64,000 bases of DNA, taken from positions 97,300-161,299 of the forward strand of contig JAJRVJ010000028.1 in the NCBI GenBank assembly GCA_024277435.1. The letters are read 5' to 3'. The stretch comes from Patescibacteria group bacterium. Lineage in GTDB: Bacteria; Patescibacteriota; Patescibacteriia; UBA9570. The number at the start of each line of letters is the position of its first letter. The stretch's first letter is position 1. Below are positions 1 through 64,000 of this stretch, piece after piece. The notes below the pieces were generated by a model. The model made no database searches, was not told the DNA's origin, and was given only the letters and a program-made list of their open reading frames with translations. A program made the translations under genes and the position numbers.

Positions 1-935
1 AGCCAGTATTACTGGAAGGCACCGAACGCAATGTAATTGCCGTTATTGGTGATGAGCGCATTATGGATGAGCATGTGCTAAATGCCATGCCAGGTGTAGA
101 AAAAGTAATGCCAGTACTTGCACCATTCAAATTAGCTTCAAAAAATATTCGTGGTCAATCCACTGTTCAAATTACAGATGATATTGAGGTAGGTGGAAAA
201 CGTCTAGCTATTATGGCTGGTAATTGTGCTGTAGAAACAATTGAAACATCAATGGCTACAGCCCAAGCTGTACAGGCTGCGGGTGGCAATATCCAACGCG
301 GCGGTGCATACAAGCCACGTACTTCACCATACTCCTTTCAAGGTCTTGGTACAGAAGGTTTAGAAATTCTTACCGAGGTAAAAAAGCAAACGGGAATGCC
401 AATTATTACTGAAATTTTAGATCCTCGTCATGTAGAATCAGTGGCCGAGCACGCTGATATTATGCAGGTAGGTACCCGTAATATGCAAAATTACGAGCTC
501 TTACGTGAGCTTGGTAACATAAAAAAACCAGTATTATTGAAGCGTGGAATGTCTGCCACTATTGAAGAATTTCTTATGTCTGCTGAATATGTATTATCAA
601 GCGGGAACCCAAATGTGATTTTGTGTGAGCGCGGTATTCGCACATACGAAACAGCAACGCGTAACACATTAGATATTTCTGCTATCCCTGTATTAAAAGA
701 AATGACGCATTTACCGGTAATCGTGGATCCTTCTCATGCGGCAGGGAAGCGTGATTATGTTCCAGCCTTGGCTAAGGCAGCTATTGCCGCCGGAGCGGAT
801 GGCTTACTCATGGATGTGCATCCAGAGCCACCAAAATCTATGGTAGATCCAGATCAAGCTCTTACGTTCGATCAATTTACCGAACTAATGGAAGATATTA
901 AGAAAATTGCTGAAGCTGTTGGCCGTACTGTATAA
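1..935 (+). CDS. aroG: 3-deoxy-7-phosphoheptulonate (DAHP) synthase, type I-beta (KDO8PS-like barrel). 5' partial: the ORF is open to the window edge, and the N-terminal regulatory domain continues upstream.
   Basis: Frame-3 ORF with no stop back to position 3. DAHPS/KDO8PS-like barrel sequence (KPRTSPYSFQG, VIVDPSHAAG). First gene of the aromatic operon. Confidence 0.8.
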   Translation, partial: PVLLEGTERNVIAVIGDERIMDEHVLNAMPGVEKVMPVLAPFKLASKNIRGQSTVQITDDIEVGGKRLAIMAGNCAVETIETSMATAQAVQAAGGNIQRGGAYKPRTSPYSFQGLGTEGLEILTEVKKQTGMPIITEILDPRHVESVAEHADIMQVGTRNMQNYELLRELGNIKKPVLLKRGMSATIEEFLMSAEYVLSSGNPNVILCERGIRTYETATRNTLDISAIPVLKEMTHLPVIVDPSHAAGKRDYVPALAKAAIAAGADGLLMDVHPEPPKSMVDPDQALTFDQFTELMEDIKKIAEAVGRTV

Positions 936-953
936 GCCAGTATCCTAAGATAT

Positions 954-2429
954 ATGTTTTACCGGCGCACCGTACAACCATTACCATATCATCAACCTCT
1001 GGAGACGTTTGAACGGTTTCCAGAGGTTGTGCCGGGATTTCTATTGGAATCAGCAGATATTGCTCCCATTTACGGGCGCTTAAGTGTAATGAGTATTGAT
1101 CCGCCGCTGGAAGTTATTGGTAAAGATACAGAATTTACTATTCGGGCACTAAATAGACATGGTGACGTATTGCTAGCTACGCTAACTAAGGATTTATTTC
1201 CATTTGCTAACTCTATTTCATTAAGTACTACTGAAATTACTGGAACCGTAGAGCGCTCAATGGAGTTAATTGATGAAGGAAAACGTCAGCAACAAGATAA
1301 TATTTCCTCAGTAATTCGTATGCTATTGGAGCACTTCAAAACCACCGATTCATTTATGGGTTTGTATGGTGCTTTTAGCTATGATTTTGTACGATTGTTC
1401 GAGGATTTACCTAATCAACATGAAGTAATAGACGTTCCAGATTTTCATTTATACTTACCAGATATTCTGTATGTCTATGATCATCTCAAAGAAACAGCGG
1501 AGCTACGATACTATGATGTTTCAGAAACACTATTAGAGGATAGGTTAGGGGAGTTGCCGCAAGCCAAAGCCGAAAAGAAATTTGCTGTATCGGATTTACA
1601 ATCGAATTATTCGCAAGATGAATTCGAGCAAGGAGTTATTAAGGCGCAGAAGTACATGAAGCAAGGTGATATATTTGAAGTAGTGTTATCTCGTCAATTT
1701 ACTGGAGATTTTAATGGCTCAACTGTTGAGGTATATAAACGCTATCGTGATGCCAATCCATCGCCGTATATGTTTTATTTTCGATTTGGTAAACAGCCAG
1801 ACCAAACTACAGTACTTGGAGCGTCCCCAGAAATGTTTGTACGCGTTGAAGATAATACAGTGATGACTCGGCCAATTTCTGGAACCGCTCGGCGCAGTGA
1901 TGATCCACTAGAAGATTATCAAAATATGATGAATCTATTAAATAGTGTAAAAGAAAAATCTGAGCTTGATATGTTAATTGATCTAGCCCGTAATGATGTG
2001 TCGCGGGTATGTACGTCTGGCATAGAAGTAAGTGATTATCGTTATGTTGAAAAATATTCAAAAGTAATGCATACCATTGCCCATGTGCAAGGCAGTTTAG
2101 ACACAGAACAGTACTCTGCATTTGATGCATTTATTGCATGTTTAAATGCCGGTACGCTTACAGGTGCGCCAAAAATTCAAGCAATGAAGGTTATTGAAGA
2201 GCTCGAGCCAAAGCGTCGTGGATATTATGGAGGAAATGTTGGATACCTTACATTTAATAATGAATTGAATACCGGTATAATTATTCGCTCGGCAGTAATA
2301 AAGAATGGTACAATTCAAACTCAAGCTGGCGCTACATTATTATATGATTCTCAGCCAGAAGCTGAATATAGAGAAACCGAACATAAGGCTGCAGCGATAC
2401 TATCAATTATGAATACCCAGTCTACATAA
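954..2429 (+). CDS. trpE: anthranilate synthase component I
   Basis: 491 aa. Motifs LIDLARNDVSRVC, GAPK, RGYYGG. Immediately followed by trpG. Confidence 0.9.
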   Translation: MFYRRTVQPLPYHQPLETFERFPEVVPGFLLESADIAPIYGRLSVMSIDPPLEVIGKDTEFTIRALNRHGDVLLATLTKDLFPFANSISLSTTEITGTVERSMELIDEGKRQQQDNISSVIRMLLEHFKTTDSFMGLYGAFSYDFVRLFEDLPNQHEVIDVPDFHLYLPDILYVYDHLKETAELRYYDVSETLLEDRLGELPQAKAEKKFAVSDLQSNYSQDEFEQGVIKAQKYMKQGDIFEVVLSRQFTGDFNGSTVEVYKRYRDANPSPYMFYFRFGKQPDQTTVLGASPEMFVRVEDNTVMTRPISGTARRSDDPLEDYQNMMNLLNSVKEKSELDMLIDLARNDVSRVCTSGIEVSDYRYVEKYSKVMHTIAHVQGSLDTEQYSAFDAFIACLNAGTLTGAPKIQAMKVIEELEPKRRGYYGGNVGYLTFNNELNTGIIIRSAVIKNGTIQTQAGATLLYDSQPEAEYRETEHKAAAILSIMNTQST

Positions 2430-2434
2430 ATTCT

Positions 2435-3076
2435 ATGAAGCAGAATATCAGAACACAATCTAAAGAAAAAATCCCCGCAGAAAAGAATACATCAAAGAAT
2501 GTTGTAGTAATTGATAATTTTGATTCATTCACATTTAATTTGGTTGATTATTTTAAACAAGCCGGAGCAGAACTTACTGTATATAGAAACGCTGCGGCTA
2601 TATAAACAATCGAAGATCTTCAACCTGATCTTATTGTGTATTCCCCGGGACCTGGTAATCCGCAGCAGGCTGGTAACGTACTGCAATACATTACACATTT
2701 TGCAGGGAAGATTCCACAATTTGGTGTATGTTTAGGGATGCAAGCTATGATTGAAGCGTTTGGCGGAACATTACGAGTGCTTGATGAGCCAGTGCACGGT
2801 AAAGCTTCGGCTGTTCAGCATGATGGAAAAGGTATTTTTAAAGATCTATCAAATCCAATGGAGGTTGGTCGTTATCATTCATTAGCTGCTAAAGTAATGC
2901 CGGAAAACTTTGAAATATCAGCCACAACTGTAGATAGAGATAATGATAAAGTAGTGATGGCCATTCGTCATAACACACTTCCTATAGTTGGTGTGCAGTT
3001 TCATCCAGAGTCTATCCTTACATATAAAGATCAAGCTGGTTTGCAAATGATTCATAATGTAATGAGTAGTATTTAG
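2435..3076 (+). pseudogene. trpG: Anthranilate synthase component II / glutamine amidotransferase (TrpG), interrupted by an in-frame TAA at 2603-2605. It is otherwise full length with no frameshift.
   Basis: ATG 2435 gives MKQNIRTQ...NVVVIDNFDSFTFNLVDYFKQAGAELTVYRNAAAI, then TAA, then TIEDLQPDLIVYSPGPGN...GVCLGMQ...HPES, all in one frame. The stop aligns to a sense (Leu/Glu-like) position of TrpG/PabA. Confidence 0.75.
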
Positions 3077-3078
3077 TT

Positions 3079-4062
3079 ATGGAAAAAGTATTACGCGCAA
3101 TTCAGCAGGGTGAAACCCTTACGCAACAACAAGCTGAAGCTGCAATGGACACAATGATGTCTGGCAAGGCAGATCCTATTCAAGCTGGTGCATTATTAAT
3201 GGCATTAGCAACTCGCGGAGAAACTGCCGATGAAGTAATTGGTATGTTGCGTAGTATGCGCAAGCATATGACCACCATTGATTTAGAAGTTCCGGTATTA
3301 GATACCTGCGGTACAGGAGGGGATGGCATGAATACATTTAACATTTCTACAGCTGTTGCCTTAGTATGCGCCGCTCTTGGTGTGGCCGTAGCTAAACATG
3401 GTAATCGCGCTGCTAGTTCTAAATGTGGTAGCGCAGATATTCTAGAAGCACTTACTATTCCTATTGAGCTGACTGGTGATGCTGCTAAAAAATATTTTTC
3501 TAATAATAATTTTGTGTTTCTTTATGCACGCAAATATCATGCAGCTATGAAACATTTAGCACCTATCCGCAAGGCATTAGGGGTTCGTACTATTATTAAT
3601 TTTCTTGGACCACTTTCTAATCCCGCTCAGGCTAAACATCAGCTTGTAGGTGTATCTGATCCACTAAAAGCTTAAATTATTGGCCAGGCATTAATCGAGT
3701 TAGGTTCGCAACATGCCATTATTGTGTATAGTGATGATGGTTTAGATGAGGCGAGTATTGCGGCACCTACCTCGGTGCTAGAAATGACACCAACCGATAC
3801 GAAGCGCTATCGTATTGAGCCGCGCACAATGTATACCATTGAAGAGATTCGAGGCGGTGATCCAGAGCATAATGCTGAAATAATGAAGCAATTAGCTGAC
3901 GGCAAAGGTTCGGCTGCATTAATTGAAGTGGTGGCAATGAACGCTGGTCTAGCGTTGCTGGCTGCTGACGCTGTATCTTCTTATGAAGAAGGTAAGCTTC
4001 AGGCAGAACAATTATTACGATCACATAAGTTATCTGATATTCTCAATAAAATGCAACAATAA
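3079..4062 (+). pseudogene. trpD: Anthranilate phosphoribosyltransferase (TrpD), interrupted by an in-frame TAA at 3673-3675. Both halves are in the same frame and conserved.
   Basis: N-terminal part carries the GTGGDG motif. ...VGVSDPLKA, then TAA, then IIGQALIELGSQHAIIVYSDDGLDEAS... The stop aligns to the conserved Leu of the VLPIAE region. Confidence 0.75.
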
Positions 4063-4066
4063 CCAT

Positions 4067-4855
4067 ATGGTCGGAACATTTCTTGATACAATGTATGAAT
4101 ATAAAGTAGAGGAAGTGATGCAACGTAAGCAACAGAAATCACTTATTGATTTGAAGCAGGAAGTGGTAGATTATTCTGTTGAAGGACGTGATTTTGTTGC
4201 CAGCCTTCAAGCATCTGCACAACAACCTGCTATTATTGCAGAATTCAAAATGGCTTCACCAAGTATGGGTGCGATTGCGCCGCAAGCTAATTTGGCGGCG
4301 GTTGTTAAATCGTACGCTGCTAATGGTGCAGCAGCAATTTCGGTACTTACCGATGAAGATTTTTTTCAAGGCTCACTTACAAATCTCACAGAAGCAAAAT
4401 CACACACCACATTACCGATATTGCGAAAAGATTTTATTGTAGACGAATATCAGGTGTATGAATCTGCTGTGGCCGGAGCCGATGCATTATTATTAATTAC
4501 CAGCATGTTAAGCGCAGAAAAATTGAGTACATTAGCGAGGTTGGCACGTGAGTTAGATATGCAGATTCTTATTGAGGTGCATGCTATAGAGGAGATTGAG
4601 CGCGCTGTGCAAGCGCATCCAGATATGTTGGGGATTAATAATCGAAATCTCCACACTATGGATGTTAATTTGCAAACATTTGCAGATTTAATAAAACACG
4701 TTCCAGATGATATGATAGTTATTGCTGAATCGGGAATATATACGGCAGATGATCTTACTTTTGTTAAAAAAGCGGGAGCGCATGCAGCGTTAATTGGTAC
4801 CAGCCTTATGAAGGCTACGGATCCTGGAAAGCAACTTGCAGAATTATGTCGGTAA
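4067..4855 (+). CDS. trpC: indole-3-glycerol phosphate synthase
   Basis: ATG at 4067, 4 nt after the trpD stop. Motifs VLTDEDFFQGS, ILRKDFIVDEYQ, GINNRNL. Confidence 0.85.
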   Translation: MVGTFLDTMYEYKVEEVMQRKQQKSLIDLKQEVVDYSVEGRDFVASLQASAQQPAIIAEFKMASPSMGAIAPQANLAAVVKSYAANGAAAISVLTDEDFFQGSLTNLTEAKSHTTLPILRKDFIVDEYQVYESAVAGADALLLITSMLSAEKLSTLARLARELDMQILIEVHAIEEIERAVQAHPDMLGINNRNLHTMDVNLQTFADLIKHVPDDMIVIAESGIYTADDLTFVKKAGAHAALIGTSLMKATDPGKQLAELCR

Positions 4856-5475
4856 CATCTCCTCAAGTAAAAATTTGTGGTATCACCAATCGGGAAGATG
4901 CCTTGATGGCTGCCAAATTAGGCGCGGACTATTTAGGGTATATTCTTAATTATCCAAGCAGTCCACGATTTGTAGAACCGAGTCGTGCGAAAGGAATTAT
5001 TCAAGAGATCCGTCGTGAATATCCACGCGTGCAACATGTTGGCGTAGTAGTGGATGCAGATGCACATAGTATTAATCAGTTGGTTACAGGACTTGGCTTG
5101 CAGGTTGTGCAATTACATGGCAACGAGCCATTAGATACAGTACAAGCGATACAAGGCGCAGAAGTATGGAAGGCTGTTGAATTACGTAATGCCAGTGGCT
5201 TACAAGCTATCGCCAAGTATAGAGATGTTGCTGATGGAATTCTTTTAGATTCAGGGAAGGGAACTGGCAAATCTATATCTGATCATTTATTGAGCAATGT
5301 AAAATTGCGAACTAAATTCATCTTGGCCGGTGGCATTACCCCAGATAATGTAACGAGAATCGTGAATGCATATGATCCAGATGTAGTTGATGTGAATTCT
5401 GGAGTTGAATCTGCGCCAGGAAAAAAGGACGCAGCCTTAGTGATGCGAATATTTCTAGCATTAGAAACAGTATGA
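4846..5475 (+). CDS. trpF: phosphoribosylanthranilate isomerase
   Basis: 209 aa with KICGIT N-terminus. Start overlaps the trpC stop (translational coupling). Confidence 0.85.
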   Translation: MSVTSPQVKICGITNREDALMAAKLGADYLGYILNYPSSPRFVEPSRAKGIIQEIRREYPRVQHVGVVVDADAHSINQLVTGLGLQVVQLHGNEPLDTVQAIQGAEVWKAVELRNASGLQAIAKYRDVADGILLDSGKGTGKSISDHLLSNVKLRTKFILAGGITPDNVTRIVNAYDPDVVDVNSGVESAPGKKDAALVMRIFLALETV

Positions 5476-6695
5476 AGATTCCGAAAACATTATTTTTTAA
5501 AACTCAATTTGATGCTGATAAACAAGGGCATTTTGGAGAATTTGGTGGTAGATATGTACCAGAGATGCTTATTCCTGCCTTAGATGAATTGAATGCAGCT
5601 TACGAAGAAGCTAAGCATGATTCAGTTTTTATTCAACAAGTATTAGATTTATACAAACACTATATTGGCAGGCCATCAGCACTCTATTTTGCAGAACGGT
5701 TAACAGCTAAGTTGGGTGGCGCTAAAATATATTTAAAAAATGAAGGCCTTAATCATACTGGCGCGCATAAGATTAATCATTGCGTAGGCCAGGCCCTTCT
5801 GGCGCAGCGCATGAATAAAAAGCGGTTAATTGCAGAAACTGGTGCTGGCCAACATGGTGTGGCCACTGCAACAGTTGCCGCGAAGTTTGGATTTGCATGC
5901 ACGGTGCATATGGGAGAAGTAGATATGGAGCGCCAGGCGCCAAATGTGCAATTAATGAAGCAGCTCGGCGCTGAGGTGATTCCTGTAAAAGAAGGGAACC
6001 GAACATTGAAAGATGCGGTAACCAGTGCTATCCAAGATTGGATGGGTGATCCGGAAGATGCATATTATTTACTTGGCTCGGCGCTTGGACCACACCCATA
6101 TCCAACGATGGTACGTGATTTTCAAAGTATTATTGGAATGGAGATTGCTGAACAATTACAGGAGCGTGAAGGTGTAGGTGTGTTGCCAAATTACTTGGTA
6201 GCCTGTGTTGGCGGCGGCAGTAATGCCATCGGAATGTTTAATGCATTCTTAGATGTACCAGAAGTGCAACTAATTGGCGTAGAGGCGGGTGGCACAGATA
6301 TTTATACACCTGGCCAGCATGCTACACGCTTAGCCAGCACGCCGCAATTAGGAGTGGTAGAGGGGTATAAATCATACTTCTTGCAAGATGAGCATGGTAA
6401 TGTAGAAGCAACACACAGTATATCAGCCGGATTAGATTATGCTGGTATTGGCCCGCAACATGCATATCTGCACTCGGTGGGTCGGGTGCGGTACGAATCG
6501 GCTTCTGATAATGAGGCTCTTAATGCTGTGAAGACTACGAGTCATTTAGAGGGTATTATTCCAGCCTTAGAATCTGCCCATGCAATTGCGTACGTTATGC
6601 GTTTAGCTCCAACGCTTGTGCCAGATGAAATTGTGGTAGTGAATGTATCTGGTCGCGGTGATAAAGATCAACATATTTTGAAACAGTATCTATAA
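5472..6695 (+). CDS. trpB: tryptophan synthase beta chain
   Basis: 407 aa. Motifs GGRYVPE, HTGAHKINH, GGGSNAIG. ATGA overlap with trpF. Confidence 0.92.
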   Translation: MKIPKTLFFKTQFDADKQGHFGEFGGRYVPEMLIPALDELNAAYEEAKHDSVFIQQVLDLYKHYIGRPSALYFAERLTAKLGGAKIYLKNEGLNHTGAHKINHCVGQALLAQRMNKKRLIAETGAGQHGVATATVAAKFGFACTVHMGEVDMERQAPNVQLMKQLGAEVIPVKEGNRTLKDAVTSAIQDWMGDPEDAYYLLGSALGPHPYPTMVRDFQSIIGMEIAEQLQEREGVGVLPNYLVACVGGGSNAIGMFNAFLDVPEVQLIGVEAGGTDIYTPGQHATRLASTPQLGVVEGYKSYFLQDEHGNVEATHSISAGLDYAGIGPQHAYLHSVGRVRYESASDNEALNAVKTTSHLEGIIPALESAHAIAYVMRLAPTLVPDEIVVVNVSGRGDKDQHILKQYL

Positions 6696-6697
6696 AT

Positions 6698-8476
<1,779 letters not shown>

Positions 8477-8493
<17 letters not shown>

Positions 8494-10249
8494 AGCTAAA
8501 AAAACTGATCCAGTAACACCGCTGGCAAAGCCAATTAAATATTCTATCGCGGTACCTGGTTCAAAATCGTTGATGAATCGAGCGCTTATTTGTGCTGCCC
8601 TTGGTAAAGGGAAGTCTGTATTACGTAATCCAATATATTGTGATGATACGAATTACATGATGAACGCTTTAGAAAAATTAGGCGTACGTATTGTGAAAAA
8701 ACCTAATGCTGTATGGATATATGGTAAAGGTGGAAAGTTTACATCGCCACAGCGGCCATTGCATTTAGGAAATGCTGGAACTACAACCAGATTTCTTATA
8801 CCACTCGTTCCGGCCGGAACTATCGTTACCGGAAACAAGCATATGCAAAAACGGCCCCTTACCGATTTGCTCAAGGCTTTAGAAACATTAGGATATATTT
8901 ATGAAACAGAAACTGGTTGTCCGCCAGTAAAAATAGTTTCACGTAATCAAGCAACAAGTACAATTACCATCAAGGGTACGATGAGTAGTCAGTATATATC
9001 AGCATTATTGATGTTGGCTCCTACATTGCAAAAACGCTTAACCATCAACGTATCTGGTACGTTGGTTTCAAAACCATACGTAGCAATGACACTGCAAGTG
9101 ATGAAGGAATTTGGGATCAAGGTAACCAATAAAAATTTCAAACAATTTACAATTCAACCACAGACATATACTCCAACTACCTATGAAGTTGAGGGTGATG
9201 CGAGTAGCGCAACATATTGGTGGGCCTTAGCCGCTATTAGTGGAAGTACTATTACCGTTACGAATGTTCCTGAAGATACATTACAGCCAGATCGTGATAT
9301 TTTACGTGTGTTGGAAAAAATGGATTGTCGGGTAGAGGGTAATACCGTGATTGGACCAGTTACTTCCCCCAACGCCGTGGAAGTAAGTATGCGGCACATG
9401 CCTGATGCAGTGATGAGTGTGGCAATGGTAGCAGTCTGTGCGCGTGGTACCACAGTATTAAAGCAGATTGCGCATTTAGCAATTAAAGAAACGAACCGAT
9501 TAACAGTATTAGCTGATAATCTCAAGAATCTAGGAGTAAAGGTTAAGGTAACAAAAGATAGAATTGAAATAACTGGCCAGCCTAAGAAGTGGAAAAGGGG
9601 AGTGATTGCTACACACGATGATCATCGGTTTGCTATGGCATTTGGGATACTAGGTTTAGTACAGCCTGGAATTACTATTGATACACCAGCCTGCGTACGA
9701 AAAAGCTACCCAACATTTTGGAACGATCTACGTAGTATTCAGCGCCATAGTAAGGATCAAACCATTGTTCTTACTGGTATGCGTGGCTCAGGAAAAAGCA
9801 CATTAGCCAAACATTTGGCGAAGAAATACACTGCTACGTTAATTGATCTTGATAACGAAATTGAAAAAGAGTTAGGCATGACAATTAATCAGTTCATCGA
9901 TAAAAATCCATCTACGGGCTGGAAGGGCTTTCGTAAAGTAGAACGAGAGCTTACTAAAAAGTTTTCAAATCAAAAAAATACTATCATTGCTACCGGCGGA
10001 GGCACATTGATGTTTGATGAAAATTATGCTATTATAAAGCATAATTACATCGTATTTTTGAATTCACCATTAGCGGTGTTGAAGAAACGATTGGTGCAAG
10101 ATAGCAATAAACGCCCTGCGCTTTTACATGACACGCTTAAAGAATTAGGAAGTATCTGGCAGGAGCGTAAAAGCCAATATTATTTTGTGGCCGACCAAAT
10201 CTTTGACATGTATTACGTACACAAAGATGATCGCAGTTACTTTAACTAA
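8477..10249 (+). CDS. aroA: bifunctional 3-phosphoshikimate 1-carboxyvinyltransferase (EPSP synthase) fused to a C-terminal shikimate kinase
   Basis: 590 aa. EPSPS motifs LHLGNAGTTTRFL and KETNRL. C-terminal P-loop GMRGSGKST with shikimate-kinase-like tail. Confidence 0.85.
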
Positions 10250-11519
10250 TCCAAAACTTCTCAAGCTTGCGAATGCAACTCAAGCGGACTTTATTGAGAT
10301 ACGAACTGATCTTTATCCGAAAGCTAATTTTACAAATTTGTTAAACCGGTGTGAGAAGCCGGTTATTTTTACAATCAAGTCTGCACAAACTGTACTGCTC
10401 GATCATATTGATTCACCCAAAGTGAAGTATGTAGATATTGATTATCGTTTACACCGGTTGATTAGGGATTTTCGTACACTACGCCCTAAGCGTACAAAAT
10501 TAATTGTGTCGTATCACGATTACAAGGAAACCCGTTCTTGGAAAGAGTTGTCAGAACGTGTAACAAAATTACGCACACTCAAGCCAGACGTTATCAAAAT
10601 CGCTACAATGATTGAAGAGTTTGATGATTTGCACATCACGATGCGGCTACAAAAAAAATTAAAGAACAAAGGTATTGTTATTGGAATGGGGGACCTTGGT
10701 ATTATGTCGCGCATTTATAATAAGTCACTATTAACGTATGCACGGCTTAATGTAAAAACCACCGCAGCCCCTGGTCAGTTAACTGTTGATGAATTAAAGA
10801 GCATGCAACTGTATGGATTGGCTGGTCATAGAATTCAAGAGAGCTTAAGCCCTGTAATGCATAATGCAGCGTTTGAGCATTTTAAAATCCCGCATCTGTA
10901 TCAATTATGGGATACCACTGACGCTAAGAAGTTTATGGAGGTATTTAATTTCTTTGAACTTCCTGGGGCTTCTGTAACCATGCCGTTCAAACATGATGTG
11001 ATGCCGTATCTTGATAAAATAGATGTACATGCAAAAAAAATAGGGGCGGTGAATACACTAGTTCGCAAAGGTAACAAGATTATTGGATATAATACAGATT
11101 GGCTTGGTGTAAGAACAGCCTTAAAAGGAAAATTAAAAAATAAAAAGGTACTTATTCTTGGTTCTGGTGGTGCGGCAGCCGCGGTTTATTATGCGGCTAA
11201 AAAAAATCATGCTACATCTGTAAATATGCTTACGCGTCATGAAATGCCAACTGAAGAGGATGACTACGATGTGCTTGTAAATGCAACTCCTGTATACGAT
11301 ATGGTGCTAGTCCCAGAGGATTCGTTATATAGCAAAGTGGTTATGGATTGCAACTATGGTAAACCAACAGTTTTACTTAGGCAGGCAACACAAAAATCGC
11401 ATAAAGTAATTAACGGTTTACCAATGCTATTGCATCAAGGTGTAGAGCAGTTTACACTATGGACCGGTAAAAAAATGCCCGTCCGCAAAATAGAACAGTT
11501 ACTTAAAATATCACAATAA
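10227..11519 (+). CDS. aroE: bifunctional type I 3-dehydroquinate dehydratase / shikimate 5-dehydrogenase (AroD-AroE fusion)
   Basis: ATG 10227 (MIAVTLTNP) overlaps the aroA end. N-terminal DHQase-I-like, C-terminal SDH motifs (SLSPVMHNAAF, GAVNTL, NTDWLG, GSGGAA). Confidence 0.8.
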   Translation: MIAVTLTNPKLLKLANATQADFIEIRTDLYPKANFTNLLNRCEKPVIFTIKSAQTVLLDHIDSPKVKYVDIDYRLHRLIRDFRTLRPKRTKLIVSYHDYKETRSWKELSERVTKLRTLKPDVIKIATMIEEFDDLHITMRLQKKLKNKGIVIGMGDLGIMSRIYNKSLLTYARLNVKTTAAPGQLTVDELKSMQLYGLAGHRIQESLSPVMHNAAFEHFKIPHLYQLWDTTDAKKFMEVFNFFELPGASVTMPFKHDVMPYLDKIDVHAKKIGAVNTLVRKGNKIIGYNTDWLGVRTALKGKLKNKKVLILGSGGAAAAVYYAAKKNHATSVNMLTRHEMPTEEDDYDVLVNATPVYDMVLVPEDSLYSKVVMDCNYGKPTVLLRQATQKSHKVINGLPMLLHQGVEQFTLWTGKKMPVRKIEQLLKISQ

Positions 11520-11526
11520 CAGTATT

Positions 11527-12516
11527 ATGGCGGCAGGAAATACAATAGGAACAGCATTTCGTTTAACTACTTGGGGTGAATCGCACGGCAAGGCTATTGG
11601 TGGTGTAGTGGATGGATGTCCAGCAGGAATTGAATTGACTGAAGCAGATATTCAAGTAGATTTAGATCGCCGTCGTCCTGGACAAAGTAGCATTACCACT
11701 GCTCGTAAAGAGCTAGATATCGTGGAAATTCTTTCCGGTGTATTTGAAGGTAAAACTACTGGCACACCAATTAGTTTGATTATTCATAATCAAGATCAGC
11801 GCTCAAAGGATTATAAAGATATTAAAGATAATTATCGCAAAGGCCATGCCGATGAAGTGTATGATTTAAAGTATGGTTTTCGTGACTATCGTGGCGGTGG
11901 AAGAGCCAGTGCCCGTGAAACGGCGATGCGTGTAGCCGGTGCAGCAATTGCAAAAAAAGTATTACCAAGCAAATTAAATGTAATCGCTCATTCTAAACAA
12001 ATTCAAGATGTTGTAGTAGAGAATCCAGATTTTTCTGTAATTGAAGATAATCCTGTACGAGCAGCTGATGCGGCGAAGGCAGAGGAGATGGTTGCACTTA
12101 TTAAAGAGGCGAGTCGTTCTAAGAATTCTCTTGGAGGCATTATTGAAATAATTGTACAGAACTGTCCAGTTGGTTTGGGTGAGCCTGTGTTTGATAAATT
12201 GAAAGCCGATTTTGCAAAGGCGCTACTCAGTATTCCAGCTGTAGTTGGTTTTGAATATGGTCAGGGCTTTGCTGTTGCCCATCTACAAGGTAGCGATAGT
12301 AACGAAATGGAAGCTGGTATGTACGGTGGAATTTCAAATGGCCAGGATATGGTTATGCGCATTGCACTTAAACCAACTGCTTCTATTGATGTGGGTGGAC
12401 GACACGACCCATGCTTATTACCACGGGCAGTGCCTATATGCGAGGCTATGGTGAATTTAGTATTGGGTGATCATTATCTACGTAATCAATCTACTCGTTT
12501 TGATAAGCTATCATGA
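11527..12516 (+). CDS. aroC: chorismate synthase
   Basis: 329 aa. Motifs TTWGESHG, GGGRASARETA. Confidence 0.9.
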   Translation: MAAGNTIGTAFRLTTWGESHGKAIGGVVDGCPAGIELTEADIQVDLDRRRPGQSSITTARKELDIVEILSGVFEGKTTGTPISLIIHNQDQRSKDYKDIKDNYRKGHADEVYDLKYGFRDYRGGGRASARETAMRVAGAAIAKKVLPSKLNVIAHSKQIQDVVVENPDFSVIEDNPVRAADAAKAEEMVALIKEASRSKNSLGGIIEIIVQNCPVGLGEPVFDKLKADFAKALLSIPAVVGFEYGQGFAVAHLQGSDSNEMEAGMYGGISNGQDMVMRIALKPTASIDVGGRHDPCLLPRAVPICEAMVNLVLGDHYLRNQSTRFDKLS

Positions 12517-12534
12517 GAGCAACTAATAATACGT

Positions 12535-13104
12535 ATGAACGAGCACGATAAATTAGTAGGAGGAGAGGCTATCGAGCAGGGCATCAAGCCAATGGAGCTA
12601 ACGAGAGATGAGAGAGCAGTGTTAGTGGAGATGGATTTTAATGTGAATAATACTGTTACGGTACATGAAACCAGTATTGAATTTTGGACACTTCAAGAGG
12701 ATGATAATTTTAAGCCAAACTTAGAAGTACCTCTTACACAGATTCGGCTTGCAAATGAAAGGATTAGTCTAGCTATCGAGCGTATTGCAGCGGCTCTGCC
12801 AAAGCTTCAGGTCCACACTAATCCAGTTATTAGAGCATTACATCAACCTGTAGCAAATACTCTATCTATATTGCGGCGCGTTCATACTATTGGTATGGAG
12901 CTTGAAGTAAATATGGCCGCAAACCTTGAGTTTGAATATAGTGAAACATCTCCATTGGTAAGTAAATTTAATGGGTTTGCAGAAGAGTTACAGGCGTTAA
13001 TGATATCTGTGGAATCTGATATGATGGCGGTACAAAATAACTCAGCCTATAAAGCATATAGAGATCGCGGTGAATCATTACGTGGTACAATAGAATGGAT
13101 ATGA
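12535..13104 (+). CDS. Hypothetical protein embedded in the aromatic operon. No recognisable family.
   Basis: 189-aa ORF between aroC and pheA, same strand, overlapping the pheA start by 10 nt. Host-like codon usage. Confidence 0.55.
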   Translation: MNEHDKLVGGEAIEQGIKPMELTRDERAVLVEMDFNVNNTVTVHETSIEFWTLQEDDNFKPNLEVPLTQIRLANERISLAIERIAAALPKLQVHTNPVIRALHQPVANTLSILRRVHTIGMELEVNMAANLEFEYSETSPLVSKFNGFAEELQALMISVESDMMAVQNNSAYKAYRDRGESLRGTIEWI

Positions 13105-13673
13105 ATAACTCGATTACAATAGCTGTAGCCGGAAATAATGGTAGCTTTTCACATGAAGCTGGTATGCTATATATCACTGGCCATAAATTAGAAGACGTTC
13201 GTTTTATCTTTGGTATTGATAGCCCTGGAGCATTCAAGGCGATGCGTGACGGCAAGGCGCAAAAAATTATTGTACCTATATACAACACAACCGGAGGATT
13301 GGTGCACATGACGTTGCAGGCTATGGGGTTGTATCAATTTTCTATTGAAGAGATGTTTGATATGAAAATTGATCAGTGTATTATGCTGCATGATGATGCG
13401 CAAGCTGATGAAATTGAACGAGTTGCTTCGCATCCACAAGCTCTACGTCAGTGCCATGATTATCTGCAGGAGCAATGGCCAAAGCGAGAGTTGCAAGAAT
13501 ATCAAGATACCGCTCAAGCCGCTAAAGATTTATCAGACGGCAAACTTTCCAAGCGCACAGCAGTGATAGCGCCAAAGCTTTCAGCGGAATTATACGATCT
13601 TACAATTGCGGGGGAGGCTATTCAGGACGATCCAAACAATGCAACAACATTTTTAGTAATCGCACCACATTAA
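13095..13673 (+). CDS. pheA: prephenate dehydratase, catalytic domain only (no ACT domain)
   Basis: 192 aa. Motifs AVAGNNGSFSHEA, HPQALRQC, IAPKLSAELYDL, IQDDPNNATTFLVI. Confidence 0.8.
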   Translation: MDMNNSITIAVAGNNGSFSHEAGMLYITGHKLEDVRFIFGIDSPGAFKAMRDGKAQKIIVPIYNTTGGLVHMTLQAMGLYQFSIEEMFDMKIDQCIMLHDDAQADEIERVASHPQALRQCHDYLQEQWPKRELQEYQDTAQAAKDLSDGKLSKRTAVIAPKLSAELYDLTIAGEAIQDDPNNATTFLVIAPH

Positions 13674-13680
13674 GAATAAT

Positions 13681-14379
13681 ATGAACATTGGAATTATTGG
13701 AGTAGGGCGGTTTGGCTCTCTATTAGAAAAACATCTTTCAACAGATAATACAGTAGTTACATTCGATAAAGGTGATCCAGGTGAAGAGTTAATATTATGT
13801 GATCTTGTTATTTTTGCAGTGCCGAATAAAATATTGCAGGATATTGTATATGAGTATCAGCCATTTATCTCTAGTGATGCCACGGTAATGGACGTGGGAT
13901 CAGTAAAAGTGTTGCCGTGTGAGATCTTGCAAGAAGAATTTTCTGATAGAGCATTAGGAACGCATCCGTTATTTGGGCCAGATAGTGCAGGTGAATCTTG
14001 GGACGGGCATAAAATGGTGTTTTGTAAACTAGATATCTCGGATGAACGATATACGGCTGTAAAGAAAGTATTTACTGCTAGAGGAATTACAGCAATTGAA
14101 AGTACGCCAGAGGAGCACGATAAAATGATGGCTAAAACTCAAGCTCTCGTACATTTTATGGGACGGGCGTTATCTGGTATTGAAGAGCAGGAAATTTCTA
14201 CGCCGGATTATGGGAATTTATTGAAGATGATGGAGAAGGTAACAAATGATACCTGGGAGTTATTTTTTGACATACAGAATTTAAATCCGTATGCTGAAGC
14301 TGAACGAAAACAACTGATTACAAAATTACAATCATTAGAAGAACAAATACACGATGACCAACAACAACGCACAACGTAA
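13681..14379 (+). CDS. tyrA: prephenate dehydrogenase
   Basis: 232 aa with N-terminal NAD fold IGIIGVGRFGS. TyrA-like core. Confidence 0.8.
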   Translation: MNIGIIGVGRFGSLLEKHLSTDNTVVTFDKGDPGEELILCDLVIFAVPNKILQDIVYEYQPFISSDATVMDVGSVKVLPCEILQEEFSDRALGTHPLFGPDSAGESWDGHKMVFCKLDISDERYTAVKKVFTARGITAIESTPEEHDKMMAKTQALVHFMGRALSGIEEQEISTPDYGNLLKMMEKVTNDTWELFFDIQNLNPYAEAERKQLITKLQSLEEQIHDDQQQRTT

Positions 14380-14635
14380 ATTAGAAGAGTTGCGAAAACA
14401 AATTGATGAGATAGATAGTGATATTGTGCAAAGTATTGCTAGACGGCTTGTAGTTGTAGAGGAGATCGGTGAAGTGAAAGCTGAATCTGGTTTAGCCGTA
14501 CAAGATGCTAATCGTGAAGCTAAGTTATATGTAAAATTAAATACGCTAGCTCATGAACATGGTGTGCCATTAGATCTCATCATGCATATCTACGATTACA
14601 TCATTAGTCAAGCGCGTGATCGCCAGCAGCAATAA
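14354..14635 (+). CDS. chorismate mutase (AroQ class, monofunctional)
   Basis: 93 aa. LRKQIDEIDSDIVQSIARRLVVVEEIGEVK is the typical AroQ helix pattern. Last gene of the operon. Confidence 0.8.
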   Translation: MTNNNAQRKLEELRKQIDEIDSDIVQSIARRLVVVEEIGEVKAESGLAVQDANREAKLYVKLNTLAHEHGVPLDLIMHIYDYIISQARDRQQQ

Positions 14636-14669
14636 CTACATCTCTTGTGGATAATTATACTCGTTTTTA

Positions 14670-14698
14670 TTGACACATATTTCTGAATGCGATATGTT
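14670..14698 (+). promoter_or_regulatory. sigma70-like promoter (TTGACA-17-TATGTT) reading into the non-coding region
   Basis: Consensus -35 and 4/6 -10 with 17-nt spacer, directly after the operon end. Confidence 0.35.
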
Positions 14699-15128
14699 GT
14701 TACTAAGTATTATGAATAGTAAAAAATCTTTTAACTTAATCCACAAGATTTGGAACACAACACTCCTCGTGAAGATGGTGTGTGTTTATGTTGTCACTAC
14801 AATTCGACGCACAAATTACGGGTTAAGTTCTATGAGCCATATATAGATTAAAAGATATTAAGGCAAATAACGAACGAAGCCCGCAAAAACAGTGGGATTT
14901 TTTATACGCCTAGACCAGTTTCTGAAACGTTGGAAATTACTCTAGCCGGATAAAACCGGTAAGTTAGCTCTTTACATGTGTATACCATCATTGTTATGCA
15001 ATGGCGATATAACATCAACGTATGGTCAATGAATGCATTGGCCTTATGGCAACGTGATCTTTGATCGTAACCATCTAACTTATATGTTCTTGGTCGCTCA
15101 ATGTATTTATAGTATATATGCATATTGA

Positions 15129-15206
15129 GCGGCTGGGAACCTTAAGCCACATGGAGTGGGCCTTCTTTGACAATGAAGGTGACGGGTTCGATTCCCCTCG
15201 GTCGCA
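15129..15206 (+). ncRNA. tRNA-like element of 78 nt: a 7-bp acceptor stem (two G-U pairs), a canonical T-arm GGGTTCGATTCCC, a discriminator A, and a non-canonical D/anticodon region. It is a degenerate tRNA, a tRNA 3' remnant, or a tRNA-like end of a longer ncRNA.
   Basis: gcggctg (15129-35) pairs with cggtcgc (15199-205). T-arm ACGGG-TTCGATT-CCCCT has one C-C mismatch. The best internal hairpin, ccttc/gaagg, has a 9-nt loop. An intrinsic terminator overlaps the 3' end. Confidence 0.3.
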
Positions 15207-15222
15207 CGAATCGTGCTTTTAT
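15204..15222 (+). terminator. intrinsic terminator (gcacg-aat-cgtgc followed by a T-run)
   Basis: 5-bp GC stem followed by TTTTAT. Confidence 0.55.
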
Positions 15223-15327
15223 AGTGTAGAGAAGAAATCTCCACTATGAAAAGCTTTGAGGGTGGGTACATTCCCACACAGATATTGACTTCGGTCACCA
15301 TCTGTGGAGCACAAGTATCACGTTGCC

Positions 15328-15383
15328 CCCTTCCCAGTGTGTATCTTACTTAATGTAAGTACTAGGTACACACTGTTCAAGGG
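15328..15383. repeat. 56-nt imperfect nested palindrome (ccctt/aaggg, ccagtgtgta/tacacactg, cttac/gtaag)
   Basis: Three concentric inverted-repeat pairs, visible by eye, in an AT-rich non-coding region. Confidence 0.5.
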
Positions 15384-15529
15384 ATTGTATTATCATTACA
15401 ACCATTATGAATTATTCAGGGAAACAACTTATTCTTATTGTGCTTAACCTCGTGATTAATATCACGCTGGGATCTTTATGGTTTAAAAAAGAAATGTAGA
15501 TTGATATTTTCTTCAATAACCCTAAAGAT

Positions 15530-15556
15530 CCCCGCGCGATAAACGTGGGGTTTTTT
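15530..15556 (+). terminator. intrinsic terminator (ccccgcg-cgataaa-cgtgggg followed by TTTTTT) at the left edge of GC-rich island A
   Basis: 7-bp stem including one G-U pair, followed by a T6 run. Confidence 0.6.
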
Positions 15557-15721
15557 CATTTAGGCTAATTCTCTGATCTCCCTCTCCTGAAAGGATGGGG
15601 GTCGGAGGAGGGGTCGATCAATGAATCGGTGGTGCTTATATGAGGCGCCAATAGGGTGCCTCAATAGGCATAAATCCACCAATTGTTCTTTACAGATGAT
15701 GAGTATGCAATACGATTCGAG

Positions 15722-15762
15722 GAAGCGCTGTATGGACTACACCGATGTCCATACAGCGCTTC
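15722..15762. promoter_or_regulatory. perfect 16-bp inverted repeat (GAAGCGCTGTATGGAC-N9-GTCCATACAGCGCTTC) upstream of the island A ORF; candidate operator or 5' leader structure
   Basis: The arms are exact reverse complements. Sits 53 nt upstream of ATG 15815 and is followed by direct repeats gcgcatc(t)gcgcatc. Confidence 0.5.
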
Positions 15763-15814
15763 CCGCGCATCTGCGCATCTTCATCTAACCCCGAAGACCC
15801 CTCAAGGAGGTCCT

Positions 15815-16213
15815 ATGTCGAGCAGCCTGCTCTCCAATCGTCCCGATTTCGCCATGCGCACTCGCGGTGGCCAGCGCCTGGCGTTCCACACCAGCGGTGG
15901 CGTCACCATGGCCTTCAGCCCCGCCACCAGTCAGCCCGTGCGCGCCCGCCTTGTCAGCGAGAAGGGTAACTCAAACGGTTGGCACCTAGTTGGTACTGCC
16001 GAGTTCGATGCGATGGCCACGCTCTACGGGCTGGTCAATGCCTTCGGCTCCTGGTGCCTGCGTGTCGTCCGCTTCGGCGTGGAGATGCTGGTGGACCTCA
16101 CTGCTCGTCACCTGGTGTGTGGTCGCTACGAAGGCGATGACGACTGGGTCAAGCTCGAGGCCGAGGGCTTCTGTGAGCTGGTGCGCGCGTACAACAACAT
16201 GTGCGCCGTCTGA
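15815..16213 (+). CDS. hypothetical protein (133 aa) in GC-rich island A
   Basis: ATG preceded by the strong SD AAGGAGG (7 nt upstream). About 65% GC with GC3-rich codons, unlike the host. A 12-bp GC hairpin follows the stop. Confidence 0.55.
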   Translation: MSSSLLSNRPDFAMRTRGGQRLAFHTSGGVTMAFSPATSQPVRARLVSEKGNSNGWHLVGTAEFDAMATLYGLVNAFGSWCLRVVRFGVEMLVDLTARHLVCGRYEGDDDWVKLEAEGFCELVRAYNNMCAV

Positions 16214-16230
16214 TGAGATGTTTTCGGGGA

Positions 16231-16266
16231 GAAGCGGTGGTGTGGTTCTAAGCCCACCACCGCTTC
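16231..16266 (+). terminator. GC-rich hairpin terminator (gaagcggtggtg...caccaccgcttc) after the island A ORF
   Basis: 12-bp perfect stem with no U-tract (high-GC-organism style). Confidence 0.5.
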
Positions 16267-16287
16267 GCAACCGCTACTGAAATGCTA

Positions 16288-16316
16288 TTGCAACACTTCA
16301 AAAATTTTCTTATAAT
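16288..16316 (+). promoter_or_regulatory. sigma70 promoter TTGCAA-17-TATAAT
   Basis: Near-consensus hexamers with 17-nt spacing, 40 nt upstream of ATG 16356. Confidence 0.55.
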
Positions 16317-16355
16317 CACTTTAACAAGCTAACCACTTGGCGTACTAATAGCGAT

Positions 16356-18950
16356 ATGGATCACACATTTCTACAATTACAAAAACGTTTAGCAAAACAA
16401 CTCTGGATCGTTAAAGAACAAACCAATAAAGAGCGCACTCTCGTGTATATCGCAGGAATGTCGCTTGATCAAGAAGAGCTAGCCAAAGTGGCTGGTATTG
16501 CGTTTTATGAAGAGCGATTACTATATGTAATTGGTCTACTTCGTAATCCTGAAACAACGGTAGTCTTCGTTACCTCCACACAAATTGACCCAGTAATTTT
16601 AGAGTATTATTTCCAACTATTTGGACGTAATAAACAAGAACAGGCCAGCATGCGTAAGCGCTGGCATCATTTTTATATTGGAAATAGTCGCACTCATAAA
16701 ACTCTTACGCGAAAGGTATTGTCTTCCAAGCGGGTAACCAACCAGGTGTTATCAAAAATTGTGAGCAAAGAACATGCAGTGTTACGGTGTTTTAATGTGT
16801 CTGAAGATGAACAGGCTTTAGCTGTTAAATTAGGAATTCCATTATTTGCTCCTAATCCCGACCTATTACATTGGGGTTCAAAATCTGGTTCCCGTAAAAT
16901 ATTTAAACAGGCTAAGCTAAAACCAGCGTATGGAATTGAAGATATTCATTCGATGGAAGAGCTTATTGCAGCCATTCGAAAAATTAAGAAGCAGCGTAAT
17001 CCAGAGCAAGTTGTTATTAAATTTAATTACAGTTTTTCTGGCGTTGGTAACGCAAATTTACTACTAAAGAAGTTTCCAAAATCAAATAAAGCCGCTGAAC
17101 AATATCTTAAAAAGAATATTGTGCCGTGTGAGCCGGGCATGACAAAAGTACAGTATCTAAAAAAATGTTTCGAAATGGGCGGCATTGTTGAAGAATGGCT
17201 AGTTGGAGATAAAGTATATTCACCAAGCGTACAAGTACTCATTGAACCAAATCAAGAAGTACGTATTTTATCTACACATGAACAATTATTAGATCCCGAA
17301 ACAAAGCAGGTGTATTTAGGTGCTCGTTTTCCAGCTCGTAAAAAATTACGACCATACATTGTAGATCAGGCTAAGGCGGTTGGTAATGCCTTAGCAAAAG
17401 AAGGTGTTATCGGACCACTTGGTATAGATTTTTTGGTAGTGAAAAAACGCGGAAAAACATATACGCATCCGGTTGAAATTAATTTACGCAAAGGTGGTAC
17501 CACGCATCCATTTCAAATTGCCCAAATGCTTACCGAGGGAACTACTCGTCCGATTGGAGCAATGCTTGGTAAAAATAAGAAGAAAGTATATTACTACTCA
17601 TTCGATAATATTAAGTCTTCGCAGTATACGGGGCTTACACCGAAACAGTTAATAGCTATCGTGCGAGAATCGGGACTGGAATTTGATTCCGAAGGAAATA
17701 TGGGGGTAGCATTACATTTAATGGGTGCGCTCCGTAAATATGGCAAATTCGGTGCAGTATGTATTGCCCGCTCACCAAAGGCAGCTGAACAACTATTTGT
17801 GTTATTGAAAAAAGTAGTTGATGCAAAAGTGGAGGAATTGGATATTGCCATAGAGGCTGAAGAGCTTGAAAATACCGTGAATCGTAAACGTTTAGTGGAT
17901 ACATTTGTTACGTTAGCAAGAATTCCCAGCCCTTCAGGTGAAGAAGATCAATTGCGCATTTGGTTACGTGAGGAGTTGGTGCGTTTAGGGTGTACAGTGC
18001 GGGTAGATAAGGCTGGAAATATTATTGCTAAAAAAGCTGGCGTGGGTAAAGTGCCAATATTACTTTCATCACATATGGATACAGTGCAGCCATGCCATAA
18101 TGTAAAACCAGTTGTGCGTGGAGATGTGATTATGACCGACGGCACAACTATTTTAGGCGCCGATAATAAAGCCGGAATAGTATATATTATTGAAGCCTTG
18201 CGTATACTGAGAGAAAATAAATTTTCACACATACCATTAGAAATTGTACTATCCACGTACGAAGAGCAATTTTCTCAGGGAGTGAAAGCTTTAGACATGT
18301 CAAAAATTAAATCGCCATTTGGATTAGTAATTGATGGTGCAGATGTAGGTGAGGTAGATTATACAGCACCATATATTGCAGTAATTGATGTAACTATAAC
18401 TGGCAAGGCGGCTCATTCGGGTGTAGAGCCAGAGAATGGTATTAGTGCAATTCAAATTGCTGCGCAGGCCATTAATCGTATGAAGCTTGGAAGAATCTAT
18501 CCAGATACTACCGCGAACATTGGATTGATTACGGGCGGAACTAATCGTAATGCTATCCCTGGAGAAGTAAGGCTTATTGGTGAAGTGCGTAGTCTTTCAA
18601 AACGGAAGCTTGAAGAGCAACTTGAACGCATGCACAAAGCATTGGAGGATGCCGCAGAAAAATATGGTGGTTTGTTGGCAATAGATAGTAGAGTTGCAGT
18701 GAGTGGTTATACATTTTCAAAAACCGATAAAGATATTAAACACATTATGGCTGTAATGAAGCGGGTTGGTATTCAGCCACAATTACGACAAGCTGGCGGA
18801 GGGTCTGATGCGAATGTATTTGTAATGCGCGGTGTAAAAACTATCGATGTAGGTACGGGAGTACGTAAGCCCCATACTGTTGAAGAGCATATCAATATCA
18901 ACGATATGGTGCAGATGGCTGAATTCGTTTTAGAGATGATCAAGGTATAA
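16356..18950 (+). CDS. Fusion protein (864 aa): an N-terminal ATP-grasp-like ligase domain (about 500 aa, tentative) joined to a C-terminal M20-family metallopeptidase (PepT/ArgE/DapE-like).
   Basis: C-terminal M20 motifs: SSHMDTV, GADNKAG, TYEEQ, ITGKAAHSG, GGGSDANV. N-terminal half has an ATP-grasp-like Gly-rich segment, KFNYSFSGVGNANLL, but no confident family assignment. Confidence 0.6.
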   Translation: MDHTFLQLQKRLAKQLWIVKEQTNKERTLVYIAGMSLDQEELAKVAGIAFYEERLLYVIGLLRNPETTVVFVTSTQIDPVILEYYFQLFGRNKQEQASMRKRWHHFYIGNSRTHKTLTRKVLSSKRVTNQVLSKIVSKEHAVLRCFNVSEDEQALAVKLGIPLFAPNPDLLHWGSKSGSRKIFKQAKLKPAYGIEDIHSMEELIAAIRKIKKQRNPEQVVIKFNYSFSGVGNANLLLKKFPKSNKAAEQYLKKNIVPCEPGMTKVQYLKKCFEMGGIVEEWLVGDKVYSPSVQVLIEPNQEVRILSTHEQLLDPETKQVYLGARFPARKKLRPYIVDQAKAVGNALAKEGVIGPLGIDFLVVKKRGKTYTHPVEINLRKGGTTHPFQIAQMLTEGTTRPIGAMLGKNKKKVYYYSFDNIKSSQYTGLTPKQLIAIVRESGLEFDSEGNMGVALHLMGALRKYGKFGAVCIARSPKAAEQLFVLLKKVVDAKVEELDIAIEAEELENTVNRKRLVDTFVTLARIPSPSGEEDQLRIWLREELVRLGCTVRVDKAGNIIAKKAGVGKVPILLSSHMDTVQPCHNVKPVVRGDVIMTDGTTILGADNKAGIVYIIEALRILRENKFSHIPLEIVLSTYEEQFSQGVKALDMSKIKSPFGLVIDGADVGEVDYTAPYIAVIDVTITGKAAHSGVEPENGISAIQIAAQAINRMKLGRIYPDTTANIGLITGGTNRNAIPGEVRLIGEVRSLSKRKLEEQLERMHKALEDAAEKYGGLLAIDSRVAVSGYTFSKTDKDIKHIMAVMKRVGIQPQLRQAGGGSDANVFVMRGVKTIDVGTGVRKPHTVEEHININDMVQMAEFVLEMIKV

Positions 18951-19019
18951 TAATATAGTGCGCTAAACTCAGCAGAAAAATCGTCAAGCAATTCAGTGTA
19001 TAAAATGCGCATAATTATA

Positions 19020-19048
19020 TTGAAGAGCAGCATATAATTTGTTACAAT
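19020..19048 (+). promoter_or_regulatory. promoter-like TTGAAG-17-TACAAT, upstream of a 250-nt leader that ends in the palindromic terminator
   Basis: Hexamer match with 17-nt spacer; the leader 19049-19268 is non-coding. Confidence 0.3.
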
Positions 19049-19230
19049 ATAGCTGTCCCGTTCTTTCACTTAAACCACTTTCGACAATCTTTTCTCTAAG
19101 GGAGTTTTACATCGCTGTGCATCATGGAGTTCTCTGCGACCATTCAGGAACTTGGAAAGTTCTAAGCTGTTCAGTTGCGAACACCCACGTAAAATAAGAG
19201 GGGAGTTGGTTTAAGATATCAGGGCGGGCT

Positions 19231-19268
19231 AAAAAGTAGATGCATGCCATGGCATGCATCTACTTTTT
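19231..19268. terminator. 38-bp perfect palindrome AAAAAGTAGATGCATGCCATGGCATGCATCTACTTTTT (bidirectional intrinsic terminator / repeat)
   Basis: Exact reverse-complement symmetry with an A-run and a T-run flanking. A related core, GCATGTCATGGCATGC, recurs at 23404-23423. Confidence 0.6.
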
Positions 19269-19303
19269 CTGGGCAGTTGTTGTTTATAAGATAAAAATAG
19301 TAT

Positions 19304-20587
19304 ATGAATTTCAAAGAATTACGTACAAAAGAGTTCGCTCGATTAGTGGATCAGCAGCATGTGTATGTAGATTATACTGGTGGTGGGCAATGTCCGGCTT
19401 CTGTGATGCAGCAATATAGTGATTTATTACAGACTACGGCTTTTGGTAATCCACACTCTTATAATCCAACATCATTGCATACTACGGAACTCATTGAAGA
19501 AGTGCGTGGAATGATATTAGATTTTTATAATGCCAAAGATGATTACACACTTATTTTTACACAGAATGCTTCAGGTGCTTTAAAAATTCTTGGAGAATCA
19601 TATCCATGGGGAGAAAATAGCCTATATATTATAGCGCGTGATAATCACAATTCCGTATTAGGCATTCGTGAATATGCAAAAAAAGCCGGAGCAACGGTGC
19701 AGTATTGGGAACTTGATGATGAATTGCGTTTACAAAATAATCTTGGAGAGTTAATTGGTCAGCATCCTGGCAAAGATGTTGTTGTGGCATATCCTGCGCA
19801 ATCAAACTTTAGCGGCGTAATGCATTCATTAGAATATGTTGAACGAGCGCATCAGCTTGGCGCTACAGTATTTTTAGATACTGCCGCATTTGTTCCAACG
19901 CATACGTTGGACTTACAAGCTATTCAGCCAGATGCAGCCTGTGTATCTTTTTACAAAGTTCTTGGATTTCCAACTGGTATTGGCGCGCTACTTATTCGCA
20001 ACGATCTATTGGAGAAACTTGAGAAAGCATGGTTTGCTGGCGGCACTGTGCGTGGAGTAAGTTTGGAAGATCATGTATTAGAACGCGGCCATGAAAGTTT
20101 TGAAGATGGTACGGTAAATTATGCTCTTATTCCAGGGTTAAAATATGTATATGAATTTATTGAAGAGCTTGGTGGTGTTGAAAAAATTGAAGAGCATGTA
20201 ACAGCGCTTACCGCAAAAGCATTAGAAGAATTACAGCAGATAGAAAACGTGGTTGTGTATGGTCCTAAAACAATGGATAACCATGGTGCAACTGTTGCAT
20301 TTAATATTCTAGATAAAGCCGGAGCTCCTATTCATTATGGCGAGATTGAGAAGTTAGCGTATGATAAAAAGATTTCATTACGTGGAGGATGTTTCTGTAA
20401 TCCTGGAGCAGGTTCAAAATCGTTTGGTCTCGATTCAGCGTCGATGCAAGGATTATTAGGAAAATTAAAAACGCATTCTAAAGAAGATGCGGCCGTACCT
20501 GGGGCTATTCGTGTTTCATTTGGAATTGCTAATTCAGAAGAAGATGTAAACGCAGTAATAGATTTTGTAAAATCAGTTGTGCAGTAA
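19304..20587 (+). CDS. PLP-dependent aminotransferase class V fold enzyme, NifS/MOCOS-N-terminal-like (cysteine desulfurase / Moco sulfurase-like)
   Basis: 427 aa. PLP-Lys context SFYKVLGFPTGIGAL. LRGGCFCNPGAG motif typical of the MOCOS NifS-like domain. Confidence 0.65.
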   Translation: MNFKELRTKEFARLVDQQHVYVDYTGGGQCPASVMQQYSDLLQTTAFGNPHSYNPTSLHTTELIEEVRGMILDFYNAKDDYTLIFTQNASGALKILGESYPWGENSLYIIARDNHNSVLGIREYAKKAGATVQYWELDDELRLQNNLGELIGQHPGKDVVVAYPAQSNFSGVMHSLEYVERAHQLGATVFLDTAAFVPTHTLDLQAIQPDAACVSFYKVLGFPTGIGALLIRNDLLEKLEKAWFAGGTVRGVSLEDHVLERGHESFEDGTVNYALIPGLKYVYEFIEELGGVEKIEEHVTALTAKALEELQQIENVVVYGPKTMDNHGATVAFNILDKAGAPIHYGEIEKLAYDKKISLRGGCFCNPGAGSKSFGLDSASMQGLLGKLKTHSKEDAAVPGAIRVSFGIANSEEDVNAVIDFVKSVVQ

Positions 20588-20608
20588 TAATATAATTCTC
20601 AGTAAAAC

Positions 20609-20645
20609 AAAACAGCTCTCTTAAATAATTTAAGAGAGCTGTTTT
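20609..20645. terminator. palindromic terminator aaaacagctctcttaaa-taa-tttaagagagctgtttt
   Basis: 17-bp perfect arms with an A-run and a T-run flanking, directly after stop 20587. Confidence 0.6.
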
Positions 20646-20651
20646 GTAGTT

Positions 20652-20698
20652 CACCTCTATACATACCATAAATGTGTAGGCTGTTATGTATAGAGGTG
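20652..20698. repeat. inverted repeat cacctctatacat-N21-atgtatagaggtg at the left low-GC/high-GC junction of island B
   Basis: 13-bp perfect arms located exactly where GC content jumps. Confidence 0.45.
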
Positions 20699-20754
20699 TA
20701 ACGGACGCGAGTTGTAGCAAGCGTCCGTCCACCGAACTCCCCCTGGGAGCATGT

Positions 20755-21168
20755 TCAGATGATCTTGTGCTGTCTCCTGACGGAGGCAGCGACGACGTGG
20801 TCCAGTGCTTCCGCGCAGTTGCGCCAGGCGGTGCCGCTCACCACCACGATCTGGCCCTTGTTGGCGGAAGCAACGATCACGTCGGCGTCGCGCATCATTC
20901 CATCGACGTATAGGCTGTGGAATCCTACGGGCAGGAGGCCGGAGTCGATCAGGACCCGGATCCTCTCCTGACTACCGGACTTGCGCGGCAGGTTGGTCTG
21001 GACGGTGACACCCGGACCCAGGAAGTAGAGCTTCCCGTCGCTGGAGGTGTCAGCAGTGATGATCTTCTGACCGCGGCGGACGGTCAGCACCGATGCCCCT
21101 TCGGACACCAGGTGCTTCGCCGCAGCCTCGGAGAAGCCCAGTTGTTGCAGGATCTGTTCTGCTGTCAT
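20755..21168 (-). CDS. stand-alone cyclic-nucleotide-binding (CAP/CRP-type cNMP-binding) domain protein, 137 aa, with no effector or HTH domain
   Basis: Pattern VRRGQKIITADTSSDGKLYFLGPGVTVQT ... GLLPVGFHSLYVDGMMRDADVIVAS resembles the beta-roll plus phosphate-binding cassette (G-E-L...R-A). GC-rich. SD GAGGGAG upstream on the minus strand. Confidence 0.45.
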   Translation of the reverse strand: MTAEQILQQLGFSEAAAKHLVSEGASVLTVRRGQKIITADTSSDGKLYFLGPGVTVQTNLPRKSGSQERIRVLIDSGLLPVGFHSLYVDGMMRDADVIVASANKGQIVVVSGTAWRNCAEALDHVVAASVRRQHKII

Positions 21169-21382
21169 AGTTCTCCCTCGGATTGTTCCATGACAATCCT
21201 ATTCGGTGTGTACATATTTAATAGCATTATGAGTATTTTGTACATATCTATTGAAGTACTACTGAATATATTTTACTTGACAAAATACCCCAATAATTGG
21301 AAAATGATGTGCTCGCAGGACTAGTTTCCTGCTTGCGTTCCTTGAAAAATGGCACATGCCACTAACGTCATGAGGTCTCCAC
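21169..21382. promoter_or_regulatory. AT-rich divergent promoter region inside GC-rich island B, containing TTGACA-like hexamers and the palindrome TGGCACATGCCA (21350-21361)
   Basis: A local GC drop to below 35% between two divergently oriented GC-rich genes. The 12-bp palindrome sits 22 nt upstream of the cyclase ATG. Confidence 0.45.
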
Positions 21383-23332
21383 ATGTCTGATACCAATCTG
21401 CGTGGGGCCCTCCGTGATGTGGGCTCTGCAAACGCCGTTGCTACGGTTGTGGCGGTTGAGGCGGAAGAACTGCAGCGGAAGTTGCCTAAAGGCACGCTGG
21501 TCGAGCGTCTCTGGCACCAGGTTTTCATGCCGGAAGGCTGGAAGACCAAGGATCTACTGAAGCGCACCATGCCCCTGCTCACCTGGGTCGCCGTGGAGCG
21601 GAACCTGTTCCGCATTTTCGGTAATCCCCAGGCTGCTGCGAAGGCGGTGGCTGCCAAGGCCGCTACGGCGGACTTCGGTGGCTTGGAGTTGGCGGACTGG
21701 TTCCGTTGGCTTCTGCGGCTGTTCGTGCCGCCCAGTTTCGTGTTCGCCTCAATCATCCCGCGGCTGATGCCCAAGTTCAACACCCTGAAGCGAGTCACTC
21801 TCGTGGAAGAAGATGACAACCACGTCATCTATCGGGTGCAGTACATGAACAAGAGCGGTAAGCAGACGCACGATCCTCACGAGGATATGGGTTCCCGTGT
21901 CTGGTTCGAGACGGCCATGACGGCTGGCGCGGCCAAGTACTGGTTCCCAGACGCTGCGCGGGTAGTACACCACGTGTTGGAGTTGGACCTCGTCCAGTAC
22001 CTCCAGCACTTCACTGAGTTCATGCCTGGCACCACCTTCTACCGGTCCGGTGGTACGCTGCGTATGCGCGCTACCGATGCGCGGCCCGACGTCATGGATA
22101 CGGTAGTGGCCACTCAAGTTCAGCTTCGGCCGGATGATGACGGCTTCTACACCGTCGTTGCCACTCAGGAAGACCTGAACATGGGCTTCGACACTCGCCT
22201 TGGCTGGCGGGTGGAGCGTGATATTGCGGCAGTGGACGCCATGGGTGAAACCTGGCAGCCCGTCGCTAGTGGAACGATCTTCTGCGCTGGAGCCAAGTGC
22301 TCGCTCACCGAGTACAACTGGCGTCCGCAGACAATCGCTCTGCGCGCGGTGTTCCGGTTCGCGGTGTTCTGCATCAAGCTGCTCGGTGGAAGCTTCACTG
22401 GCGCCGCTAGGTTGGCCGAAGCCAAGACGAACATGGCTGAGCTGGCTGCCGAGCGTGATAACGCTCTGGGTGACGCCGAGCGTGAACGTGCGCTCCGCCA
22501 GGAGATGGACAAAGATCACTTCCCGACGGAACAGATCGCTACGGCGATGCGTGAGCAGGCGTTCAGCCCGCGTCAGCTCTTCGGAGCGTTGCTGTTCTTC
22601 GATCTCGGCGATAGCACGGCTGCTAACGAGCGTCTTCCGAACTACGCGGATTTGCTCCAGCAGTTCATGGATGCCATCGATGCCGTTATGGTGCGCTACC
22701 GTGAGGGAGCGCGTGAAGACGGTGTCGTAGGATTCACGGTCTCGGAGCCGGGCGATGCTCGCCTCATGATCTTCTCGCGGCGCTGGAATGAGCACCACCA
22801 GACTATGGACGAGGCCGTTGCCCGCGATTAGCTCGCGGTGGCCATTGCGGTGGCCACGGAGATCTTCGCGATCTTCAACCAGGTGTTCAATGTTCCTGGC
22901 GGCCCCAGCTGCGTGCGCATCGGCATTCACTACGGCGAGTTCAAGCTCGATCGCCGTGGTGCCAGCAAGAGCCGTGCTCAGTGTTACGGCGATACCACGA
23001 ACACCGTCGCTCGTTTGGAGGCGGCCGGTAAGTTGCCTGGCGTAGCGGCCGGTGACCTGCGCACCGTGGTGCTGATGGCGAGCGTGGCCGAACTGGTGGC
23101 AGACAGTCACGAGTTCGTGCCGGTCGGCACACAGACCTTCAAGGGTGTCTCCGGACACCATGAGGTCGTGCGGCTGCTGCTGCCTGGTCAGCAGGGCGTT
23201 CGTCGCCTCAAGGACTTCACCGAGGAGATCAAAACCTTGCCGGACGTCGCAATCCAGCAGTTGGGGCCAGCGGACGCCAACCGTGAACTCCTCGACGAAC
23301 TCCTCGATGAGTTCGTCAGCGAAGCAGAGTAG
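21383..23332 (+). pseudogene. Sensor class III nucleotidyl (adenylyl/guanylyl) cyclase: an N-terminal domain of about 390 aa of unknown type, a coiled-coil linker and a cyclase catalytic domain. It is interrupted by an in-frame TAG at 22829-22831.
   Basis: Cyclase motifs FFDLGDST, EPGDARLMIF, VRIGIHYGEF and YGDTTNTVARLE are split across ORFs 21383-22831 and 22838-23332, both in the same frame. About 62% GC. Confidence 0.6.
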
Positions 23333-23336
23333 CGCT

Positions 23337-23375
23337 CTACCCGGTCGTGCACCTAACAAGTGCGCGGCCGGGTAG
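23337..23375 (+). terminator. GC-rich hairpin terminator (ctacccggtcg...cggccgggtag) after the cyclase
   Basis: 11-bp stem with one G-U pair, enclosing an inner gcac/gtgc hairpin. Confidence 0.5.
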
Positions 23376-23388
23376 GGTAGGAGGATTT

Positions 23389-23441
23389 AGCCCCCTAGTG
23401 TGGGTGCATGTCATGGCATGCACTAAAACATTCAGGGGGCT
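23389..23441. repeat. nested palindrome agccccct...[GTGCATGTCATGGCATGCAC]...agggggct at the right junction of island B
   Basis: Outer 8-bp and inner 7-bp inverted repeats. The inner core is related to the 19231-19268 palindrome. Confidence 0.5.
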
Positions 23442-23574
23442 TTATCACATATTCAGGCACTTGATTTTTACTTAAAAAAATGTTATACTTCTAAAAACAA
23501 GTTCTTACACTAGTATAGTAATACATAAAAATACTATATTGCTGTAACAACTGGTAAAACAAAAATAAAAAAAC

Positions 23575-25062
23575 ATGTCCCATCAAAAAGAACCTGTCCA
23601 GAGCGCTATCACTGGAGATCAAGTTATTCATATTCCCACATTTCGTGAGAAAGTTTTTGGTTTTAGAGTTATTTCACTATTCAACCTACTATTAATAGTG
23701 GAGATTCCGTTTATCGTAATTGTACAATTTTTTCTCGATAAATCAGAACGTGATGAACTGTGGCGCTTAGCGGCGCATCGTAACTGTAATATTTTCTTAA
23801 AACTCTGGGGGATTGATTTAGAAGTAATCAACATTCCTCGTTACCAACATCCAGTTATTTATTCATCCAATCACCCTAGTATGATTGATGGGTTTATATT
23901 ATTCGGCTTACTGGGCCCAAATGTGGTAGCGCTTACTGCGCCGTTTACTAGTTTTGGCTTTCCTTTCAACTATTGGTTTAAAAATATGGGGTTTATTGAT
24001 ATTCAACGCGATGCCGATGATATTCATAAGCACCCCAAAGCCAATACACGTGATGAGGCGTTCAAAAAAATATTCAATCACGTAAAACAAGGGCATAGTT
24101 TATTAATATTTCCAGAGGGTCATGTTGAACGTACGCATAAGTTACATTACGTGCACACTGGTGTAGCGCGCATTGCATTGCGGGCTAAAGTTCCTGTGCA
24201 AGTATTAAGTATTGTGGGTATGGAAAAGTTATTTTTTGGTGGATTTGGTGCTAGTAAAGGTAAGCTACAGGTGCGGTTTGGTAGATTTATGGATCCACCA
24301 GCTGTATCAAAGCTCGTGCCATTTCGCAAAGTAGTAAAGGCCTTCTCCAAGGATATTGAACGAGCTATTGTTTCTATAATCCCGTTACGCTATCTTCCAG
24401 AGTATTATAATGCTACAGGGCAAAACATTGCGGTGTTCGTTGATATAGATAACACTTTGTACAATGGTTACTCAATGAAGGATTTTGTGCGCTATTTATT
24501 AAAAAAGAAATCACTTTCGAAATGGTTGCCTCTTAAAGTATTATTTTGGGTAATTTTAGAAAAGATACATATTGTTTCGCATAATCGCTTAATGAAAATT
24601 TCACTTGGTGTATTAGGTGGATTTGAAGTGAAGCATTTTAATAAGTTATGTGAAGATTTTTTTAATGACGTAGCTGTTCATAAAATCAATCATCATCTTT
24701 TGCCAGATATTAAAGATCACCAAGAGGATGGACATGTAGTTATCATCGTAAGTGAGGTAGTACATCCCTTAGCGAATTTGTTCAAAAAATACCTAGAAGC
24801 ATCAGCCTCAATTGATACGGTGCTACTAAAAAAGGATGGTGTGTACACTGGTGAGGTAGAAAGTTTAAACTATGGCTTTAGTAAAGCAGAGCATGTAGAG
24901 GAGTTTGCACATAACTTCAATATTAATGTAAAGAAAAGTTATGCCTACGCTGATTCCATTAGTGATTTGCCATTATTATATTCTGTTCGCTACAAAACCG
25001 TGGTAAATCCAGATAAAAAGCTTAAAAAAGTCGCTCAAAAGAACAATTGGCCAGAACTATAG
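23575..25062 (+). CDS. fusion of a lysophospholipid/1-acyl-glycerol-3-phosphate acyltransferase (PlsC-like) to a C-terminal HAD-superfamily (subfamily IB-like) hydrolase
   Basis: NHPSMIDGF (HX4D) and FPEG motifs in the N-terminal part. VFVDIDNTL and ADSISDLPLL HAD motifs in the C-terminal part. Confidence 0.65.
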   Translation: MSHQKEPVQSAITGDQVIHIPTFREKVFGFRVISLFNLLLIVEIPFIVIVQFFLDKSERDELWRLAAHRNCNIFLKLWGIDLEVINIPRYQHPVIYSSNHPSMIDGFILFGLLGPNVVALTAPFTSFGFPFNYWFKNMGFIDIQRDADDIHKHPKANTRDEAFKKIFNHVKQGHSLLIFPEGHVERTHKLHYVHTGVARIALRAKVPVQVLSIVGMEKLFFGGFGASKGKLQVRFGRFMDPPAVSKLVPFRKVVKAFSKDIERAIVSIIPLRYLPEYYNATGQNIAVFVDIDNTLYNGYSMKDFVRYLLKKKSLSKWLPLKVLFWVILEKIHIVSHNRLMKISLGVLGGFEVKHFNKLCEDFFNDVAVHKINHHLLPDIKDHQEDGHVVIIVSEVVHPLANLFKKYLEASASIDTVLLKKDGVYTGEVESLNYGFSKAEHVEEFAHNFNINVKKSYAYADSISDLPLLYSVRYKTVVNPDKKLKKVAQKNNWPEL

Positions 25063-25078
25063 AGAATTTGGTATACTA

Positions 25079-26260
25079 GTGAGCGCTATGGCTAAAAATA
25101 TTACGGCACTCACAATCGATTTAGAGCAAGATGGCTGGGATACTTCAACCGGCTTTATTAAGCGGGAAGTGTCTATGCCGGAACTGGATCAATCGAATCC
25201 ATCCGACACTATCTCTGTAATTGTCAAAATTCAATACGCTGGCATGTGCGGCTCCGATCGTGGTATTTGGAAGCGCGCCGCGTTTTCCGACATGTTCAAA
25301 GAATCCTTAGCCGAAGAAGGAAAATCGCTACGGATCTTGGGCCATGAGTTTATGGGAGAAATCGTAGAAGCTGGATCGCAAGTAGAGGAATTATATGGTA
25401 TTAAAACTGGAGATCTTGTTTCAGGTGATTCGCATGTTACGTGTGGTCGTTGTTTTCAATGCAGGGTAGGTGAACAAGAGGTGTGTCAGGATCAGGCTAT
25501 TTTAGGAATTTCTATTGATGGCATTTTTGCTGAGTACGTGAAGATTCCTGCTAAAAACTTATGGGCCATTGATACATCACGGGTTCGTCCTGAGATGGCT
25601 GCATTATTCGATCCCTTTGGAAACGCGGTGCATGCATTATCAAAAACCGATGTACGAGGCGCCCGTGTAGCTATATTTGGTTGCGGTCAAATTGGTTTAT
25701 TCTCTATATTATTAGCTCGCACATTTGGCGCCGCTAAAGTAATTGGCATCGATGTTAATCAAGATAATCTTGATATGGCAAAAGAGTTAGGTGCGCATGA
25801 AACTATTTTAGTTAAGCCAGAAACCAAGGCTAACGATTATGATGCAGATCCAGCGGTTATTGAACGCATTATGGAGCTAACGTATGGTAAGGGCGTTGAT
25901 GTAAGCATGGAAATGGCTGGGTTTAATTCGTCGGTGAATAATTGTATAGCTGCAACAAGATTTGGTGGGGACGTGATTCTATTTGGTATCAAAGATGGAG
26001 ATTTCGTTATTCCAGATTTTTCACGCATGGTTGTAAAAGGGCTTACGTTACATAATGTGATTGGGCGACAAATTTTTCAAACCTGGCAAACAGCTCAACG
26101 AGTATTATCCGATAAGAGCAATGGTGTGCAAGATAAAATGTGGGATATTATTATGAAGGGCGGAAATGATACCGTCATTAAGCTTAGTGAATTTTCACCA
26201 GAACTCATAGAAGACAAAATGGCAGCTCACCCTAAATTAGTATTTGATATGCAAAATTAA
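25079..26260 (+). CDS. tdh: L-threonine 3-dehydrogenase-like zinc-dependent alcohol dehydrogenase
   Basis: 393 aa. Motifs GMCGSD, GHEFMGEIVEAG, FGCGQIG. Followed by kbl. Confidence 0.7.
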   Translation: MSAMAKNITALTIDLEQDGWDTSTGFIKREVSMPELDQSNPSDTISVIVKIQYAGMCGSDRGIWKRAAFSDMFKESLAEEGKSLRILGHEFMGEIVEAGSQVEELYGIKTGDLVSGDSHVTCGRCFQCRVGEQEVCQDQAILGISIDGIFAEYVKIPAKNLWAIDTSRVRPEMAALFDPFGNAVHALSKTDVRGARVAIFGCGQIGLFSILLARTFGAAKVIGIDVNQDNLDMAKELGAHETILVKPETKANDYDADPAVIERIMELTYGKGVDVSMEMAGFNSSVNNCIAATRFGGDVILFGIKDGDFVIPDFSRMVVKGLTLHNVIGRQIFQTWQTAQRVLSDKSNGVQDKMWDIIMKGGNDTVIKLSEFSPELIEDKMAAHPKLVFDMQN

Positions 26261-26273
26261 TTTCAAATAACTT

Positions 26274-27458
26274 ATGAATAAAGCATTAGTAAATCACGCC
26301 CAACAACAGCTGGATGACATTAATGAAGCTGGTTTATATAAAAATCAACGTGTCATTACTTCAAAACAAGGTACTGTTGTAGAGGTAGATGGTAAAGAAC
26401 TTATTAATTTCTGTGCAAATAATTATCTTGGATTATCCGGTCGCCAGGAATTGATAGATGCCGCTAAGGATAATCTTGATAATTATGGATACGGTTTATC
26501 CTCTGTGCGGTTTATTTGTGGAACTCAGAGCGTACATAAGGAGCTAGAAGCAAAGATTGCTGAATACCTTCATAAAGAAGATGCCATTACATTTACATCG
26601 TGCTGGGATGCTAATGAAGCGGTATTTACAACCTTACTTGGTAAAGAAGATGCCATTCTCACAGACGCATTAAATCACGCAAGTTTAATTGACGGCATTC
26701 GTTTATGTAAAGCTGAACGCCATATTTTTAAACATATGGACATGGCTGACCTTGAAGAGCAATTAAAAGCAACGCAAGATAAGCGGTTGCGCTGTATTGT
26801 TACCGATGGTGTATTTAGTATGGATGGTGACGTAGCGCCATTGAAAGAAATTCGTGATTTAGCAGATAAATACGACGCTTACGTTGTGGTAGATGATTCT
26901 CATGCAACGGGCTTTATGGGAGAAACTGGACGCGGTGCGGTAGAGCAAGAGGGTGTATTGGATCGTGTAGATATTATTACTACTACCTTTGGTAAGGCGC
27001 TCGGTGGCGCAAGTGGAGGCTGTATTGCAGGGTCAAAAGAGGTGATTGAATTATTCCATCAAAAGGCACGCACTACATTATTTACCAATTCTGTTCCACC
27101 AGTGGTTGCGGGAACAACATTATTTGCACTCAACTATGTTGACGAGCACCCAGAGTTACGAGAGCAGTTATGGAAAAACACCAATTATTTTCGAGACGAG
27201 ATGACAAAAAATGGATTTACCGTTCCAGAATCTGTTCATCCAATTGTTCCAGTGATGATTGGTGATGGAAAGGCAGCTAGCGACATGGCGGATGATATGC
27301 TTGAAGAGGGTATTTATGTTATCGGCTTTAGTTATCCAGTTGTACCAATCGATACAGCGCGCATTCGTGTGCAAATTTCTGCCATTCATACTAAGGAGCA
27401 AATCGATCAGCTATTGACAGCCTTCGAAAAACTCGGTAAAAAATATAGCATTATCTAA
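26274..27458 (+). CDS. kbl: 2-amino-3-ketobutyrate CoA ligase (glycine C-acetyltransferase)
   Basis: 394 aa PLP alpha-oxoamine synthase. Motifs SSVRFICGTQ, VDDSHATGF, TTFGKALGG. Confidence 0.8.
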   Translation: MNKALVNHAQQQLDDINEAGLYKNQRVITSKQGTVVEVDGKELINFCANNYLGLSGRQELIDAAKDNLDNYGYGLSSVRFICGTQSVHKELEAKIAEYLHKEDAITFTSCWDANEAVFTTLLGKEDAILTDALNHASLIDGIRLCKAERHIFKHMDMADLEEQLKATQDKRLRCIVTDGVFSMDGDVAPLKEIRDLADKYDAYVVVDDSHATGFMGETGRGAVEQEGVLDRVDIITTTFGKALGGASGGCIAGSKEVIELFHQKARTTLFTNSVPPVVAGTTLFALNYVDEHPELREQLWKNTNYFRDEMTKNGFTVPESVHPIVPVMIGDGKAASDMADDMLEEGIYVIGFSYPVVPIDTARIRVQISAIHTKEQIDQLLTAFEKLGKKYSII

Positions 27459-27495
27459 ATTACAAAATCTCTCCTACAGGTTAAGAAGGGGATGA

Positions 27496-27792
27496 GTGAG
27501 GTTAAAAGAAAATATGCCAAAAGTTAAATTTATTGCCGATAATATTGAGGTGGAAGCCGAAGAGGGTAAGTTACTTCGCGAGGTCTGTCAGGATAATGAC
27601 ATGACTATCCCGTTTGGTTGTGAGAATGGATTATGTGGTACCTGTTTGGTAAGTGTTAAAGAAGGAGAAGATAATCTTTCCGAAAAAACGGACATTGAAA
27701 AAGAAACATTAGAAGCTATTTTAGCGTACGAAGATCAGCGCTTGGCCTGTCAGTGTAAAGTACAGGGCGATGTAACATTTGATCTAGATTAA
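27496..27792 (+). CDS. [2Fe-2S] ferredoxin
   Basis: 98 aa with Cys pattern C-x4-C-x2-C ... C (CENGLCGTCLV ... CQC). Confidence 0.7.
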   Translation: MRLKENMPKVKFIADNIEVEAEEGKLLREVCQDNDMTIPFGCENGLCGTCLVSVKEGEDNLSEKTDIEKETLEAILAYEDQRLACQCKVQGDVTFDLD

Positions 27793-27799
27793 GTAGCGC

Positions 27800-28438
27800 A
27801 TGTTTTTTGATCTCCTTGAAGTAAATCCACTATTCTTAATTCCTTGGATACTCACGGTTATTTTTGCTATTGGTATTCACGAATTTTCTCACGCGCTGTC
27901 CGGATATTTGCAAGGAGATGATACCGCGCAACGGCAGGGTAGGTTGACATTAAATCCACTTAATCATATAGATTGGCTGGGGTTTGCATTATTGCTTTTC
28001 ATTGGTTTTGGTTGGGGTAAGCCAACGCCATATAACCCATACAATTTGAAATATAAAAAATGGGGTGGGGCACTAGTGGCCATAGCCGGGCCAGTTTCAA
28101 ATATTTTAATGATGGTAGTATCTATTTTTGTATTTAAACTACTTGGATTTACAAATTTAAATTGGATGCTTTCAACAAACTTATTGGAGGTGTTTCTGTT
28201 ATTCATGGTGCAATTAAATATTGTATTATTTGTATTTAATCTTATCCCAATTCCACCATTAGATGGTTCGAAAGTTCTTTATAGTATTCTTGGTCCTAAG
28301 CGCCAGAATATTATTCGTACCCTTGAAATGCAGGGTCCTTGGCTGCTATTATTATTAATTTTATTCGGCCAAGGCATTCTTGGTCGCATGATTTCATTTG
28401 TATTTTTGGCAGTGTATCAATTATTTGGGCTTATCTAG
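27800..28438 (+). CDS. membrane zinc metalloprotease, M50/site-2-protease-like
   Basis: 212 aa, multiple TM segments, HEFSHAL (HExxH) in the first TM region. Confidence 0.65.
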   Translation: MFFDLLEVNPLFLIPWILTVIFAIGIHEFSHALSGYLQGDDTAQRQGRLTLNPLNHIDWLGFALLLFIGFGWGKPTPYNPYNLKYKKWGGALVAIAGPVSNILMMVVSIFVFKLLGFTNLNWMLSTNLLEVFLLFMVQLNIVLFVFNLIPIPPLDGSKVLYSILGPKRQNIIRTLEMQGPWLLLLLILFGQGILGRMISFVFLAVYQLFGLI

Positions 28439-28556
28439 TTCGGTCTAACAAATACATACTATCTATTTGTCATAATATGCTATCAATAGTACACTATTTT
28501 TAGTCCCTTATTTTAATATAATTTAGTCGCATATATACTAACTAACTAACTATCAT

Positions 28557-29270
28557 ATGTTTATGAGAAAAGTACTTTTAGGTGCAATGGTTACCGCTGT
28601 TGCGGCATTACTTTTGCCGGTTGCTGCAACTCAAGCCGCTGAGTTAGCATTTACAACGCAACCCACTATTGAATTTGAACAAGTAAAACGTAGGAATCCT
28701 GTTCCGCAAACCATGACTATCGCAGTTTCTGGTCAGGTGGATGATGGCGACGAAACAATCGATCGCATGGAACTTACCATTACCGATTCAACTGATGATA
28801 CTACAGTGTGCGTTATTGATGATATTACCGCTGATGTGCGATCGTTAAAGATTAATAAAAAGAATTGTTCAGATTTAAATGTGCTCAGTCAGTATAGCGG
28901 TAGCTTAGTAGAGTACTATGAATCAGGTAATGAATCGCGTGCGGGTACTGCAACATTCCGTACTGCACCGCCAAAGTTAAAACGCCTCAGAACCCCAAAG
29001 AAAAAACGTAAGGCTAACAGCATTCGTGTGAAATTCAATCGTGGCGTTAACGCTGCCGGAACATCTATGTATGTAGATTATGTAGTAACTCGACGTAAGA
29101 ATAAAAGTAAGATTGTAGAGAATGGCACAACGTATACAAGGAATAATTATGTAGATATCTCAGGATTGCCAGCTAATAAAAAACTTTCTGTTAAAGTAGC
29201 GCTGCGGTCAACTTCATACGGGTCTGGACCATGGTCTAAATGGAAGAAATTCAAAACCAAGAAAAATTAG
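28557..29270 (+). CDS. hypothetical secreted protein (signal peptide, Lys-rich C-terminus)
   Basis: 237-aa ORF with N-terminal hydrophobic signal LLGAMVTAVAALLLPVAATQA. Confidence 0.5.
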   Translation: MFMRKVLLGAMVTAVAALLLPVAATQAAELAFTTQPTIEFEQVKRRNPVPQTMTIAVSGQVDDGDETIDRMELTITDSTDDTTVCVIDDITADVRSLKINKKNCSDLNVLSQYSGSLVEYYESGNESRAGTATFRTAPPKLKRLRTPKKKRKANSIRVKFNRGVNAAGTSMYVDYVVTRRKNKSKIVENGTTYTRNNYVDISGLPANKKLSVKVALRSTSYGSGPWSKWKKFKTKKN

Positions 29271-29295
29271 ATAGCTAATCTTAGCACTTTTCATA

Positions 29296-29326
29296 GCCCC
29301 GCATTTATATGCGGGGTTTGTGTTTT
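29296..29326 (+). terminator. intrinsic terminator ccccgcat-ttatat-gcgggg followed by TTTG/T-run
   Basis: GC stem followed by T-rich tract after stop 29270. Confidence 0.55.
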
Positions 29327-29378
29327 GGCCAATTTTATGTTTATTCACAACACGTATTCATATGTTGGTTCAATATTC

Positions 29379-29407
29379 TTGACAGATAGAAGTGATCTGT
29401 ATATAGT
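29379..29407 (+). promoter_or_regulatory. sigma70 promoter TTGACA-17-TATAGT for the str operon
   Basis: Consensus hexamers with 17-nt spacer, 48 nt upstream of rpsL. Confidence 0.6.
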
Positions 29408-29454
29408 AACCGTCGCGCTTAATACGCATGAAAACACTATAAAATAATACTGAA

Positions 29455-29874
29455 ATGCCAACAATCAATCAACTGATTCGCAAACCTCGTAAACGGACTA
29501 AGAAGAAGTCTAAAGTTCCTGGATTGCAGATGACATTCAACGCTATGAAACGACAACGTAAACCTTTGAAAAAGGGTAGTCCATTTAAGCGTGGTGTATG
29601 TACGAAAGTAACTACAGTAACTCCAAAAAAGCCTAACTCAGCGTTACGTAAAATTGCTCGTGTTCGTTTATCAAACGGAATGGAAGTAACTGCGTATATT
29701 CCTGGCGAAGGTCACAATCTTCAAGAGCATAGCATTGTATTATTACGTGGTGGTCGTGTACGTGATCTACCTGGTGTTCGTTATCATGTCGTTCGTGGCG
29801 TGTATGATACATCTGGTGTAGAAGGACGTCGCCAAAGCCGTTCTCACTATGGTACAAAGAAGCCAAAAGAATAA
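29455..29874 (+). CDS. rpsL: 30S ribosomal protein S12 (with a roughly 12-aa insertion near the N-terminus)
   Basis: Motifs [48 protein letters not shown]. Confidence 0.92.
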
Positions 29875-29902
29875 TTTTGTTAAATAATTATAGATATAAG
29901 AT

Positions 29903-30367
29903 ATGCGTGGAAAACGTGCCCCCAAACGTAAAGTAGCTCCAGATCCTGTGTATAACAGCACAACTGTAGCGAAGTTCATTAACTACATCATGTTGAATGG
30001 TAAGAAAACTATTGCACAAGGAATTGTGTATGATGCATTTGATATAGTAGAAAAAAAGACTGGTGAAAAAGGTTTGGATATGTTCGATAAAGCGATGCGT
30101 AATGTTTCGCCAACTGTTGAAGTAAAAGCCCGCCGAATTGGTGGTGCCAATTATCAAGTACCTATTGAAGTAAAAGGTGATCGACGATTCACGTTAGCAT
30201 CTCGCTGGATGATTACAGCTGCTCGAGCTCGTAAAGGTAAACCTATGCGAGAACGCCTAGCATTAGAAATTATGGACGCTGTAGAAGGACAAGGCGAGGC
30301 AGTAAAGAAGAAGCAAGACGTACATCGAATGGCCGAGTCAAACCGAGCGTTTGCACATTTTGCCTAA
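29903..30367 (+). CDS. rpsG: 30S ribosomal protein S7
   Basis: 154 aa. Motifs DPVYNS, ARRIGGANYQVP. Confidence 0.92.
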   Translation: MRGKRAPKRKVAPDPVYNSTTVAKFINYIMLNGKKTIAQGIVYDAFDIVEKKTGEKGLDMFDKAMRNVSPTVEVKARRIGGANYQVPIEVKGDRRFTLASRWMITAARARKGKPMRERLALEIMDAVEGQGEAVKKKQDVHRMAESNRAFAHFA

Positions 30368-30393
30368 GGTTAGTCTACAGTTAGTAAAAAAAA

Positions 30394-30424
30394 TAAACCC
30401 CACGGCTAAAGCGTGGGGTTTTTA
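30394..30424 (+). terminator. intrinsic terminator aaaccccacg-gctaaag-cgtggggttt followed by T-run
   Basis: 10-bp stem followed by TTTTAG. Confidence 0.6.
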
Positions 30425-30516
30425 GTGCATGGATTATTATATACGATGTTGCCTTATGGTAATTTTTGTGCTATAATTACTTAAATTAGTTATTTTATTC
30501 ATAATTTATAGCAAAA

Positions 30517-30960
30517 ATGCTTATGAAAAAACTTTTAGCTCGCGGTCTAGCTGCAGCTGTTGGAGTTACTGCTCCAGCGATTGCTCTGGCGCAAAACTAT
30601 TCCAACGATTACTATGACGATTACTATGACGATTACTACTACGATGATTACAGCACCGTTTCTGACGGTACAGCTGCTGCTCTCGGAGTAGGAATGATGG
30701 TATTCATTGGAATTATTGCTCTGCTAAGTTTAGTTGCAGGTATTTTCGTTCTATGGATGATTATCGATGCTGCTCGCCGAGACTTTGATCAAAAAGTTAT
30801 GTGGATCCTATTAATGGTATTCCTTGGCTTAATTCCAGCTATTGCATACTTCTTTATGATCAAGAAGAAAAATGTTACCGGTTCTGGTAGCAAACCAGCT
30901 TCTCCAGCTGCTGGCGGACAAACTCCACCAGCTCAACCACCGCAACAGCCACAACAATAA
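30517..30960 (+). CDS. membrane protein with signal peptide, (DYY/DDYY)n acidic Tyr-rich repeat, two TM helices carrying a PLDc_N-like motif, and a Pro/Gln-rich tail
   Basis: NDYYDDYYDDYYYDDY repeat. LWMIIDAARRDFDQKVMWILLMVFLGLIPAIAYFF resembles the PLD-nuclease N-terminal (PLDc_N) small TM domain. Confidence 0.5.
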   Translation: MLMKKLLARGLAAAVGVTAPAIALAQNYSNDYYDDYYDDYYYDDYSTVSDGTAAALGVGMMVFIGIIALLSLVAGIFVLWMIIDAARRDFDQKVMWILLMVFLGLIPAIAYFFMIKKKNVTGSGSKPASPAAGGQTPPAQPPQQPQQ

Positions 30961-30987
30961 TTACTGTACTGTTACGGTATTAGAAGC

Positions 30988-31014
30988 AAAAGTCCCCATT
31001 CGGGGGCTTTTGTG
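30988..31014 (+). terminator. intrinsic terminator agtcccc-att-cgggggct followed by TTTTG
   Basis: GC hairpin followed by T-tract after stop 30960. Confidence 0.55.
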
Positions 31015-31062
31015 TTATTTTGCAGTAAAACGCCCTGGAGGCCAAAAAGTCTAAAGGGGACT

Positions 31063-31120
31063 TTACATACCCAACGCAATCTAGTATCATACAGCAGCCT
31101 TTTACGAAAGGCATTTTTTA
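31063..31120 (+). promoter_or_regulatory. promoter-like TTTACA-16-TATCAT followed immediately by a hairpin (gccttt-tacg-aaaggc) and a T-run, 30 nt upstream of the fusA start
   Basis: Hexamers 31063-68 and 31085-90. Hairpin 31097-31112 followed by TTTTTT. Confidence 0.35.
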
Positions 31121-31150
31121 ACGCTTAAACTATTAATTTCATCGCCCGCT

Positions 31151-33304
31151 ATGGCTAATGCAGAATTTAACTTAAAGAACGTCCGTAATATCGGAATTAT
31201 TGCTCACATTGATGCTGGTAAAACAACGGTGACTGAACGCATTTTATTTTACACTGGTAAGAAGCATAAAATCGGTGAAGTACATGAAGGTGAAGCGGAA
31301 ATGGATTGGATGGAACAAGAGCAGGAGCGTGGTATTACTATTACGTCCGCTGCGACAACATGTTTTTGGCCAATCGCAGAATTTCTTGGTGGAGGAGAGG
31401 CATGGATTAATATTATTGATACTCCTGGTCACGTAGACTTTACTGCTGAAGTAGAACGTTCGTTACGCGTGCTTGATGGTGCTGTAACTGTATTTGATGG
31501 AGTAGCTGGTGTAGAGCCACAATCTGAAACGGTATGGCATCAGGCCGATAAATATAAAGTTCCACGCATGTGTTTTATTAATAAGCTAGATCGTACCGGA
31601 GCCGATTTTTATAAGGATCTTGATTCTATTCATGAGCGCTTAACAAAAAAAGCGCATCCAATTCAATTACCAATTGGTGCGGAAGAGAATTTTCAAGGTG
31701 TAATTGATCTTATTGAAATGAAAGCGATCATCTTTAAGGATGACCTTGGTAAAGATATTGAAATTACCGAAAATATTCCAGAGGATATGAAGGAATTGGT
31801 TAAAAAGTATCGTTCACAATTAATCGAAGCTGTTGTAGAGCAGGATGAAGATGTGATGAATGCATATCTTGAAGGTAATGAGCCAAGCACTGAAGATATA
31901 AAGAAGATATTACGTAAAGCAACGATTGCTACTGAATTGATTCCTGTACTCTGTGGTACTGCGTTGAAGAATAAAGGAGTGCAGCTACTATTGGATGCTG
32001 TTACAGCATACTTACCATCTCCACTTGATGTTCCGCAACTTGTTGGTCATGATTATGATGATGAAGAGAAAGAAATAGTGATGAAGCCAGATGCGACAGA
32101 GCCGTTAGCTGCCTTAGCTTTTAAAGTAGCTACCGATCCTTTTGTTGGTCGATTGATTTTTATTCGTGTATATTCCGGTACCCTAAAATCTGGTTCCTAT
32201 GTATTTAACACTACCAGTGGAAAGAAAGAACGTATTTCACGTATTCTTCGTATGCATGCAAATGAGCGTGAAGATATTCAAGAAATTAAGGCTGGCGACA
32301 TTGCTGCTGTGGTTGGTTTAAAAGAAACTGTTACGGCAGATACACTATGCGATCCTGATAACAAGGTAGTTCTTGAGAAAATTGTATTTCCTGAACCAGT
32401 AATTTCTATTGCCATTGAGCCTAAAACAAAAGGTGATCAAGAAAAGATGGGCATGGCCTTGCAAAAACTTGGTGAGGAAGATCCTACATTCCGTGTAGAA
32501 TCTAACGAGGAAACAGGCCAAACTATTATTTCTGGAATGGGCGAACTTCATTTAGAAATTCTTGTAGAACGCATGAAGCGTGAGTTTAATGTTGAAGCGA
32601 ACGTTGGTAAGCCGCAAGTTGCGTATAAAGAAACTATTACCAAAGAAGCAAATGGTGAAGGTAAGTTTGTTAAGCAATCTGGTGGACGTGGTCAGTATGG
32701 TCATTGTCTATTAACTGTTGAGCCGCTTACGGAAGAGGATAAAGGGGATGACGCAGATATGAACTTTAAGTTTGAAGATAAAGTTAAGGGTGGTCGTATT
32801 CCTAAAGAATATATTGGGCCAATTGAAAAGGGTGTTAAAGAAACTATGGATAAAGGTGTATTAGCTGGATACCCATTATTAAATGTAAAAACAACTGTTA
32901 CCGATGGTAGTTACCATGATGTGGATTCGTCTGAAGTTGCCTTTAAGATGGCTGGTTCAATGGCGTTTCGAGATGCTACTAAGAAAGCTGGTGCAGTAAT
33001 TCTTGAGCCAACAATGAAAGTAACTATTGTTACCCCAGAAGATTACATGGGTGATGTAATTGGTGATATTAATTCTAAACGTGGTCAAGTATTAGAGATG
33101 ACCGATCAGAATCAAATGAAACTCGTGGATGCACATATTCCACTTGGAGAAATGTTTGGTTACGCAACGCAGTTACGTTCTATGACACAAGGTCGCGCTT
33201 CATATAGTATGATCTTTGAAAAATATTCAGAAGTTCCACATAACGTAGCTGAAGAGCTTATGAGTAAGTATACAAATACAGGTACCGAAGAAGACGAAGC
33301 GTAA
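31151..33304 (+). CDS. fusA: elongation factor G
   Basis: 717 aa. Motifs [22 protein letters not shown] and full EF-G domain set. Confidence 0.95.
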
Positions 33305-33324
33305 ATTCATATCAGCTGAACAGT

Positions 33325-33356
33325 AAATCCTCCTCTTAAATGAGGGGGATTTTTGT
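33325..33356 (+). terminator. intrinsic terminator aatcctcctc-ttaaat-gagggggatt followed by TTTTG
   Basis: Hairpin followed by T-run, directly after the fusA stop. Confidence 0.6.
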
Positions 33357-33614
33357 TATACTGTATCTATGATTTTTTGGTCACGATATGTTCATTCATT
33401 TGAAAAAACTGCTAACAAGTTTTTTAAATCGGTTCGTTCAAATACACATCAAGTAAAAGTGCACCAGCAGTTAGCAGCGTTAATGCAGCAAGATGTTATT
33501 ATAGTGAACTTATGGATGGAGAAGCGCTTTAAAAATTAGACAAATCTCACAAAGAAACATCGTAAGCAACTTTATGCTAACGCAATTCTTATTGGTCAGG
33601 CATTCGATATATTC

Positions 33615-34559
33615 TTGCAAACATATCAGCCGGCTTCACAGGCAACTCCACAATTACAGTACATGTCAGCTATTATGGAGTTCTTAAAACCTGGTGGTCG
33701 TTACCAATATATAAAAACGGCTAGCTTCGCTCGGTTATTGCGTGATCCGCAAAGCACTGTACTGGAAGGGGATTGCAATCAAATTGTTACGCTGTACGCA
33801 TATCTCTATTCTCGTCAGCATCCAATTACTGATTTACAAATTAAAATTTTACCGGAGCATGTTTGTTTGCATTTGCAGGGAGTAGATATTGAAGCCACTA
33901 ATGGTACATTTCAGCGTTATGCTGAACATACGGTGATTGCTCCAATCACCGAGTTATTAGCAGTAAACTTGCTTGATATTTCTGATTTTCGAGAAATGAC
34001 GGCAGAAATTTCTGAAAAAAGTATTCTAGAAAGTGCTAAGTTAGCATATGTATTAAGTAGTAATAGAGCACTGGTAGAACGTAACTTAGTTATTGCATAT
34101 CACAATTTGGCAATTGCCATGGTTAATCAAAAGAATTTTCAGTCAGCACTATTTTATGCCAAGCGTGCTAACAATAAGCAGGTATTAGAATATGTACATA
34201 ATACAGCTGCACAATCATATGTTCAGCAAAAGAATTTTTCTAAAGCACAGTATCATGCAAATCAACTCGGAAACAAATCTATGCAGCAATATGTGGATAT
34301 TAGCGAAGGAATGAATCACTTAGTCAATAAGCGTTACGATAAGGCACGGTTCAAGTTTCAAAAATATGGTGATAGTAGTCGTATTAAGATTGCATATCAG
34401 CAGGAATATAATGATCTAGTAAAAACTACGCAATCATACAAAACACTAGAGCAAATGAAGAAGCACAAGTCTACGTATCGAAAAATATTACAGCTATCTA
34501 ATAAAGCCGGGTTAGGGGAGCAAGAACGACAGATCAGGAATATGCTAAATCAGATATAA
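33615..34559 (+). CDS. hypothetical protein (314 aa) with TPR-like helical repeats, inserted between fusA and tuf
   Basis: ORF with host-like codon usage and repetitive N/Q/Y-rich helical segments (NFQSALFYAKRANN..., NFSKAQYHANQLGN...). TTG start is uncertain; alternative ATG at 33660. Confidence 0.5.
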   Translation: MQTYQPASQATPQLQYMSAIMEFLKPGGRYQYIKTASFARLLRDPQSTVLEGDCNQIVTLYAYLYSRQHPITDLQIKILPEHVCLHLQGVDIEATNGTFQRYAEHTVIAPITELLAVNLLDISDFREMTAEISEKSILESAKLAYVLSSNRALVERNLVIAYHNLAIAMVNQKNFQSALFYAKRANNKQVLEYVHNTAAQSYVQQKNFSKAQYHANQLGNKSMQQYVDISEGMNHLVNKRYDKARFKFQKYGDSSRIKIAYQQEYNDLVKTTQSYKTLEQMKKHKSTYRKILQLSNKAGLGEQERQIRNMLNQI

Positions 34560-34645
34560 ATACATATTAAGCAATATTTATATTAAAAAGTCAATTATAT
34601 TCATATATTCTGATACTTATCCACAGTATGTTCATTGAGCCTGCC

Positions 34646-34673
34646 TTTACAGGGTAAAAAATGCTGTTATAAT
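34646..34673 (+). promoter_or_regulatory. sigma70 promoter TTTACA-16-TATAAT (extended -10 TGcTGTTATAAT) for tuf
   Basis: Near-consensus elements 115 nt upstream of tuf. Confidence 0.55.
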
Positions 34674-34786
34674 AACTCGGCTGTCGTAATTACGTACGGC
34701 TATTACATGCGTTTAGATACCATATTTACAGGATAAAATACATTTATAATTTACATTTAGAAACTAAATTAACATAAGCAAATTCT

Positions 34787-35977
34787 ATGGCAGATACATT
34801 TGATCGCTCTAAACCACATTTGAACGTAGGAACCCTGGGTCACGTTGATCACGGTAAAACTACTACTACTGCTGCTATTCTTTCAGTTCTAGCCGCAAAG
34901 GGTGGTACAGCACAAGATAAAACAGTAGATCAAATTGATAACGCTCCTGAAGAAAAGGAACGTGGTATTACGATTAATACATCTCATGTTGAGTATGAAA
35001 CTGACAACCGTCACTATGCTCATATTGACTGTCCTGGACATGCTGACTACATCAAGAACATGATTACTGGTGCCGCTCAAATGGACGGTGCTATTCTAGT
35101 TGTATCTGCTTCTGATGGCCCTATGCCACAAACTCGTGAGCATATCTTACTTGCGCGCCAAGTTGGAGTACCTGCTTTCGTAGTATTCTTGAATAAAGTA
35201 GATCAAGTTGAAGATGAAGAACTTCTAATGCTTGTTGAAGAAGAAATTAAAGATCTTCTAAAGAAGTATGATTTTGATGGTGATAATACACCAATTATTC
35301 GTGGTTCCGCTCTAAAGGCTGTTGAAAATCCAGGGGATGAAGCAGCTGCTAAACCAATTATGGATCTATTAGCTGCACTTGATGAACATATTCCAGAGCC
35401 AACTCGTCCAGTAGATGAGGATTTCCTAATGGCTATTGAAGATGTAATGTCTATTGAAGGTCGTGGTACTGTAGTAACTGGACGTATCGAAACTGGTATC
35501 GCTAAAGTTGGTGAAGAGGTTGAGTTAGTAGGTATTAAAGATACTACTAAAACAACTATTACTGGAATTGAAATGTTTAACAAAACATTAGACGAAGGTC
35601 GCGCTGGTGATAATGCTGGTATCCTACTTCGTGGTACAAAGAAAGAAGAAGTACAACGCGGTCAAGTTCTTGCTAAGCCAGGATCAGTAACCCCTCACAC
35701 AGAAATTGAAGCTGAAGTATATGTTCTATCAAAAGAAGAGGGTGGTCGTCACAAACCATTCATGACTGGTTATAAGCCTCAGTTCTACATGCGTACTACT
35801 GATGTAACTGGTGATGTAACTCTTCCTGAAGGAACTGAAATGGCTATGCCCGGTGATACATTAAACGTAATAATCAAATTGATCGTACCTGTAGCTATGA
35901 CTGAAAAGCAAACCTTCTCAATTCGTGAAGGTGGTAAAACTGTAGGAGCTGGAGTAGTTACTAAGATTATCAAATAA
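34787..35977 (+). CDS. tuf: elongation factor Tu
   Basis: 396 aa. Motifs [21 protein letters not shown]. Confidence 0.97.
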
Positions 35978-36004
35978 AGAGGAATGCAATAGTATTCGAT
36001 AATA

Positions 36005-36349
36005 ATGTCTGAAACAAAAACTACAAATAAATCTGACGAAGAAGTTGAGCAACGAATACGCGTTAAAATACGTGCATACGATAGTAAGATCATTGATCAG
36101 TCTAGTAAAACTATTATTGAAACCGCACAGCGGACTGGGGCCAAAGTACGTGGTCCTATTCCGCTGCCAACGGAGAAAAACCGTTATACCGTACTAAGGT
36201 CAACGTTCGTAAATAAGACAGCACGTGATCAATATGAAATTCGCGTTCACAAACGTCTTATCGATATCTATAGTCCAACAGCAAAGACAATCGATGAGTT
36301 ATCTCATCTAAACTTGCCAGCTGGCGTGGATGTAGAAATCAAAATGTAG
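36005..36349 (+). CDS. rpsJ: 30S ribosomal protein S10
   Basis: 114 aa. [16 protein letters not shown] ... [14 protein letters not shown]. Confidence 0.93.
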
Positions 36350-36524
36350 TAGAGCCTTCAAAACAAAAAGGAAAAAATAACAATCTAATATCCACCGCTA
36401 TATTATGTAGCCAGATGATGATCTCGACAGAGATATCTATCAGGAGACAGGTAGAGTGACAGGAGAATCCAATATTAATCAAACTCAACTCATGCAAATC
36501 GGCTAATCCCAATCGGGAAAGAGC

Positions 36525-36572
36525 TGTGATGTATCCACGCCAATATGCGTGGTTTGGGTGCATCACAGTTTT
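36525..36572 (+). promoter_or_regulatory. nested hairpin (gtgatg[ccacgc-caatat-gcgtgg]...catcac) followed by a T5 run in the 232-nt rpsJ-rplC spacer; candidate attenuator or autoregulatory leader
   Basis: Outer 6-bp and inner 6-bp stems followed by TTTTT, 10 nt upstream of the rplC ATG. Spacers of this length are unusual inside the S10 operon. Confidence 0.4.
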
Positions 36573-36581
36573 TATATAGAT

Positions 36582-37193
36582 ATGAAAAAAGCAATTATAG
36601 GAAAAAAATCAATCATGACACAAGTGTACACCGATAATGGTGTAGCTGTTCCTGTTACTGTATTAAAAGCAGGTCCTTGTGTTGTAACACAAGTAAAGAC
36701 TGTAGATGGTGAAGGGTATCGGTCATTTCAAATTGGATACGGAACGAAGAAGGAAAAGAATATGACAAAGCCAGAAAAGGGACATCTCAAAGGTAATGGA
36801 AATTTTGCAATACTAAGAGAGTTCCGTTTCGATGAAGAAGTTTCTCATGAGGTTGGACAACAACTAAATGTAGATCAATTCGAAGTTGGAGAAAAAGTTA
36901 AGGTAACCGGCACAAGCAAGGGTAAGGGTTTTCAGGGTGTTGTTAAACGACATGGCTTTTCTGGAGCGCCTGCATCACATGGTCATAAGGATCAACAGCG
37001 CATGCCTGGCTCAATTGGAGCAACTGGTCCACAAAAAGTATTTAAAGGTACAAAGATGGGTGGTCAAATGGGTAATGTTCGAAGTACAGTTACTAATCTC
37101 GAAGTAGTGAAGGTTGATACTGAAAATAATGAAATTTATGTAAAAGGCGCTGTACCTGGAGCACGTAATTCATATATCTATATTTCTGCATAA
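36582..37193 (+). CDS. rplC: 50S ribosomal protein L3
   Basis: MKKAIIGKKSIMTQVYTDNG start. Motifs GKGFQGVVKRHGF, KMGGQMG. Confidence 0.92.
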   Translation: MKKAIIGKKSIMTQVYTDNGVAVPVTVLKAGPCVVTQVKTVDGEGYRSFQIGYGTKKEKNMTKPEKGHLKGNGNFAILREFRFDEEVSHEVGQQLNVDQFEVGEKVKVTGTSKGKGFQGVVKRHGFSGAPASHGHKDQQRMPGSIGATGPQKVFKGTKMGGQMGNVRSTVTNLEVVKVDTENNEIYVKGAVPGARNSYIYISA

Positions 37194-37198
37194 CACAT

Positions 37199-37831
37199 AT
37201 GTCTAAAGTAAAAGTATACAACATGACAGGTGCCGCAGTAGGGGAGCAAGAGCTCAACGATGCAGTATTTTCTGTTCCTGTAAAAGAAGATGTAGTACAT
37301 CAAGTAATGGTTGCTCAGCAAGCGAATAGTCGTCAGGTTGTTGCCCATACTAAAACACGTGGCGAAGTACGCGGTGGTGGAAGAAAGCCTCATCGTCAAA
37401 AGGGAACGGGTCGCGCACGCGCCGGTTCTATTCGATCACCATTGTGGCGTGGCGGTGGAGTAGTATTTGGTCCACGTAAAGATCGTAACTATACAAAGCA
37501 AGTGAATAGAAAAATGAAGCAGTCTGCTTTGCGCATGGTGCTATCTGATAAGGTTGCAAATGATCACCTTGTAGTTGTTGATGAATGGGCTGTTGCTGAG
37601 GGTAAAACAACAAACTTGAAGGCTAGCTTACAGAAGCTTCCTTCAGCTGATAGTAAAGTGTTGATTAGCTTAGCTAAAAAGAATGATGACTTAGTAAAAG
37701 CTGCTAGCAATTTGATGAATACTAATTATATTGCTGCTGATAGTTTAAATGTTGTTGATTTATTGAAAAATGATTATGTTGTTCTAGATAAAGCTGCTAT
37801 TGAATTAATAAATGAGCGTTTAGCGAAATAG
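37199..37831 (+). CDS. rplD: 50S ribosomal protein L4
   Basis: 210 aa, L4 core (THTKTRGEVRGGGRKPHRQKGTGRAR). Confidence 0.92.
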   Translation: MSKVKVYNMTGAAVGEQELNDAVFSVPVKEDVVHQVMVAQQANSRQVVAHTKTRGEVRGGGRKPHRQKGTGRARAGSIRSPLWRGGGVVFGPRKDRNYTKQVNRKMKQSALRMVLSDKVANDHLVVVDEWAVAEGKTTNLKASLQKLPSADSKVLISLAKKNDDLVKAASNLMNTNYIAADSLNVVDLLKNDYVVLDKAAIELINERLAK

Positions 37832-37835
37832 TTGT

Positions 37836-38261
37836 ATGGGAATTATTGATAAGTTAAAAAAAACACCAAATAAAGATAGGGATGGAAAAGATGTAGCTGT
37901 AGATAAAAAGGTGGCTAAAAAATCTGAAAAGAAGGCAGATAAGAAATCTGCAAAGAAAACTGATGTGAAACCAGCAACTGTTGCACGAGCGAACGCTGAA
38001 AAAATTCTTTTACAACCAATTATTACAGAGAAGTCTACAATGTCAGGAACGTACCAGTTCATGGTTGCAACAGACACAAATAAAAACGAAGTTGCAAAGG
38101 CATTTTCTGCAGTGTATGAAAAAACACCGCGCAAAGTAAACATTGTAAACGTTAAAGGTAAAAGTATGCGTACTGGAGTAATTCGTGGAAAGCGCAAAAA
38201 TTGGAAGAAGGCAGTAATTTATTTAAACAAAGGTGAAACAATTGATCTCTACGCTGAATAA
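37836..38261 (+). CDS. rplW: 50S ribosomal protein L23 with an N-terminal Lys-rich extension of about 45 aa
   Basis: L23 core ILLQPIITEKS...VAKAFSAVYE. N-terminus KK.EKKADKKSAKK. Confidence 0.9.
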   Translation: MGIIDKLKKTPNKDRDGKDVAVDKKVAKKSEKKADKKSAKKTDVKPATVARANAEKILLQPIITEKSTMSGTYQFMVATDTNKNEVAKAFSAVYEKTPRKVNIVNVKGKSMRTGVIRGKRKNWKKAVIYLNKGETIDLYAE

Positions 38262-38266
38262 GAATT

Positions 38267-39109
38267 ATGGGAGTTAAAGTATATAAACCAACTACACCAG
38301 GACGACGCAAATCTAGCGTTGATGATTTTGCTGATATTACAAAGTCTCATCCAGAGAAGCGTCTTACGAGTCCTATTAAACGTAAGGGGGGTCGTAATAA
38401 CCAAGGTAAAATTACCGTACGTCATCGTGGTGGTGGAGCAAAACGTCGATATCGTAATATCGATTTTAAGCGTGAGCGATTTGATGTTGAGGCAACTGTT
38501 GAAGCGATTGAATATGATCCAAACCGAAATGCTCGTATCGCATTAATTTCATACACTGATGGTGAAAAATCATATATTATTGCACCTCACCAATTGAAAG
38601 TAGGCGACAAAGTTGTATCTTCACAATCGAAGGTAGAAATCCAACTTGGTAATCGTATGCCAATCGGAAATATTCCAGCTGGAATTATGGTGTACAATTT
38701 AGAATTAGCTCCTGGTAAAGGTGGTACTGTAGCTCGATCTGCTGGTAATGGTATTATGGTGCAATCCAAAGAAGGGGAGTTCGTACAAGTTAAAATGCCA
38801 TCTAGCGAAATTCGAGTGTTTAATGTAAATTGTTTAGCAACTGTTGGTCAGGTGAGTAATCCAGAGTATCGCGGTATCCGTTGGGGTAAGGCTGGTCGTA
38901 TGCGTCACCGTGGTTTTCGTCCAACTGTACGTGGTAAAGCCATGAACCCTGTTGATCATCCTCATGGCGGTGGTGAAGGTAGTCAACCAATTGGTTTAAA
39001 GCATCCAAAGACTCCGCAAGGTAAACCAGCATTGGGTGTAAAGACACGTAAGGCACATAAGGCATCAAACAATTTTATAGTTAATCGACGTAATAAAAAG
39101 AAACGTTAA
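38267..39109 (+). CDS. rplB: 50S ribosomal protein L2
   Basis: 280 aa. Motifs GRNNQGKITVRHRGGG, HPHGGGEG. Confidence 0.95.
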   Translation: MGVKVYKPTTPGRRKSSVDDFADITKSHPEKRLTSPIKRKGGRNNQGKITVRHRGGGAKRRYRNIDFKRERFDVEATVEAIEYDPNRNARIALISYTDGEKSYIIAPHQLKVGDKVVSSQSKVEIQLGNRMPIGNIPAGIMVYNLELAPGKGGTVARSAGNGIMVQSKEGEFVQVKMPSSEIRVFNVNCLATVGQVSNPEYRGIRWGKAGRMRHRGFRPTVRGKAMNPVDHPHGGGEGSQPIGLKHPKTPQGKPALGVKTRKAHKASNNFIVNRRNKKKR

Positions 39110-39118
39110 TAAACGATT

Positions 39119-39397
39119 ATGGGTAGAAGTTTAAAAAAAGGTGCATTTGTACATCCGAGTTTAATGAAAAAGGTTCAGGCGGCTCAAAAAGGTGATAAAA
39201 ATGCAATTAAAACTTGGTCACGAGCGTCAACTATTATTCCTGAAATGGTAGGTCTTCGATTTAACGTACATAATGGTCGTCAATTTATTGAAGTACTAGT
39301 TACAGAAACAATGGTAGGCCATCGTTTAGGAGAGTTTGCACCAACCCGTAAATTTAAAGGGCATGGTGGAAAAATGGCTAAAGAACAAGCAAGCTAA
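39119..39397 (+). CDS. rpsS: 30S ribosomal protein S19
   Basis: 92 aa. Motifs GRSLKKG, NGRQF, GHRLGEF. Confidence 0.95.
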
Positions 39398-39406
39398 TAT
39401 ACGATT

Positions 39407-39964
39407 ATGGAAGTAAAAGTACACTTAAGAAAACTCCGCATCTCTCCTCGTAAAGTCCGTTTGGTCGCTAATGTTGTTCGTGGTTTAGAGATTGCACCAG
39501 CAGAATTACAGCTACAGTACTCCTCTAAGCAGGCTGCTAAGCCAGTATTAAAGTTATTGCGTTCAGCAGCAGCAAATGCAGAGCATAACTACAAGCTGAA
39601 TCGTGACGATCTGTTTATCAAATCTATTGAAGTAAATGATGGTCGCACATTACGTCGTTGGAAACCACGAGCAATGGGTAGAGCTACTATTATTCGTAAA
39701 CGTTCATCTCATATTACTCTAGTTCTTGATGTAAAAGATTCTGCTAAGCAAGCAGCACAAGTTAAATCTGCTGCTAAAAAGATTGATAAAAAAACCACAG
39801 TAAAAGCTGATGATAAAAAAACAGCAGTAAAGAAAGTAGAAGGCAAGAAGGTTGAGAAGAAAGCGCCTGCTAAAAAAACCACTGCTAAGAAGCGGGAAAA
39901 AACTGAAGAAAAGAAGTCGGTGGCAAAGAAAGAAGTTAAAAAATCTGATTCAAAAAAAGATTAA
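39407..39964 (+). CDS. rplV: 50S ribosomal protein L22 with a C-terminal Lys/Ala-rich tail of about 70 aa
   Basis: L22 core followed by AKKIDKKTTVKADDKKTAVKKVEGKK repeats. Confidence 0.9.
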   Translation: MEVKVHLRKLRISPRKVRLVANVVRGLEIAPAELQLQYSSKQAAKPVLKLLRSAAANAEHNYKLNRDDLFIKSIEVNDGRTLRRWKPRAMGRATIIRKRSSHITLVLDVKDSAKQAAQVKSAAKKIDKKTTVKADDKKTAVKKVEGKKVEKKAPAKKTTAKKREKTEEKKSVAKKEVKKSDSKKD

Positions 39965-39978
39965 ATACCTGAACACTC

Positions 39979-40812
39979 ATGGGAAAGAAGATTAATCCAA
40001 TTATATTACGAATGGGAATCACGACGTCACCAACGTCGAAGTGGTTTGTAAGTAAACGACAATTTGCAAGTTATTTGCAAAGTGATATTCAATTACGTAA
40101 AGCATTAAAGATTAAGTTAAAAGATGGTGGTGTATCTAGAATTGAGGTTCATCGATCTGCTGGAAAAATCAAATTTGTTATTTATACTTCTAAACCCGGT
40201 GTTATTATTGGTCGCAGTGGATCTGGTATTGAAGAAATTAAGAGGGTTATTAAAAAAGATTTCTTTGGATCTGAGAAAATTGATATTAAAATTGAGATTG
40301 AAGAAGTGCGTAATCCAGATATGGATGCAGCACTTGTTGTGCAAAACGTTATTTATCAATTGGAAAAACGTGTTCCTTTCCGACGCGCAATGAAGCGCGC
40401 TATTGAATCAGTTACTCAAGCAGGAGCTGCTGGAGTAAAAATTCAATGCGCAGGACGTTTAAATGGTGTAGAAATTGCTCGTACTGAAACTCTTGTTGAA
40501 GGATCAATTCCAACTCATACACTGCGTGCTAATATTGATTATTCACGTGATGCAGCACAAACTATCTATGGTAAAATTGGTATAAAAGTATGGATTTATA
40601 AAGGACAGGTATTTGCCGATCAGGAAAAAGAAGAAGCTGAAAAATCACAGAAAAAAATGCGTGGTAATCGTAAACGATCTAGTGGTAAAAAAAAGCAGCA
40701 TGCTACAAAATCAAAGACACGTAAAAAGCGCACAATTGTTAAAGGTGGTACGAAAAAAGAAACTGTTGCAAAGGACGTTAAAGATAAAAAAGATCAATCA
40801 GAAAGTAAATAA
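39979..40812 (+). CDS. rpsC: 30S ribosomal protein S3 with a C-terminal Lys-rich tail
   Basis: MGKKINPI start, KH domain, C-terminal KKMRGNRKRSSGKKKQH. Confidence 0.93.
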   Translation: MGKKINPIILRMGITTSPTSKWFVSKRQFASYLQSDIQLRKALKIKLKDGGVSRIEVHRSAGKIKFVIYTSKPGVIIGRSGSGIEEIKRVIKKDFFGSEKIDIKIEIEEVRNPDMDAALVVQNVIYQLEKRVPFRRAMKRAIESVTQAGAAGVKIQCAGRLNGVEIARTETLVEGSIPTHTLRANIDYSRDAAQTIYGKIGIKVWIYKGQVFADQEKEEAEKSQKKMRGNRKRSSGKKKQHATKSKTRKKRTIVKGGTKKETVAKDVKDKKDQSESK

Positions 40813-40825
40813 TTAGTAGAATTGT

Positions 40826-41236
40826 ATGTTAACTCCACGTAAATTAAAACATCGTAAATGGCATCGAGCTCGTGTAAAGGGGAAAGCTACCCAGCGCACA
40901 AATGTTAATTTTGGTGATTATGGATTGAAGGCAACTACCGGCGCATGGATTACTGCTCGCCAAATTGAAGCAGCTCGTCGTGCAATGACTCGTTTTGTAC
41001 AACGTGGTGGTAAGATTTGGATTCGCATTTTTCCACATAATCCAGTTACGCTAAAAGGTGGTGAAATTCGCATGGGTGGGGGTAAAGGTGCCGTGGATCA
41101 CTTTATTGCTGAAGTAAAGCCAGGAACTATATTGTTTGAGATTGGTGGCGTTGAAGAGAGATTAGCTCGTGAAGCGATGCGTTTAGCAGCACATAAGCTA
41201 CCGGTAAAAACCAAGTTTATTAAGAAAGATAATTAA
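40826..41236 (+). CDS. rplP: 50S ribosomal protein L16
   Basis: 136 aa. Motifs [18 protein letters not shown]. Confidence 0.95.
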
Positions 41237-41265
41237 CGCACGTCTGTTGACAGGTTATTAATAAT

Positions 41266-41466
41266 ATGAAATATTCAGAACTCGAACGAAAATCACCATC
41301 CGAATTACAGAAGTTTTTATTAGAAACTCGTAATGAGATTCAGAGTGTACGATTCGGTATTAGTAGTGGTCAAGAGAAGAATGTACGTAAATTACGTAAA
41401 TTAAAAAAACAGCAAGCTCAAATCGTTACACTATTAAATAACCCAGCTAAACAAGTTGCTAACTAG
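41266..41466 (+). CDS. rpmC: 50S ribosomal protein L29
   Basis: 66 aa helical protein in the conserved position between L16 and S17. Confidence 0.85.
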   Translation: MKYSELERKSPSELQKFLLETRNEIQSVRFGISSGQEKNVRKLRKLKKQQAQIVTLLNNPAKQVAN

Positions 41467-41468
41467 TT

Positions 41469-41759
41469 ATGACTGATACGAAGAACACAACCAAAGATAC
41501 AGACGTAATGAAGCGTACCTTCGAGGGTATTGTGGTATCTGCAAAGGGTGATAAAACTATTGTTGTAAAGGTAGATCGTGTACGAATTCATAGATTATAT
41601 AAAAAACGCTATACAGTAAGTAAACGGTATCAAGTACATGATGAGCGTAATGAGTTTAAAGAAGGTGATGCTGTGCAATTTATTGAATGTCGGCCAATTA
41701 GTAAGCACAAGAAGTGGCGCGTAGTATATAGTAAAACTACTAATGTAGAAAAGAACTAG
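41469..41759 (+). CDS. rpsQ: 30S ribosomal protein S17
   Basis: 96 aa with [18 protein letters not shown]. Confidence 0.92.
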
Positions 41760-41760
41760 T

Positions 41761-42132
41761 ATGATTCAAGTAGAAAGTCGATTAAAAGTAGCAGATAATA
41801 GCGGAGCCAAAGAAGTGCTGTGTATTCGTGTTCTCGGTGGTTATAGAAAACGCTATGCTCGAGTTGGTGATATTATCACTGTTACTATCAAGCAAGCTCA
41901 GCCACATACGCAAATGAAGAAAGGTGAAGTTGTTCATGCTGTAGTTGTGCGAACAAAGAAAGAGTATCGTCGAAAAGATGGTTCGTATATCCGTTTTGAT
42001 GAAAATGCTTGTGTAATTATTGATAAGAACAATAAGGAGCCAAAGGGGACTCGTATTTTTGGACCAATCCCACGTGAGATTAAAGCCAAAGGATTTAATA
42101 AAATTGCCTCATTAGCACCAGAAGTATTATAA
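41761..42132 (+). CDS. rplN: 50S ribosomal protein L14
   Basis: [17 protein letters not shown]. Confidence 0.95.
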
Positions 42133-42136
42133 GATT

Positions 42137-42448
42137 ATGAAGATTAAAAAAGACGATACAGTAAAAGTAATGGCCGGAAAAGATGCTGGTAAAACGGGCA
42201 AGGTTGTTCAGGTGCTTCCAAAAGAGGAGATGATTGTAGTGGAGGGCGTGAACAAAATGGTTAAACACATGCGCCCACAACAGCGTGGTGAAAAAGGGCA
42301 GAAATTTGAATTCGATGGCCCTATTCATGTTTCCAAAGTGCAGTTGGTAGATCCAAAAACTGGAAAAACAACTCGCGTTGGATATAAAATTCTAGAAAAT
42401 GGCGACAAAGTTCGCATTGCTAAAAAAACTGGAGAAGAAATTGATTAA
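42137..42448 (+). CDS. rplX: 50S ribosomal protein L24
   Basis: 103 aa with KOW-like KIKKDDTVKVMAGKDAGKTGKV. Confidence 0.92.
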   Translation: MKIKKDDTVKVMAGKDAGKTGKVVQVLPKEEMIVVEGVNKMVKHMRPQQRGEKGQKFEFDGPIHVSKVQLVDPKTGKTTRVGYKILENGDKVRIAKKTGEEID

Positions 42449-42449
42449 T

Positions 42450-43007
42450 ATGAACAGATTAAAACAACAATATATTACTGATATCATTCCAAAGTTGCGG
42501 GAAGAGTTCTCAATCTCTAACGTTAATGCTGTTCCAAAGATAGAGAAAATTACCGTCAATGTAGGAGTAGGGAAGCAGCAGGAAGATAAGAAGTTTATCG
42601 AAAGTGTAGAAAATACACTCGCACGCATTACCGGACAAAAGCCAGTAAAAACGATTGCAAAGAAATCCATTTCTAACTTTAAGTTGCGTGAAGGTGTAGT
42701 TATTGGTTTGATGGTAACGCTGCGTAAAGACTTGATGTATACATTCATGGATAAATTAGTGAATATCACATTACCTCGCGTACGTGATTTTCAAGGTATT
42801 AATACGAAATCTGTTGATGCCAATGGTAACTTGAATATTGGATTTAAAGAGCACATTGTATTTCCTGAAATTTATTCTGACGAAGTTGAAAAGCTACATG
42901 GCTTAGAAGTATCTGTAACAACAAGTACTAAAGATCGTAAAGAGGGGTATCGCTTACTTGAATTAATGGGCGTACCATTTAAAAAGGACGAAAAAACTAA
43001 GAAGTAA
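42450..43007 (+). CDS. rplE: 50S ribosomal protein L5
   Basis: Start MNRLKQQY at 42450, immediately after the rplX stop. Contains the L5 core. Confidence 0.92.
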   Translation: MNRLKQQYITDIIPKLREEFSISNVNAVPKIEKITVNVGVGKQQEDKKFIESVENTLARITGQKPVKTIAKKSISNFKLREGVVIGLMVTLRKDLMYTFMDKLVNITLPRVRDFQGINTKSVDANGNLNIGFKEHIVFPEIYSDEVEKLHGLEVSVTTSTKDRKEGYRLLELMGVPFKKDEKTKK

Positions 43008-43028
43008 TCTAATTAACAACTTGCACGT

Positions 43029-43214
43029 ATGGCAAAGAAATCTCAAATCGCTAAATCTAAACGTAAGCCAAAATTCTCAACCCGAAAAGTGAATCGTTGT
43101 TGGAGATGTGGTCGTAACCGTGGCTATATGAGAGACTTTAATCTTTGTCGTATTTGTTTCCGCGAATTAGCTGAGCAGGGCGCCATTCCAGGCGTTCGCC
43201 GTGCAAGTTGGTAA
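43029..43214 (+). CDS. rpsN: 30S ribosomal protein S14 type Z (zinc-binding, 61 aa)
   Basis: C-x2-C ... C-x2-C ([23 protein letters not shown]). Confidence 0.93.
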
Positions 43215-43232
43215 TTAATAAATGATATTGCA

Positions 43233-43625
43233 ATGACAGATCCAATCGCTGACATGTTAACTCGAATCCGAAACGCACAGGCTGTAAATAAAACTACAGT
43301 AGTGTTACCATACTCAAAAGCTAAACACAAATTAGCTGAACTTATTAATGCTGAAGGATATATCGAGTATGTAAAAAAACAAGAGGATGCTGGAAAGCCA
43401 GTACTAGAATTAGGATTGAAATATGATACACAAGGAAAAGCGGTTATTCATACTATCAAACGTGTAAGTACTCCTGGTCGTCGTGTATATGCTCAAAAAA
43501 AGGAATTACCGTACATCTTAAATAATTTAGGAATTGCTATTATCTCAACTTCACGTGGCTTGATGACTAATAAAAAAGCTCGCAAAGAAAATATCGGTGG
43601 CGAGGTAATTTGTGAAATCTACTAA
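43233..43625 (+). CDS. rpsH: 30S ribosomal protein S8
   Basis: MTDPIADMLTRIRNA. Confidence 0.95.
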   Translation: MTDPIADMLTRIRNAQAVNKTTVVLPYSKAKHKLAELINAEGYIEYVKKQEDAGKPVLELGLKYDTQGKAVIHTIKRVSTPGRRVYAQKKELPYILNNLGIAIISTSRGLMTNKKARKENIGGEVICEIY

Positions 43626-43634
43626 GTAACGATT

Positions 43635-44180
43635 ATGTCTAGAAAATCCAATAAACCAATTGCAATCCCAGATGGAGTTACTGTAGAAGTAAAAGATAAA
43701 ACTCTTACGGTAAAGGGTCCTAAGGGAGAACTTCAGGAAACAATTCATCCATTTGTTACTATTGAGGTAAAAGATAATGCAGTAAACTTATCAGTAAAGA
43801 ATCCTGATGTGAAAGCAGAACGATCTATGTGGGGTACATTTGGTGCGCTAGTAGCTGTAATGATAGAGGGTGTTGTGAATGGATATACCAAGCAACTTGA
43901 AATTAACGGTGTAGGTTATGGATTTGATGTATCTGGAAAAAAGCTCACTGTGAAAGCTGGTTATTCTCATCCTGTAATAGTGGAAATTCCTGATAATGTA
44001 GAAATTAAGGGAGAAAAAAATGTTATTACACTTACATCACATGATAAACAACTAGTAGGTCAGGTAGCTGCTGAAATTCGTAAAATTCGTAAGCCAGAAC
44101 CATATAAGGGTAAGGGTATTAAGTACATGGAAGAAGTGATCCAACGTAAACAAGGTAAACAAGCTGTTGGTTCAGAATAA
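43635..44180 (+). CDS. rplF: 50S ribosomal protein L6
   Basis: 181 aa. MSRKSNKPIAIPDGV. Confidence 0.93.
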   Translation: MSRKSNKPIAIPDGVTVEVKDKTLTVKGPKGELQETIHPFVTIEVKDNAVNLSVKNPDVKAERSMWGTFGALVAVMIEGVVNGYTKQLEINGVGYGFDVSGKKLTVKAGYSHPVIVEIPDNVEIKGEKNVITLTSHDKQLVGQVAAEIRKIRKPEPYKGKGIKYMEEVIQRKQGKQAVGSE

Positions 44181-44192
44181 TAGCAAACAATT

Positions 44193-44552
44193 ATGAGTAA
44201 TAAAACGATTCTTAACAAACGTAAACGATTCAAACAGCGCAAGGCACGTGTTCGCGCTAAGATTTCTGGTACTAGCACACGGCCACGTTTAGCTGTGTAT
44301 CGATCACTGAAATATATTTATGTTCAGTTAATTGATGATACTACTGGAACAACATTAGTAGCTGCTACAGATAAAAAAGATGCAGTAACAGGCACTAAAT
44401 CAGAACGTGCTAAAGCTGTGGGATTAGAAGTTGCTAAACAAGCTAAAGAAAAGGGGATTACAGAAGTGTTATTCGATCGTGGCGGTAGAGATTATCGGGG
44501 TCGTGTAAAAGCATTAGCTGAAGGAGCTCGTGAAGGTGGTTTGCAATTTTAA
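44193..44552 (+). CDS. rplR: 50S ribosomal protein L18
   Basis: 119 aa. [14 protein letters not shown]. Confidence 0.92.
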
Positions 44553-44567
44553 TAACAATATAACGAT

Positions 44568-45086
44568 ATGGGATACCAACAAGATAAAAAACAGAATAAC
44601 CGAAGACGACGCAATCGGCGCGAACGTCCAAAGGATGAGTTTGAGCAAAAAATTGTAGATCTAGCTCGTGTTACTCGTGTAATGGCTGGTGGAAAACGTA
44701 TGAATTTTCGATGTTGTGTAGTAGTAGGCGATCATAAGGGTCGTGTTGGCGTAGGATTAGCTAAAGGTAAAGACGTAGCAATTGCTGTAAATAAAGCTGT
44801 AAATAAAGCTAAAAAGAACCTAATCACTGTACCAATCGTTAATGGAACTATTCCACATGAAGTTGAAGTAAAGTATTCAAGTGCTCGCATTATGATTAAG
44901 CCAGGACGACAGGGTAGTGGTGTAATTGCTGGTGGGCCAGTACGTGCAGTACTAGAAATGGCTGGCGTACCAAATGTGGTAAGTAAAATGCGTGGTTCAC
45001 GCAATAAGGTAAATAATTGTTTTGCAGTAATGGAGGCGCTACAATCACTACGTACTAAGGAACAAATTAAAGCATCCATCCAATAA
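44568..45086 (+). CDS. rpsE: 30S ribosomal protein S5
   Basis: 172 aa. Motifs VTRVMAGGKRMNFRC, VVGDHKGRVGVGLAKGKDV. Confidence 0.93.
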   Translation: MGYQQDKKQNNRRRRNRRERPKDEFEQKIVDLARVTRVMAGGKRMNFRCCVVVGDHKGRVGVGLAKGKDVAIAVNKAVNKAKKNLITVPIVNGTIPHEVEVKYSSARIMIKPGRQGSGVIAGGPVRAVLEMAGVPNVVSKMRGSRNKVNNCFAVMEALQSLRTKEQIKASIQ

Positions 45087-45097
45087 TATTAATTACT

Positions 45098-45511
45098 ATG
45101 TTAAGTGTAAAATCTGTTAAACCAAAATCTACAGCTAAGAGTAGGAAACGAATCGGTCGTGGTAAGGGTTCCGGCACCGGTACCTATGCTGGTCGTGGCT
45201 TAAAAGGGCAACGGTCTCGCTCGGGTGGTAAAAGTGGTTTAAAGTTGAGAGGTTTAAAAGCTACGTTTAAAGGAATACCAAAGCGTAGAGGATTTACAAG
45301 CCCACACGCAAAACTTAATGTTGTTAATATTGCTCAAATTGAGTCACGTTATAAAGATAAAGGTACAGTTCACCTCGAAGGATATAAGGTACTTGGACAA
45401 GGTGAATTAACAAAGAGTGTTACCGTATATGCTGATAAATTTTCAGAAACAGCTAAAGAAAAAATTCAACAAAAAGGTGGAAAAGCAATTACATGTGGAA
45501 AGCGATCCTAA
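45098..45511 (+). CDS. rplO: 50S ribosomal protein L15. It follows S5 directly, with no L30 gene between them.
   Basis: 137 aa Gly/Arg-rich L15. Only 11 nt separate it from rpsE. Confidence 0.9.
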   Translation: MLSVKSVKPKSTAKSRKRIGRGKGSGTGTYAGRGLKGQRSRSGGKSGLKLRGLKATFKGIPKRRGFTSPHAKLNVVNIAQIESRYKDKGTVHLEGYKVLGQGELTKSVTVYADKFSETAKEKIQQKGGKAITCGKRS

Positions 45512-46767
45512 AAATTTGGAAGCATAGAGAGCTTCGTAATAAAATTCTCTATGTATTAGCAGTGCTTGTTATTTTTCGTTTTGCTGCTCACATTCCAATT
45601 CCTGGTGTAGACATTGTTAATTTACGAAACTTCTTTGGTAGCAACGCCTATCTAGGTTTATTGAATGTATTTTCAGGTGGAGCACTTGAAAATTTTTCAT
45701 TAGTAATGCTTGGTGTAGGCCCATACATTACATCGTCTATTATCTTTCAATTATTAAACATCATTGTTCCTAAACTAGAGGAAATGCAAAAGGAAAGTGA
45801 TGGTCAGCGTAAAATTCAACAGTGGACTCGATACTTAGCAGTGCCATTAGCTATGGTGCAAGGATATGCAACTATTGTATTATTACAACGCTCTGGTGGG
45901 GGATTAATTGGCGAACTTGATATCTTCCAATGGATTACAGCTATTTCACTAATTACTGCTGGTAGCACGTTTGTAATGTGGCTTGGTGAGCTTATCACTG
46001 AGAAAAATATTGGTAACGGTATTTCGTTAATGATTTTCGCGGCTATTATTGCACGCCTACCAACCTCAATTCAGCAATTTTTTGCAACGTATGATGCTTC
46101 ACAACTTCCAACTGTTCTACTATATGTAGGGTTGGCAGTAGTAATGATTTTCGGAATTGTATTTATTACAGAAGGACAGCGTAATATTCCTATTTCTTCC
46201 GCACGACAAGCGCGGGGTGGTGGAGCTGGGAAGCAAAATACCCATTTACCAATTCGTGTAAATCAGGCTGGAGTAATTCCTATTATCTTCGCTGTATCTC
46301 TTGTATTATTTCCACCAGTAATTGGTCAGTACCTTACAACAATGAGCCAAGCATGGCTGGTTGATTTTGGATACTTTATTGTTGATGCCTTTAATAATCA
46401 GATTGTGTATGGAGTGCTCTATTTCATCTTTGTATTCGCATTTACATATTTCTATACGGCAGTTATTTTCAAACCAGAACAGATTGCTGAAAATCTTCAA
46501 AATCGCGGTAACTTTATTCCTGGAATTCGTCCAGGCAAACCAACCATTGATTACTTGAGCTATGTATCGAATCACTTATTACTAGTTGGTGCAATCTTCC
46601 TTGGTGTTGTAGCAGTATCGCCTGTAGCATTACAATCTCTAGCGTCTGGTAGTGCAAATTCACTAGTTATTGGTGGTACATCACTATTAATTGTGGTATC
46701 TGTAGGTATTGAAACAGTGAAGCAAATTCAAGCGCAAATGCAATTACGTGATTACGAAAACTTTTAA
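45493..46767 (+). CDS. secY: preprotein translocase subunit SecY
   Basis: 424 aa, 10 TM, ELRNKILYVL N-terminus. Confidence 0.93.
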   Translation: MWKAILKIWKHRELRNKILYVLAVLVIFRFAAHIPIPGVDIVNLRNFFGSNAYLGLLNVFSGGALENFSLVMLGVGPYITSSIIFQLLNIIVPKLEEMQKESDGQRKIQQWTRYLAVPLAMVQGYATIVLLQRSGGGLIGELDIFQWITAISLITAGSTFVMWLGELITEKNIGNGISLMIFAAIIARLPTSIQQFFATYDASQLPTVLLYVGLAVVMIFGIVFITEGQRNIPISSARQARGGGAGKQNTHLPIRVNQAGVIPIIFAVSLVLFPPVIGQYLTTMSQAWLVDFGYFIVDAFNNQIVYGVLYFIFVFAFTYFYTAVIFKPEQIAENLQNRGNFIPGIRPGKPTIDYLSYVSNHLLLVGAIFLGVVAVSPVALQSLASGSANSLVIGGTSLLIVVSVGIETVKQIQAQMQLRDYENF

Positions 46768-46769
46768 CC

Positions 46770-47408
46770 ATGGCAGACGCTAAACGCATTTTACTATTTG
46801 GTCCACAAGGGTCGGGTAAAGGTACTCAAGGTGAAAAACTTAGTGAATGGCTCAAGCTCCCACTTATTGTAACGGGAAATATTTTTCGTCATAACATTAA
46901 AGAACAAACTGAATTAGGTGTTCTAGCAAAGGGATATATTAATAAGGGTGAACTTGTTCCTGATGCAGTAACGAATCGAATGATTGGAGAGCGCATTACT
47001 CAAGAAGATTGCGCACAAGGATTTATTCTCGATGGATTTCCGCGCAATCTTGTGCAAGCTGATGCTCTCGATACATATGTGAAGATTACTGATCTTATGC
47101 ATATTAGTATTCCAGATGATGAAGCTGTGCGCCGCATTGCTAATCGCCGCACCTGTGTAGATCAAGGTCATGTGTATCATTTAGTGTATAATCCACCAAA
47201 GCAAGAGGGGATTTGTGATGAAGATGGCTCAGCGTTAGAGCAGCGCAAAGATGATACAGAAGAATCCTTGAAAAAACGTCTAGGTATTTATCATTCAGAA
47301 ACAGAGCCAATTTTGGATCATTATCGTCCATATGGTGTTATTCATGATATCGATGGTATTGCATCAATTGAGGAAGTTTGGCAAACTGTTCAAGCATCAT
47401 TACAATAA
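46770..47408 (+). CDS. adk: adenylate kinase
   Basis: Motifs GPQGSGKGTQ, GFILDGFPRN. Confidence 0.92.
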   Translation: MADAKRILLFGPQGSGKGTQGEKLSEWLKLPLIVTGNIFRHNIKEQTELGVLAKGYINKGELVPDAVTNRMIGERITQEDCAQGFILDGFPRNLVQADALDTYVKITDLMHISIPDDEAVRRIANRRTCVDQGHVYHLVYNPPKQEGICDEDGSALEQRKDDTEESLKKRLGIYHSETEPILDHYRPYGVIHDIDGIASIEEVWQTVQASLQ

Positions 47409-47417
47409 AGGAATATT

Positions 47418-48167
47418 ATGATTACTATTAAAACACCAGCAGAGCAAGATGCTTTGCGAGCTAGTGGGAAGATTTTAGCATCCGTAGTGAATGTTCTTAT
47501 GGATATGGTGCAACCTGGTATTACTCTAAATGAGCTTGAAGCTGCTGCTAGTGATTTCATTAAGAAAACGGATGCCGTACCAGCCTTTAAGGGGTATAAG
47601 GGGTATCAAAACATTCTCTGCACATCTGTAAATGAAGAGGTAGTACATTGTCCGCCAACGGATCGTGTATTACAAGATGGTGATATTATAAGTATTGATG
47701 CTGGGGTTGTATATAATGAGCTGTATTCCGATTGTGCGGTAACTGTGCCAGTTGGAAATATCTCTACAGAGGCTGAGCAGTTGATTAAAATAACAAGAGA
47801 ATCGTTGTACGAAAAAGCGGTTCAAGAAATTCAACCCGGTAAATACACCGGTGATATTGGAGCCGCCATTCAAGAATATGTAGAGGGAGCTGGTTTTTCT
47901 ATTGTAAAAAGCTTAGTAGGACATGGCATTGGTAAGCAATTGCATGAGGAGCCATCGATTCCTAATTACGGAAGTCGGGGAAAGGGTGTACAATTAAAAC
48001 CAGGTATGGCAATTGCCATTGAGCCAATGGTAAATATTGGTGGTGAGGATGTAGTATTTGAGAGCGACGGTTGGCGTGTAGTAACAACAGATCAATCATT
48101 AAGTGCACATTTTGAACATACATTTCTCATTACAGAAACAGGAAATGAAATAATCACACAACTATGA
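47418..48167 (+). CDS. map: methionine aminopeptidase type I
   Basis: 249 aa, pita-bread fold motifs (DAGVVYNELYSDCAVT, HGIGKQLHEEP). Confidence 0.9.
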   Translation: MITIKTPAEQDALRASGKILASVVNVLMDMVQPGITLNELEAAASDFIKKTDAVPAFKGYKGYQNILCTSVNEEVVHCPPTDRVLQDGDIISIDAGVVYNELYSDCAVTVPVGNISTEAEQLIKITRESLYEKAVQEIQPGKYTGDIGAAIQEYVEGAGFSIVKSLVGHGIGKQLHEEPSIPNYGSRGKGVQLKPGMAIAIEPMVNIGGEDVVFESDGWRVVTTDQSLSAHFEHTFLITETGNEIITQL

Positions 48168-48568
48168 AATATTTAGCTTTAGATTACGGTAAAGCCCGCG
48201 TTGGATTATCGTTAGGGGATTCTGAAACAAAAATCGCACTTGGTAAAGGTGTGCTTGAAGGATTGAGCCAGAATAAACTCATTACAAAAATTAAAGCGAT
48301 TGTAGATTTCGAACACATCGATCGAATTATTATCGGCTTACCATTAAACATGGAGGGCGAGTCAACGGCAATGACTGAAGAAGTAGAACGCTTCGTTGAA
48401 AAAATGCGCAACCATCTTGAAGTTCCTGTGCAAACTGTTGATGAGCGCTTAACTTCAAAAATGGCTGACCAGTTGATAAAAGACATGCCTAAAGAGCAAC
48501 GCAAGCAGGATCAAGTAGCCGCCCAGATTATCCTGCAAAATTATTTAGATCAATTACCGGCAGAGTAA
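48164..48568 (+). CDS. ruvX: Holliday-junction-resolvase-like protein YqgF/RuvX
   Basis: 134 aa. Motifs LALDYGKARVGLSLGD ... DERLTS. Confidence 0.8.
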   Translation: MKYLALDYGKARVGLSLGDSETKIALGKGVLEGLSQNKLITKIKAIVDFEHIDRIIIGLPLNMEGESTAMTEEVERFVEKMRNHLEVPVQTVDERLTSKMADQLIKDMPKEQRKQDQVAAQIILQNYLDQLPAE

Positions 48569-49680
48569 TGGAGAATAGTATCTGGTATCTAAGTATATTC
48601 CTCGGTGCTACTCTCGTGGCATATATTAGTACCTGGCTGATGATGAAAGTAGCAATCCGATTCGGATTTGTAGATGAAGCTGCATCTGCGCCGCATCGTA
48701 AACAGCAATCCAAGGCCATGCCCTTATTAGGGGGAGTGGCTATTTTTATAACAATAACGATTTTTTTACTTTGGTTAGCCCCGAATTTAACTCAAGGCTA
48801 TTTACTACCTAAGCATTTGTGGGGGATTATACTAGCGGCTGCAGTATTAATGATTGGCGGAATTATTGATGATCGCTGGTCATTAACACCATACGTACAA
48901 ATACTATTTCCACTACTAGCAATCGCTATCGTAATTAGTTCGGGTATTGGCATTGAATATATTTCCAACCCATTTGGTGATGTATGGGGTCTGGACCAGT
49001 GGCGGTGGGATGTTTTTTTTATTAATGACATACCATATCAATTTATTATTTGGGCTGATGTATTTACCATACTGTGGTTGCTGGGCACAATGTATACCAC
49101 TAAATTGTTAGATGGATTAGATGGATTAGTTCCTGGTATTACCGTAATTGGAGGGATTATTATTTTTTTCTTAAGTCATTCACAGGATGTAGCTCAGCCA
49201 GAAACTGCTACATTGGCATTAGTGGTAGCCGCAGCAGCGCTGGGGTTTCTGATTTGGAATTTTATCCCAGCTAAAATTTACCTAGGGGAAGGTGGTTCGT
49301 TATTGAGTGGATTTTTATTAGGTGTGTTAGCAATTTTATCTGGAGGAAAAATTGCTACAGCGTTACTTATTCTTGGATTGCCAATTATTGATTTGATTTG
49401 GGTGATTATTCGTCGTTCGCTTATCGAGAAGCGCTCGCCATTTTCTGGTGATGCATTGCATCTACACTTTCAGCTCCAAAAGCTGGGCTGGAGTAAGCGT
49501 AGCGTCGTGTTGCTATTTTATGCCATCACAATAATTTTTGGTGCTAGTACATTGCTATTTACAGGTAAGGCTAAAATAATCGTATTAATAATTTTAGCCG
49601 TGGCATCATTTATTGCTATCGCATGGTTATATACATTATCACGTAAGCAGGCACTCGCTGATGAAAAATATTCTCACTAA
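48568..49680 (+). CDS. glycosyltransferase family 4 polyprenyl-phosphate sugar-1-phosphate transferase (MraY/WecA type)
   Basis: 370 aa, about 10 TM. PLLGGVAIF, DDRWSLTP, LLDGLDGL motifs. Not in a mur context, so MraY versus WecA/TagO is undecided. Confidence 0.65.
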   Translation: MENSIWYLSIFLGATLVAYISTWLMMKVAIRFGFVDEAASAPHRKQQSKAMPLLGGVAIFITITIFLLWLAPNLTQGYLLPKHLWGIILAAAVLMIGGIIDDRWSLTPYVQILFPLLAIAIVISSGIGIEYISNPFGDVWGLDQWRWDVFFINDIPYQFIIWADVFTILWLLGTMYTTKLLDGLDGLVPGITVIGGIIIFFLSHSQDVAQPETATLALVVAAAALGFLIWNFIPAKIYLGEGGSLLSGFLLGVLAILSGGKIATALLILGLPIIDLIWVIIRRSLIEKRSPFSGDALHLHFQLQKLGWSKRSVVLLFYAITIIFGASTLLFTGKAKIIVLIILAVASFIAIAWLYTLSRKQALADEKYSH

Positions 49681-50134
49681 AGTTAGTTTACTACTTGTAC
49701 TATTTCTTATCGGATGTACGCAAAGTGCAGAACCGGATAGTTTTTCTGAGGCACTCTATACCATTACCGTAGGTACTATGAATTCAAGTATTGATGTGTA
49801 TATTGCAGATGAAGATAGTGAGCGTCAGAAGGGGTTGGGAGGTATTGATGAACTACCAGAAAATACAGGAATGTATTTTATTTATAATTCCGCACGTGTA
49901 CGTGAGTATTGGATGTTGGACGTAGAATATCCAATTGATATCATTTGGTTGCATAATAATAAGGTGGTATATCTCACGAAATCAGCCCAACCTGAGGCTA
50001 ATATCACTCTTTTAGAGGATTATCAGCGCTATAGCTCGCCAGTGCCAATAAACGCTGTATTAGAGGTGCCTGAAGGCTTTATAGAGCAATATGACATCAT
50101 TGAGGGTAACGTCTTGACACTCACAGAGAAATAA
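49661..50134 (+). CDS. DUF192-like lipoprotein (signal peptide with lipobox LIGC)
   Basis: MKNILTKVSLLLVLFLIGCTQ. C-terminal EYPIDIIWLHNNKVVYL ... VLEVPEGF pattern typical of DUF192. Confidence 0.55.
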   Translation: MKNILTKVSLLLVLFLIGCTQSAEPDSFSEALYTITVGTMNSSIDVYIADEDSERQKGLGGIDELPENTGMYFIYNSARVREYWMLDVEYPIDIIWLHNNKVVYLTKSAQPEANITLLEDYQRYSSPVPINAVLEVPEGFIEQYDIIEGNVLTLTEK

Positions 50135-50198
50135 TATATCGTACACAAGCCCTGTTAAATAGTGCTAATGGGTATTAGTCAATAATAATAGTAGAATT

Positions 50199-50513
50199 AT
50201 GATTGCAATTGTAAAAACTGGTGGTAAACAGTACACCTTAAAAGAGAATGATACTGTTCGTGTAGAAAAATTAATGGGAGAAGCTGGTGATAGTATTATA
50301 TTTGAAGAAGTACTGTTACTTGCTGATGAATCCGGAAAAAAACTACAAGTTGGATCTCCAACAGTTAGTGGTGCTAAAGTAACTGGCACTGTTGTAAAGC
50401 AGGGTCGTGCTAAAAAAATCACTGTTGTGAAATATAAGAATAAAACTCGCTATAAGCGAACCCTTGGTCATCGTCAGCATTTCACTGATGTAAAGATCGA
50501 TAAGATCGGATAA
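50199..50513 (+). CDS. rplU: 50S ribosomal protein L21
   Basis: MIAIVKTGGKQY. 104 aa. Not followed by rpmA. Confidence 0.9.
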   Translation: MIAIVKTGGKQYTLKENDTVRVEKLMGEAGDSIIFEEVLLLADESGKKLQVGSPTVSGAKVTGTVVKQGRAKKITVVKYKNKTRYKRTLGHRQHFTDVKIDKIG

Positions 50514-50544
50514 TCGTTCTGCAAAAGGAATAATCGCAATAGCA

Positions 50545-50575
50545 AATAACCCTACGTATAAAACGTAGGGTTATT
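50545..50575 (+). terminator. intrinsic terminator aataaccctacgt-ataaa-acgtagggttatt
   Basis: 13-bp perfect stem after the rplU stop. Confidence 0.65.
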
Positions 50576-50632
50576 GATTTAGATTAACTCCCATGATTTA
50601 TTCATGTGGGTTAATAGCATGATGGCTCCTGA

Positions 50633-50662
50633 AAACCTCAAGTATAAAACCGAGGGTTTTTT
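50633..50662. terminator. hairpin aaaacctc-N12-gagggtttt followed by T-run; bidirectional terminator between the convergent rplU and recR
   Basis: 8-bp stem followed by TTTTTTAT, abutting the recR stop codon. Confidence 0.55.
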
Positions 50663-51260
50663 ATATATCCTTACGATCTTTCAGGGCGTTACTAAGCGTA
50701 ATATCATCGGCGTATTGAATATCAGCACCAGCTGGTAAGCCCTGGGCTAGCCGGGTAACTTGCACATTCATATCTTTCAACGCTTCAATTACGTACATGG
50801 CTGTAGCATTTCCACCAACGTTGGGATTGGTAGCGATGATAATTTCTTGCGCGCCATCATTATGTACACGTTCAACTAATTCTGTAATGCGTAATTGATT
50901 TGGGCCAATGCCATCTAATTGATTAATCACGCCACCAAGTACATGGTATACGCCATGATAGTCACCAGTTTGTTCAATGGCGTGCAGATTAGTGCTATCA
51001 GAAACTACACAAATTGTTGAAATATCTCGTTGGCTATCTCTGCATACATCACATATGGTGTTCACAGTGATATTAAAACAGCGTTCACAATCGTGAATGT
51101 CTTGTTGTACTCCATGAAGTCCTTGAACTATTTTTTCTACCACAGCGGGTGGTTGGCGTAACAAATGAAAAACGTAGCGTTCAGCAGTTTTTCTGCCAAC
51201 ACCTGGCAGGGTAGTGAGCGCGTGAATCAGTCGCTCGATCGATTCGGGATAGAGCGCCAT
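50661..51260 (-). CDS. recR: recombination protein RecR
   Basis: 199 aa. HhH N-terminus LPGVGRKTAERY, C4 zinc finger CERCFNITVNTICDVC, Toprim. Confidence 0.92.
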   Translation of the reverse strand: MALYPESIERLIHALTTLPGVGRKTAERYVFHLLRQPPAVVEKIVQGLHGVQQDIHDCERCFNITVNTICDVCRDSQRDISTICVVSDSTNLHAIEQTGDYHGVYHVLGGVINQLDGIGPNQLRITELVERVHNDGAQEIIIATNPNVGGNATAMYVIEALKDMNVQVTRLAQGLPAGADIQYADDITLSNALKDRKDI

Positions 51261-51266
51261 CTGTTA

Positions 51267-51584
51267 CTATTGTTTTAATCCAGAAATGTCTGGCATTTTC
51301 ATTTCACCAGACTGAATTTTCTTAGCCATTTCACGTTGTAGTTTTTTGGAGGCTGATTCCATCGCTTCAATAATACCTTTTTGAATTGTTTCTTTATGTT
51401 CTGGAGCAAGTAGTGCATCTTCAATATCAAGAGAGAGAATTTTTTGATTTCCATCCATTACAACATTTACTTGCTTCTTAGCGCCTTCACCATGAACCGT
51501 TACAGTAGATAGTACACTTTGTACATTCTTGGCTTCTGATCGGAGGTCTTTATATGATTTTAACTTGGATAACATTGAACTCAT
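51267..51584 (-). CDS. ybaB: nucleoid-associated protein YbaB/EbfC
   Basis: 105 aa. Conserved position upstream of recR. Confidence 0.85.
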   Translation of the reverse strand: MSSMLSKLKSYKDLRSEAKNVQSVLSTVTVHGEGAKKQVNVVMDGNQKILSLDIEDALLAPEHKETIQKGIIEAMESASKKLQREMAKKIQSGEMKMPDISGLKQ

Positions 51585-51615
51585 AGGTCTATATAATAAT
51601 TATTAATAAATGGTG

Positions 51616-53001
51616 CTAGTCGAAGTCTGGCGCACCCATACCTGTTTTTTCGAGGTTAGTAAAACTGGCTTTTTCTTGGTCAAAGTATAGCTCAACTCGG
51701 CCGGTTGGTCCATTACGATGTTTAGCCACAATAATATCGGCAATGTTCTTACGATCGGAATCTTTCTTGTAGTATTCTTCACGATAAATAAACATTACTA
51801 CATCGGCATCTTGCTCAATCGAACCGGAATCACGGAGATGAGATAGTTTTGGAATAGGTACGTTCTGTTGTTCTACAGCGCGAGATAACTGCGATAGACA
51901 TAGTACAGGAAGATTGAGCTCACGGGCTAAACCTTTAAGCTGGCGGGATATTTTCGCAATTTCTTGTACCCGGTTTTCTGTATTTACCTTACCTTCCATT
52001 AATTGCAGGTAATCAATAACAATCAATCCTAAGCCATGCTCCATTTGTAAACGACGGGCTTTGGTACGAATTTCTAGTGCGTTGGTATTTGCTGCATCAT
52101 CAATGTATAACGGAGCTTCCGATAATATACCCATAGCTTGCCCGATGCGAGGAAAGTCATCACTGCCGGGAGCATCGGATAATTTACCGGTACGCATTTT
52201 CCATAAATCTACATCGGCTTGAGCACACAGTAGGCGATCCACTAACTGATCCTTGCTCATTTCTAGGCTGAACAATCCAACTGGTATGCGTTCAGCTACA
52301 GCAACATGACGAGCAATATCTAAAGCCAGCGATGTTTTACCCATGGATGGGCGAGCCGCTAAGATAACTAAATCTGATTTTTGTAATCCACCAAGTTTTT
52401 TATCGAGATCTACAAAGCCAGTTGATACCCCACGTAATTTACCAGATTCTTTATGAATTTCATCAATGCGATCGAACGCATCAGCCAGGATACTAGAAAT
52501 TGGTGTAAAGTTCTGACGCAGATTTTTTTGAGAAACTGAGAATAGTGTTTGTTCTGCTACGTCTAGCTTTTCACCTAAATCTTCCGTTTCATCATCTAGA
52601 GCAGTATTTAAAATTTCATGCGCAGCTTGAATCAGGCGTCGTAATGTTGCTTTACGCTGAATGATATTGGTATAGCTTACTACATTGGCGGCAGTAGGAA
52701 CTGCGTTCGTAAGAGTAACTAAATAACTGCGACCACCCATGCTTTCTAATACATTTTGGTCGGTTAGGCGATTGGTAAGATTTAGTACATCAATTGGTTC
52801 GCGTCTATTATAGAGATCGATCATGGCCTGAAAAATGAGGCGATGCTTATCACTATAAAAATCTTCAGAATCAATAAGGTCAGCCACTTGAAGAACAGCA
52901 TCTTTGTTGATTAACAGTGAACCCAAACAGGCTTGTTCAGCCTCAAGATTATGAGGGGGAACCGCTGCTTTAAGTTGAGTTGATGTTATTTTGTCGGTCA
53001 T
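51616..53001 (-). CDS. dnaB: replicative DNA helicase DnaB
   Basis: 461 aa, with Walker A motif and no intein. Confidence 0.93.
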   Translation of the reverse strand: MTDKITSTQLKAAVPPHNLEAEQACLGSLLINKDAVLQVADLIDSEDFYSDKHRLIFQAMIDLYNRREPIDVLNLTNRLTDQNVLESMGGRSYLVTLTNAVPTAANVVSYTNIIQRKATLRRLIQAAHEILNTALDDETEDLGEKLDVAEQTLFSVSQKNLRQNFTPISSILADAFDRIDEIHKESGKLRGVSTGFVDLDKKLGGLQKSDLVILAARPSMGKTSLALDIARHVAVAERIPVGLFSLEMSKDQLVDRLLCAQADVDLWKMRTGKLSDAPGSDDFPRIGQAMGILSEAPLYIDDAANTNALEIRTKARRLQMEHGLGLIVIDYLQLMEGKVNTENRVQEIAKISRQLKGLARELNLPVLCLSQLSRAVEQQNVPIPKLSHLRDSGSIEQDADVVMFIYREEYYKKDSDRKNIADIIVAKHRNGPTGRVELYFDQEKASFTNLEKTGMGAPDFD

Positions 53002-53114
53002 GAATTACAAGATAATTAAGGTCATTTAGCTTACCTAAAAATAGGCTCTCTGCCAAGGTGGCCTCATCAACCGTTTATGCACATACTATAAGATGTGCCA
53101 TACTGTCATTAAGT

Positions 53115-54833
53115 ATGAGCAAAAAAGTTTGGCCGATATTAGGGATCGGCATAATAGTAGTTCTAGCCACATCTATGTTAGTAGTATTTATAGGGATGGG
53201 TAAAGTACCTGAAACTATTGTTACTGAGTACGATAACATTGGGAGTGTATCTCTTGGTAGGAGCATTAACGACATTACTGAAGATTCTACATCTATTATA
53301 GCTGGTATTATTCCGTATGACTTAGTTCAAGAAGATATAATGCGGGACACATTACAGCTTATCGCTACAGAGAATCCTGAAACAATATTACTTGTAAGCT
53401 CAGATAGAGTAGGAGTGTCGCAATATCCATTATCTACTATGAGCCATGATATTTCGAATGGAGTAAAAATAGATAGCGCTTTACGTGATGCATTAGAGAT
53501 TGATATAGATAATGAGGCATTCATAAATACACCCAGTATGATGGAACGCTTGGATATAGTAAATAAACATTTTCCAGAGGCCGCAGTGCTGCCAATAATA
53601 ATTTCAGAAGATACAAGTGCAGATACGCTAGATGTATTTACTAATGCGCTTATAAAGAATGCACCGCCTAATACGGTTGTGCTAGCTAGCGTAGATTATT
53701 CGCGCGACTTACCATCGAATCTTGCAAATGTACACAATGCATACACTCAATCATTACTTCAAACATTTGATATTGAAGAGCTATATACTGCTGATGTGGA
53801 TTGCTGGCAATGCCTTTATGTAATATCGACATATGCAAAAAATTATGAAGCAGATTATGTAGAGCATGAGCAAGTAAATTCAGTTACATATGATACCGCA
53901 GTAGCTATAGAGGATGACGTGGCTATTACAATGCTAGCAGTAGGGGATATCATGGTAGGGAGATTTGTAGAAACACTTATGAGGAGCAATGGTGATGGAT
54001 ATCCATTTGAGAAGGTGCAAACTGCAATGCAGGGAGTAAATATAATACTCGGTAACCTTGAGGGGCCAATACCAGTTTCACATTCACAAACTCCAAATGA
54101 GGTACTGTTATTTTCATTTCGTGAATCAACAGCCAGGCTATTGGCAGAACAGAAATTTACAGATGTAAGTTTAGCAAATAATCATACCCTTGATAGAGGG
54201 GAGGATGATTATTTCAACACCATTACTGAACTGGAAGAAGTTGGAATTAGTACCATTGGTCATCCTTGGGAGGTAGATTTTGAACGGGTGGTGAGTAAAA
54301 CAATTAATGATAAGAAAATTATCTTTACAGGATTTCATGATGCCACTCGTAGGGTTGATGCTGCGGCAGCTGTTGAATTAATTGCTCAACTGCGTAGTGA
54401 GAATCCTGATGCGTTTATTGTTACCACTATTCATTGTGGGAGTGAGTATGTTCTTCATTCAAATTCTCATCAACAGAATTTAGCGCACCAACTTGTTGAT
54501 GCTGGAACTGACGTGATTATTGGTCATCACCCTCATGTTGTTCAAGAGGTGGAGTTGTATAATGGTAAGGTGATTTTTTATTCGCTTGGTAACTATGTAT
54601 TTGATCAATATTTTTCTCAAAATACGCAAGAGGGATTGATGGTTGGAATAGAATTAACAGATAAAGAAGTTCGATATTCATTACATCCATTAGTAAGTAA
54701 GCGTAGTCAAGTACAGCTCATGCCAGAAATTCAAGTACAGCCCTGGCTCGAGGAGTTAGCTCTACGTAGTTCGGATGAATTAGAGGGGATTAAAGATGGT
54801 TTAATTACGATAGATAATCTGTTGACACCTTAA
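53115..54833 (+). CDS. CapA/PgsA-family metallophosphoesterase (poly-gamma-glutamate synthesis-type) with an N-terminal TM anchor and an extra N-terminal domain of about 230 aa. The start may instead be GTG 53058.
   Basis: C-terminal motifs GDIMVGR, NLEGP, LANNHTLD, GHHPHVVQ, YSLGNYVFDQ. N-terminal domain unassigned (weakly Memo/AmmeMemoRadiSam-B-like). Confidence 0.6.
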   Translation: MSKKVWPILGIGIIVVLATSMLVVFIGMGKVPETIVTEYDNIGSVSLGRSINDITEDSTSIIAGIIPYDLVQEDIMRDTLQLIATENPETILLVSSDRVGVSQYPLSTMSHDISNGVKIDSALRDALEIDIDNEAFINTPSMMERLDIVNKHFPEAAVLPIIISEDTSADTLDVFTNALIKNAPPNTVVLASVDYSRDLPSNLANVHNAYTQSLLQTFDIEELYTADVDCWQCLYVISTYAKNYEADYVEHEQVNSVTYDTAVAIEDDVAITMLAVGDIMVGRFVETLMRSNGDGYPFEKVQTAMQGVNIILGNLEGPIPVSHSQTPNEVLLFSFRESTARLLAEQKFTDVSLANNHTLDRGEDDYFNTITELEEVGISTIGHPWEVDFERVVSKTINDKKIIFTGFHDATRRVDAAAAVELIAQLRSENPDAFIVTTIHCGSEYVLHSNSHQQNLAHQLVDAGTDVIIGHHPHVVQEVELYNGKVIFYSLGNYVFDQYFSQNTQEGLMVGIELTDKEVRYSLHPLVSKRSQVQLMPEIQVQPWLEELALRSSDELEGIKDGLITIDNLLTP

Positions 54834-54880
54834 TCTAAGCTTGCTAGAATAGTCCAGACCTGCACTATGTAGGTTTGTAG

Positions 54881-54953
54881 GGGACGTTAGCTCAGTTGGT
54901 AGAGCAGCAGCCTTTTAAGCTGATGGTCACTGGTTCAAATCCAGTACGTCCCA
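54881..54953 (+). tRNA. tRNA-Lys (anticodon TTT), CCA not encoded
   Basis: Cloverleaf with acceptor gggacgt/acgtccc, D-arm gctc-agttggta-gagc, anticodon loop cTTTTaa, T-arm actgg-ttcaaat-ccagt, and discriminator A. Confidence 0.85.
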
Positions 54954-54960
54954 CAAATAA

Positions 54961-54989
54961 AATAACGCTATAATAGGCGTTATTTTTTA
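54961..54989. terminator. hairpin aataacgc-tataatag-gcgttatt followed by T6 (bidirectional: after tRNA-Lys and after the minus-strand gene at 55004)
   Basis: 8-bp stem followed by TTTTTTAT. Confidence 0.6.
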
Positions 54990-55003
54990 TTAAGCAAATC
55001 CTC

Positions 55004-55297
55004 TTAGTCTTTGATCGGCAATAGTGATGGTTTACCGTGAGCCTTGATATCCGCTGGTCGTTTTACTGAGAAATAATAAATGAGGCCGCCAATCCAACCA
55101 GCTAGCGCAACTACTAACATCCAAGTAGTTTTGTCGTTTTCTTTTTCAAAATCTCGTTTTACAACATCGATTAACATCATTATCCAAAATACGATACCGA
55201 AAATAGCAAAAATAAAGATCACAAAATATAACAGCATAAAAAAAGCCATAAAGCCGAACGAGAAGATCATGATGAACATTGCTGCAATTGTTTCCAT
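55004..55297 (-). CDS. small membrane protein with a PLDc_N-like (PLD nuclease N-terminal) TM domain
   Basis: 97 aa, 3 TM. WIMMLIDVVKRDFEKENDKTTWMLVVALAGWIGGLIYYF. Confidence 0.55.
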   Translation of the reverse strand: METIAAMFIMIFSFGFMAFFMLLYFVIFIFAIFGIVFWIMMLIDVVKRDFEKENDKTTWMLVVALAGWIGGLIYYFSVKRPADIKAHGKPSLLPIKD

Positions 55298-55362
55298 AGA
55301 GATATGGTAACTTATATATTTTTAGGTGACAATAGGGCAATTTTATGGTATACTAATCTTCT

Positions 55363-55578
55363 ATGTGGCAAGCACTATCAACAACAATAGGTAAGTATTT
55401 CTTAGGTTGGTTAAAATCTCAATTCAAAGGCAATCCTTTAATTGAGAATACATCTGAATATCTAGCAAAGGCAGGTGCTTCCATACAGGTTGGAATTATT
55501 GCAATGGTGAGTATCATTGCATTTGGTTTTTTACTATATACATTTATGATCGTCGCTGTTGTAAAAGGATGGCTTTAA
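55363..55578 (+). CDS. small hypothetical membrane protein (71 aa)
   Basis: ORF with two hydrophobic segments, directly upstream of the ATPase. Confidence 0.35.
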   Translation: MWQALSTTIGKYFLGWLKSQFKGNPLIENTSEYLAKAGASIQVGIIAMVSIIAFGFLLYTFMIVAVVKGWL

Positions 55579-55594
55579 CGTTTTAATAATACAT

Positions 55595-58282
55595 ATGCCA
55601 GATATTACATTTTTTAACATTTCAAAGGAGGATGCTTTTAAAAACCTTGATACTAATGATAAGGGGTTAACTACTAAAGAGGTTACTCGCCGTCAAGGAT
55701 ATTACGGTTTAAATAAATTACCTGAAGAAGCTGCTACGCCATGGTATAAATTATTCATAGAGCAATTCAAAAGCTCATTGGTGTTTATTTTGGTTATTGC
55801 AGCTGGTATTAGCTTTGGATTAGAAGAGCCGGTGGACGGTACTGTAATACTCGCTGCCGTTGTTATTCAAGTGCTCGTTGGTTTTGTACAGGAGTTTCGT
55901 GCTCAGCGTTCGCTAGCTGCCTTAAAGCAAGTTATTTCATTATCAGCTCGCGTATTACGTAACGGAAAAGAAGGGGGTGTTGCTGCGGAAGCTTTAGTGC
56001 CTGGCGACATTGTATTGCTTAGTGCTGGTGATAAGGTGCCAGCTGATGTGCGTTTAATCGAAGTGCATGATTTTGAAGTAGATGAAGCACCGCTTACGGG
56101 AGAGTCTGAGCCGATTAAGAAACAAATAAAAGTGTTAGATAATGATACGGATTTAGCCGAACGCAGTAACATGGCATTTACAGGAACAGTAGCAACGAAA
56201 GGCCAGGCTATTGGTATGGTTACTTTTACTGGGCAGTACACAGAAATTGGAAAGATCGCGCAACTTATAAAAGATACCGAGGATGAGCCAACTCCGTTAC
56301 AAGATAAGCTCACACAGTTTTCTAAAAGAATTAGTATTGTTGTAGTGATAATCGCTGTAGCCATCGCAGTGTTTGGGTACTTCACTCAGGGTGACTTCAC
56401 TACAATGTTTACCGTGGCTGTAGCAGTTGCTGTATCAGCTATTCCAGAGGGATTGGCTGTGGCGGTAACTATTATTCTGGCAGTTGGTATGCAACGCATG
56501 ATTAAACGTGATGCTTTAGTACGAAAATTATTAGCCGCTGAAACCCTTGGTTCTACAAATGTAATTTGTACGGATAAGACGGGAACTCTTACCGAAGGTA
56601 ATATGCAAATTACCGATATTATTACGTGGGAAAATAATTTTGCAGTAGATGGGACAAATACAACGCATGATAAAAATGGTGCGAGGGATTTAATATTTTC
56701 ATTACGCCTTGGATTATTATGTAACGATGCCAAAGTAGATAATATTGAGGACAATATTGGTGATTGGAAAATTTCAGGAAATCTTACTGAACGAGCATTG
56801 TTAATGGCCGGATCACAAGCCGGATTGCATTTTCACGATATTCAAAAAGAGGCGCCACGCATAGACGCAATTCCATTTGATTCTAGTATTAAGTATATGG
56901 CTACGTTGCATCGGGAAGCGCAAGGTAGAATGTTGTATGTAAAAGGAGCTCCAGAAATTATTATCTCTAAATGTTCGAAGGTAATGGCATCTGGCAAGGC
57001 CATCTCTTTTGATAAGGTCAAGCAAAAGAAATTTCAAAAGAAATTTATACAACTCTCTAAACAAGGCTTGCGTATTATAGCGTTGGCGTACAAGAATACA
57101 GGAGAAGCTACTAAAGAAATTACCGATAATACATTATCTGATTTGGTGTTTGTAGGATATGTTGGCATTAAGGATCCGTTACGTAAAGAGGCGAAACAAA
57201 CTGTAGCGCGCTGCCTTGATGCTGGTATTCAAACTGTAATGATTACAGGTGATCATAAGCTAACTGCTCAAGCTATTGCCAAAGAGCTTGGTTTAAAATT
57301 TGATGAGCATAATATCATGGAGGGCAAGGAGTTGGATAGTCTTTCTCAACATGAATTAAACAAGCGTGTGAAAGATATTACAGTATATGCTCGTGTAACT
57401 CCAGAGCATAAATTACGCATCGTCAATGCGTGGCAAGCAAATGACATGGTAGTTGCGATGACAGGTGATGGTATTAATGATTCCCCAGCTATTAAAGCGG
57501 CGGATATTGGTATTGCGCTTGGCTCTGGCACAGATGTTGCAAAAGAAACGGCCGATATGGTTATTTTGGATGATAATTTTGAAACAATTGTTGAAGCCGT
57601 GGAAGAGGGGCGTGGAATATTTGATAATATTAAAAAAACTGTATTGTATCTGTTATCAGATAGTTTTTCGGAAGTGATATTAATTATTGGGGCATTATTA
57701 TTAGGCTTACCAATTCCAATTACTGCAGCACAAATTTTATGGATTAATCTCATCGATGATAGCTTTCCAAGTTTAGCCATGACGCAAGAACCAAAAGAGC
57801 TAGAAAGTATGAAGGAAAAACCGCGTGGTCGTAAAGCGCAAATTTTAGATGGCGAAGTAAAAATATTGATTGTAATTATTAGTGTCGTCACTGGTTTCAT
57901 GAATCTTGCGCGATTCTACTTTGTATATTCTACTACCGGTGATCTTGATTTGGCGCGTACAGTAGTATTCTTATCCTTAGGAATTGATTCATTATTCTAT
58001 ATGTTTAGTGTGCGGTCTATGCGCAAGATGATTTGGCAGAAGAATCTATTTTCGAATAAGTGGTTAATTGGTGCGTTCTTCCTGGGAATTTTATTCCAGG
58101 TAATTCCAATTTACGTGCCATTCTTCCAGAAATATATCAATACGGTTCCACTCGGTTGGGAACAGTGGGTAGTAGCGCTTTCACTATCAGTTGCGGTAAT
58201 TGTGAGTATTGAGACTATTAAATTTATATTCTTGCACGTGCTACGCAAAAAAAATCCAGAACAAGAGTTGCAACGAGCATAA
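55595..58282 (+). CDS. P-type cation-transporting ATPase (type IIA/IIB Ca2+/Mg2+-like)
   Basis: 895 aa. Motifs TGES, ICTDKTGTLT, MITGDH, GDGINDSPAIKAADIGIA. Confidence 0.9.
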   Translation: MPDITFFNISKEDAFKNLDTNDKGLTTKEVTRRQGYYGLNKLPEEAATPWYKLFIEQFKSSLVFILVIAAGISFGLEEPVDGTVILAAVVIQVLVGFVQEFRAQRSLAALKQVISLSARVLRNGKEGGVAAEALVPGDIVLLSAGDKVPADVRLIEVHDFEVDEAPLTGESEPIKKQIKVLDNDTDLAERSNMAFTGTVATKGQAIGMVTFTGQYTEIGKIAQLIKDTEDEPTPLQDKLTQFSKRISIVVVIIAVAIAVFGYFTQGDFTTMFTVAVAVAVSAIPEGLAVAVTIILAVGMQRMIKRDALVRKLLAAETLGSTNVICTDKTGTLTEGNMQITDIITWENNFAVDGTNTTHDKNGARDLIFSLRLGLLCNDAKVDNIEDNIGDWKISGNLTERALLMAGSQAGLHFHDIQKEAPRIDAIPFDSSIKYMATLHREAQGRMLYVKGAPEIIISKCSKVMASGKAISFDKVKQKKFQKKFIQLSKQGLRIIALAYKNTGEATKEITDNTLSDLVFVGYVGIKDPLRKEAKQTVARCLDAGIQTVMITGDHKLTAQAIAKELGLKFDEHNIMEGKELDSLSQHELNKRVKDITVYARVTPEHKLRIVNAWQANDMVVAMTGDGINDSPAIKAADIGIALGSGTDVAKETADMVILDDNFETIVEAVEEGRGIFDNIKKTVLYLLSDSFSEVILIIGALLLGLPIPITAAQILWINLIDDSFPSLAMTQEPKELESMKEKPRGRKAQILDGEVKILIVIISVVTGFMNLARFYFVYSTTGDLDLARTVVFLSLGIDSLFYMFSVRSMRKMIWQKNLFSNKWLIGAFFLGILFQVIPIYVPFFQKYINTVPLGWEQWVVALSLSVAVIVSIETIKFIFLHVLRKKNPEQELQRA

Positions 58283-58392
58283 AAATTGACCAGATGCGTA
58301 ATACGCGATAAGCTTCTCGATACTTTATACGCCTCGGGGGAGTGCGTATATGTTTGACATTTTGGGTACAGCTTCATACAAGGAGCTGAAAA

Positions 58393-58716
58393 GTGCCTAC
58401 ACCGGAACGTCCGGCGGTGCTGATTCATTCAGCTACCGCAGAAATATACGAGTTCCTGCCAACTCGTGATCGGCAGCGGCGACAAGACTCTCTCGCTCAG
58501 TTACAACTACTCAAGCAGCTGCTGCAGCGCCTCACAAGCAACGACATTACTCTGTCGCGTGCAGGGGAGTTGATTGTGAGACCCAACTTGGCGAGGCGCC
58601 GGCTGAGGGAGAATCCTCATAATCTGACGCACTACTGGGCAGCACGCTATAGTCGCTGCACTAACTGGGCTATGCTGCAATATGTTTTGCGCCTGTGCGC
58701 ACTATGCCCGGCATAG
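58393..58716 (+). CDS. hypothetical protein (107 aa), first ORF of GC-rich island C
   Basis: SD AGGAGC followed by GTG. GC-rich codon usage. Preceded by TTGACA-like promoter 58345-58375. Overlaps the next ORF by 22 nt in another frame. Confidence 0.4.
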   Translation: MPTPERPAVLIHSATAEIYEFLPTRDRQRRQDSLAQLQLLKQLLQRLTSNDITLSRAGELIVRPNLARRRLRENPHNLTHYWAARYSRCTNWAMLQYVLRLCALCPA

Positions 58717-58901
58717 ATCATTTGGTTGGCGAGTTGAATCGGGCTGGTCATCCGTTGCGTGAGCAAGTGCGACGCGCTCGGTTTGCTACTGATGTGCGCA
58801 TGCTACTCGCTGCGACGCGTCGCCTTACGGAGGCGCACCACCCGGCTGGAGCTGGTAGGCTTGTGGCTTGGCTCACTGGAGCTAAAGTGGAGGTGCCGTA
58901 G
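58695..58901 (+). CDS. hypothetical protein (68 aa), overlapping partner of the preceding ORF (possible two-gene module or frameshifted single gene)
   Basis: GC-rich ORF. Followed by hairpin cttggag-tag-ctccaag (58902-58918). Confidence 0.35.
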   Translation: MRTMPGIDHLVGELNRAGHPLREQVRRARFATDVRMLLAATRRLTEAHHPAGAGRLVAWLTGAKVEVP

Positions 58902-58977
58902 CTTGGAGTAGCTCCAAGAATGTTCAAGCGCCTTCTGAGTTCATCCCAGAACTTAGAAGGCAATAGGACAATACTCA

Positions 58978-59076
58978 TTGACTTTTTATTAAAATATAGT
59001 ACACTCGTGGCGCCTGTTAATTAGGCGTTCTTTACAATTAGGAGGAATTATCGTGAAGTTGAACGTATACTCGTAG
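58978..59076 (+). promoter_or_regulatory. promoter TTGACT-16-TACACT, then imperfect IR ggcgcct/aggcgtt, strong SD AGGAGG and a 7-codon mini-ORF (GTG-KLNVYS-stop, 59053-59076); candidate leader-peptide control region for the 176-aa ORF
   Basis: Hexamers at 58978-83 and 59000-05. SD 59040-45. GTG 59053. TAG 59074-76. Confidence 0.35.
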
Positions 59077-59194
59077 GTCACGGGTGCGGCAAATAGTGTG
59101 GTTTATACATGCGCATTACTTGCTACATCCGTGGCCACAAAAAAGAGTGGAGACGCTCTGATCTGTGTATCCCCCAAAAAAAGGTAGGTAAGTC

Positions 59195-59725
59195 ATGAGC
59201 ACCCCGCTCAGCATCATTCTCGGCAACTCTGTTGTCGGCCCCATCGTTCCCGTCCGCGTCGTCGAGACCGTGGATCCGCGGGTCTCGATTCACTTCAAGG
59301 ACGGCATCGTCCTCAACCTCGTCGGCCTCACCGCCGAGGAGCGCGATGGCTTCGACGAGACCGGGATCAACTGGCACGACGACATCGAGGACAGCGGAGC
59401 GCTGCTCCACCGCGACATGGGCGTCCTGTTCGACCGCAGCGGGATGACCAACCTGCGGCAGGGCGGTGAGCCCCACCCCGACCCCCGTGTTCGCCAGCAG
59501 GACTGGCAGAACACCGTGAGTTCGGTTACCGTCACCACGGGCGCCGGCCCCTACGGGCTGCTGGTGGCCCTCTGCGCCGCCGGCTGGGGACCCGCCATCA
59601 GCTCCCGGATCGACGTGGTCGGCCACATGCGGATGGCCGTGGGCAGCCGGGACTCCGCAGAGCTGGCCCGCTACGTGGGCGGGGCCTTCCGCTCCAGCGG
59701 ACGGAAGTACGTCCGGGTCGCCTAG
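59195..59725 (+). CDS. hypothetical protein (176 aa), GC-rich island C
   Basis: ATG with upstream AGGTAGG. About 65% GC. Followed by GC hairpin 59764-59802. Confidence 0.5.
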   Translation: MSTPLSIILGNSVVGPIVPVRVVETVDPRVSIHFKDGIVLNLVGLTAEERDGFDETGINWHDDIEDSGALLHRDMGVLFDRSGMTNLRQGGEPHPDPRVRQQDWQNTVSSVTVTTGAGPYGLLVALCAAGWGPAISSRIDVVGHMRMAVGSRDSAELARYVGGAFRSSGRKYVRVA

Positions 59726-59856
59726 AGCGCGCTGAAGAAGCGCAGGATCTACGGTTCAACTTCACGCCCCCTTCAATCGTGTATGCGAGGGAAGGGGGAA
59801 CGTGATCTTTCTAGATTAGATAAATAGTCTACAGAGAATACGTAAAATTTGCAGAG

Positions 59857-59884
59857 TTGACATATTCATAATTTTCCCTAAATA
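59857..59884 (+). promoter_or_regulatory. sigma70 promoter TTGACA-16-TAAATA upstream of the 60-aa ORF
   Basis: Consensus -35 and A/T-rich -10. Confidence 0.4.
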
Positions 59885-59892
59885 GTCGCGTT

Positions 59893-60075
59893 GTGCATTA
59901 CAACATAGTGAAGCGTCCCGCTGGCCTTCCGATAAAACTTCTCATGCAGCGGGTCTTCGGGCCGCTGGCGAAGGGAGATCCCCTCAAGCGAGACGTCGAG
60001 AAGAGGCGCCTAGGTAAGGTCACCCGCAACATGACCTCCGCCCTCAACACCAGTCGAGGTCTCCAGGAACTGTAA
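59893..60075 (+). CDS. small basic hypothetical protein (60 aa)
   Basis: GTG-start ORF, moderately GC-rich, between island C and asnS. Confidence 0.3.
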   Translation: MHYNIVKRPAGLPIKLLMQRVFGPLAKGDPLKRDVEKRRLGKVTRNMTSALNTSRGLQEL

Positions 60076-60136
60076 TTATTCCTAAATATTACACATGATA
60101 ATTGACGCATTAGGTAAGACTCCGTACAATACGCAT

Positions 60137-61432
60137 ATGAAGACAGTATTATTACGGGAATTATCCCAACACGTTGATAACGAAGTCACCATTCAAGGTT
60201 GGATGTTTAATAAACGTTCATCCGGTAAAATTTCATTCTTACAGGTACGCGACGGCAGTGGTGTCACGCAAGCCATTGTGAATAAAGCTGATGTTGAAGA
60301 ATCAATATGGAATTCGGTAGATACGTTAAATTTAGAATCATCTGTACGTATCACCGGTACAGTATCAAAGCATCCTAAGAAAGAAGAATATGAATTACAA
60401 GTTTCAGGATTAGAGGTAATACATAATGCGGCTCCAGATTTTCCAATTGGGAAGAAAGAACATGGTCCAGATTTTCTCTTACAGAATCGTCACCTATGGT
60501 TACGATCACCCCGGCAGTGGGCGATACAACGGATTCGTAATACCATTATTAATGTAACGTACGAATATTTTAATCAAAACGATTATATTAAAATTGACGC
60601 TCCGATATTTACCCCAACTTCTTGCGAGGATTCCACAGAGTTATTTGAAGTAGAATATTTTGATGAAGGTAAAGCGTACTTAACACAATCTGGTCAGCTC
60701 TATATTGAATCTGCGATTTTTTCTCATGGAAGAGTATTTGATTTTGGCCCTGTATTTCGTGCAGAGAAATCTAAAACCCGGCGTCACCTTACCGAGTTTT
60801 GGATGATGGATGCCGAAGCCGCCTTTGTAGATTTTGAAGGTAATATGGATATTCAGGAGGCGTTAATGAAATACATCATAGAAAAATCGCTACGTGAAAA
60901 TGCCTATGAATTAAAGGTACTTGAACGTGACGTAGAAGCATTAAAGAAATGCCTAGAACCATTTGTACGTATTACACACGAAGAAGCGGTTAAAACCCTC
61001 CAAGGCTTAGGTAGTGATATTAAAGACGGTGAAGATCTCGGTGCAGATGATGAAACGATGCTTACACAGCAATATGATTCACCGGTATTTGTTACGCACT
61101 GGCCGGCAGCAATTAAAGCCTTTTATATGCAGCCCGACCCTAACGATCCCACCAAGATTTTAGGATCCGATTTATTAGCACCTGAAGGGTATGGAGAAAT
61201 TATTGGTGGCTCTGAACGTATTCATGATTATGATTTGTTAGTGAAGAAAATGGAAGAGTTCAATTTACCACGAGAAGACTACGAATGGTATTTAGATTTA
61301 CGCAAATATGGCTCAGTTCCGCATTCCGGATTTGGCTATGGTTTAGAACGTATCACCGCATGGATTTCTGGCACAAAACATATTCGGGAAACCATCCCGT
61401 TCCCACGCATGATTAACAGAATTTATCCATAA
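60137..61432 (+). CDS. asnS: asparaginyl-tRNA synthetase (class IIb)
   Basis: 432 aa from ATG 60137. Motifs FRAEKSKTRRHLTEFWMMDAE, GSVPHSGFGYGLER. Confidence 0.85.
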   Translation: MKTVLLRELSQHVDNEVTIQGWMFNKRSSGKISFLQVRDGSGVTQAIVNKADVEESIWNSVDTLNLESSVRITGTVSKHPKKEEYELQVSGLEVIHNAAPDFPIGKKEHGPDFLLQNRHLWLRSPRQWAIQRIRNTIINVTYEYFNQNDYIKIDAPIFTPTSCEDSTELFEVEYFDEGKAYLTQSGQLYIESAIFSHGRVFDFGPVFRAEKSKTRRHLTEFWMMDAEAAFVDFEGNMDIQEALMKYIIEKSLRENAYELKVLERDVEALKKCLEPFVRITHEEAVKTLQGLGSDIKDGEDLGADDETMLTQQYDSPVFVTHWPAAIKAFYMQPDPNDPTKILGSDLLAPEGYGEIIGGSERIHDYDLLVKKMEEFNLPREDYEWYLDLRKYGSVPHSGFGYGLERITAWISGTKHIRETIPFPRMINRIYP

Positions 61433-61581
61433 ATGCATGGCAGCATGCGGAATATCTACAGTTGTTAAAGCATTATTCGCAAAAAAGAAACCACTATCTC
61501 CCAGATAGCCTAATAAAGCTTGCTACAATGCCTGAGAGACTGTATAATTGGGCTAAAATAAGCTTTAAATAAAGGAAATTC

Positions 61582-62979
61582 ATGAAGCGAACGCTCATTC
61601 TTGATACGCTCAACCATATTGGCGAGGAAGTACTATTAAAAGGTTGGGTACATACCCGCCGCAAAATGGGGAAAATGGTATTTATTGATCTACGTGACTA
61701 CACAGGTGTGTGTCAGGTGATTTTTTTACCGAACCATGAAGAAGCAGTTGAAGAAGCAAAAAAACTAGGAGTAGAGTTTGTAGTAGAAATTAAGGGTCGG
61801 GTAAATGCTCGTCCGGAGAAGCAGGTGAATAAAGATCTTCCAACGGGAACAGTAGAAATTGAAGCGCTTGAATTGAAGATTTTGAATGAATCCGAAACTC
61901 CACCATTTGAAATCGAAGACGAATTTAAAGAAGAAGTGAATGAAGAGTTGCGATTGAAGTATCGGTATTTAGATATTCGTCGTAAACGGATGCAGGATAA
62001 CCTTCGTTTACGTGATCGCGTGATTACATTTTTTCGTGACTACATGCACAAGAATGATTTTCTTGAAGTAGAAACTCCAATCCTTATGAAGGGAACCCCA
62101 GAGGGTGCGCGCGAATATCTTGTTCCATCTCGTATTCATCCAGGCAAAGCTTATGCGTTACCACAATCACCACAGCAGTTTAAGCAATTACTTGTTGTTG
62201 GGGGAGTGGAGAAGTACTTTCAAATCGCCCGATGTTTTCGTGATGAAGATCCGCGCGGTGATAGGCAGTTTGAATTTACACAGTTGGATTATGAAATGGC
62301 ATTTGTTACTCAAGAAGATGTGCTGGAGTTTACCGAGCCGATGTTTAAAGAGTTGGTAGCAACAATTACTCCAGAAAAACATTTAACCGATAAAACATTT
62401 CCTGTACTTACCTACGCTGAAGCGATGGAGAAGTATGGTTCGGATAAACCAGATTTACGGAAGAATCCAGACGATCCAAATGAATTAGCATTTTGTTGGA
62501 TCGTAGATTTTCCAATGTTTGAAAAATTAGAAGATGGGACTATTCAATCGATGCATCATCCATTCTGTTCAATAAAACCAGAGGATGTAGATAAGTTAGA
62601 TAATCCTGATGAGTTGTTAAGTATTCGGGCAAACTCATATGATCTTGTGCTTAATGGGTACGAGTTATCAAGTGGTAGTATTCGAATTCATGAGGCGGCT
62701 ATGCAAACTAAAGTATTTGATTTATTAGGTATTGATAAAGAAGAGCAAGAGCGTAAATTTGGCCATATGATTCAGGCGTTTAAATTTGGTGCACCACCAC
62801 ATGGTGGCTTTGCTCCTGGCATCGATCGCATCGTAATGATTCTAGCTGGTGAAGAAAGTATTAAAGATGTTATTGCCTTTCCTAAAACCAATGAGGCGCG
62901 TGACCCAATGATGGAGGCACCATCCGATATGGAAGAGGCTCAATTAGACGCATTATCACTTCAATTGAAAACTAAATAG
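61582..62979 (+). CDS. aspS: aspartyl-tRNA synthetase, bacterial type but lacking the GAD insertion domain (465 aa)
   Basis: Motifs LPQSPQQFKQLL, FRDEDPRGDRQFEFTQLD, GAPPHGGFAPGIDR. About 120 aa shorter than canonical bacterial AspRS. Confidence 0.8.
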   Translation: MKRTLILDTLNHIGEEVLLKGWVHTRRKMGKMVFIDLRDYTGVCQVIFLPNHEEAVEEAKKLGVEFVVEIKGRVNARPEKQVNKDLPTGTVEIEALELKILNESETPPFEIEDEFKEEVNEELRLKYRYLDIRRKRMQDNLRLRDRVITFFRDYMHKNDFLEVETPILMKGTPEGAREYLVPSRIHPGKAYALPQSPQQFKQLLVVGGVEKYFQIARCFRDEDPRGDRQFEFTQLDYEMAFVTQEDVLEFTEPMFKELVATITPEKHLTDKTFPVLTYAEAMEKYGSDKPDLRKNPDDPNELAFCWIVDFPMFEKLEDGTIQSMHHPFCSIKPEDVDKLDNPDELLSIRANSYDLVLNGYELSSGSIRIHEAAMQTKVFDLLGIDKEEQERKFGHMIQAFKFGAPPHGGFAPGIDRIVMILAGEESIKDVIAFPKTNEARDPMMEAPSDMEEAQLDALSLQLKTK

Positions 62980-62987
62980 CCACATCT

Positions 62988-64000
62988 ATGAAATTATTTC
63001 GCAATATTCTTCTTAGCATCGTAGCAGCAGCTACAGTGCTATTACCACTCAGCGTAAGCGCTGACGGTATGGTAGTGTCTCCATCAACAGTATATGTTGA
63101 GGAAACCGAGCAGAAGGCGGTAATTTTTTATGAGCCAACAACAGCCATGGAAACAATGGTGGTGGGTATAGCGTACGAGGGGACTGCGAACGACTTTGCT
63201 TGGCTTATTCCAACCCCTGGTAAGCCAGCTGTAGAACGTGGTTCACAACAATTATTTAGCAATCTAGAAGAGCTTACAGCTTACACCTATAGTTACAGTG
63301 AATTAGATTATGGAATTAGTGATGTACCTGCTAGTCAGGAAATAGAGAGTGGCGTAACAGTGATTGATGAATTAGCGGTGGATTATTACGATGTTGTTGT
63401 ATTGGAGGCTACCAGCAGTTTTGATCTTGTGGCATGGCTAGAGAAGAATGGCTACTACTTTCCACCAACAAATACATATATTTTGGATAGCTATATAAAA
63501 GCTGGTTGGTATTTTACTGCCATGCGCGTTAATGACACTGTGAATCAAATTGGTGTTGGAGCACAATTGCATGATGGTACAGCAACGCCTGTACAACTTA
63601 CATTCCCGGCAGCCAACATTGTATATCCATTAAGAGTTTCATCAATTGTTGATGAAGTGCGAACAACTGGAACGATTACAGATAGTATCGAGGTAGATCC
63701 ATATGCATACGATTATGGGTATTATGATGAGTATGATAGTTATAGCTACGATGATGATTATCAAGATATAAGCGTGTATGTTATTACCGATCATCGTGTA
63801 CAAGCAAGTGATACAGATTTTTGGACAAACTACGCCGATTGGGTAACAGCAGATGAAATTGAATCATGGGCAAGGGATGTAAATGGAAATCCATGGATTG
63901 AGCCGCTAGCTTCTAAATACTTTCTCACAGAGGTTTCTGCATACTTTACTACAGATGACATGAATGAGGATATATTTTTCACGCAATCATATTCTGATGA
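62988..64000 (+). CDS. secreted hypothetical protein (signal peptide; DUF2330-like), 3' partial at the window end
   Basis: Start MKLFRNILLSIVAAATVLLPLSVSA. ORF open to position 64000. Acidic Tyr/Asp-rich internal segment. Confidence 0.55.
   Translation, partial: MKLFRNILLSIVAAATVLLPLSVSADGMVVSPSTVYVEETEQKAVIFYEPTTAMETMVVGIAYEGTANDFAWLIPTPGKPAVERGSQQLFSNLEELTAYTYSYSELDYGISDVPASQEIESGVTVIDELAVDYYDVVVLEATSSFDLVAWLEKNGYYFPPTNTYILDSYIKAGWYFTAMRVNDTVNQIGVGAQLHDGTATPVQLTFPAANIVYPLRVSSIVDEVRTTGTITDSIEVDPYAYDYGYYDEYDSYSYDDDYQDISVYVITDHRVQASDTDFWTNYADWVTADEIESWARDVNGNPWIEPLASKYFLTEVSAYFTTDDMNEDIFFTQSYSD

Follow-up and report, generated by a model that had tools for sequence, protein, structure and literature searches.

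Organisation of the locus

The two palindromes analysed here, P1 and P2, lie at either end of a 4.2-kb segment within a 64-kb stretch of a Patescibacteria genome, the whole of which we refer to as the window. The segment has genes for a PLP enzyme, a 137-aa protein and a cyclase-domain protein, the latter two forming part of a GC-rich island (island B). The features of the locus are as follows.

19020..19048, plus strand: promoter-like site of a small RNA gene (TTGAAG-17-TACAAT with TG)
19054..19230, plus strand: conserved, unannotated, rod-like structured RNA, ~177 nt before the terminator (nhmmer and folds)
19231..19268, no strand assigned: P1, perfect 38-nt palindrome, AAAAAGTAGATGCATGCCATGGCATGCATCTACTTTTT
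19241..19258, no strand assigned: shared core in P1, TGCATGCCATGGCATGCA, i.e. (CATGS)x3
19304..20587, plus strand: class-V aminotransferase (PLP enzyme) gene, host-type composition, GC3 0.24
20607..20647, no strand assigned: perfect 41-nt palindrome, terminator of the PLP gene itself
20701..20728, minus strand: 3' hairpin of the small island B gene, with AGGGGG-N5 ahead of the hairpin on that strand
20755..21168, minus strand: small island B gene, 137 aa, GC3 0.80
21277-21305: promoter-like site of the cyclase gene
21350..21361, no strand assigned: TGGCA-N2-TGCCA within the cyclase gene's 5' region, not conserved in relatives
21383..23332, plus strand: island B cyclase-domain gene, 649 codons, GC3 about 0.75
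23334..23378, plus strand: first 3' hairpin past the cyclase stop codon, 19-bp stem
23379..23384, plus strand: AGGAGG, belonging to the 3' module that recurs in island genes
23389..23441, plus strand: P2, composite nested hairpin (-33 kcal/mol) with the tail UUUAU, at island B's right edge
23405..23422, no strand assigned: shared core in P2, TGCATGTCATGGCATGCA
23461..23489, plus strand: promoter-like site of the downstream HAD/acyltransferase gene (23575-25062)

Composition differs within the segment, with a GC3 of 0.24 in the PLP gene against 0.75-0.80 in island B. The 137-aa protein is without a significant Pfam match and has orthologues in the related genomes L001, L034, L040 (85% identity) and L041, while the cyclase gene carries one in-frame, premature TAG at 22829-22831. 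Island genes end in a recurrent 3' module of the form stop .. AGGRGG-N4-5-hairpin. GC-rich, Shine-Dalgarno-bearing and lineage-restricted islands such as this one keep one locus, and the 39% GC host genome's own genes are without a Shine-Dalgarno sequence. A further palindrome inside island B at 21350-21361, to which an earlier note on this DNA had drawn attention, is present but amounts only to TGGCA-N2-TGCCA, with 5-nt arms in the order opposite to that of the P1 centre, and as about 60 such sites per spacer length are expected in 64 kb we regard it as chance-level. For comparison we used eight related genomes (Patescibacteria/CPR) with about 65-69% protein identity.

P1 follows a conserved small structured RNA

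Between an ATP-grasp/M20 gene and the PLP gene lies a small RNA gene of roughly 180 nt. The RNA is recovered by nhmmer with an E value of 7e-47 here and of 1e-27 to 1e-52 in L001, L034, L035, L036, L038, L040 and L041/L042, with one copy per locus among the related loci, and no Rfam family matched it. Eight independent MFE folds converge on one common architecture whose 5'/3' closing helix covaries, and in all relatives an equivalent TG-extended -10 box is preceded by a conserved block, CGTCAAGCAA..GTGTATAAAATGTAGATAG.

P1 is intergenic and stands directly 3' of this RNA, within host-type DNA and away from any compositional junction. It is laid out as A5, a 14-nt arm, a CATG loop, a second 14-nt arm and T5, the palindrome running unbroken through the loop (38/38 nt), and folds into a 17-bp stem in the centroid with the loop CAUG (-24 to -27 kcal/mol, z -6.5). 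A U-tract (TTTTT at 19264-19268) directly follows the stem and is mirrored by AAAAA on the other flank. All eight relatives carry a hairpin and T5-8 where P1 stands, with a different sequence each time; the hairpins of L040, L036, L001 and L034 have ATAC(C/T)C..G(G/A)GTAT-T6 in common, and those of L035, L038 and L041 are other symmetric A-tract/T-tract palindromes, that of L038 having the same 10+8+10 geometry and outer GTAGA/TCTAC as P1. Depending on the relative, the gene downstream of the RNA and its hairpin is the PLP gene, a flavodoxin-like gene or a convergent gene, and since this neighbour varies while the position of the hairpin is kept, the hairpin belongs to the RNA gene and not to the PLP gene. 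We take P1 to be a bidirectional intrinsic terminator of the small RNA gene, its activity being predicted from sequence and fold.

P2 comes last among the cyclase gene's 3' hairpins

P2 is likewise intergenic, beginning 57 nt past the cyclase stop codon, and consists of an outer stem, AGCCCCCT / AGGGGGCT, which encloses GTGCATGTCATGGCATGCAC. Its U-tract is weak, the tail being only UUUAU. Orthologous hairpins with a different sequence and a U-rich tail occupy this position in five relatives (L001, L034, L035, L040, L041), and in these the tail is also interrupted, e.g. UUCAUUUA. P2 is taken to be the putative terminator of the cyclase gene and the last of its 3' hairpins. The suggestion that the palindromes might be plain terminators finds support at both sites, more tentatively at P2 with its weak tail, in where they lie, how they fold and the retention of the position in relatives. 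In L001, L034 and L041 the two island B 3' hairpins have a common 14-nt apical sequence, ATCAGTATGTYGAC, which is held constant across the three genomes while the stems change, indicating that conserved hairpin tips exist in this system.

P1 and P2 share a hairpin tip

The earlier note described a perfect 38-bp palindrome and a nested palindrome with a common core unseen elsewhere in the window. Both are confirmed in the sequence, as is the restriction of the core to these two sites, and the identity proves longer than first noted. The palindromes have TGCATG(C/T)CATGGCATGCA in common and are alike over 18 nt, TGCATGYCATGGCATGCA (at most 1 mismatch), or over 20/23 nt when extended, the C-to-T change in the P2 core giving a G-U pair in RNA. 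Within the window the 16-nt core GCATGYCATGGCATGC is confined to P1 and P2, against 0.06 matches expected (up to 2 mismatches), and the number of copies remains two even with 3 mismatches allowed. CATGNCATG is likewise found in the window only inside the two palindromes, and the frequency of CATG there is unremarkable (observed/expected 0.98).

Among the window's 44 perfect-stem hairpins the P1-P2 pair shares 18 nt and the runner-up pair 11 nt. In 200 sets of random hairpins with stem and loop lengths as in the window's hairpins, scoring the best pair per set, none reached 18 nt and the maximum was 16 (P(>=16)=0.01), a statistic that covers one window, whereas the pair was singled out afterwards among many scanned windows, so that the multiple-testing burden is larger. 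The core is also of low complexity (three CATGS units), which makes a convergent origin somewhat easier than the simulation assumes. We consider the similarity of the two tips too high for chance. As no sampled relative has the tip at either orthologous position, it arose in this genome's own lineage and is probably a copy private to this genome.

Copies of the core elsewhere

A dispersed REP/MITE-like repeat family, another origin that had been proposed for the palindromes, is unsupported in the sequences searched. Both are extragenic, palindromic and alike over 20/23 nt, but the 64 kb contain just two copies, the related loci (about 130 kb) none and larger collections only singletons. A scan of 185,579 species genomes returned 29 core loci, all of them chance-level singletons with no genome holding more than one site, and about 12 of the 29 represent one conserved coding stretch in Desulfobacterales. 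Among 2.9 million viral contigs the 18-mer had 0 matches and the 16-mer 15 singleton matches, and the P1-arm pattern with a free centre matched only twice. The same method found 132 sites of a GTAGAGACGC-N8 hairpin in 97 viral contig stretches, showing that the approach detects real families.

L001 and L041 carry three copies each of this GTAGAGACGC-N8 hairpin, one of them enclosed by a larger hairpin in the manner of P2's core, and in the form GTAGAGACGC-N8-GCGTCTCTAC the hairpin lies at the P1-orthologous site in L038 and adjoining that site in L041. A second palindrome, CCCC..TCCTGAAAGGA..GGGG, is also multi-copy in relatives, and together these suggest that hairpin families are a habit of the lineage. 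On these grounds P1 and P2 could be two members of a REP-like family private to the source genome with further copies in its terminator hairpins, as would fit their non-random similarity, the presence in relatives of multi-copy perfect palindromes at gene ends and the geometry and outer bases that P1 shares with the L038 palindrome. We consider this unlikely given two copies in the window with 3 mismatches allowed, the lack of copies in related loci, of any genome or viral contig with more than one copy and of further viral matches to the arm pattern, and the failure to find a Y1/RAYT-type transposase among the roughly 28 window ORFs scanned with Pfam.

Chance resemblance between two unrelated terminators with CATG-rich tips would account for the lack of further copies in the window and related loci, for the chance-level singletons in the collections and for the lack of sequence conservation at either site in relatives, and is made easier by the simple pentamer repeat and the post hoc choice. 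It is quite improbable when 18 nt with 1 mismatch (20/23 extended) are set against a maximum of 16 in the random sets and 11 for the runner-up, and when CATGNCATG is found nowhere else in the window.

We would give similarly little weight to the proposal that P1 and P2 are copies of a minimal self-propagating perfect-palindrome module that, in this Patescibacteria lineage, overwrites terminator-hairpin tips. If it were true the GTAGAGACGC-N8-GCGTCTCTAC hairpins may be of the same kind, and it would imply hairpin-borne recognition or a mobile element with a putative enzyme or binding partner, and might link the small RNA to the genes of the GC-rich islands.

It is very unlikely that the shared tip is a cis-element through which one trans-acting protein or RNA couples both hairpins, or through which the tips pair mutually. 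Over 18 nt P1 and P2 complement each other with a single G-U pair as the exception, and the constancy of ATCAGTATGTYGAC in island B hairpins offers a precedent, but in L035, L040 and L041 the RNA terminator and the cyclase terminator are dissimilar, the tips here are buried in very stable hairpins and the cyclase gene has its premature TAG. A role as recognition sites for one DNA-binding protein, which the earlier note had also suggested, is hypothetical.

The segment does not behave as a mobile unit

The palindromes had also been suggested to bracket the PLP gene and island B as recombination sites that mobilised the segment. The bracketing holds geometrically, with related inverted sequences at both ends and P2 at a compositional boundary, but not in the sense of segment junctions: P1 belongs to the upstream transcription unit, lies off the compositional boundary and, taken as a mobile end, would make the terminator of the upstream RNA gene part of the segment. 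Synteny in relatives, proposed as a check, shows the PLP gene and island B coming and going separately and not as a unit. L040 and L041 keep island B with the PLP gene absent from the locus, L036 and L037 keep the PLP gene with island B absent, L038 has a flavodoxin-like gene in place of the PLP gene, and six genomes have island B at one and the same locus. A cognate recombinase was sought and none was found in the segment or among the other ORFs tested (roughly 28 ORFs, Pfam scan). Neither island A nor island C has the core at its junctions, an outcome named beforehand as counting against such a role, and the unrelated flanks of P1 and P2 show no target-site duplication. The independent gain and loss of the PLP gene and island B, the lack of a recombinase in this set and the absence of the core from the other island junctions, from relatives and, as a multi-copy element, from the genome and viral collections lead us to reject recombination or transposition ends, an origin already contradicted by these data and to which we give almost no credence.

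Comparison with known systems

The likeness to bidirectional Rho-independent terminators lies in a G+C-containing stem-loop followed by a U-tract, symmetric A-tract/T-tract flanks, a place where a transcription unit ends and a sequence that turns over rapidly while its position is conserved. P1 differs in being perfect through the loop and P2 in being composite with a weak U-tract, and ordinary terminators do not share a tip of 18-23 nt.

REP/BIME palindromes are mobilised by RAYT transposases and occur in tens to hundreds of copies alongside a cognate RAYT gene. They too are short extragenic palindromes at gene ends with a conserved recurring sequence, and REPs can double as terminators or mRNA stabilisers, but P1 and P2 are only two copies in the 64-kb window, with no RAYT among the ORFs tested. 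DNA uptake sequences (DUS in Neisseria, USS in Pasteurellaceae) have a density of about one per kb, some of them standing singly within genes, and as inverted pairs in terminators they offer a likeness in that a short specific sequence forms the terminator hairpin. This resemblance is closer for the relatives' GTAGAGACGC-N8-GCGTCTCTAC hairpins than for P1 and P2, and neither the P1/P2 core nor GTAGAGACGC reaches such a density in the loci examined.

Two further identities were considered and rejected. Integron attC sites and cassette boundaries are similar as imperfect palindromes 3' of small gene units whose content is unlike the surrounding genome, but P1 and P2 have no GTTRRRY core, attI or array, the ORFs tested include no integrase, island genes carry putative promoters of their own (the cyclase promoter-like site at 21277-21305) and island B is syntenic in six genomes. 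A MITE would measure 100-400 bp and have terminal inverted repeats together with a target-site duplication, which does not fit a likeness limited to 18-23 nt with unrelated flanks and no duplication.

Interpretation and significance

We consider it reasonably probable that P1 and P2 are two separate Rho-independent terminators whose non-random tip was probably copied within the lineage, and that they delimit no mobile unit. P1 would be a symmetric A-tract/stem/T-tract module ending a small structured RNA gene with its own promoter, and P2 the final 3' hairpin behind island B's GC-rich cyclase gene. Sequence, fold, position and its conservation, the statistics and the separate gain or loss of the PLP gene and island B are directly shown, and from them we infer both the termination activity and the mode of copying. 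The most likely route would be that one hairpin tip was copied over the other, whether through template switching or gene conversion across the 4.1 kb between the hairpins or through a small palindromic repeat private to the genome.

As two terminators sharing a tip, the palindrome pair itself matters little, and the comparison removes the idea of the PLP gene and island B as a mobile unit. Of more value is an unannotated, conserved and structured small RNA in a poorly known Patescibacteria lineage. The comparison also exposes conserved GC-rich gene islands bearing Shine-Dalgarno sequences and short hairpin families at gene ends and island edges, one of which (GTAGAGACGC-N8) is common to many viral contigs. 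The small RNA, the islands and the hairpin families are each a better target than the palindrome pair.

A pair of palindromes with a common tip

The earlier note described two palindromes with a common core seen nowhere else in the window, and this is borne out: a 16-nt core (pattern TGCATGYCATGRCATGCA) is present at two sites only, even with three mismatches allowed. The first, P1, is a perfect palindrome of 38 nt, AAAAAGTAGATGCATGCCATGGCATGCATCTACTTTTT, and in the second, the nested hairpin P2, GTGCATGTCATGGCATGCAC is enclosed by an outer stem, AGCCCCCT/AGGGGGCT. Their identity is longer than the core, covering 18 nt (TGCATGYCATGGCATGCA) and 20 of 23 nt over a wider stretch. The core is built from a CATGS pentamer repeated three times, and CATGNCATG is absent from the rest of the window. 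In a pairwise comparison of all 44 perfect-stem hairpins of the window, 18 nt are common to P1 and P2 with a single mismatch, against 11 for the next-best pair and a best pair never above 16 in random hairpin sets matched for dimensions (n = 200), so the resemblance is real for this window, if somewhat weakened in that the pair came from a screen of an unknown number of windows. A third palindrome, TGGCACATGCCA inside island B at 21350-21361, is indeed present and is not a family member: it reads TGGCA-N2-TGCCA, with 5-nt arms in the opposite order, at chance level and not conserved. An 11-mer, CATGCACCCAC, common to P2 and a nested hairpin in the related locus L001 was set aside as within chance expectation and not conserved in the L041 orthologue. 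A CATG bias or restriction-modification footprint was also rejected, the frequencies of CATG, GCATGC, CCATGG and ATGCAT all being as expected.

The window has a GC content of 39% with three GC-rich islands, and contains an EF-G/EF-Tu/SecY ribosomal-protein region, DnaB and aromatic amino-acid biosynthesis genes. SecY assigns it to the Patescibacteria/CPR, with named neighbours including Kerfeldbacteria and Magasanikbacteria at about 60-73% identity. A plasmid or phage origin of the region was rejected, megablast having returned no match. Eight related loci were compared, seven found through homologues of the PLP enzyme and the cyclase (L001, L034, L035, L036, L037, L040 and L041/L042) and one, L038, through a metagenome pattern scan; in most of them the PLP, M20 and HAD proteins are 65-69% identical to those of the window. 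The local order in the window is as follows.

Features around the two palindromes
16356-18950, ATP-grasp/M20 gene (M20 gene), first in the local order, before P1
19020-19268, + strand, predicted small RNA gene from promoter to terminator: a promoter of its own with a TG-extended -10 box, then a rod-like body (about 177 nt) and the terminator P1
19231-19268, P1
19304-20587, PLP (class-V aminotransferase) gene, after P1 and before island B
20607-20647, PLP-gene terminator, a perfect 41-nt palindrome
20700-23441, island B: a minus-strand gene for 137 aa and a cyclase-domain gene of 649 codons that contains a single in-frame TAG
23389-23441, P2
after P2, HAD/acyltransferase gene (HAD gene)

P1 at the end of a conserved small RNA

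The 350-nt stretch that separates the M20 gene from the PLP gene is more than a spacer: it contains a conserved promoter region together with a conserved RNA (19054-19230, about 177 nt), found in one copy per locus in all relatives except L037 (nhmmer E-values 1e-27 to 1e-52). Eight independent minimum-free-energy folds gave the same rod. Its closing helix, formed by the 5' and 3' ends, covaries and stays paired (CCUGCUC/GGGCAGG, CUCAUUUGAG/CUCAAAUGAG, ACCCUGU/ACAGGGU and, in the window, CCCGUUCU/AGGGCGGG), and inward of it the rod continues through CUUAAACCA/UGGUUUAAG, conserved internal loops and GGGAGUC/GACACCC to a variable tip. These single-sequence folds were used instead of RNAalifold on MAFFT alignments, which gave no more than a partial consensus, the outer helix being misaligned by one register and two sequences carrying a deletion. 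An Rfam search returned no family match and nothing above hairpin noise, and a literature search for 6S RNA in the CPR found nothing relevant. The RNA is unannotated in this Patescibacteria lineage, and its modelled shape is 6S-like.

In every genome a hairpin with 5-8 T in a row behind it lies directly 3' of this RNA, and the hairpins differ. L040, L036, L001 and L034 share the type ATAC(C/T)C..G(G/A)GTAT, L035, L038 and L041 have three different symmetric A-tract/stem/T-tract palindromes, and the window has P1, with a CAUG loop, a U5 tail and a folding energy of -24 to -27 kcal/mol. Beyond the hairpin, five genomes have the PLP gene, L038 a flavodoxin-like gene, and L040 and L041 a convergent gene; a riboswitch or leader of the PLP gene was rejected on these grounds. 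Because the following gene varies, the RNA is probably a stand-alone gene with P1 as its predicted terminator, rather than a leader or boundary of the PLP gene. The reading of P1 as a plain terminator finds support in the hairpin and T-run at the same spot in each genome with the small RNA. Host terminators here are typically symmetric A-tract/stem/T-tract palindromes, as at 20607-20647 (the PLP gene), 30395-30421, 50545-50575 and 54959-54986.

P2 at the end of the cyclase gene

P2 starts 57 nt past the cyclase stop codon, after a first hairpin of 19 bp and an AGGAGG, and forms a single composite hairpin of -33 kcal/mol with UUUAU behind it. The same layout is found at that place in L001, L034, L035, L040 and L041, namely one or more hairpins, AGGRGG, 4-7 nt, a G+C-rich hairpin and an interrupted U-rich tail, and the hairpin sequences are unrelated. 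Since the layout is kept in five relatives, P2 is predicted to be the terminator hairpin of the cyclase gene, in line with the plain-terminator reading; its U-tract is weak and the efficiency of termination is therefore uncertain. A general link between the small-RNA and cyclase terminators was rejected, there being none in L035, L040 and L041, as was a small ORF after the AGGAGG preceding the cyclase terminator, which is not conserved.

Genes of the GC-rich islands have a 3' module consisting of the stop codon, often one or two hairpins, AGGRGG, 4-7 nt and a G+C-rich hairpin, seen in the window at 23379-23441, 20701-20745 (minus strand) and 16213-16266 and also in L001, L034, L035, L040 and L041; the island A gene has GGGGAG in place of AGGRGG. 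The in-frame TAG of the cyclase gene (22829-22831) is a Glu codon in all close relatives (GAG to TAG), and the gene either is a recent pseudogene or contains a sequence error.

Origin of the shared tip

For island B, L040 is the closest relative (small protein 85% identical, cyclase 64-67%), and it has a small-RNA terminator of the ancestral type and an unrelated cyclase terminator. On this basis the shared tip probably arose in the window's own lineage, and P1 and P2 both appear to be derived states. At the P1-orthologous site L038 has AAAAAATGTAGAGACGCGATATATCGCGTCTCTACATTTTTTTT, like P1 in its 10+8+10 geometry and outer GTAGA/TCTAC.

Tip sharing among hairpins appears, from the sequences compared, to be a recurring habit of the group. 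An apical ATCAGTATGTYGAC is common to both 3' hairpins of island B in L001 (11390-11403, 14002-14015), L034 (3245-3258, 5862-5875) and L041 (~9330, ~12003); the stems differ, and the copies are inverted in the DNA and of the same sense in the two mRNAs, with one change in the right-hand copy of L041. In both L001 and L041 there are three GTAGAGACGC-N8 palindromes; one of these lies within the loop of a larger conserved hairpin, a nesting like that of the P2 core. Because hairpins with common tips recur in the group we favour copying over chance, and infer that one hairpin tip would have been copied, locally or from a small private family.

The earlier note had also proposed a dispersed REP/MITE-like family, for which we found no support in the window, in related loci or in the genome and viral collections. 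About 130 kb of related loci contain no copy of the core, and a scan of 185,579 species genomes gave 29 loci, none with more than one site. Among 2.9 million viral contigs the 18-mer had zero matches, the 16-mer 15 singleton matches and the P1 arms with a free centre two matches; as a positive control, the GTAGAGACGC-N8-GCGTCTCTAC hairpin of the relatives was found at 132 sites distributed over 97 viral stretches (IMG/VR, against about 2 expected by chance).

About a dozen of the 29 genome-scan loci represent one conserved, apparently coding stretch found in many Desulfobacterales genomes, unrelated to the window, in which the exact 18-mer TGCATGCCATGGCATGCA occurs (L006, L009, L013, L014, L016, L019, L024, L028, L029, L031 and L033).

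The proposal that P1 and P2 are recombination sites which mobilised the 4.2-kb segment between them is rejected, as the PLP gene and island B vary separately (island B without the PLP gene in L040 and L041, the PLP gene without island B in L036 and L037), neither the segment nor the other ORFs tested yielded a recombinase, and the junctions of islands A and C lack the core. The M20 and HAD genes enclose island B in the window, L001, L034, L040 and L041, and in L035 it follows the PLP gene; GC3 is 0.24 in the PLP gene, the host composition, versus 0.75-0.80 in island B. The PLP gene is itself present in some genomes and absent from others at its place between the small RNA gene and island B. 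Its context is different in L037, L002 and L004.

GC-rich islands and other hairpin families

The three islands (15550-16270, 20700-23441, which is island B, and 58330-60080) have 55-62% GC and a GC3 of 0.7-0.9. Island B occupies one and the same locus in six genomes, whose flanking proteins show about 67% identity; the proteins of the island itself, at 25-67% (small protein 85% in L040), are more diverged than the flanks, with a GC3 of 0.75-0.80 versus 0.24-0.36 in neighbouring genes. Only six cyclase homologues were found among 5.8 billion proteins, all apparently of the same lineage. Ordinary amelioration of foreign DNA does not explain the island composition, and a literature search for GC-rich islands in Patescibacteria found nothing relevant. 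Of 37 host genes only 2 have a Shine-Dalgarno-like 4-mer at -18 to -4; among the island genes it is 4 of 5, AGGAGG before 15815 being one example. In several relatives TATAnT-N6-7-ATG precedes the gene after the small RNA, which suggests leaderless mRNAs.

Hairpins or perfect palindromes of the form GTAGAGACGC-N8-GCGTCTCTAC occur in the relatives (L001 4921/5538/6190, L036 5318, L037 1, L038 1108, L041 3472/4894/9236) and in L043-L139, and are absent from the window. Their flanking G and C hardly vary, the loops include GATTAATC, AAAATCTT and AAAATATT, and the hairpins are placed after genes (capsid and protease in L045) or ahead of each small gene (L059, L122); a full-text literature search for GTAGAGACGC found nothing relevant. 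At the left edge of island A (15578-15602) a C-rich/TCCTGAAAGGA/G-rich hairpin is identical at 22 of 25 positions to hairpins flanking island B in L035, where there are five copies (7610, 7642, 11383, 13445 and 13487), and may represent a second short hairpin family at island edges. The P1/P2 finding is itself of modest interest, and its by-products, the small RNA, the islands and the hairpin families, are the more promising leads.

Follow-up and report, generated by a model that had tools for sequence, protein, structure and literature searches.

The systems closest to the locus described here are Pycsar (PycC with PycTIR or PycTM) and its cGMP offshoot Pucsar, the cAMP-CRP/Vfr circuits and other CRP/FNR proteins, the sensory class III cyclases (soluble guanylyl cyclase, Rv1264, CyaB and the photoactivated cyclases), and stand-alone bacterial proteins of the cyclic-nucleotide-binding (CNB) fold known from structural genomics (3mdp, Gmet_1532; 5d1i, from Brucella; 3gyd, Mfla_1926). 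The canonical Glu of the CNB phosphate-binding cassette normally reads the ribose 2'-OH, and some CNB-fold proteins bind haem or 2-oxoglutarate. The canonical base-specifying motif of class III cyclases is K/E-x-x-G-D, with Lys/Asp for ATP and Glu/Cys for GTP. In PsPycTIR the cassette follows the pattern Gly-Glu ... Arg-[Ser/Thr]-Ala (G86, E87 and R97), the 11-residue Gly-to-Arg spacing occurs in both CRP and PycTIR, and an N-terminal extension drives the oligomerisation of PycTIR (PMC11224242).

The locus is a GC-rich island in a stretch of 64,000 nucleotides of a Patescibacteria group bacterium (contig JAJRVJ010000028.1), referred to as the window. It consists of a small gene on the minus strand (20755-21168) and a gene for a class III nucleotidyl cyclase on the plus strand (21383-23332), and the divergent orientation proposed in the initial annotation was upheld. 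Unlike in Pycsar and Pucsar, the CNB domain stands alone with no TIR, TM or other effector attached to it, the two genes diverge instead of being co-directional, the chromosomal position is fixed, the cyclase bears a large input region, and the putative receptor is missing the equivalent of E87 of PsPycTIR. The analogy to Pycsar-like pairs, suggested in the initial annotation, breaks down, as the putative receptor is devoid of a killing domain and the locus keeps a fixed, syntenic position instead of occurring sporadically. The parallel to cAMP/CRP circuits fails for want of a DNA-binding domain: lacking the C-terminal helix-turn-helix of CRP, Vfr and the CRP/FNR proteins, the putative receptor cannot by itself be a transcription factor. 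Like the sensory class III cyclases, the large protein joins a presumed input domain to a cyclase homology domain (CHD) through a candidate signalling helix, but it differs from them in its ~340-aa input region, for which no relative was found in Pfam or the PDB, and in the residues [SCD]-E-P-G-D at the base-specifying site. The small protein resembles the stand-alone CNB proteins, but it has no detectable sequence similarity to 3mdp, 5d1i or 3gyd, and its family has a modified cassette and is obligately partnered with a cyclase gene.

The class III cyclase and its amber codon

The cyclase gene comprises 649 sense codons and an in-frame TAG (GC3 = 0.745). Its reading frame contains all the motifs listed in the initial annotation (FFDLGDST, GDA, RIGIHYGEF and GDTTNTVARLE), and the PF00211 search proposed there placed the window protein, with the amber codon read as Gln, above the curated cut-off (24.5 versus 21.9 bits), together with P0002 and the L087 orthologue (25.1 and 22.3 bits, profile positions 11-172 of 183); P0005 is the sole cyclase under the cut-off (13 bits). 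The CHD encompasses residues 395-600 (22565-23182, plus strand) and exhibits the fold expected of such a domain. The metal-binding residues D407 (22601-22603, in FFDLGDST) and D458 (22754-22756, in EPGDA), both encoded on the plus strand, align with the VDISGFT and GDA motifs of sAC, while N540 (23000-23002) and R544 (23012-23014), on the same strand, align with the NTASR motif of sGC beta; all four are invariant in the cyclase family (7/7 members). The [SCD]-E-P-G-D stretch ahead of the GD motif is common to all members, with its invariant Glu one position off the canonical base-specifying site, and this non-canonical arrangement precludes inferring the substrate.

The N-terminal region (aa 1-339; 21383-22399, plus strand) is the presumed sensor or input domain and is strongly conserved in the family. 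It is followed by a candidate coiled-coil or signalling helix (aa 340-385; 22400-22537, plus strand), which appears in the model as helix H340-379 and bears out the linker proposed in the initial annotation. The AlphaFold2 model of the cyclase is poor (pLDDT 55), with the N-terminal region below usable confidence. By sequence this region is not an H-NOX, PAS, GAF, CHASE or HAMP domain. A large protein search with its profile was flooded with candidates and uninformative, recovering just the query protein itself. No conserved transmembrane segment was found in the region; an extracytoplasmic sensor flanked by two transmembrane helices was considered and rejected, as its hydropathy peaks reach a borderline 1.65 and the L087 orthologue lacks them. 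The cyclases form a new family of the sensory class III type, with a ~340-aa presumed input region that has no known relative.

The amber codon (codon 483; 22829-22831, plus strand) lies in the cyclase frame in the middle of the catalytic domain, so that the open reading frame up to it spans 21383-22831 (482 aa); the frame stays open onward to 23332, and the portion past the amber retains every invariant residue. TAG is an ordinary stop in the host genes, where it closes 8 of 45 long ORFs. All the cyclase orthologues are uninterrupted (637-649 aa), the amber site aligns with Glu in each of the five full-length ones, and L003 and L001, both checked at the nucleotide level, have GAG there. The TAG reported in the initial annotation is real; as a feature of the system it does not stand, since judging from the orthologues the GAG-to-TAG change is a lesion unique to this genome. 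As it cuts the cyclase within the catalytic domain, the module is probably inactive here, barring a base-call error or a minority allele, and the best reading is that it has been disabled or split in this genome.

The CNB-fold protein

The small gene (GC3 = 0.80) encodes a 137-aa protein predicted to form one CNB fold over its whole length, with an eight-stranded beta-roll, flanking helices, two N-terminal helices and no extra domain; the chain ends at residue 137, just past the C-terminal helices of the CNB domain, and no transmembrane segment was found in it. The confidence of the model is lowest in the cassette region. The PF00027 profile search gave no match for the window protein, and the most divergent family member, P0016, scored 14.1 bits, below the cut-off of 27.5. 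The hhalign comparison with CRP was not significant (E = 0.063), and PADLOC, PHROGs and PDB profile searches with the small protein returned nothing. The Pfam family RAMA was dismissed as a candidate (19.9 bits versus a cut-off of 35.2). The CNB domain claimed in the initial annotation agrees with the predicted fold and finds no match in the PF00027 search; it is a model-based assignment, sequence HMMs being blind to the CNB character of the protein.

The equivalent of the phosphate-binding cassette (codons 80-97; 20878-20931, minus strand) is the best-conserved stretch of the family. In the window protein its residues are P80, G82, H84, S85, G90, R93, D94, A95, D96 and V97, of which G82, R93 and A95 are invariant, and the Gly-to-Arg spacing is the canonical 11. 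No member has the canonical Glu, whose place is taken by Phe, Trp or Tyr, and in 9 of 10 Asp stands for the canonical Ser/Thr; P0016 retains Ser and hence the R-S-A sequence. Given the missing Glu and the usual Asp, the small protein is perhaps not a binder of 3',5'-cNMPs, and a different ligand may occupy the altered cassette.

Conservation of the pair and its proposed role

The initial annotation had suggested looking for the same pair in other genomes. We found it in 10 independently assembled loci, which differ in sample and assembler (NCBI or Logan), always at one syntenic site and always as divergent neighbours, including one locus whose cyclase shows 31% identity; this constant pairing demonstrates functional linkage. 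Averaged over columns, identity is 74% in the complete cyclase alignment and 65-69% in that of the small protein, which demonstrates purifying selection. Scans of GTDB representative genomes, IMG/VR and JGI metagenomes with the cyclase alignment revealed no relatives, with the reservation that these scans rely on two peptide patterns, which divergent members may escape. Exact-sequence look-ups of the window proteins returned no record. Receptor alleles only ~50% identical occur with cyclases 87% identical, which argues against a tight co-evolving physical interface; the receptor gene exhibits cassette-like swapping of alleles between lineages, and neighbouring host genes, e.g. M20, are mosaic too.

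We consider it fairly probable that the island represents a two-gene module for cyclic-nucleotide signalling that is old, confined to one clade and fixed in the chromosome. Its class III nucleotidyl cyclase is composed of the ~340-aa N-terminal region, the long helix and a catalytically competent-looking domain; the N-terminal region would serve as an intracellular input domain steering the cyclase dimer via the long helix, and the 137-aa protein would be the receptor of the cyclase product. Devoid of an output domain, this receptor would work by ligand-dependent protein-protein contacts, providing feedback to the cyclase or engaging other partners. The product cannot be named, because the purine-specifying positions are non-canonical and the putative receptor lacks the Glu that reads the 2'-OH.

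It is unlikely, in our view, that the pair is a Pycsar- or Pucsar-like abortive-infection defence, with a phage-sensing cyclase and the CNB protein as a minimal effector or as a recruiter of an unlinked effector. A minimal effector could, for instance, oligomerise upon ligand binding. The cyclase gives a weak match to PycC in PADLOC (E = 3.5e-4), but the small protein gets none; the two N-terminal helices of the latter resemble PycTIR's N-terminal extension, but its single 137-aa domain carries no effector module (TM, TIR or other toxic domain). The family is tiny and clade-restricted, the composition of the pair is anomalous and the cyclase has been knocked out in one genome, all of which would suit a defence system; against this, in all ten loci, deeply diverged as they are, the pair keeps to a single fixed and syntenic position, unlike sporadic defence islands. 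Deeply divergent receptor alleles swapped like cassettes would also fit, but with M20 and other neighbours mosaic as well, recombination is not peculiar to the locus.

Distinctly improbable is the reading that the pair is degenerate or repurposed, so that the CNB-fold protein is a non-binding CNB-homology domain (KCNH-like) or a binder of some other ligand. Under this reading the link to the cyclase would be regulatory or structural and not that of messenger and receptor. The cassette without the conserved Glu and, in most members, with Asp after the Arg is what one would expect of such a protein, as is the empty PF00027 search; but this same cassette is its most conserved part, with an invariant Arg at the phosphate position and canonical spacing, R-S-A is kept even in P0016, and the partner cyclase retains all catalytic residues in all lineages. 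A signalling module remains our preferred reading of the pair.

Composition and origin of the island

The GC-rich block of about 2.8 kb in a ~40% GC genome, noticed in the initial annotation, was confirmed by GC profiles at two resolutions. The 1-kb intervals at 21001-23000 have a GC content of 0.555-0.612, compared with ~0.39 elsewhere, and at 100-bp resolution GC climbs from ~20700 and drops at ~23400. Taken as one block, 20700-23400 is 59.5% GC, versus 39.1% for the host remainder of the window, and the coding sequences reach 62.3% (small gene) and 61.1% (cyclase gene). The GC3 peak falls in the annotated frames of both genes, GC1 and GC2 are likewise elevated, and the amino-acid composition is of the kind typical of GC-rich genomes. 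The island contains only these two genes, neither of them recombinase-like, and an Rfam search of it revealed no RNA family. An antisense ORF (21749-23359, 536 aa) was not taken as a gene, as GC-rich DNA is expected to contain long ORFs in more than one frame; the sense frame is better conserved (67% versus 41% with L003) and the antisense frame has the lower GC3.

The divergent promoter spacer (21169-21382) is, as the initial annotation had it, a 214-bp AT-rich region; its 38% GC is host-like, its core falls to 26% GC, it contains SD-like sequences for both genes, and its GC content is 38-45% in all nine loci measured. A sigma-70-like promoter of the cyclase gene is predicted at 21277-21305 (plus strand; TTGACA, 17 nt, GAAAAT; 10/12 consensus matches), and its TTGACAAA box and the downstream GAAAATGATGT are common to the window and L003. 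The palindrome TGGCACATGCCA, reported earlier in this spacer, is present in the cyclase 5' leader (21350-21361) and not conserved, being missing in the closest relative, and ~0.7 perfect 12-mer palindromes are expected by chance per 3 kb. We rejected it as an operator on both grounds; it is probably incidental. Folding of the leader is no better than that of shuffled sequence (z = -0.75).

Both ends of the island carry tandem hairpins. On the minus strand, 3' of the small-gene stop, there is a GC-rich hairpin (20699-20731) followed by a terminator-like one with 17-nt arms that are 94% complementary (20652-20698). On the plus strand, a 19-bp GC-rich hairpin stands right behind the cyclase stop (23334-23378) and is followed by a second, AGCCCCCT...AGGGGGCT, with a nested GTGCATG stem and then TTTAT (23384-23446). 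Both pairs fold far better than shuffles (z = -6.0 on the small-gene side and z = -9.8 on the cyclase side). The inverted repeats taken in the initial annotation as boundaries of the island do exist; they are local terminator-like hairpins 3' of the genes and not its boundaries. The two are not copies of each other, and being unrelated in sequence they are not the terminal repeats of a mobile element.

Identity between the window and its relatives is 63-69% for the flanking host proteins and 52-67% for the cyclase, and at 4-fold sites of host genes it has fallen to, or close to, the level expected by chance. GC4 is 0.64-0.78 in the island versus 0.29-0.48 in host genes, and in every locus the island genes are GC-rich in the coding sequence only. 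In every relative, both coding sequences have long had their 62% GC. The initial annotation suspected horizontal acquisition or an assembly chimera. It is very hard to sustain that the island is foreign DNA of recent arrival, or DNA of a GC-rich organism misplaced in assembly or binning: the sharp-edged 20-point GC jump and the GC-rich type of amino-acid composition, with raised GC1 and GC2, would speak for such an origin, but the junctions are identical in ten loci assembled independently from varied samples, the internal spacer and promoter are host-like in all nine measured, divergence in the flanking genes matches that in the island, with host 4-fold sites at or close to saturation, the island contains no integrase, transposase, terminal or direct repeats, and no donor family emerged, with no homologue from a GC-rich genome among 5.8 billion clustered proteins and 1.84 billion representatives or in GTDB, IMG/VR and JGI contigs.

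We tentatively raise the possibility, doubtful as it is at present, that the AT-rich genome, perhaps a small one of the Patescibacteria type, actively maintains a distinct GC-rich coding compartment and that the pair is one of its cargoes. In this view the compartment would comprise several short islets, each with clade-specific genes that have AT-rich promoters of their own and end in strong hairpin terminators. Their GC3 would have stayed at ~0.7-0.9, versus ~0.3 in flanking genes, while the neutral sites of the latter were overwritten. The limitation of the GC excess to coding sequence, with host-like spacers, would then point to selection acting on codons or mRNA, in preference to regional biased gene conversion or recent transfer. 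Such selection might concern condition-specific translation or make these transcripts resistant to AU-directed RNases.

The pair offers a compact system for asking what role an output-less receptor plays and which nucleotide is read by a cassette devoid of Glu. In practical terms, it warns against reading contamination or recent transfer from the mere presence of a sharp GC island in a metagenome-assembled genome. In all lineages sampled the two genes keep ~62% GC and a GC3 of ~0.75 within genomes of 39% GC, with a host-like spacer between them; the locus thus provides a clean, natural counter-example to compositional amelioration, and the persistence of its GC content is open to direct test via polymorphism data. 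A maintained GC-rich compartment, if it exists, would run counter to the usual view that genes of foreign appearance drift toward the composition of their host.

Predicted catalytic and nucleotide-binding domains of a GC-rich gene pair

Nearly all genes of the window are on the plus strand and its GC content is ~39%, with a jump to ~60% at ~20700-23400 (0.555-0.612 in 1-kb windows). The edges of this block are sharp in the 100-bp GC profile and the block has 59.5% GC overall (39.1% in the remainder of the window), in agreement with the initial annotation of a GC-rich island. ORF analysis also recovered the divergent gene pair and the amber codon described there: a small gene at 20755-21168 on the minus strand (137 aa, 62.3% GC) and a cyclase gene at 21383-23332 on the plus strand (649 sense codons, 61.1% GC, TAG at 22829-22831). 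In both genes GC is highest at third codon positions, with 0.80 for the small gene and 0.745 for the cyclase gene compared with 0.24-0.32 for five host genes from the window, which indicates that the annotated frames are the coding ones. Long extra ORFs are a usual side product of GC-rich DNA, and we treat the antisense and other long ORFs of the block as such; a 536-aa antisense ORF was rejected as a gene, with conservation far below that of the sense frame.

The large protein had been annotated as a class III nucleotidyl cyclase, and profile searches uphold this assignment. The amber-read-through protein matches PF00211 with 24.5 bits, above the Pfam gathering threshold of 21.9 and over only a part of the domain, while two orthologues match the whole domain. 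Searched against the PDB, a profile of the catalytic part matched class III cyclases exclusively, among them sGC beta (E = 2.9e-7) and human soluble adenylyl cyclase (E = 1.2e-6). In these alignments D407 and D458 correspond to the two metal-binding aspartates; N540 and R544 align with the Asn and Arg of the NTASR motif, and all four residues are invariant across the family. Judged by its sequence, the protein belongs to the class III cyclase superfamily. Its set of predicted catalytic residues is complete and its base-specifying positions are non-canonical ([S/C/D]-E-P-G-D). In the structure model, residues 340-379 form a long helix preceding the catalytic domain, and the model is unusable over residues 1-339. 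This N-terminal part is strongly conserved inside the family, has no match in Pfam or the PDB and no conserved transmembrane segment, and is probably a novel input region of cytosolic location.

The amber codon is aligned with Glu in all five full-length orthologues (GAG in the two checked at the nucleotide level) and truncates the catalytic domain, with loss of the half containing N540 and R544. TAG terminates 8 of the 45 long host ORFs in the window, within which no suppressor tRNA was found. Downstream of the TAG the sequence stays in frame and keeps every invariant residue, so that the lesion would be either recent or a sequencing/consensus artefact. Restart at GTG 22838 would produce a split domain, which is unlikely to function.

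The 137-aa protein was recognized by none of the sequence methods used (Pfam, PADLOC and PHROGs profiles, profile search of the PDB). A cyclic nucleotide-binding (CNB) fold had been proposed for it and, although sequence HMMs are silent, is recovered in the AlphaFold2 model built from nine family members (pLDDT 72, pTM 0.69), which comprises two N-terminal helices, a beta-roll and C-terminal helices. PF00027 does not match the window protein and is matched only weakly by the most divergent relative, P0016, which exhibits the canonical Arg-Ser-Ala motif. The hhalign alignment to E. coli CRP is non-significant, yet its register is as expected (G82/G71, R93/R82, A95/A84), and the cassette is the best-conserved part of the protein (7/18 positions invariant versus 17/119 elsewhere). 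The P0016 match and motif, the CRP register and the conservation of the cassette agree with the model, which supports the prediction of a CNB fold. In CNB domains generally, a highly conserved Glu makes contact with the ribose 2'-OH (PMC11224242). In this family the cassette is non-canonical, with the conserved Glu replaced by Phe, Trp or Tyr, and the residue that follows the cassette Arg is Asp in nine of the ten members.

Relatives, genomic neighborhood and intergenic spacer

The family is very small: among 5.8 billion clustered proteins, one search retrieved five full-length cyclases of 52-64% identity besides the 482-aa fragment of the window itself, and another retrieved nine small proteins. 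An exhaustive HMMER scan over 1.84 billion representatives contributed one more, distant small protein; scans with the cyclase alignment, keyed to two peptide patterns, detected no relatives in GTDB representative genomes, IMG/VR or JGI metagenome contigs. The search for the same pair in other genomes revealed one arrangement at all ten placeable loci, which derive from NCBI assemblies and from independently built Logan assemblies of separate runs: M20 peptidase, (class V aminotransferase), small gene (-), cyclase (+), acyltransferase-HAD. The M20 gene is ATP-grasp-fused in some genomes and the aminotransferase is optional; locus L087 shares this order with a cyclase only 31% identical over its full length. 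At every one of these loci both coding sequences have ~60-64% GC within flanks of 37-45% GC, and the spacer has 38-45% GC in 9/9 loci measured. The same layout, GC contrast and host-like spacer across independent loci rule out an assembly chimera, which had been considered as one origin of the island.

The class V aminotransferase gene shows a presence/absence polymorphism beside the island: it adjoins the latter in the window (19304-20587), L084 (7984-9285) and L086 (1888-3189) and is missing in L001, L003, L085 and L088, where M20 and the small gene are direct neighbours. The ATP-grasp and M20 peptidase fusion (16281-18950 in the window) has 863-890 aa in the window, L003 and L084, while the M20 gene has 624-630 aa in L001 (7051-8925), L085 (1263-3152) and L088, with the ATP-grasp part largely missing or divergent. 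L001 also contains two extra ORFs between the cyclase and acyltransferase-HAD genes (12589-14065, 51% GC, 156 and 159 aa) and an rve-family transposase gene at the locus end (15886-16689), neither of which occurs in the window.

The 214-bp spacer is host-like (38% GC overall, 26% in the core) and contains a predicted cyclase promoter, a good sigma-70-type match (TTGACA, 17 nt, GAAAAT), as well as Shine-Dalgarno-like sequences for both genes. The palindrome TGGCACATGCCA, to which the initial annotation drew attention, is present at 21350-21361. Chance alone predicts about such a frequency, the palindrome is missing from the closest relative, and it is probably incidental. In the L001-group spacers (L001 9855-9990, L084, L085, L086) inverted -35-like boxes ATTGACAAAT and TTTGTCAAT, ~35 bp apart, could represent two divergent promoters or an operator; among these boxes only TTGACAAA is found also in the window and L003. 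Two strong hairpins lie 3' of each gene and include both inverted repeats previously taken as island boundaries. The hairpin regions are far more stable in folding than shuffled sequence (z = -6.0 and -9.8); since the hairpins are local and those of the two gene ends are unrelated to each other, they look like terminators rather than mobile-element ends.

Age, base composition and recombination

Horizontal transfer was the other origin proposed for the island, and a recent transfer is strongly disfavoured. Between the window and its relatives, flanking host proteins have 63-69% identity, a range equal to that of the island proteins. At 4-fold sites, comparison of the window with other lineages gave identities of 0.27-0.38 for host genes (0.29-0.33 by chance, i.e. 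saturated) and 0.36-0.42 for the cyclase (0.33-0.34 by chance, i.e. nearly saturated). Even so, GC at these sites has remained high in the cyclase (0.64-0.78) compared with host genes (0.29-0.48). A crude parsimony polarization yielded an apparent equilibrium GC of ~0.7 for the cyclase (0.55-0.74 in 6/7 triplets) and 0.30-0.46 for flanking genes; a stricter two-outgroup polarization (small counts, one test) gave 0.22, which suggests some GC decay in the L001/L085 branch.

Among closer genomes, synonymous-site conservation is 0.47-0.60 in the island versus 0.28-0.36 in host genes, while the cyclase protein is conserved no better than flanking host proteins. Combined with the host-like composition of the spacer, these patterns suggest that the coding sequence itself is the target of some force, which could be selection on codons, amino-acid composition or mRNA. 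Neither a recent import nor a regional biased-conversion tract accounts for them as well. Bacterial mutation is generally GC-to-AT biased, and selection on GC has been argued from polymorphism data (PMC2936529).

Four closer genomes show discordant groupings: L001 pairs with L085 and L084 with L086 in the flanks and the cyclase (83-89% nucleotide identity), whereas in the small gene L001 pairs with L086 and L084 with L085 (76-83%), with across-group identity of ~55% and breakpoints at the gene ends. This discordance reveals that deeply divergent receptor alleles (47-54% amino-acid identity) have been swapped between backgrounds, where they sit beside cyclases up to 87% identical. A mosaic pattern between L001 and L085 is seen in the 5' part of M20 too (56-68% versus 78-85% nucleotide identity), hence recombination is regional and not peculiar to the receptor gene.

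Four further GC-rich islets (55-67% GC) occur in the window at 15650-16300, 58350-58950, 59190-59800 and 59890-60080. Each is intergenic, with a small ORF, an upstream AT-rich leader containing a Shine-Dalgarno sequence and a downstream GC hairpin; examples are the ORFs at 15815-16213 (132 aa) and 59195-59725 (176 aa, GC3 0.91). None of the four has a PHROGs match, and regions 15674-16210 and 59192-59722 gave nothing above the Pfam cut-off. Islets in the window and its relatives share the persistent high GC of coding sequence. The intergenic site between chorismate mutase and M20 also holds GC-rich ORFans in L001 (4931-6190), L084 (2941-4063), L085 (81-515) and L003 (505-768), to which the window ORF at this site is unrelated; L001 5780-6190 is 67%, 55% and 37% identical to the ORFs of L085, L084 and L003, respectively. 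In the Patescibacteria-labelled MAG of L009 (199-2901), a 3-kb stretch upstream of AsnRS has 52-59% GC versus 36-46% downstream and encodes what we take, from the translations, to be aspartate-carbamoyltransferase-like and metallo-beta-lactamase/RNase J-like proteins; it may be another compositional heterogeneity, at the site of window islets C1-C3. As for the host, S5 is directly followed by L15 with no L30 gene in the ribosomal-protein operon (44568-45511), S14 (43029-43214) is of the short 61-aa zinc-ribbon type, and AsnRS finds its best matches in MAGs whose label is Patescibacteria or "uncultured Gammaproteobacteria". The host may resemble Patescibacteria but encodes tryptophan and shikimate pathway genes.

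Relationship to known second-messenger systems

The cyclase and the CNB-fold gene are strictly coupled in all placed loci, and both genes are under purifying selection. By analogy, the module would work like a cyclase-plus-receptor second-messenger pair, in which the N-terminal region may sense an intracellular cue and gate the cyclase dimer via the long helix, and the small protein may bind the cyclase product. As it has no output domain, the small protein would act by ligand-dependent protein contacts. A Pycsar-like function is a minority possibility: Pycsar/Pucsar systems, to which the pair had been likened, are sporadic and defined by the effector module of the receptor, whereas the receptor here has none and the locus is fixed, so that membership is not supported. 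The suggested likeness to CRP-type circuits fails, because their receptor carries a DNA-binding domain, absent here. The nearest analogues of the receptor are stand-alone CNB proteins from structural genomics. Overall, the initial observation is confirmed and its domain assignments largely hold. More surprising than the module itself is the long-term, coding-specific high GC content of its genes in an AT-rich genome.

Follow-up and report, generated by a model that had tools for sequence, protein, structure and literature searches.

Island C, the GC-rich segment between a P-type ATPase gene and the AsnRS gene in the window (the whole 64-kb stretch of DNA analysed here), is probably the local copy of a clade-specific array of self-contained GC-rich p290/p176 cassettes that occupies a fixed slot between these two genes. 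The cassettes look to be bracketed by conserved pairing sequences that would act at the RNA level, and within the clade the locus diverges in step with the core genes yet remains GC-rich. It comprises three ORF-sized blocks of 55-75% GC in a genome of 39% GC (0.54-0.63 at 58400-58950, 0.65-0.75 at 59200-59750 and 0.55-0.59 at 59900-60050), divided by AT-rich spacers (GC 0.39-0.46) that carry promoter-like sites and strong hairpins. Both the rise in GC behind the ATPase gene and the anomalous composition reported in the initial annotation were reproduced, with 0.54-0.75 in the blocks against 0.37-0.41 in the flanking ATPase and AsnRS genes and GC3 of up to 0.91 against 0.32. The features of the region are as follows:

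58286-58314, +, promoter-like site TTGACC-N17-TAAGCT, beginning 3 nt past the ATPase stop codon
58393-58716, +, ORF1 (107 aa), what is left of a p290-family gene's repeat domain 2; its domain 1 is deleted
58695-58901, +, ORF2 (68 aa), what is left of repeat domain 3 of that p290-family gene, read in a different frame
58902-58970, +, two stable hairpins (58902-58918 and 58921-58970) after the p290 remnant, in the trailer position, with the ACTTCACG motif lost
58978-59005, +, promoter-like site TTGACT-16-TACACT (9/12 matches), upstream of the p176 leader
59040-59076, +, AGGAGG (59040-59045), 5′ bracket arm CGTGAAGTTGAAC (59052-59064) and 7-codon mini-ORF (59053-59076)
59076-59136, +, long leader hairpin HP3, between the mini-ORF stop and the p176 ribosome-binding site
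59195-59725, +, ORF176, intact p176-family gene of subtype c
59752-59847, +, conserved trailer element (3′ arm, HP1 and AT-rich palindrome-like hairpin)
59754-59766, +, 3′ bracket arm GTTCAACTTCACG, within the trailer element
59762-59805, +, HP1, a TCACG...CGTGA hairpin within the trailer element
59806-59837, +, AT-rich palindrome-like hairpin within the trailer element
59857-59886, +, promoter-like site TTGACA-18-AATAGT (10/12 matches)
59893-60075, +, ORF60, an ORF only, in a 58% GC block (GC3 0.71)
60102-60130, +, putative AsnRS promoter TTGACG-17-TACAAT, bounding the island on the right; the same sequence precedes AsnRS in L089

Seven promoter-like sites are found in the region, compared with 1.5 ± 1.2 in shuffled sequence. 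The sequence TTGACT-N16/17-TAAG(A/G)T lies at or overlaps the ATPase stop codon in the related genomes L081, L083, L087, L088, L089 and L090, and the site at 58286-58314 falls where the p290 cassette has its conserved promoter. The TTGACT-16-TACACT promoter proposed in the initial annotation is present as a promoter-like site; of the proposal that each unit also has its own terminator, only the hairpins stand, but no T-tailed intrinsic terminator was found on the + strand of the region. The AsnRS gene likely starts at the ATG at 60137, and alignments of its homologs begin at about residue 14. Rfam yielded nothing at E ≤ 1 for 58200-60200 and, at the gathering score, only tRNA-Lys in the whole 64-kb window. 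The 60-aa ORF described earlier is present as an open frame, but its status as a gene has no support: none of the related loci has a homolog, the p290, single-domain and p176 profiles do not match it, and it has no family match in Pfam, PHROGs, PADLOC or NCBIfam. Its block may be what remains of a cassette since lost.

Complementary arms and trailer hairpins

The elements of a cassette and its spacers follow a common order: a promoter-like box, the 5′ arm GTGAAGT..., in p176 cassettes a long leader hairpin and a ribosome-binding site, the gene, the 3′ arm ...ACTTCAC, HP1 and the AT-rich palindrome. In the window, positions 59052-59064 and 59754-59766 are complementary at 13 of 13 positions. 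The same GTGAAGT.../...ACTTCAC motif is the best 5′/3′ complement in 11 of 14 cassettes (8-17 bp), and its compensatory extensions differ by class, being TCAG/CTGA in p290, TTGT/ACAA in p176 of subtypes a and c, TTGAAC/GTTCAA in the window and GTGAAGCT/AGCTTCAC in subtype b. The 3′ arm follows the gene at a distance of 12-48 nt. The 5′ arm precedes it by 100-146 nt, but in subtype b directly adjoins the start codon. The 6 positions beyond the arm core account for 60 Watson-Crick pairs, 10 G-U, 1 A-C and 7 other combinations. The 13-bp stem of the window scores 13.0, against 8.5 ± 1.35 (maximum 12) for a null of 35 core genes; taken singly, a stem therefore stands out only modestly, and it is conservation that carries the case. 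The best bracket stems of islands A and B fall within the core-gene range, as do almost all of those at other GC-rich genes of the relatives. The stem around a 103-aa ORF of L081 reaches only the null maximum, and its motif is unrelated.

The trailer element at 59752-59847 is the sole match in the window to the covariance model R1, which comprises 13 copies (55 bits, E 2.6e-10), and folds at -38.3 kcal/mol (z -6.4). All 13 copies have the TCACG/CGTGA pairs unchanged, and double changes are seen at 8 pairs. The arm motif and the model occur only at this locus, and the model matches only behind these cassettes. The cttggag-tag-ctccaag hairpin noticed earlier behind ORF1/ORF2 is indeed present at 58902-58918, and together with 58921-58970 it folds at -34.1 kcal/mol (z -6.1); R1 gave no match at 58902-58970. 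Because G-T mismatches prevail over A-C mismatches, 10:1 in the arms and 45:6 in the trailers, an RNA on the sense strand is indicated, and the case for pairing at the RNA level consists of this bias and of covariation in about 8 genomes. On the minus strand, R1 matches score 16-45 bits, the spacer being quasi-palindromic, and the spacer may also have a DNA-level role as an operator, cruciform or recombination site.

Alternatively, the cassettes could be mobile or invertible at the DNA level, with the inverted repeats as recombinase or transposase sites; candidates are cargo-bearing MIC/MITE-like elements, integron-like cassettes, Xer/dif-type modules and gene-flipping invertons. We consider this reading unlikely. 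On this account, cassette content would vary because the cassettes are mobile or invertible, and the number and type of cassettes do vary among genomes: the p176 content is a, c, a+b or c+b, with none in L089, and L081 carries an extra cassette with a duplicated promoter. The units resemble integron cassettes, MICs and MITEs in being single-gene ORFan units of off-host composition with structured inverted repeats and in variable number; matched inverted repeats with class-specific ends would by this count be found at every cassette, and arms of the kind expected of a MITE/MIC-type TIR element are present with the same motif in 11 of 14. The quasi-palindromic spacers also fit. However, the mismatch spectrum favours RNA, all assemblies have the cassettes in the same orientation, and there are neither target-site duplications beside the arms nor dispersed copies, R1 being without further matches in the 64-kb window, islands A and B included, or in 11 more distant relatives. 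Among the Pfam-annotated genes within ±10 kb of five loci, no integrase or transposase family was detected, nor intI or attI. Furthermore, integrons have one attC 3′ of a promoterless ORF, whereas here the repeats flank the gene and promoter-like boxes precede the cassettes.

The pairing of transcript ends that the preferred reading entails has a known counterpart. In rRNA operons and phage mRNAs, complementary 5′ and 3′ flanks of a long functional RNA form processing stems that are RNase III substrates, and long, near-perfect hairpins are typical dsRNA substrates. The arms of the cassettes similarly co-vary, tolerate G-U and would pair across hundreds of nucleotides; in contrast to the processing stems, they bracket protein-coding genes and are short (8-17 bp).

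Base composition and descent of the locus

Homologs of p176 and p290 were found in only 7 and 6 clusters, respectively (5.8e9 clusters and 1.84e9 representative proteins searched). Wherever a contig extends far enough to include the flanks, these genes lie between those for the ATPase and AsnRS, and the p176 family is confined to this locus in about 8 related CPR genomes. The GC-rich locus itself is present in at least eight related genomes known from independent assemblies (samples or MAGs), and core protein identity within the clade that has it (L081-L090) is 75-94%.

Most cassette genes have a GC content of 0.59-0.70 and GC3 of 0.76-0.92 (0.67 in p290 of L089), compared with 0.39-0.41 and about 0.32 in the core genes of every genome. 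Among L083, L087 and L088, excess identity at fourfold sites is 0.21-0.31 for p290 and 0.20-0.32 for the flanking core genes. Between the p176 genes of the window and L081, fourfold identity is 0.51, with 0.50 expected from composition (GC4 0.86 and 0.94), so that fourfold-degenerate sites are fully randomised and yet 86-94% GC. The polarised fourfold changes in p290, a small parsimony count of 18 changes, comprise 14 G<->C, 2 S>W and 2 W>S. Given that the changes are mostly G<->C and that S>W equals W>S, the composition appears to be at equilibrium, and since the randomised fourfold sites stay GC-rich, it would be actively maintained rather than a signature of recent transfer. An ancestral-GC relic or slow amelioration was dropped in view of the fourfold divergence and the change spectrum, and adenine-depleting (DGR-like) mutagenesis because A is about equal to T on the coding strand. 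The cassettes show dN of 0.20-0.26, roughly 3-20 times that of core genes (0.01-0.06), with dN/dS of about 0.3-0.55. The closest genome pairs differ between the ATPase and AsnRS genes; therefore, recombination does occur across the locus. No evidence of gene conversion at the locus was found.

These data bear on the view of island C as a separate foreign insertion, put forward in the initial annotation, according to which one to three pieces would have been inserted recently from GC-rich donors and the composition would simply be that of the donor. Such an origin is improbable. It would account for GC and GC3 values like those of high-GC bacteria and for the more distant relatives L002, L070 and L077, in which the locus is absent and the ATPase gene directly abuts the AsnRS gene; the window also has two further GC-rich islands, A and B, whose genes are unrelated, and in L006, another CPR genome, GC-rich segments at the same place encode ordinary enzymes, a case of plain HGT. 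Atypical composition and ORFan genes are likewise features of an ordinary horizontal island. Against a recent insertion, however, both families occupy the same slot in at least eight genomes whose core synonymous sites are saturated, p290 and its neighbours have diverged equally at synonymous sites, G<->C changes dominate with S>W equal to W>S, and AT-rich spacers with common motifs accompany the cassettes. Unlike an ordinary island, the locus co-diverges vertically with its ATPase and AsnRS neighbours and has not ameliorated even though synonymous divergence is saturated; the Pfam-annotated genes within ±10 kb include no mobility genes, and there is no tRNA or significant direct repeat at its borders. 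Nor could a donor be identified: searches of billions of proteins gave no donor family, scans of viral contigs for p290 and p176 and of JGI metagenomes with p290 gave no matches, and the 120 loci obtained in a DNA-motif scan were all chance matches in high-GC contigs without p290 or p176. A recent and unique insertion is thereby largely refuted. Import again and again from an unsampled GC-rich pool would give the same saturated GC-rich synonymous sites between distant copies.

A locus with G+C content far above that of an AT-rich genome is also known in Borrelia, where the vls cassettes have about 49% G+C compared with about 28.6% for the chromosome, and where the authors attribute the elevated G+C to strong selection (PMC11499132). 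The vls locus shares with the cassettes described here inverted repeats and fast-evolving paralogous coding units. The two also differ: here, the GC contrast is larger (GC3 0.9 vs 0.32), strong GC skew is lacking (C 0.36 and G 0.33 in ORF176), there is neither an array of near-identical (about 90%) silent cassettes nor an expression site, no gene conversion was detected, and the proteins are unrelated, with no obvious signal or lipoprotein sequence in p290 or p176.

The p290 and p176 genes and their leaders

The p290 protein is basic and Arg-rich (pI 9.5-10.8), consists of three beta-beta-alpha4-beta repeats of ~90 aa and has a confident AF2 model. When the full set of 987 stop-to-stop segments in the window was scanned with an HMM of 6 relatives, the profile was matched exactly by the frames of ORF1 (58390-58713, E 2.1e-7, profile positions 103-181) and ORF2 (58665-58898, E 2.1e-9, profile positions 216-284), colinearly and with about 35 profile positions gone at the junction. 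ORF2 also matches the single-domain HMM (E 4e-15), and its C-terminal motif RLVAWL...VEV resembles RLVEWL...VRV of p290. The two ORFs are thus colinear fragments of one decayed p290 gene, which has lost repeat 1, about 35 junction residues and the reading frame. GC3 in ORF1 is 0.58 (0.55-0.58 in the broken copy), compared with 0.79-0.88 in most intact p290 genes and an intermediate 0.67 in L089.

ORF176 is a real gene of the tiny ORFan family p176. Its codon-position periodicity is strong (GC1/2/3 of 0.68/0.48/0.91), it matches an HMM built without its own sequence at E 1.3e-30, with P0002 (E 9e-31) and P0003 as homologs, and the AF2 model has a pLDDT of 75.5 and a pTM of 0.78. GC skew on its coding strand is near 0. 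The p176 subtypes a, b and c vary in number between genomes, and paralogs share only 30-39% identity. For the proteins of ORF1, ORF2 and ORF176 and their families, there is no significant match in Pfam, PHROGs, PADLOC or NCBIfam, in agreement with the earlier remark that none is recognisable by motif. The structure prediction and profile searches that it had recommended gave confident AF2 models and, against PDB profiles, only noise for p290 and p176 (E > 0.09); Foldseek found no match for p176 among viral structures, and exact-sequence look-ups of the window's own proteins gave none. p290 and p176 are two new families without sequence or structural relatives in the databases searched.

The p176 leader contains the AGGAGG Shine-Dalgarno (SD) sequence and the 7-codon ORF GTG-K-L-N-V-Y-S-stop noted in the initial annotation, with a spacing of 118 nt to ORF176 where about 120 nt had been given. 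The AGGAGG and the GTG-AAG-TTG start of the mini-ORF are found in 7 of 7 a/c-type p176 leaders, and AGGAGGAAAGTGAAGTTGTTA is conserved in those of L081, L082, L083, L087, L088 and L090. The segment 59052-59197 folds at -49.8 kcal/mol (z -4.3), and equivalents of HP3 of about 30-40 bp are present in L081, L083 and L087 (z -3.4 to -7.4).

A toxin-antitoxin or translationally coupled ORF1/ORF2 pair combined with a classical attenuation leader peptide, as suggested earlier, is very improbable. The arrangement that invited it is real, namely a 22-nt overlap in different frames (58695-58716), an SD-like AAGGAG ahead of the GTG of ORF1, and a strong SD before the mini-ORF followed by a long hairpin. 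However, the colinearity of ORF1 and ORF2 on one p290 profile argues against a type II toxin-antitoxin pair and supports the other option of the initial annotation, a frameshifted single gene; no toxin-antitoxin or defence family reached significance in Pfam or PADLOC (best E 0.018-0.055), and PHROGs gave nothing. As for the leader, the short ORF with its ribosome-binding site is conserved, but the peptide is not: it has 5, 7, 17 or 26 codons with M-K-L alone in common, the M-K-L codons are the bracket arm itself, and p290 leaders have the same GTGAAGT without an SD. Classical attenuation is unsupported because there is one long hairpin and no terminator or antiterminator with a U-tract.

That the genes are artefacts, either of chimeric metagenome assembly or as chance ORFs in GC-rich non-coding DNA, is hardly credible overall: GC-rich DNA yields long ORFs on both strands, including a 167-aa antisense ORF, and gene callers picked the wrong strand at the cassettes in three relatives, but the common architecture in independent assemblies from at least eight samples or MAGs, the codon periodicity, protein-level conservation to E 1e-30, dN/dS below 1 and confident AF2 folds refute this for ORF176 and ORF1/ORF2, whereas ORF60 and the mini-ORF may be of this kind.

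Proposed explanation and significance

Under the preferred reading, a clade-specific cassette array in a fixed slot, the locus would have been gained once in the ancestor of the clade and then inherited in place, with cassettes gained, lost and swapped through recombination. The cassettes would be kept GC-rich by selection or GC-biased conversion, their composition being no leftover of transfer, and the broken p290 copy would be drifting to the AT-rich composition of the genome. Each cassette would be its own mRNA with paired ends, similar to the stems that bracket rRNAs, and end pairing would set processing, stability or translation; the mini-ORF start lies inside this stem. p290 might be a nucleic-acid-binding protein and p176 its partner, in a conflict or host-interaction role.

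More tentatively, and with rather less than even confidence, the cassettes may represent an undescribed class in Patescibacteria, in which an extreme GC-rich synonymous equilibrium is kept by cassette-specific selection or biased conversion, possible causes being selection for mRNA structure, RNase resistance or translation rate, and mRNAs are closed by co-evolving 5′-3′ stems and a dedicated 3′ hairpin. The result would be a self-contained module that expresses and insulates fast-evolving proteins of new fold with a role in conflict or host interaction. In the literature, Patescibacteria genomic islands are reported in general; neither this locus nor a maintained GC-rich gene class is described. 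Off-genome base composition is routinely taken as a mark of recent transfer, and the locus is a warning for island-calling methods; it also offers a clean natural case in which to study how selection or biased conversion affects the synonymous sites of symbionts with tiny genomes, and adds two protein families, a covarying conserved non-coding element and a gene-bracketing pairing motif. For annotation, ORF1/ORF2 is best labelled as one pseudogene.

Composition, coding content and distribution of island C

The genome of the window has a GC content of 39%, with most genes on the + strand, and the closest matches of its AsnRS, AspRS and P-type ATPase belong to Patescibacteria/CPR MAGs (AsnRS identity at most 76%). 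Island C, the GC-rich locus between the ATPase and AsnRS genes, is organized as follows.

58282: ATPase stop codon; the GC shift begins directly after it
58286-58314: promoter-like box after the ATPase stop
58400-58950: GC block 1, GC fraction 0.54-0.63
Spacer after block 1: GC fraction 0.39-0.46
59200-59750: GC block 2, GC fraction 0.65-0.75; GC drops again 3' of the block
59900-60050: GC block 3, GC fraction 0.55-0.59
AsnRS gene, right of the blocks: GC fraction back at 0.38

The GC anomaly and the ORFs, the 22-nt overlap of ORF1 (58393-58716) and ORF2 (58695-58901), the hairpins, the promoter-like boxes and the SD sequence with its 7-codon ORF, all described in the initial annotation, were confirmed in place. 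Promoter-like sites are enriched in the island (7 versus 1.5 ± 1.2 in shuffles); the separate terminator attributed to each ORF was not confirmed, the + strand of the island carrying no T-tailed terminator.

Given its codon-position GC pattern (0.68/0.48/0.91, compared with a GC3 of 0.31-0.32 in neighboring core genes), ORF176 (59195-59725) is a genuine gene with a coding sequence of the high-GC type. When 1.84 billion representative proteins were scanned exhaustively with HMMER, only three true members of its family, p176, came up: the query, P0002 (E 9e-31) and P0003 (E 1e-10). Searching 5.8 billion clusters with a profile expanded the family to 7 clusters. A p176 profile built without the window sequence matches ORF176 (E 1.3e-30) and no other of the window's 987 stop-to-stop segments. 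Three p176 subtypes vary in presence among the related CPR contigs (L081-L090): c in the window and L081, c and b in L088, a and b in L082, a in L083 and L087, and none in L089. Gene status for ORF60 (59893-60075), an ORF inside the third GC-rich block, is unsupported. For the adjacent AsnRS, the listed ORF begins at 60095, but alignment with homologs starts only near residue 14; translation likely begins at ATG 60137, which follows TTGACG-17-TACAAT (60102-60130), a promoter also kept in L089.

Every p176-bearing contig long enough to show the flanks has the same gene order: a PLDc_N protein (- strand), a small membrane protein, the P-type ATPase, p290 (an ORFan of ~290 aa), one or two p176 genes and AsnRS, followed in longer contigs by AspRS, DUF2330 and ScpA/B. 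Core protein identity is 75-77% between the window and the other genomes, and up to 94-98% among the latter. Because relatives share this order and the ATPase gene directly adjoins AsnRS in the more distant CPR genomes L002, L070 and L077, the comparison indicates that the locus was gained within the clade and is shared beyond the window. The p290 family forms 6 clusters worldwide, all at the ATPase-AsnRS locus, and was not found in viral contigs or JGI metagenomes. The closest pair is L087-L088 for the ATPase gene (94%) and L083-L087 for AsnRS (98%), so that recombination crosses the locus, implying a breakpoint in or near it among these three genomes.

Complementary elements around the GC-rich genes

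The AT-rich spacers are more than random filler. In all seven genomes, a promoter-like box, TTGAC(T/C)-N16/17-TAAG(A/G/C)T, is located at the ATPase stop codon or overlaps with it. Complementary arms, built on the cores GTGAAGT (5') and ACTTCAC (3'), flank the gene in each cassette (one GC-rich gene with its bracket arms and trailer element); an unbiased search returned this motif as the best 5'/3' complement in 11 of the 14 cassettes (8-17 bp). The extensions of the arms vary by cassette class and agree within a cassette.

Arm extensions by cassette (5' arm/3' arm)
p290: GTGAAGTCAG/CTGACTTCAC
p176 subtypes a/c: GTGAAGTTGT/ACAACTTCAC
Window: CGTGAAGTTGAAC/GTTCAACTTCACG, 13/13 complementary
p176 subtype b: GTGAAGCT/AGCTTCAC

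These class-specific extensions are compensatory changes; the 6 positions past the core include 60 Watson-Crick, 10 G-T, 1 A-C and 7 other pairs, with 25% Watson-Crick expected at random. The trailer, 3' of the 3' arm, consists of TCACG, the hairpin HP1, CGTGATCA, an AT-rich palindrome and TGATCACG, in that order. Across 13 aligned copies, the TCACG/CGTGA pairs never vary and another 8 pairs are altered on both sides, HP1 retaining one shape in two sequence classes. A covariance model places the trailer behind every cassette, with a single copy in the window (59752-59847, 55 bits) and none in 11 more distant relatives. Among trailer pairs, G-U exceeds A-C by 45 to 6. This asymmetry, present in arms and trailer alike, argues that the structures work in sense-strand RNA.

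The leaders of p176 a/c contain AGGAGGAAA and GTGAAGTTG, a very long hairpin (z -3.4 to -7.4) and the RBS, in that order, and the start of the mini-ORF (59053-59076) is indeed their conserved start. The leader peptide varies between 5 and 26 codons with only M-K-L in common, the same AGGAGG belongs to the gene itself in subtype b, and p290 leaders possess the 5' arm but lack an SD. Rather than the attenuation peptide originally proposed, the mini-ORF is therefore most plausibly a portion of the 5' arm, and may be a fossil or a regulatory start.

The covariation and substitution patterns suggest that every cassette is a separate transcription unit, that its mRNA ends pair via the bracket arms beside HP1, and that selection or biased conversion specific to the cassettes keeps its coding sequence GC-rich; end pairing would set mRNA processing, stability or translation. 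In rRNA operons, RNase III processing stems are formed, which the bracket stems may resemble. We favor this mechanism as a whole, including roles for p290 and p176, with moderate confidence. As for these roles, charge (p290, a protein of three ~90-aa repeats, is basic), evolutionary rate and presence/absence tentatively point to p290 as a nucleic-acid-binding protein and p176 as its partner, possibly in fast-changing conflict or host interaction. Cassettes invertible or mobile at the DNA level are a rather unlikely reading of the locus; integron cassettes, MICs and ordinary genomic islands show partial likeness to it, each departing in a defining property. It is an unusual variant, apparently undescribed, of a lineage-specific accessory locus.

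Probable maintenance of GC content and decay of p290 in the window

Cassette genes have a GC content of 0.59-0.70 in every genome and a GC3 of 0.76-0.92 in most copies, compared with 0.39-0.41 and ~0.32 in their neighbors. Synonymous sites of core genes have reached saturation between the window and its relatives (dS >2) and approach it in the closest trio (1.0-1.4). At fourfold-degenerate sites of conserved codons, to which the comparison was limited, p176 of the window and L081 are identical at 0.51, versus 0.50 predicted from composition, both being 86-94% G+C. In L083, L087 and L088, p290 shows an excess fourfold identity (0.21-0.31) equal to the one in its neighbors, the ATPase and AsnRS genes (0.20-0.32), and hence the cassettes diverged in step with the chromosome. 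The polarized fourfold changes in p290 comprise 14 G<->C, 2 S>W and 2 W>S; the type of mutation that should prevail in an AT-rich genome is almost missing, and gains equal losses.

Because fourfold sites are randomized yet GC-rich and the changes are balanced, neutral amelioration is excluded, assuming vertical descent. Under the same assumption, the substitution data indicate that GC-richness is kept by selection or GC-biased conversion, as opposed to being the legacy of a recent donor. The sole alternative would be recurrent replacement out of a GC-rich pool that is unsampled, of which no sign was seen. Recent HGT is improbable: the foreign insertion envisaged in the initial annotation is at odds with the presence of the same locus in relatives and its divergence in step with the chromosome. 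The proteins change rapidly (dN between L083 and L087 of 0.20 for p290 and 0.26 for p176, versus 0.01-0.06 for core genes) and are still constrained, given dN/dS of ~0.3-0.55. The maintained composition is genuinely puzzling. Its nearest analogue is Borrelia vls, with ~49% GC in a ~28.6% GC genome and associated inverted repeats, which its authors attribute to strong selection (PMC11499132); unlike vls, island C has no silent cassettes, GC skew or related proteins. In a study of Patescibacteria genomic islands, GC deviation is regarded as a sign of transfer that fades, and nothing like this locus is described (PMC12455944).

Of all 987 stop-to-stop segments in the window, the p290 profile matched exactly two, the frames of ORF1 (E 2.1e-7, positions 103-181, domain 2) and ORF2 (E 2.1e-9, positions 216-284, domain 3; E 4e-15 with a single-domain profile). 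As judged from these matches, the window copy carries a frameshift and is missing domain 1 and ~35 positions where ORF1 and ORF2 meet; the flanking motifs of intact cassettes are also gone. Its GC3 is 0.55-0.58, compared with 0.79-0.88 in most intact genes and an intermediate 0.67 in L089, and the lower values of these two copies fit the maintenance of GC. The window copy is probably a pseudogene, at best a truncated derivative. ORF1 and ORF2, whose layout had suggested a toxin-antitoxin-like or translationally coupled pair or one frameshifted gene, are thus pieces of a single p290 gene; the toxin-antitoxin reading is rejected, and such a pair or an attenuator is given very little probability. 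An artefact is scarcely credible, and the locus is present on contigs of two NCBI MAGs and of several Logan assemblies that are independent.

Additional GC-rich segments

In L081, within 3339-4051, a GC-rich 103-aa ORF (GC3 0.82) lies between the ATPase and p290 genes, with a duplicated TTGACT-N17-TAAGAT promoter on both sides. Between AsnRS and AspRS, where the window has a 150-bp gap, relatives carry more GC-rich ORFans (GC 0.64-0.65), without a Pfam family or the bracket motif:

L083, 12292-13137
L084, 4093-4812, - strand
L087, 6701-7288, - strand

In public annotation, the antisense strand was called in the GC-rich cassettes L081 4331-4966, L088 4673-5137 and L090 2703-3221, and one p290 and two p176 genes are accordingly missing from protein databases. 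GC-rich segments just upstream of AsnRS in another CPR genome (L006, 7200-9950) encode ordinary-looking enzymes of 331 and 512 aa, not ORFans, and look like plain HGT in the same neighborhood.

Within the window, the large ORF (21383-23332, + strand) of island B, a second GC-rich stretch, is one frame of 482 + 167 codons with an in-frame TAG at 22829-22831. An adenylate/guanylate-cyclase catalytic domain (PF00211, E 1e-5; weak PycC match) spans this stop, so the ORF is either a pseudogene or a read-through gene. The third stretch, island A (14636-16213), encodes a GC-rich ORFan of 132 aa (likely start ATG 15815) behind a 1-kb ORF-free stretch; the latter contains a tRNA/tmRNA-like 3' end, GGTTCGATTCC (~15150-15215; partial Rfam tmRNA match, E 0.086), that may be the remnant of an old integration site.
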